IMG/VR virus record: IMGVR_UViG_3300016702_000415
From: a virus
Reading direction: 5' to 3' (one strand)
DNA: 10,726 bases
The notes under the pieces are model-generated. The model ran no database searches. It was not told the DNA's origin and saw only the letters and a list, made by a program, of their open reading frames with translations. The translations under genes and the position numbers were made by a program. This document shows, in pieces, positions 1-10,726 of the stretch. The number at the start of each line of letters is the position of its first letter. Positions within the stretch are counted from its first letter, which is position 1.

Positions 1-7
1 AGATCCG

Positions 8-40
8 TTGCATGTAGAGCCTTGTGCTCCGTGCATAAAG
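8..40 (+). promoter_or_regulatory. Possible sigma70-like promoter for the first tRNA: TTGCAT at 8-13, AT-rich CATAAA near 34-39, tRNA 5-prime end at 46
   Basis: Hexamer resemblance only. Spacing of about 20 nt is suboptimal. Confidence 0.2.
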
Positions 41-45
41 CCCTT

Positions 46-120
46 CGGGATGTAGCCTAGAGGTCAGGCACGTGATTTGGGATCACGGCCACGCAGGTTC
101 GAGTCCTGCCATCCCGACCA
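46..120 (+). tRNA. tRNA-Pro (anticodon TGG), 72 nt plus encoded CCA
   Basis: Hand-folded canonical cloverleaf. Acceptor is CGGGATG/CATCCCG. D-stem is GCCT/AGGC. Anticodon stem CGTGA/TCACG encloses loop TTTGGGA with U33 and G37. T-arm is GCAGG-TTCGAGT-CCTGC. Discriminator is A, followed by CCA. Confidence 0.85.
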
Positions 121-124
121 AAAT

Positions 125-201
125 CAGGGAGTAGCGCAGTCTGGTAGCGTGCTCCGTTCGGATCGGAGAAGTCGGTGGTTCAAATCCACCCTCCCTGACC
201 A
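125..201 (+). tRNA. tRNA-Pro (anticodon CGG), 74 nt plus CCA
   Basis: Acceptor is CAGGGAG/CTCCCTG. D-arm is GCGC-AGTCTGGTA-GCGT. Anticodon stem CTCCG/CGGAG encloses loop TTCGGAT. T-arm is GGTGG-TTCAAAT-CCACC. CCA is encoded. Confidence 0.85.
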
Positions 202-224
202 AATTCTTGTAGTAGGAGGCCGTC

Positions 225-614
225 GTGAAGAAGAAAACGTTGCGTGACGAATTGATAAAGCAAGCACTGAACGAGATCAACCCGGTTGACATCGTGGAGT
301 ATGTGCAAGCTAACTACGACACGCTTGGTAAGTCTTCTTTCAACGGCCAAGAGATTGTCATCGTCCTGGAAATCAGAAATGACGATGAAGGATATGGCAA
401 TCACTCGTATGAAGGCGTTGGTGTAGATGGCGACGGAAAGGTCTTCTACTGTTTCTCGTCCGGGTGTTCTTGTACCGGCGAATGTGGTATCGAAGGTCCG
501 CACGGCCACGACCTGACGTTGAAGAAGTTTGAAGTAAATGGTAATGCGTTTGACTTATCCAACATCGACGTAGAGACATTGAAGTCGATTCAAGTGGATT
601 TCAGCGATTACTAG
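225..614 (+). CDS. Hypothetical 129-aa protein with a C-terminal Cys cluster (CFSSGCSCTGECGI). GTG start.
   Basis: The ORF is preceded by a strong Shine-Dalgarno TAGGAGG at 213-219, 5 nt before GTG at 225. Stop is TAG at 612-614. I recognise no family. Confidence 0.55.
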   Translation: MKKKTLRDELIKQALNEINPVDIVEYVQANYDTLGKSSFNGQEIVIVLEIRNDDEGYGNHSYEGVGVDGDGKVFYCFSSGCSCTGECGIEGPHGHDLTLKKFEVNGNAFDLSNIDVETLKSIQVDFSDY

Positions 615-702
615 ACGGAGATAGAGTGGATTGGCGGCGTGAACACTGTAACTTGGACTGTGGGAACCGCCACAAGTTATTTGACAATCGAAAAAGTTTT
701 AT

Positions 703-781
703 AGCCGGGTGATGCAATTTTGGTAGACATCCTATACTCAGAATGTAGGTCTTGTGGGTTCGAGTCCCATCCCGGCTACCA
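703..781 (+). tRNA. Leu-like tRNA lacking the long variable arm (anticodon CAG), 76 nt plus CCA
   Basis: Acceptor is AGCCGGG/CCCGGCT, 7 bp. The Leu-type D-arm has a 3-4 bp stem and a long loop CAATTTTGGTAGA. Anticodon stem CCTATA/TGTAGG encloses loop CTCAGAA with U33, CAG and A37. The variable loop is only 4-5 nt. T-arm is GTGGG-TTCGAGT-CCCAT. Discriminator is A, followed by CCA. Confidence 0.6.
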
Positions 782-865
782 AGTTTGTGCGCTTCGGATG
801 ACGGAACTGGCATACGTTGTATTGAGTTCCCCGAAAGTTCTCTTTACTGTGGATCTGAGATGACC

Positions 866-921
866 ACTGCTGGCAGAGGCGGGACGCAGAGTCCTTGGGA
901 GTTCGAGTCTCCCTCCAGAAA
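866..921 (+). pseudogene. tRNA pseudogene fragment (decayed copy of the CAG Leu-like tRNA)
   Basis: A D-loop remnant CTGGCAGAGG is present. The anticodon hairpin GGGAC-GCAGA-GTCCT is truncated to a 5-nt loop that still contains CAG. The T-arm GGGAG-TTCGAGT-CTCCC is intact. The 3-prime acceptor strand TCCAGAA has no complementary 5-prime strand and there is no CCA. Confidence 0.4.
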
Positions 922-949
922 ATCTGCACATAAGCGCACATTGATTTTT

Positions 950-1143
950 GAGGCAGTAGCTCAACCTGGACAGAGCGCACTAAAACGGAGCGTGGTCCAT
1001 AGCAATGGTTCCAGAAGCACCGAAAAGAGAAATGGAACTCTGACGCCTGTGTGACTCAGGTTGGCTCTACGGAGCGTAGGGAAGCGGGTCATCCAAAGCT
1101 ATGATCGAAAGATGTACGGGTTCAAATCCCGTCTGCCTCACCA
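950..1143 (+). ncRNA. Interrupted or intron-like tRNA gene: Ile-like 5-prime acceptor and D-arm, roughly 135 nt of hairpin-rich insert, then T-arm, 3-prime acceptor and CCA
   Basis: GAGGCAG at 950-956 is perfectly complementary to CTGCCTC at 1133-1139. A canonical D-arm TAGCTCAACCTGGACAGAGCG at 957-977 resembles tRNA-Ile/Met-type D-arms. The T-arm ACGGG-TTCAAAT-CCCGT at 1116-1132 is followed by discriminator A and CCA. No anticodon arm can be folded. The intervening roughly 135 nt contains several hairpins: CTACG-GAG-CGTAG, GTTCCA/TGGAAC, and ATC-GAAA-GAT. Confidence 0.4.
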
Positions 1144-1176
1144 TTTCGTCCTACTGACTGTTATCTAAATAGGAAT

Positions 1177-1267
1177 AGAGGGCTGACAGAGCGGCAATGT
1201 GCCGGTCTTGAAAACCGTGGCCTACCTGATGAGGGTAGCGGGAGTTCAATCCTCCCGCCCTCTGCCA
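1177..1267 (+). tRNA. tRNA-Ser (anticodon TGA), class II, 88 nt plus CCA
   Basis: Acceptor is AGAGGGC/GCCCTCT. The anticodon loop is CTTGAAA. A long variable arm is present (CTACC...GGTAG). T-arm is GGGAG-TTCAATC-CTCCC. Discriminator is G, followed by CCA. Confidence 0.8.
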
Positions 1268-1273
1268 AATTTT

Positions 1274-1771
1274 ATGGGAAGACCAATTAGTCCGACAAGT
1301 TATCGACAACTTGCATTGAAAGAAGGATGCACTAAGTCAACCATTGGTTATCGACTTGGGCGTGAAACGAAATTTCATGGGCATTGTCAGCAATGTGGAC
1401 GAGAGTTGAATAGTAAGCGGAAAATACGCTTTTGTAATTCCAAATGCTATGCTGATTATCTCTATGAGAAGTACATTAGAGAGTGGAAATCGGGGCAGAT
1501 CGGTGGCGGAAGTAGTACAGGTGATGTGAGTGGACATGTGCGCCGATTTTTGTTTTCAAAGTATGAAAATCGTTGTAGTAAATGTGGATGGGCCGAAATC
1601 AATCCAACTACGGGGTTGGTTCCGCTTGAAGTCAATCACATTGATGGAAATTGCTCTAATCACATTGAAAAAAATTTGGAGTTGATATGTCCAAATTGTC
1701 ATTCCTTGACACCGACATTTCGTAGTTTGAATAAGAGAAGTAATCGAAAGCGTAAAAGTTTATGTCAGTAG
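1274..1771 (+). CDS. HNH endonuclease, 165 aa, with an N-terminal zinc ribbon
   Basis: The tiled ORF 1199-1771 begins inside the tRNA. The first in-frame ATG after the tRNA is at 1274. The HNH motif reads [25 protein letters not shown]. Upstream Cys pairs are CQQCG...CNSKC and CSKCG. Stop is TAG. Confidence 0.75.
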
Positions 1772-1837
1772 GCTTGGCAGCTACGAGCGACGGCTCACCA
1801 CCGGGATCGTTACCCGGCACGCATGTAACAGTGTGTG

Positions 1838-1878
1838 GTTTTGGACGGATTCAGGTTCGATTCCTGACTACTGGCTCA
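1838..1878 (+). pseudogene. tRNA 3-prime fragment (T-arm plus 3-prime acceptor strand, no CCA)
   Basis: TCAGG-TTCGATT-CCTGA is followed by CTACTGG. No convincing complementary 5-prime strand or anticodon arm lies within 80 nt. Upstream TGGTTTTGGACGGA resembles a decayed Leu-type D-loop. Confidence 0.35.
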
Positions 1879-1883
1879 GTTTT

Positions 1884-1969
1884 AGCCGGGTGGTGGAATG
1901 GCAGACACGCAGCGTTGAGGTCGCTGTGTCCGCAAGGACGTGTGGGTTCAAATCCCATCCTGGCTACCA
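1884..1969 (+). tRNA. tRNA-Leu (anticodon GAG), canonical class II, 83 nt plus CCA
   Basis: Acceptor is AGCCGGG/CCTGGCT with one G-U pair. Anticodon stem CAGCG/CGCTG encloses loop TTGAGGT with G37. The long variable arm is GTCC-GCAA-GGAC. T-arm is GTGGG-TTCAAAT-CCCAT. Discriminator is A, followed by CCA. Confidence 0.8.
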
Positions 1970-1981
1970 AGTTTTTGTTGA

Positions 1982-2059
1982 TGCCATGTATCCCAATTGG
2001 CAGAGGAAGCAGGTCGAGAACCTGTGAATGTGTGGGTTCGACTCCCACCGTGGCAACCA
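1982..2059 (+). tRNA. Leu-like tRNA lacking the long variable arm (anticodon GAG, C at position 33), 75 nt plus CCA
   Basis: Acceptor is TGCCATG/CGTGGCA. The Leu-type D-arm is TCC-CAATTGGCAGA-GGA. Anticodon stem GCAGG/CCTGT encloses loop TCGAGAA. The variable loop is 6 nt. T-arm is GTGGG-TTCGACT-CCCAC. Discriminator is A, followed by CCA. Confidence 0.55.
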
Positions 2060-2060
2060 T

Positions 2061-2137
2061 CAGGGAGTAGCGCAGTCTGGTAGCGTGTCCGCTTTGGAAG
2101 CGGAAAGTCGCTGGTTCGAGTCCAGCCTCCCTGACCA
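2061..2137 (+). tRNA. tRNA-Pro (anticodon TGG), 74 nt plus CCA
   Basis: The acceptor and D-arm are identical to the tRNA at 125-201 (CAGGGAGTAGCGCAGTCTGGTAGCGTG ... CTCCCTGACCA). Anticodon stem TCCGC/GCGGA encloses loop TTTGGAA. T-arm is GCTGG-TTCGAGT-CCAGC. Confidence 0.8.
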
Positions 2138-2162
2138 AATTTCGGATGCTAGATACGTGTGT

Positions 2163-2513
2163 ATGCCGGTCAAGCAATCCGCCGCCGCTGAGAAGCGGTC
2201 TAAAAAACGTGCTGAACTTCGTGCTTGGATTGCTGACTACAAGCGCACGCTGTCATGTAGTCGATGTGGGTTCAACCATCCGGCTGCTTTGCAATTCCAT
2301 CATACTGGTGCCGGTGAGAAGAAATTTGAGATTGGATCTGCTGTGATGCTGCAAAAATCGCTCAAGCAGGTCAAAGAAGAGATCGCAAAATGTGAATGCG
2401 TCTGTGCCAACTGTCATGCCGTTCATCACTACGACGAGCGGATGCTCCTGGAAGCCGATAGACAGGCTGAAGAAATGGAGTATAATGAGTTGGTAGAGGA
2501 AGAAGAATTTTAG
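2163..2513 (+). CDS. HNH endonuclease, 116 aa
   Basis: The first in-frame ATG after the tRNA is at 2163. Motifs are CSRCG and QFHH...CECVCANCHAVHH. The TAG stop at 2511-2513 overlaps the first base of the next tRNA. Confidence 0.7.
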   Translation: MPVKQSAAAEKRSKKRAELRAWIADYKRTLSCSRCGFNHPAALQFHHTGAGEKKFEIGSAVMLQKSLKQVKEEIAKCECVCANCHAVHHYDERMLLEADRQAEEMEYNELVEEEEF

Positions 2514-2599
2514 GCCGGATGGAGGAATTGGCAGTCTCGCTTGCCTTAGAAGCAAGTGCCCGGAAGGGCGTGAGGGTTCGACTCCCTCTTCGGCCACCA
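2513..2599 (+). tRNA. tRNA-Leu (anticodon TAG), class II, 84 nt plus CCA
   Basis: Acceptor is GGCCGGA/TTCGGCC. The Leu D-arm is GAG-GAATTGGCAGT-CTC. Anticodon stem CTTGC/GCAAG encloses loop CTTAGAA. The variable arm is TGCCCGGAAGGGCGT. T-arm is GAGGG-TTCGACT-CCCTC. Discriminator is A, followed by CCA. Confidence 0.8.
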
Positions 2600-2603
2600 A
2601 GTT

Positions 2604-2798
2604 ATGATGTGTTGCAACGAAGAGTTTGTGGGGCGACGGTGCCCGAAATGTGGGACGCTTCCGAAAGAGAACGAGCCGAGACCGGCTTCTGTCGAAGAGA
2701 TCATTCTCTCCAGAAAGTTTCAGAGTCGGCTGTTCACGTCGAAGCATCCGAAGACGGTTCGGTTCTCCAGAGATGAGGTACCGTGGGACCAGTGGTAG
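2604..2798 (+). CDS. Possible small zinc-ribbon protein, 64 aa (MMCC...CPKCG)
   Basis: ATG lies 5 nt after the tRNA CCA. A CxxC pair is present. A competing ORF exists in another frame, so the call is weak. Confidence 0.3.
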   Translation: MMCCNEEFVGRRCPKCGTLPKENEPRPASVEEIILSRKFQSRLFTSKHPKTVRFSRDEVPWDQW

Positions 2799-2812
2799 GA
2801 ACTTCGTCAGAA

Positions 2813-2959
2813 ATGCCCTGTACGTGCGAAGAGAAGGGCGTAGAGGCTTGCGAGAAGGTCTGGTGGTGTTGTGATTGTCGCCGTGAGATGCGGCACCGCT
2901 ACGGGGATCTATTCGCCAGATGCCGGGAATGCTGGTCGGAGATTGAAGCGAATTTGTAA
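2813..2959 (+). CDS. Possible small Cys-rich protein, 48 aa (MPCTCEEKGVEACEKVWWCCDCRREMRHRYGDLFARCRECWSEIEANL)
   Basis: Hand translation of the third frame, which the ORF track omits because it is under 60 aa. Ten Cys residues occur in CxC and CxxC spacing. The ORF ends 4 nt before the next tRNA. Confidence 0.3.
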   Translation: MPCTCEEKGVEACEKVWWCCDCRREMRHRYGDLFARCRECWSEIEANL

Positions 2960-2962
2960 TGT

Positions 2963-3049
2963 GGCCGGGTGGAGGAATTGGCAGTCTCGCTTGCCTCAAA
3001 AGCAAGTGCTGGCAACAGCGTGAGGGTTCGACTCCCTCCCCGGCCACCA
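2963..3049 (+). tRNA. tRNA-Leu (anticodon CAA), class II, 84 nt plus CCA
   Basis: Near-identical backbone to 2513-2599. Acceptor is GGCCGGG/CCCGGCC. The anticodon loop is CTCAAAA. The variable arm is TGCTGGCAACAGCGT. T-arm is GAGGG-TTCGACT-CCCTC. Confidence 0.8.
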
Positions 3050-3077
3050 AATTAGCAAACGTGGCGTGCGTATACAT

Positions 3078-3557
3078 ATGCGTATGCCAAAGAAGCACAA
3101 TAGGTATACGAAAGAGTTTTTGGAGCCGGTAGTAAAAGAAAGTGGATCGTGGGGCGACGTTTGTGAACGATGTGGAGTGAAGCGGGGATTTGGTGCAGAA
3201 AACTATCTCCGTAATGTGGCGATCAAATTTGAGATCGACTACTCTCATTTCAAAGGGCAAGGATGGGCACGAAATTTAATCTTTGACAAGAAGCCATTGG
3301 AGAAGTTTTTAGTTCTCCAATCAAAGATTACACGTTCTGAATTGCGCCGCCGTCTGATTCGAGATGGTTATAAGAAGGCTCAATGTGAAAAATGTGGATT
3401 GACGGAATGGTTGGGTGAGCCAATCGGATTGGAATTGCATCATACAAATCAGATTCCAGACGATAATAGGATTGAGAATTTGTTGGTCCTTTGTGCTAAC
3501 TGCCATACGGTTGCTGATAGAATCGCCCGCCGTCAACGAAAGTTTGAGTCAGGGTAG
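3078..3557 (+). CDS. HNH endonuclease, about 159 aa (an alternative GTG start exists at 3066)
   Basis: Motifs are CERCG and CEKCG...LELHHTNQIPDDNRIENLLVLCANCHTV. Stop is TAG at 3555-3557. Confidence 0.7.
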   Translation: MRMPKKHNRYTKEFLEPVVKESGSWGDVCERCGVKRGFGAENYLRNVAIKFEIDYSHFKGQGWARNLIFDKKPLEKFLVLQSKITRSELRRRLIRDGYKKAQCEKCGLTEWLGEPIGLELHHTNQIPDDNRIENLLVLCANCHTVADRIARRQRKFESG

Positions 3558-3571
3558 TTTAACGTGGAAAA

Positions 3572-3636
3572 ACCGGGGCGTACATTGGCGCTAGTTCAAA
3601 GCTAACCGATACGGGTTCGATGGTCCGTCCCTGGCT
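3572..3636 (+). pseudogene. Degenerate tRNA-like element (Leu-like CAA remnant): D-arm largely deleted, 8-nt T-loop, no CCA
   Basis: Acceptor-like helix is CCGGGG/CCCTGG. The anticodon hairpin GCTAG-TTCAAAG-CTAAC carries a CAA anticodon. The T-arm ACGGG-TTCGATGG-TCCGT has one extra G. The 3-prime tail is TCAA rather than CCA. Confidence 0.3.
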
Positions 3637-3743
3637 CAACAAATTATATGGTACCGCTTGTAGGTCCGTCTGAAGCTACTTGGCGACTAATACGAAAGTT
3701 GCGGAAGGCACCTATTAGCGTGAAAGTTCCAGAAGAAGTTTAT

Positions 3744-3822
3744 TGCCGTGTAGTCCAATTTGGCAGGAGACACCAGATTCAAAACCTGTACAGTGTGGGT
3801 TCGAGTCCCACCACGGCAACCA
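3744..3822 (+). tRNA. Leu-like tRNA lacking the long variable arm (anticodon CAA, weak anticodon stem), 76 nt plus CCA
   Basis: Acceptor is TGCCGTG/CACGGCA, a perfect 7 bp. The D-arm is TCC-AATTTGGCA-GGA. The anticodon loop is TTCAAAA, but only 3 bp (CAG/CTG) pair in the stem, so the gene may be partly decayed. T-arm is GTGGG-TTCGAGT-CCCAC. Discriminator is A, followed by CCA. Confidence 0.5.
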
Positions 3823-3829
3823 AAGTTTT

Positions 3830-3906
3830 GGCCCCGTACTCCAATTGGCAGAGGGAACCGGCTTAAACCCGGCACAGTGTGGGTTCGACGCCCACCGGGG
3901 CTACCA
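3830..3906 (+). tRNA. Leu-like tRNA lacking the long variable arm (anticodon TAA), 74 nt plus CCA
   Basis: Acceptor is GGCCCCG/CGGGGCT with a first G-U pair. The D-arm is TCC-AATTGGCAGAG-GGA. Anticodon stem CCGG/CCGG encloses loop CTTAAAC. The variable loop is 6 nt. T-arm is GTGGG-TTCGACG-CCCAC. Discriminator is A, followed by CCA. Confidence 0.55.
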
Positions 3907-3913
3907 AGTTATT

Positions 3914-4210
3914 ATGCGAAATCCTCAAAAGGGTAACAGAGTCGAAATCATGACCGGCAAGCACCAAGGCCAGATAGGAACTGTCATTGGCCTGGAAGCG
4001 AATGGAAGGGCGCTTGTTCAACTTCCAGGACTGCCGTATGAACGCTCTTATGCAAAAGAGCACTTAGAATTCAGAGGTCGTGGCGAACAGCAATTGTCCA
4101 CGGGTGAGTCGAGACGAAAGCGGATGCAAGCAATGGTAGCGCAAGGTAAGATGTGTCCTTCGTATCCTCACTCATGCAGCGGCGAATGCGGGATTAAACA
4201 AGATGACTAG
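3914..4210 (+). CDS. Hypothetical 98-aa protein with a KOW-like N-terminus and a C-terminal CSGECGI Cys motif
   Basis: The tiled ORF 3743-4210 starts inside tRNAs. The first ATG after the tRNA is at 3914. VEIMTGKHQGQIGTVIGLE resembles a KOW motif. The C-terminal MCPSYPHSCSGECGI matches the motif in the 225-614 protein. Confidence 0.45.
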   Translation: MRNPQKGNRVEIMTGKHQGQIGTVIGLEANGRALVQLPGLPYERSYAKEHLEFRGRGEQQLSTGESRRKRMQAMVAQGKMCPSYPHSCSGECGIKQDD

Positions 4211-4553
4211 GAAAGAAATGGTTCGCACACTTCTCAGGTTGCGTGACCCGGCGAATGAACAGGCAGTACTTGATGAAGTGTATGCTGAATTTCAGAGTGA
4301 ATATTACCCTGGTCGCCGCCAGTTGAACCGTTGCGGCCATTACAACTGCGAGTATCACGGGCTGTGCGCTGTGGTTGAATTGACGAACATTCTCAAGATG
4401 GAATTGAAATATTTGGAAGATCAGGACGACGACAATGTTTTGGGTAGTGCAGGAAAATATCAAAGACGAAGCGACATACGACCATTTCATCCAGGCACTC
4501 TATGCGTTGAACATAGAGCACACACTGGTGAAGGTAGTACCGTTCTCGCATGA
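4203..4553 (+). CDS. Hypothetical Cys/His-rich protein (CGHYNCEYHGLC). Its 3-prime end overlaps the next gene by about 119 nt, so the true extent is uncertain.
   Basis: The first roughly 78 aa look protein-like. The tail past 4435 looks like an out-of-frame read of the ATP-grasp gene. Confidence 0.3.
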   Translation: MTRKEMVRTLLRLRDPANEQAVLDEVYAEFQSEYYPGRRQLNRCGHYNCEYHGLCAVVELTNILKMELKYLEDQDDDNVLGSAGKYQRRSDIRPFHPGTLCVEHRAHTGEGSTVLA

Positions 4554-5202
4554 TGTTATTCCTGATGTGAATCCCACAGGCCGTGTGATGGTATGGGGTT
4601 CGACTACATTGGATCTTGTTGCCAAGAACAAGGGTTGGAAACCTGGGACATTTTTGAACGAGAATTTCGATCAGCGTATCTGGAGAACGAAGTATCCGAC
4701 GTTGAACGATGACGCTGAGATCCATGAGTTTGGTTCCATTCCGGCATTCGAGGGAACGAGATTTATCCGGCCCGTGCATGACATGAAAGTGTTCGCCGGG
4801 ATGGTGATCCACAACGTTGAATTGGAGCAGTGGAAGGAAACCATTCAGCGATATTCGGATGGCTACATTACGTTGCGCCCGGAGACGCCTGTGAGCATTT
4901 CCAGCGTCAAGGACATTGAGATGGAGTGGCGCTTCTTTGTGGTGTCTGGCAAGGTCGTGGCTGGCTCCAGGTACCGGCAGTGGGGATTGTCGGACCATCG
5001 GCGGATTTATGCAGCATCGGAGCCGTGGAAGTTTGCACAGGAAATGGTAGATCGCTGGCAACCAAATGAAGCGTTCGTAATTGACTTGGCGAAGGAACAC
5101 AATGATCCTTCATTCAAGGTGATCGAAGTGAATTGTATCAACTCAGCCGGGTTCTACGAATGTGACATGAAGGCCGTGATCGAGGCAATTGAGAGGTTAT
5201 GA
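4435..5202 (+). CDS. ATP-grasp fold protein (phage-type, DUF4343/RimK-related-like), 255 aa
   Basis: The N-terminus MFWVVQEN... and the motif EWRFFVVSGKVVAGSRY resemble ATP-grasp strand motifs. The family assignment is from memory, not from a search. The stop overlaps the next start as ATGA. Confidence 0.55.
   Translation: MFWVVQENIKDEATYDHFIQALYALNIEHTLVKVVPFSHDVIPDVNPTGRVMVWGSTTLDLVAKNKGWKPGTFLNENFDQRIWRTKYPTLNDDAEIHEFGSIPAFEGTRFIRPVHDMKVFAGMVIHNVELEQWKETIQRYSDGYITLRPETPVSISSVKDIEMEWRFFVVSGKVVAGSRYRQWGLSDHRRIYAASEPWKFAQEMVDRWQPNEAFVIDLAKEHNDPSFKVIEVNCINSAGFYECDMKAVIEAIERL

Positions 5203-10726: not shown

Follow-up and report, generated by a model that had tools for sequence, protein, structure and literature searches.

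Type I leucine tRNA genes with short variable loops in a viral tRNA array

Introduction

Streptomyces coelicolor carries, alongside type II tRNALeu, a type I tRNALeu(CAA) that combines a Leu anticodon with a 5-nt variable loop and is leucylated by the organism's own LeuRS (Fan et al. 2019, NAR 47:6369, PMC6614811). This enzyme has a kcat/Km of 6.25 on the type I tRNA versus 14.2 on a type II tRNA, requires A14 and a variable loop of at least 5 nt that includes nucleotide 48, and does not charge human mitochondrial tRNALeu(UUR); the S. coelicolor type I tRNALeu, in turn, is not a substrate for the LeuRS of E. coli or S. purpurogeneiscleroticus (PMC6614811). Animal mitochondrial tRNALeu are also of type I, with a Leu anticodon, a short variable loop and A73, but their D and T loops are reduced and they are served by a dedicated LeuRS. 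Armless E. coli tRNALeu are engineered substrates, and A73 plus the D/T-loop tertiary core can reportedly suffice for E. coli LeuRS (Larkin et al. 2002; Asahara et al.). As the same enzyme rejects the natural S. coelicolor type I tRNA, the tolerance of arm loss is context-dependent.

Class-I-length tRNA-Leu genes are annotated in several cultured phages, among them Streptomyces phage Comrade, Mycobacterium phage Cali (Bxz1-like), Erwinia phage phiEa21-4 with related Salmonella phages, Pseudomonas phage vB_PseuGesM_254 and Synechococcus phage S-CRM01, and the papers searched do not discuss the missing arm. Long tRNA arrays (L-arrays, tRNA array units) are transferred horizontally in bacteria, plasmids and phages together with homing endonucleases, and the array papers searched make no mention of the variable arm (PMC8421152, PMC5966550, PMC2330249).

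Here we analyse four Leu-anticodon tRNA genes without a long variable arm in a 10,726-nt stretch of viral DNA, referred to as the window. We consider it fairly probable (about 0.7) that they are type I tRNALeu which receive leucine from the host LeuRS and work as leucine decoders. The interpretation given to them by the initial annotation was partly supported.

Results

Composition of the array

The window belongs to the tRNA array of an uncultured and probably large phage. ARAGORN predicted 14 tRNA genes, each of them on the + strand and of Pro, Leu or Ser isotype; the restriction to these three isotypes indicates that the window is a portion of a larger array. Dense tRNA genes on one strand, interspersed HNH ORFs and mosaic cassettes among relatives are features that it shares with L-arrays. 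The annotated features are as follows (R1 is a covariance model described below).

46-120, + strand: tRNA-Pro(UGG), array start (ARAGORN, Rfam)
125-201, + strand: tRNA-Pro(CGG), array start (ARAGORN, Rfam)
703-781, + strand: type I tRNA-Leu(CAG), encoded CCA (ARAGORN; Rfam 40.9 bits; R1 67.9 bits)
1177-1267, + strand: class II tRNA-Ser(UGA) (ARAGORN)
1274-1771, + strand: HNH homing-endonuclease-like ORF between tRNA genes (PHROGs and Pfam HNH matches)
1884-1969, + strand: class II tRNA-Leu(GAG), variable region 15 nt (ARAGORN; Rfam 49.1 bits)
1982-2059, + strand: type I tRNA-Leu(GAG), encoded CCA (ARAGORN; Rfam 44.8 bits; R1 71.0 bits)
2061-2137, + strand: third tRNA-Pro (ARAGORN)
2163-2513, 3066-3557 and 6368-6808: further HNH homing-endonuclease-like ORFs (PHROGs/Pfam HNH)
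2513-2599, + strand: class II tRNA-Leu(UAG), variable region 15 nt (ARAGORN; Rfam 51.9 bits)
2963-3049, + strand: class II tRNA-Leu(CAA), variable region 15 nt (ARAGORN; Rfam 53.2 bits)
3744-3822, + strand: type I tRNA-Leu(CAA), encoded CCA (ARAGORN; Rfam 48.5 bits; R1 72.8 bits)
3830-3906, + strand: type I tRNA-Leu(UAA), encoded CCA (ARAGORN; Rfam 40.9 bits; R1 76.5 bits)
6249-6341, 6807-6897 and 7322-7411, + strand: further tRNA-Ser genes (ARAGORN)

The coexistence of the short-loop genes with class II tRNA-Leu, as initially described, was thus borne out. Two of the class II genes, 2513-2599 and 2963-3049, are 95% identical when the anticodon and variable arm are excluded, and all four tRNA-Ser retain a long variable arm. 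The ORFs of the window use all six Leu codons, and the type I genes are the sole cover in the window for CUG (46/212) and UUA codons. The array also holds an uncatalogued tRNA-like RNA family at 950-1143 and tRNA-like remnants at 854-920 and 3548-3636.

Architecture of the four short-loop genes

All four genes were recovered as class-I-length tRNA-Leu, folding into a canonical cloverleaf, by ARAGORN and by Rfam RF00005, with scores of 40.9–48.5 bits (E-values 5e-6 to 4e-8; gathering score 29 bits). Without the encoded CCA they are, in coordinate order, 76, 75, 76 and 74 nt long, and their pairwise identity is 54–71%. The variable region, taken to run from after position 43 up to the T stem, measures 5, 6, 5 and 5 nt, compared with 15 nt in the class II neighbours, and the class II variable arm (a stem-loop of more than 10 nt) is absent from each. 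The rest of the architecture largely agrees with the first description. In each gene the acceptor stem is 7 bp long, the D stem has 3 bp and closes a large D loop of the Leu type, and the T stem reads GTGGG/CCCAC(T). Each also has A73 and encodes CCA, and a Leu anticodon (CAG, GAG, CAA, UAA) occupies positions 34–36 of a 7-nt loop. The T loop TTCGAxT had been ascribed to all of them, but 3830-3906 has TTCGACG.

The genes differ in detail. In the CAG gene (703-781), which has A15, U48 and A73, the 5-nt variable region consists of G44, whose pair with C26 lengthens the anticodon stem, followed by UCUU; its acceptor stem and T arm are nearly identical to those of class II tRNA-Leu(GAG) at 1884-1969. 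The GAG gene (1982-2059) has the variable region GAAUGU, shares 88% identity over 60 nt with a type I tRNA-Leu of Erwinia phage phiEa21-4, and has C at position 33 in place of the near-universal U33. The CAA gene (3744-3822) aligns at 87.7% identity and with no gaps to a 75-nt gene of Streptomyces phage Comrade annotated as tRNA-Leu(caa), and it contains two anticodon-stem mismatches, C27.U43 and A31.C39, whereas the UAA gene (3830-3906) has an A27.C43 mismatch and G1.U72.

Both of the latter genes have the variable loop ACAGU, compared with ACAGC in the S. coelicolor type I tRNA. This loop, with the close match to Streptomyces phage genes, is the basis for homology to the S. coelicolor tRNA. 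The two systems differ in that the latter is chromosomal and limited to one isoacceptor, whereas the window is from a phage and has four; position 48 is C in S. coelicolor but U in all 53 phage type I Leu genes examined, where it goes with A15 as in the Levitt pair of E. coli type, and A73 is not an identity element in S. coelicolor. Compared with the mitochondrial tRNAs, the window genes have canonical G18G19 and a TTCGA T loop, and they are natural, unlike the armless E. coli substrates.

Leucine identity outside the anticodon

Even with the anticodon ignored, the bodies of the four genes look like those of leucine tRNAs. Among 823 phage tRNAs compared with the anticodon masked, the nearest neighbours of all four were Leu tRNAs: for the genes at 1982, 3744 and 3830 these were type I Leu of other phages, and for 703-781 a mixture of type II and type I Leu. 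Of the distinct type I Leu, 52 of 53 combine A15, U48 and A73, as do 34 of 36 type II Leu; among other class I tRNAs the combination is limited to 94 of 586. The 3-bp D stem with an 11-nt loop of type I Leu matches that of type II Leu. The covariance model R1 was built on 43 type I Leu sequences from other phages, again with the anticodon masked. It gave 67.9–76.5 bits for the window genes, all above the maximum of 65.8 bits for non-Leu tRNAs of phages T5 and phiEa21-4, the gap between Leu and other isotypes being just 2–11 bits.

The identity set of E. coli-type LeuRS comprises A73, A14, A15-U48, G18G19 with U55C56, U54-A58 and a residue 47n position in the long variable region (PMC6614811). 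A73 is present in 4/4 window genes and 53/53 type I Leu, and the core elements A14, A15-U48, G18G19/U55C56 and U54-A58 are found in all four genes, which thus carry elements that LeuRS is known to use; residue 47n is missing from their type I bodies, which have no long variable region. The features needed by S. coelicolor LeuRS are also present (A14, a variable loop of at least 5 nt and U as nucleotide 48). Judged from these elements, leucylation of the four tRNAs is plausible.

Distribution among phages and bacteria

Short-loop genes annotated as tRNA-Leu occur in phages of Streptomyces, Mycobacterium, Erwinia, Salmonella, Pseudomonas and cyanobacteria. Among IMG/VR loci not selected via a Leu hit, a sample with less bias, 13 of 45 tRNA-Leu genes were of type I, and others were found in bacterial tRNA arrays of Adonisia turfae and of Abditibacteriaceae and Saprospiraceae MAGs. 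The genes of cultured phages share the architecture and the D-arm/T-arm sequence family of the window genes (83–88% identity, ungapped) and, like them, lie in tRNA arrays, often beside HNH endonuclease genes. In the stretches examined, Cali, phiEa21-4 and the Pseudomonas phage have type I Leu only, whereas the window has four type I and three type II genes. The GAG, CAA and UAA genes are best explained as part of a type I tRNALeu lineage spread over phages of many host phyla, and the CAG gene as resembling the window's own class II tRNALeu minus the arm. Given the phage annotations and the leucylated type I tRNALeu of Fan et al. 2019 (PMC6614811), the earlier suggestions that bacterial tRNA-Leu is by definition class II and that such a set may be undescribed do not hold.

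In the same loci, Ser tRNAs were class II in 38/38 cases and Tyr tRNAs in 15/17, consistent with the rule that the long arm matters for charging tRNASer and not bacterial tRNALeu. Leu is the only isotype to lose the arm in these phages, the arm being kept by Ser in every case and by Tyr in nearly every case; of the class II isotypes, Leu is the one with a synthetase able to do without it. This pattern could also arise if arm loss were itself selected, with Leu decoding continuing when a defence system or toxin disables class II tRNAs via the long arm; MenT/AbiEii-type nucleotidyltransferases and arm-dependent nucleases are candidate agents, and a phage factor directed against the class II tRNAs of the host would act likewise. 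AbiEii, a toxin of abortive infection, and MenT3 are described in the literature as preferring class II tRNAs; MenT3 modifies tRNASer and, weakly, tRNALeu5, and its authors implicate the long arms (PMC7450476). The frequency of type I Leu in phages and mobile tRNA arrays fits such selection, as does the lack of any BLAST match in 5,426 complete E. coli genomes to one type I Leu query from an enterobacterial phage. Against this, the window retains class II genes for tRNALeu (three) and tRNASer (four), which would all be exposed to such a toxin, AbiEii left M. tuberculosis tRNALeu-3 and tRNASer-4 unmodified in vitro, and neutral loss of a dispensable arm accounts for the same distribution. We regard selection for arm loss as unlikely.

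Conservation and covariation

We aligned 49 distinct type I Leu sequences, including the four window genes. Altogether 96.6% of the cells were paired and 19 of the 20 pairs showed changes on both sides; the covariation score was 0.956, in comparison with 0.236 for shuffled and at most 0.18 for slid alignments. T8, A14, one G of G18G19, U48, G53, T54, T55, C56, A58 and C61 were invariant, and A15 was conserved in at least 90% of the sequences.

Related metagenome contigs of this phage retain the type I genes: the CAG gene is identical across 8 contigs, the CAA gene is present in all 8 that cover its position, and the UAA gene is invariably in tandem with the CAA gene. Relative to 1982-2059, a second GAG allele in contigs L253 and L258 has U33 and three compensatory double changes; a GAG allele with three such changes is still present in a cassette that is down to 66–79% DNA identity. 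In L250 and L258, A27 restores the 27-43 pair of the CAA gene. Type I is swapped for type II within related phage genomes: the CAG, GAG and UAA decoders of L258 exist solely as type I, and the CAG decoder of L250 solely as a class II gene, showing that the two architectures are interchangeable for one anticodon.

These data weigh on whether some or all of the four genes are decaying or non-translational, as pseudogenes of cassette shuffling, targets of homing endonucleases or uncharged decoy RNAs. The minor defects (U33 replaced by C in the GAG gene; two mismatched anticodon-stem pairs in CAA and one in UAA), the redundancy of the GAG and CAA copies with class II genes, the tRNA-like remnants in the array and the HNH endonuclease ORFs between the genes would all suit decay. 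However, the four genes show neither loss of conserved positions and pairing nor a lack of conservation in relatives; a strongly diverged cassette keeps the compensated GAG allele, covariation is strong across the family with A14, U48 and A73 invariant, and in L258 type I genes are the sole cover of three anticodons. The A31.C39 mismatch recurs in the type I CAA genes of Comrade and S-CRM01 and so looks kept rather than decayed. Decay or a non-translational nature of some or all of the four is thus improbable, although the doubling of GAG and CAA by class II genes, together with the blemishes, means that some type I copies could be drifting.

Discussion

Under the reading that we prefer, of working leucine decoders, the four type I tRNAs would be transcribed along with the array and leucylated by a host LeuRS that reads A73 and the tertiary core (U8-A14, A15-U48, G18G19 with U55C56), ignores the anticodon and does not strictly require the variable arm. 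The charged tRNAs would then decode CUG, CUY, UUG and UUA during infection, alongside or instead of class II tRNALeu. Acceptance of type I tRNAs depends on the host enzyme, as the LeuRS of E. coli and S. purpurogeneiscleroticus illustrate.

The tRNAs might instead read Leu codons while charged with another amino acid by another synthetase, as the class I body unusual for Leu and the natural mistranslating tRNAs of other systems could suggest, but such recoding is very improbable: the body is Leu-like and unlike any other isotype, the alanine determinant G3.U70 is found in 0/4 genes, SerRS would find no long arm, and most other synthetases require their own anticodon. For the mischarging or regulatory role raised in the initial annotation, our analysis found no support.

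Type I tRNA-Leu is common in sequenced phages though little discussed, and the window is a further example of it and not a novel molecule.

Results

Short-Loop tRNA-Leu Genes in a Phage tRNA Array

ARAGORN called 14 tRNA genes in the window, all on the plus strand and all with an encoded CCA, assigned to Pro (three), Leu (seven) and Ser (four). Twelve of them, including all seven Leu genes, passed the gathering threshold of the Rfam general tRNA model. Of the seven Leu genes, four have class I length (short-loop, or type I), with variable regions of 5, 6, 5 and 5 nt in the order listed.

Leucine tRNA genes of the window
703–781, plus strand: short-loop tRNA-Leu, anticodon CAG (ARAGORN, Rfam)
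1982–2059, plus strand: short-loop tRNA-Leu, GAG (ARAGORN, Rfam)
3744–3822, plus strand: short-loop tRNA-Leu, CAA (ARAGORN, Rfam)
3830–3906, plus strand: short-loop tRNA-Leu, UAA (ARAGORN, Rfam)
1884–1969, plus strand: class II tRNA-Leu, GAG, 15-nt variable region
2513–2599, plus strand: class II tRNA-Leu, UAG, 15-nt variable region
2963–3049, plus strand: class II tRNA-Leu, CAA, 15-nt variable region

Both programs thus agreed with the initial annotation, which had proposed four class-I-length tRNAs with leucine anticodons beside class II tRNA-Leu, and its description of the acceptor stems, the 3-bp D stems and their large loops, the T arms, A73 and CCA held. Its interpretation was right in part: the genes carry leucine anticodons and lack the long arm, but the suggestion that they may be undescribed does not stand, as a type I tRNALeu has been characterized in Streptomyces coelicolor and phage genomes routinely annotate such genes as tRNA-Leu.

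The four genes differ in detail. The CAG gene has an extra 26–44 pair, and its acceptor and T arms are nearly identical to those of the class II gene at 1884. There are two anticodon-stem mismatches in the CAA gene and one in the UAA gene, the T loop of the latter being TTCGACG. In the GAG gene, C33 replaces the near-universal U33, which is present in the alternative allele of L253 and L258, two related metagenome contigs of the same phage; C33 could have arisen by drift, the copy being redundant, or could be a change in the anticodon loop of the sort reported for phage tRNAs evading anticodon nucleases.

The window is a phage-type tRNA array. Four HNH-endonuclease-like ORFs are interspersed among the tRNA genes, and three further proteins were identified.

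Other protein-coding features of the window
4435–5202: R2K-clade ATP-grasp protein, PHROG 7313 (function unknown), within the tRNA region
7425–7982: dual-specificity or tyrosine phosphatase family protein, signal-peptide-like, within the tRNA region
8097–10628: 843-aa protein with major-vault-protein shoulder and repeat domains

The only relatives of the vault-domain protein in the phage collection were in LR756500, LR756501 and LR756503, uncultured phages of 462–735 kb (39% identity over 98–99% of the length), and identical copies were found on short contigs of several JGI, ENA and Logan metagenomes. Given these matches, the window comes from an uncultured phage that is probably large. No tRNAs were found in the stretch examined around the homologue in the 735-kb LR756501, and no relatives of the R2K ATP-grasp protein were found in IMG/VR. 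A scan for promoters and terminators did no better than chance. In related contigs, two more translation-related ORFs adjoin the array: a 123-aa RF-1-domain (ArfB-like) ORF directly downstream of the vault-like gene (L246 4900–5271), and a PTH2 peptidyl-tRNA hydrolase ORF (L250 12555–12875).

Exchange of Architectures between Sister Contigs

Comparison with related contigs of the same phage showed the tRNA array to be a mosaic, with flanks near-identical between strains and a diverged central cassette. Positions 1–940 and 3736–3902 of the window are 99–100% identical to L258, whereas 1144–3053 is only 66–79% identical, and in comparison with L258, L253 and L250 the central cassette (940–3736) differs in its tRNA alleles and its HNH ORFs. 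The pattern is consistent with cassette exchange driven by homing endonucleases.

The short-loop GAG gene is retained in the diverged cassette of L253 and L258, where the allele differs from that of the window by three fully compensatory double changes (10–25, 11–24 and 28–42) and has C6–G67 in place of the U6·G67 wobble. The short-loop CAA–UAA tandem is found in every related contig spanning that site. In L258, the CAG, GAG and UAA decoders are solely short-loop genes; in L250, the CAG decoder is solely a 90-nt class II gene where the window has type I. Such exchange of the two architectures for the same anticodon is expected if both are working leucine decoders. All six leucine codons are used in the window ORFs, and CUG (46/212) and UUA are matched by short-loop window genes only.

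Leucine Character Apart from the Anticodon

The window Leu genes were set against 823 tRNAs called by ARAGORN in five cultured phages and 120 IMG/VR loci, with anticodon and variable region excluded from scoring. The closest neighbors of the window Leu genes were almost all Leu tRNAs: for the genes at 1982, 3744 and 3830 they were short-loop Leu tRNAs of other phages, and for the gene at 703 a mixture of long-arm and short-loop Leu tRNAs. Every one of 53 distinct short-loop Leu genes has U48 and A73, and 98% have A15; jointly, the three occur in 52 of the 53, in 34 of 36 long-arm Leu tRNAs and in 94 of 586 other class I tRNAs. Short-loop and long-arm Leu tRNAs also share a 3-bp D stem with an 11-nt loop, the stem being mostly 4 bp in other isotypes. 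The recognition elements listed for Escherichia coli LeuRS are A73, A14, A15–U48, G18G19 with U55C56, and U54–A58 (PMC6614811); A15, U48 and A73 of the short-loop genes belong to this list.

We trained a covariance model, anticodon masked, on 43 short-loop Leu genes from other phages; it gave the four window genes 67.9–76.5 bits and the non-Leu tRNAs of phages T5 and phiEa21-4 at most 65.8 bits, a margin of only 2–11 bits. The cloverleaf itself is strongly backed by an alignment of 49 distinct short-loop Leu genes, in which 96.6% of cells are paired and both sides vary in 19 of 20 pairs; covariation scored 0.956, against 0.236 for shuffled data and at most 0.18 with partners slid.

Distribution in Phages and Bacteria

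Searched by BLAST with one window gene at a time, a set of 50,697 phage records gave ungapped matches of 60–73 nt to genes annotated as tRNA-Leu, in 188 records with one query gene and 54 with another. Hosts of the matched phages include Streptomyces, Mycobacterium, Erwinia, Salmonella, Pseudomonas, Bacillus, Lactobacillus, Rhodococcus, Myxococcus, Sinorhizobium, Enterococcus and cyanobacteria. The short-loop architecture was checked and present in all five phage records fetched.

Short-loop tRNA-Leu genes in cultured phages
Streptomyces phage Comrade: CAA, 75 nt, 87.7% identical to 3744–3819; also a class II UAG gene
Mycobacterium phage Cali: CAG, GAG, CAA
Erwinia phage phiEa21-4: CAA, AAG, UAA
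Pseudomonas phage vB_PseuGesM_254: CAA, UAG
Synechococcus phage S-CRM01: CAA

The pattern used to retrieve the IMG/VR loci was not Leu-specific; we took them as a general sample of phage tRNA arrays, corrected for selection. Once loci owed to a Leu match were set aside, short-loop genes made up 13 of 45 Leu genes, while the long arm was kept by all 38 Ser genes and by 15 of 17 Tyr genes. Arm loss in the three long-arm isotypes is thus almost entirely limited to leucine, being found never in Ser and twice among 17 Tyr genes. Phage T5, for which experimental tRNA data exist, has a class II UAG gene as its sole tRNA-Leu, and its data therefore give no expression evidence for type I.

In bacterial genomes, a pattern scan for class-I-spaced CAA anticodons was weak, with 118 of 120 matches due to chance, and the loci it returned included four tRNA arrays with type I Leu genes. 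The chromosomal array of the cyanobacterium Adonisia turfae (L230 589–1347) holds five, with all five anticodons, within 760 bp; Abditibacteriaceae and Saprospiraceae MAG arrays hold two each and an Akkermansiaceae MAG contig one. The bacterial loci with type I tRNA-Leu are L230, L133, L207 and L225. A BLAST search of 5,426 complete E. coli genomes with one type I Leu gene of an enterobacterial phage gave no similar gene. Among plasmids, only the 250-kb NZ_LR134447.1 of Tsukamurella tyrosinosolvens matched type I Leu(CAA), at two places (one at 160922–160982) with 84% identity and no annotation beneath.

Other tRNA-Like Elements

A 194-nt tRNA-like RNA was identified at 950–1143, in a cassette (941–1147) that is present or absent among strains of the window phage. 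Its tRNA-like parts are a 7-bp acceptor stem, U8A9, D and T arms, A73 and CCA. A hairpin whose loop is a conserved AAAACGRA occupies the position of the anticodon arm, and a structured insert of about 110 nt (100–150 nt across the family) replaces the variable arm. Homologues of 155–229 nt were found in Comrade (NC_048728 80573–80727, or L267 774–928; unannotated and intergenic) and in about ten IMG/VR contigs (L271, L270, L272, L277, L268, L274, L279, L278 and L273). In the consensus fold of the family, the conserved motifs GGTTSCAGAAGCACCGAA and STAGGGAAGCRCG pair together, with covariation at the closing pair. The RNA matched no family in Rfam 15, and tmRNA, Y RNA (YrlA) and group I intron were rejected as candidates (no G3·U70, wrong end topology, too small, no Rfam match). 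The 'tRNA-like stable RNAs' annotated in T5 are similar in kind but lack GGTTSCAGAAGCACCGAA and STAGGGAAGCRCG. The family is conserved, and every member carries an acceptor stem, U8A9, D and T arms and a discriminator, with CCA in the window copy.

Three tRNA-like remnants were not called by ARAGORN at its default threshold. That at 854–920, kept in all strain variants, has a T-arm-like TGGGAGTTCGAGTCTCCCT closed by CTGG/CCAG and scored 20.4 bits on R1, an anticodon-masked covariance model of phage type I tRNA-Leu; that at 1760–1880 holds a T-arm-like TCAGGTTCGATTCCTGA; and that at 3548–3637 was called as a 90-nt 'tRNA-Cys(aca)' only at a lowered threshold and scored 17.9 bits on R1. In several unrelated viral contigs, ARAGORN called tRNA-Ile(UAU) with variable arms of 21–25 nt and a recurring CCAGAUUAG or CCGAUUAG motif: L004 3579–3668 (S-CRM01, unannotated), L049 3742–3835, L095 10145–10234, L096 1266–1361, and further L103, L106, L114 and L118. 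Class-II-like arms were also seen on Thr, Gly, Lys, Gln, Trp, Glu and Asn tRNAs, four of them in L045.

Discussion

The window genes add to a tRNA type already characterized biochemically in S. coelicolor. That bacterium has one type I tRNALeu(CAA), with the variable loop A44C45A46G47C48, beside four type II isoacceptors; both types are charged by the one LeuRS of this bacterium, at kcat/Km of 6.25 (type I) and 14.2 (type II) per second per micromolar (Fan et al. 2019; PMC6614811). The minimum variable loop is five nucleotides including position 48, A14 is important, and the capacity for charging type I maps to the leucine-specific domain of LeuRS; neither E. coli LeuRS nor one other Streptomyces LeuRS charges the type I tRNA (PMC6614811). 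At this position the window CAA and UAA genes and the Comrade gene read ACAGU. Position 48 is C in the S. coelicolor tRNA, whereas all phage copies have U48, with A15 in 98%, a difference that may matter for E. coli-type LeuRS enzymes.

We consider it likely (probability about 0.7) that the four genes are leucine-accepting elongator tRNAs: the host LeuRS would charge them through A73 and the tertiary core, and the charged tRNAs would decode leucine codons during infection. A less probable explanation is that the missing arm is itself selected, as an escape from arm-dependent toxins. The toxins AbiEii and MenT3 prefer class II tRNAs, and among class II isotypes Leu has the synthetase that can do without the arm, but the window retains seven class II tRNAs, and we regard this explanation as unlikely. 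Equally doubtful is its broader form, in which type I tRNALeu, making up some 30% of phage tRNA-Leu in the less biased sample and marked by A15–U48 and A73, would be a major, conserved and horizontally spreading form in phages and mobile arrays, kept because arm loss gives immunity to arm-recognizing host toxins or nucleases; Leu would then be the class II isotype free to lose it, since only LeuRS tolerates this. If true, type I tRNALeu would be more than an S. coelicolor curiosity. Decay or a decoy role is still less probable, as it fits the conservation data poorly, and recoding by the four tRNAs, with the same poor fit, is very improbable.

For the window itself the significance is small, as the type is already routinely annotated as tRNA-Leu in phages. 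We found no description of short-loop tRNALeu from phages or tRNA arrays in the literature searched, although one may exist beyond that search, and the wider phage distribution seems under-reported. In phages and mobile tRNA arrays, short-loop tRNALeu is frequent, keeps the full signature of E. coli-type LeuRS and can replace class II for the same anticodon in sister genomes, and a proper survey may be deserved. Two questions could be addressed in cultured phage–host pairs: how type I substrates fare with the LeuRS enzymes of various bacteria, which arises because E. coli LeuRS rejects the S. coelicolor tRNA and yet enterobacterial phages carry three type I genes, and whether the phage tRNAs evade arm-dependent tRNA toxins.

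What the first reader, a model, noticed from the sequence alone, without database searches (positions are those of the whole stretch)
950..1143. tRNA gene whose 5-prime and 3-prime halves are separated by a roughly 135-nt hairpin-rich insert
GAGGCAG plus a canonical D-arm at 950-977 is perfectly complementary to the 3-prime acceptor strand at 1133-1139. That strand follows a canonical T-arm and precedes an encoded CCA. No anticodon arm can be folded between them. Instead the insert forms several stable hairpins, including a GAAA tetraloop hairpin, and contains a 12-codon mini-ORF (ATGGTTCCAGAAGCACCGAAAAGAGAAATGGAACTCTGA). Options are a tRNA carrying a small intron or insertion, a tRNA disrupted by a miniature mobile element, or a tRNA-like structured ncRNA. 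The insert is too short for a group I intron, and bacteria lack the archaeal splicing endonuclease, so none of the standard explanations fit cleanly.
Basis: seen in the sequence. Interest (0 to 1): 0.6.

Follow-up and report, generated by a model that had tools for sequence, protein, structure and literature searches.

The report
Conserved tRNA-shaped RNA, not split tRNA
The "tRNA interrupted by a 135-nt insert" is an intact member of a widespread, unannotated family of tRNA-shaped non-coding RNAs in phages and bacteria. In this family the insert is a highly conserved built-in domain, and in several genomes the RNA sits next to a Ro60 (Y-RNA-binding) protein gene.

Summary
Window 950-1143 has a 7/7 acceptor stem, a canonical D arm and T arm, discriminator A and an encoded CCA, with 139 nt between the D and T arms.

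It is neither a broken tRNA nor an intron-bearing tRNA. A weak blastn hit led to homologues in Streptomyces phages. A motif scan then found 43 viral contigs and at least 120 bacterial contigs (Bacillota, Actinomycetota, Myxococcota, Deinococcus, cyanobacteria and others).

A covariance model built without the window scores it 84.7 bits (E = 2e-19). The window's ordinary tRNAs score 28 bits or less.

Across 83 members, every helix shows compensatory changes, including the helix that closes the "insert" and the tertiary 15-48 Levitt pair. Two core strands are at least 90% invariant: GGUU.C.GA.GCACCG and AGGGAAGCG.GUU.

The anticodon arm is replaced by a hairpin with loop AAAACGGA, so the RNA cannot decode. 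Encoded CCA tracks that of neighbouring tRNA genes. The mini-ORF is not conserved.

No Rfam family matches and I found no paper describing it. Seven loci and four Streptomyces phages carry a Ro60/TROVE gene within about 3 kb on the same strand. My best guess, unproven, is a Y-RNA-like tRNA mimic with tRNA-type ends.

The parts
950..956 (+). Acceptor stem, 5' strand (GAGGCAG)
   Evidence: Pairs 7/7 with 1133-1139. All 7 pairs show compensatory changes across the family.
959..976 (+). D arm: stem 959-962/973-976 and loop AACCUGGACA with G18 G19. A964 is position 15.
   Evidence: All four D-stem pairs covary.
977..994 (+). Hairpin at the anticodon-arm position: stem 978-981/990-994 (C991 bulged) and 8-nt loop AAAACGGA (982-989). 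It has no U33, so it is not a decoding loop.
   Evidence: CM alignment. The stem covaries (CAGU/ACUG, CCGU/ACGG, GCUG/CAGC and others). The loop motif AAAAC is conserved.
998..1003 (+). Closing helix of the variable-position domain, 5' strand (CAUAGC)
   Evidence: Pairs with 1098-1103. All six model pairs show compensatory changes and have the highest mutual information in the family.
1007..1024 (+). Invariant core, 5' strand: GGUUCCAGAAGCACCGAA
   Evidence: At least 90% conserved as GGUU.C.GA.GCACCG in 83 members. Pairs in the window: GG 1007-1008 with CC 1093-1094, UCC 1010-1012 with GGG 1086-1088, GC 1017-1018 with GC 1084-1085, CC 1020-1021 with GG 1079-1080, and A1023 with U1077. Covariation at the alignment columns for 1011-1087 and 1023-1077.
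1025..1075 (+). Lineage-specific distal extension of the domain, about 50 nt, with hairpins at 1026-1041, 1045-1061 and 1064-1075
   Evidence: Treated as a 50-nt insertion relative to the model. Length and sequence vary between classes, about 16-80 nt or more. Constrained fold.
1076..1094 (+). Invariant core, 3' strand: GUAGGGAAGCGGGUCAUCC
   Evidence: AGGGAAGCG.GUU..C is at least 90% conserved. Pairings as listed for 1007-1024.
1098..1103 (+). Closing helix, 3' strand (GCUAUG)
1104..1113 (+). Mini-hairpin with a GAAA tetraloop (AUC-GAAA-GAU) between the domain and the T arm
   Evidence: Read. An equivalent GAAA hairpin sits at the same place in phage Kela and in L064, and a related one in the Bacillota class.
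1115..1115 (+). Position 48 (U), Levitt partner of A964 (position 15)
   Evidence: Family-wide 15-48 pairs are A-U 77, G-C 30 and other 5 of 112. On the alignment they are AU 37, GC 27, GU 11.
1116..1132 (+). T arm ACGGG-UUCAAAU-CCCGU
   Evidence: The strain SNP at 1129 keeps the pair as G-U.
1133..1143 (+). Acceptor 3' strand CUGCCUC, discriminator A1140 and encoded CCA 1141-1143
   Evidence: Encoded CCA follows the habit of neighbouring tRNA genes across the family.

Best explanation
Window 950-1143 encodes one intact, stable non-coding RNA of about 191 nt plus CCA. It belongs to a large conserved family of tRNA-shaped RNAs.

Shown here:
- It keeps the full tRNA 'top half and elbow': a 7-bp acceptor stem, D arm, T arm and the 15-48 tertiary pair.
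- The anticodon arm is replaced by a small hairpin with a conserved AAAAC-type loop.
- The variable loop is replaced by a long irregular helix with two nearly invariant strands (GGUU.C.GA.GCACCG and AGGGAAGCG.GUU).
- The family occurs in phage tRNA arrays and, mostly alone, in bacterial genomes of many phyla.

Inferred:
- It is transcribed with the tRNA array. Its ends are made by the tRNA-processing enzymes (RNase P at the 5' end; CCA encoded or added at the 3' end). It folds into an L shape.
- It cannot read codons.
- Its invariant helix is a docking site for a conserved partner.

Most likely partner, at roughly 40%: a Ro60/Rsr ring protein. That would make this a Y-RNA-type tRNA mimic related to YrlA, but with its ends at the acceptor stem. 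The helix would bind Ro60, and the tRNA-like module would recruit a second factor for RNA quality control or decay during infection.
For: Family membership:
- CM R1 was built from 9 other members. It scores window 950-1140 at 84.7 bits, E = 2e-19, over the full model. Ordinary tRNAs score 28 bits or less.
- 83 hits in 100 sources.

Structure:
- 94% of cells are paired, against 71-72% in shuffles (0 of 500 shuffles as high) and 48% or less when the partners are slid.
- Compensatory changes occur in the acceptor, D, anticodon-position, closing and T helices.
- The Levitt pair covaries.
- Two further core pairs were found by mutual information.
- The core is at least 90% invariant.

tRNA-like ends:
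- Where neighbouring tRNA genes encode CCA, the element does too in 6 of 7 loci; three of these (window, L012, L013) are copies of the window's own phage, leaving 4 of 5 independent. Where they do not, it lacks CCA in 24 of 25.
- The discriminator is A in 88 of 112 members, and G1-C72 occurs in 95 of 112.

Context:
- 24 of 30 viral members lie within 300 nt of a tRNA.

Ro60 link:
- TROVE/Ro-like genes lie on the same strand at 44, 45, 115 and 324 nt and at 2.3-3.0 kb from the RNA in L028, L058, L125, L030, L161, L062 and L046.
- Streptomyces phages Alone3, LuckySocke, GiJojo and pSt2308 carry an annotated 'Ro-like RNA binding protein' 2.4-3 kb downstream of the RNA.
- By eye, the classical Y-RNA unit next to Ro in GiJojo also has a D arm followed by a hairpin with loop CAAAAC, and a GAUGC..GUAG..GUUACUUC module before its T arm. 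This is the same circular order as here.
Against: - No Ro60 gene lies in the 10.7-kb window or in the 22-kb syntenic locus of its 70%-identical relative.
- Only 2 of 82 bacterial loci have a Ro60 gene within the fetched 8 kb.
- BE-cluster Streptomyces phages (Comrade, Gilson and others) carry the RNA but gave no Ro-like hit.
- In actinophages the Ro gene itself sits inside the tRNA cluster, so part of the proximity could be shared neighbourhood.
- Pairwise alignment of a permuted classical Y RNA with family members is no better than shuffles.
- Phages that have Ro60 and classical Y RNAs (Neville, Mx1) lack this RNA near Ro.
- Nothing here shows transcription, processing, aminoacylation or protein binding.
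- The thermodynamic MFE of the window sequence prefers a different fold: -63.6 against -47.9 kcal/mol for the family fold.
Confidence: 0.6

Rival explanations
1. A Ro60-independent, translation-linked tRNA mimic. The RNA is matured and aminoacylated like a tRNA. Without reading a codon, it acts on the ribosome, an elongation factor, an aminoacyl-tRNA synthetase or an aminoacyl-transferase, broadly in the way tmRNA does. The invariant helix binds a universal translation component or a small ligand.
For: - Intact acceptor stem, a CCA end that tracks neighbouring tRNA genes, and discriminator A.
- It travels with complete tRNA sets in phages and in some bacterial tRNA arrays.
- The core is conserved across phyla at riboswitch-like levels, with no conserved neighbouring gene. 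This fits a universal partner.
- Most members have no Ro60 gene nearby.
Against: - No G3-U70 alanine identity pair and no conserved reading frame, so it is not tmRNA-like in detail.
- No synthetase identity set could be recognised.
- The Ro60 adjacency at 44-324 nt in four independent loci is left unexplained.
Confidence: 0.2
2. A decoy or sponge in phage-host conflict. The tRNA-shaped RNA soaks up host anti-phage enzymes that attack tRNAs (anticodon nucleases, or CCA-end-modifying toxins of the MenT or CapRel type), or it acts as their antidote on mobile elements.
For: - It occurs in phage tRNA arrays.
- Bacterial copies lie in poorly conserved, often mobile-looking contexts: SSB, a Rap phosphatase, a DNA methylase, a DnaB-like loader.
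- It lacks an anticodon loop, so it would resist anticodon nucleases.
Against: - A decoy needs no invariant extra domain conserved from Deinococcus to Bacillota.
- No toxin or defence gene is consistently adjacent.
- This is speculation and was not tested against defence-gene libraries.
Confidence: 0.1
3. A tRNA gene carrying an intron of a new self-splicing or protein-spliced kind, like the 'enigmatic tRNA introns' reported in Lak megaphages. Splicing would give a normal tRNA.
For: - Large phages do have oversized tRNA genes (bioRxiv 10.1101/356790).
- A relative of this phage has a clean 50-nt insert in an otherwise normal anticodon loop (L010).
- With 994-1112 deleted, ARAGORN calls the remainder tRNA-Arg(ACG) at its default threshold.
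Against: - The leftover 'anticodon loop' is AAAACGGA (8 nt, A at position 33), or 11-15 nt in other members. No member yields a canonical loop.
- No intron or ribozyme family matches.
- The domain is conserved in free-living bacteria as a stand-alone gene.
- No intron-less version of the gene was seen.
Confidence: 0.03
4. A tRNA pseudogene: a tRNA disrupted by an insertion, or two decayed tandem copies whose outer halves still match.
For: The same array does contain decayed tRNA-like remnants at 792-921 and 1765-1876. The relative L001 has scrambled tRNA halves.
Against: - All tRNA-core features are perfect here, whereas the true remnants have lost pairing and CCA.
- The interior is the best-conserved part across about 110 homologues, with covariation.
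Confidence: 0.02

Closest known systems
Bacterial Y RNAs of the YrlA type (Ro60/Rsr-associated tRNA mimics; Chen et al. 2014, PMC4201824)
   Same: - tRNA-like T arm, D arm and acceptor-like stem with a covarying Levitt pair.
- Found in bacteria and phages.
- Some members are encoded within 4 kb of a TROVE/Ro60 gene on the same strand.
- M. smegmatis YrlA is even cut by RNase P and receives CCA.
- By eye, a hairpin with a CAAAAC loop follows the D arm in the GiJojo Y RNA, as it does here.
   Different: - YrlA runs 5'-Ro stem-V-T-acceptor hairpin-D-3', with its ends in the Ro-binding stem and a closed acceptor.
- This family runs acceptor-D-hairpin-big helix-T-acceptor, with free tRNA-type ends and often an encoded CCA.
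- Most members have no Ro60 gene nearby.
- There is no significant sequence alignment outside the tRNA-like parts.
- Ro60 binding is untested.
tmRNA (SsrA)
   Same: - A tRNA-like acceptor and T-arm domain with a CCA end, enclosing a large non-tRNA insert.
- No anticodon.
- Also encoded by some large phages.
   Different: - No G3-U70 pair (G3-C70 here).
- A canonical D arm instead of the reduced tmRNA D-loop.
- No pseudoknot ring.
- No conserved tag reading frame.
- About 190 nt rather than about 350 nt.
- Neither ARAGORN nor the Rfam tmRNA models call it.
Class II tRNAs (Leu, Ser, Tyr, Sec) with long variable arms
   Same: The extra helix emerges between the anticodon-position stem and the T stem, as a variable arm does.
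   Different: - The arm is 100-130 nt rather than 10-25 nt, and has invariant internal loops.
- The anticodon loop is non-canonical.
- The D arm is class I type.
'Enigmatic introns' in tRNA genes of Lak megaphages and other huge phages (Devoto et al., bioRxiv 10.1101/356790)
   Same: Oversized tRNA-like genes in very large phage genomes that standard tRNA finders miss.
   Different: - Those are described as inserts in otherwise assignable tRNAs (Phe, Gly, Thr, Tyr).
- Here no assignable tRNA remains, and the insert is a domain conserved across phyla.

Membership tests
Unnamed tRNA-shaped RNA family defined here (model R1) | Full-length match to a covariance model built from independent members | tested here: met
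   84.7 bits, E = 2e-19, model positions 1-155 at window 950-1140.
Unnamed tRNA-shaped RNA family defined here (model R1) | Invariant core strands GGUU.C.GA.GCACCG and AGGGAAGCG.GUU, flanked by a covarying closing helix | tested here: met
   Window 1007-1022 is GGUUCCAGAAGCACCG and 1078-1089 is AGGGAAGCGGGU. Closing helix 998-1003/1098-1103.
Canonical tRNA (Rfam RF00005) | Cloverleaf with a 5-bp anticodon stem and a 7-nt loop carrying U33, scoring above the family threshold | tested here: not met
   Not called by ARAGORN at default settings. The best Rfam tRNA alignment is 15.3 bits against a gathering score of 29, and it uses the wrong 5' half. The loop is AAAACGGA with A at position 33.
tmRNA | G3-U70 alanine identity pair | tested here: not met
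   G952 pairs with C1137.
tmRNA | Conserved tag-peptide reading frame and a match to a tmRNA model | tested here: not met
   No ARAGORN tmRNA call. Only a 14.9-bit T-arm match to tmRNA_permuted. The window's mini-ORF start is not conserved in relatives.
tRNA with group I (or II) intron | Match to the intron family, and exons that join into a normal tRNA | tested here: not met
   No intron family at E <= 10 in two members. Exhaustive in-silico splicing gives only a non-canonical loop.
Y RNA / YrlA | Encoded within about 4 kb of a Ro60 (TROVE) gene on the same strand | tested here: inconclusive
   Met for 7 fetched loci and 4 GenBank Streptomyces phages. Not met in the window itself or in most bacterial loci. 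The rest of the phage genome is not available.
Y RNA / YrlA | Module order T arm, acceptor hairpin, D arm, with RNA ends in the Ro-binding stem | tested here: not met
   The order here is acceptor 5', D, hairpin, helix, T, acceptor 3', with open acceptor ends and CCA. The classical order is seen in Neville and GiJojo.
Y RNA / YrlA | Physical binding to Ro60/Rsr | not testable with these tools
   Needs co-immunoprecipitation or in vitro binding.

The most novel reading that the evidence does not exclude
This is a previously undescribed, widespread class of tRNA-shaped RNAs with true tRNA ends (RNase P-type 5' end, CCA 3' end) and a built-in domain conserved at riboswitch-like levels. It would be a circularly permuted cousin of YrlA Y RNAs that physically couples Ro60-type RNA surveillance, or another universal partner, to the tRNA machinery. 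Large phages would carry it in their tRNA arrays to reprogram host RNA quality control or translation.
Probability: 0.35. Interest if true: 0.85.

Novelty: new variant of a known kind. Interest (0 to 1): 0.72.

Why it matters
If this holds, hundreds of bacterial and phage genomes carry an unannotated, structured RNA gene of about 190 nt that both tRNA finders and Rfam miss. This includes well-studied genera such as Bacillus, Priestia and Streptomyces, and curated actinophage genomes.

It adds a third architecture, beside tmRNA and YrlA, in which a tRNA body carries a foreign functional domain. It also gives a concrete, testable link between Ro60/Y-RNA biology and phage tRNA arrays.

The near-invariant core across distant phyla implies a universal partner that is still unknown. 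Practically, it explains some of the "oversized" or "interrupted" tRNAs seen in huge-phage genomes, and it provides a model for annotating them.

Tried and rejected
Searches that found nothing:
- Exact 21-32-mers of the insert, the 5' half and the 3' end in IMG/VR and in GTDB genomes.
- Megablast of the whole window against GenBank phages: only a tRNA-Leu match.
- blastn against E. coli complete genomes.
- Ten literature searches, including the core motifs as text: no description found.

Searches that found relatives but no informative homologue:
- Loci fetched through the MVP-like protein (viral and metagenome). The relatives have a different intergenic content at the syntenic site.
- Contigs encoding the adjacent HNH protein. 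These are near-identical strains and carry no comparative signal.

Interpretations rejected:
- ARAGORN with intron search at relaxed thresholds gave 'tRNA-Met(cat) with a 106-nt intron'. It needs a 3/5-paired stem and C at position 37.
- Hammerhead, twister, HDV and other ribozymes, and group I/II introns: no Rfam match.
- The 9-nt direct repeat ACGGAGCGT (985-993 and 1069-1077) as a target-site duplication. Removing the interval does not restore a tRNA, and the chance expectation is about 0.07.
- Long-range complementarity between 782-860 and the insert: not above chance.
- Resemblance of the core to 5S rRNA loop E and to the 23S L11-binding region, noticed by eye. It has no support from Rfam scans and I dropped it.
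- A conserved neighbouring gene in bacteria: none.

Homology tests that failed:
- Sequence-level homology to a classical Y RNA after in-silico permutation. Pairwise scores were no better than shuffles, and nhmmer returned nothing.

Full report
**Setting.** The window is a one-strand tRNA array. ARAGORN finds 14 tRNAs, all Pro, Leu or Ser and all with encoded CCA, interleaved with small HNH endonuclease genes. It is followed by an 843-aa protein with vault-protein domains. The closest relative of that protein (70% identity) lies on a 405-kb IMG/VR contig, so the source is an uncultured very large phage. Near-identical copies come from peat-bog metagenomes.

**The observation.** Reading the sequence confirms the following:
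- acceptor GAGGCAG (950-956) pairs with CTGCCTC (1133-1139), 7/7;
- D arm at 959-976 and T arm at 1116-1132;
- discriminator A1140 and CCA 1141-1143.

There are 139 nt between the D and T arms, where a tRNA has about 22. Neither ARAGORN nor Rfam at gathering thresholds calls it. At E <= 10, no intron, ribozyme, tmRNA or other family matches. Five other contigs carry the same locus with a single difference, C1129 to T, which keeps a T-stem pair as G-U.

**First attempts.** Exact-word scans and synteny-based loci gave no homologue. Exhaustive in-silico deletion showed that ARAGORN accepts the molecule only when about 994-1112 is removed. This places the extra RNA at the variable-loop position and leaves a weak hairpin at the anticodon-arm position. 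The same array also holds true tRNA wrecks at 792-921 and 1765-1876. A pseudogene was therefore a live option at that stage.

**The turning point.** A borderline blastn hit (E = 9e-3) of window 972-1024 to Streptomyces phage Comrade fell in an unannotated gap. Reading that gap showed the same architecture with a completely different but complementary acceptor stem (GTCCCTG/CAGGGAC), a D arm and a T arm. It also shared three blocks with the window:
- a stem plus AAAAACGGAG loop;
- GGTTGCAGAAGCACCGAA;
- GTAGGGAAGCGCGT.

More copies occur in 26 Streptomyces phages, never annotated and always among tRNA genes. A pattern taken from the invariant block plus the T loop found 43 IMG/VR contigs. A script delimited 112 distinct full-length members of 152-280 nt, with a mode near 190-197 nt.

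**Tests of the family.** A covariance model built from nine short members, none from the window, matches window 950-1140 end to end at 84.7 bits (E = 2e-19). The window's real tRNAs score 28 bits or less. Over 100 sources it finds 83 members. On that alignment:
- 94% of cells are paired, against 71-72% in column shuffles (0 of 500 as high) and 48% or less when partners are slid;
- every pair of the acceptor stem, D stem, anticodon-position stem and the helix closing the extra domain shows compensatory changes;
- the tertiary 15-48 pair covaries: A-U 77, G-C 30, other 5 of 112;
- mutual information recovered two further pairs inside the core, GC 46 / CG 10 / UU 24 and AU 48 / GC 19;
- the two core strands are at least 90% invariant across phyla.

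**Resulting model.** The domain is one long irregular helix, in this order:
1. closing helix;
2. GG/CC;
3. UGC/GCG;
4. a 4-nt RGAN bulge;
5. GC/GC;
6. an A versus GAA internal loop;
7. CC/GG;
8. a G-A apposition;
9. A-U;
10. a variable distal part.

In the window the distal part is a 50-nt three-hairpin extension. A GAAA-tetraloop mini-hairpin often follows the domain, as it does in the window at 1104-1113.

**What this rules out.**
- Intron. No member leaves a canonical anticodon loop. The loops are 8-15 nt, start with AAAAC and lack U33.
- Mobile insertion or decay. The "insert" is the most conserved part, and its frame co-varies around it.
- Coding. The ATG of the 12-codon ORF is not conserved, and the ORF overlaps the invariant RNA core.

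**How it probably works.** The gene behaves like a tRNA gene at its ends. Where neighbouring tRNA genes encode CCA, it does too in 6 of 7 loci; three of these (window, L012, L013) are copies of the window's own phage, leaving 4 of 5 independent. Where they do not, it lacks CCA in 24 of 25. In viral contigs, 24 of 30 members lie within 300 nt of a tRNA. In bacteria only 9 of 82 do, and no neighbouring protein family is conserved.

The one recurrent neighbour is Ro60:
- A TROVE-domain gene (Pfam E = 2.5e-21 in L030) or a Ro-like homologue lies on the same strand at 44, 45, 115 and 324 nt and at 2.3-3.0 kb in seven loci.
- Four Streptomyces phages have an annotated Ro-like gene 2.4-3 kb downstream of the RNA.
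- Bacterial Y RNAs of the YrlA type are tRNA mimics encoded beside Ro60 (PMC4201824).
- Classical YrlA-like units sit directly upstream of Ro in Gordonia phage Neville and in GiJojo.
- In GiJojo, that unit's D arm is followed by a hairpin with loop CAAAAC, and a GAUGC..GUAG..GUUACUUC module precedes its T arm. Read as a circle, this is the same module order as in the new family, with the break at a different place.

I therefore favour a Y-RNA-like mimic with tRNA-type ends whose invariant helix binds Ro60.

**Why the Ro60 link remains an inference.**
- The window and its relative show no Ro60 gene in the DNA available.
- Most bacterial loci and the BE-cluster phages lack one nearby.
- Ro genes sit inside actinophage tRNA clusters anyway.
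- Alignments of a permuted Y RNA to the family are not significant.
- Rfam has no model that hits the classical YrlA region either. Absence from Rfam therefore does not separate the two.

**Novelty.** I found no Rfam family and no paper describing this architecture, but my literature access is partial. I rate it a new variant of a known kind (tRNA-mimic RNAs). I put about one chance in three on it being an undescribed class of real biological weight.

Noticed in passing
window 792-921: Decayed class II (Leu-like) tRNA remnant just upstream of the element. The T arm GGGAG-TTCGAGT-CTCCC is intact, the acceptor is only 5/7 paired, there is no CCA, and there are about 42 extra nt where the anticodon loop should be. 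ARAGORN detects it only at a relaxed threshold.
   Followed up: partly
window 1765-1876: A 112-nt tRNA-like piece. Acceptor TCAGTAG/CTACTGG, a good T arm (1852-1868), a hairpin CCGGG-AUCGUUA-CCCGG and a 6-bp variable-arm-like hairpin. Its 5' end overlaps the stop codon of the HNH gene at 1274-1771. It is not a member of the new family (10 bits).
   Followed up: partly
L010:600-722 (SDBT01074104.1, a distant relative of the phage): A tRNA with a perfect acceptor, D arm, T arm and anticodon stem (ACUGA/UCAGU), but a 50-nt insert right after a complete UUUGGGA loop. This looks like a genuine small insert or intron in a phage tRNA. The insert repeats 8 nt of the D arm (GGUAGAGC).
   Followed up: partly
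L007:4096-4197: An uncalled 102-nt tRNA-like gene with anticodon loop CUGUUAA (GUU) and a 34-nt variable region that can form two hairpins.
   Followed up: no
L001:1780-1910 (405-kb IMG/VR contig, syntenic gap between tRNA-Leu(cag) and tRNA-Ser(tga)): A tRNA 3' half (variable arm, T arm, GCACTCG) lies 18 nt upstream of a matching 5' half (CGAGTGT plus D arm). This is either a permuted tRNA gene or two decayed tandem copies.
   Followed up: no
window 1-7411: The array holds only Pro, Leu and Ser isoacceptors (14 genes), all on one strand and all with encoded CCA. Small HNH endonuclease genes are interspersed (1274-1771, 3078-3557, 6386-6808).
   Followed up: partly
window 8097-10628: An 843-aa protein with major-vault-protein shoulder and vault-repeat domains in a phage. 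Homologues of 48-70% identity occur in other large viral contigs. Phage Comrade has a band-7-like gene 1.2 kb from its copy of the RNA. This is possibly coincidental.
   Followed up: no
L191:2520-2996 (Streptomyces phage GiJojo 9319-9795) and L190:2480-3040 (Gordonia phage Neville): Several unannotated tandem Y-RNA-like units start with (C)GAUGCG(U/A)AG...GUUACUUC directly upstream of the Ro-like gene. One has a full T arm, 7-bp acceptor hairpin and D arm. Neither GenBank nor Rfam annotates them.
   Followed up: partly
window 7425-7982 and 4435-5202: A secreted-looking dual-specificity or tyrosine phosphatase and an R2K-clade ATP-grasp protein are encoded within the tRNA array.
   Followed up: no
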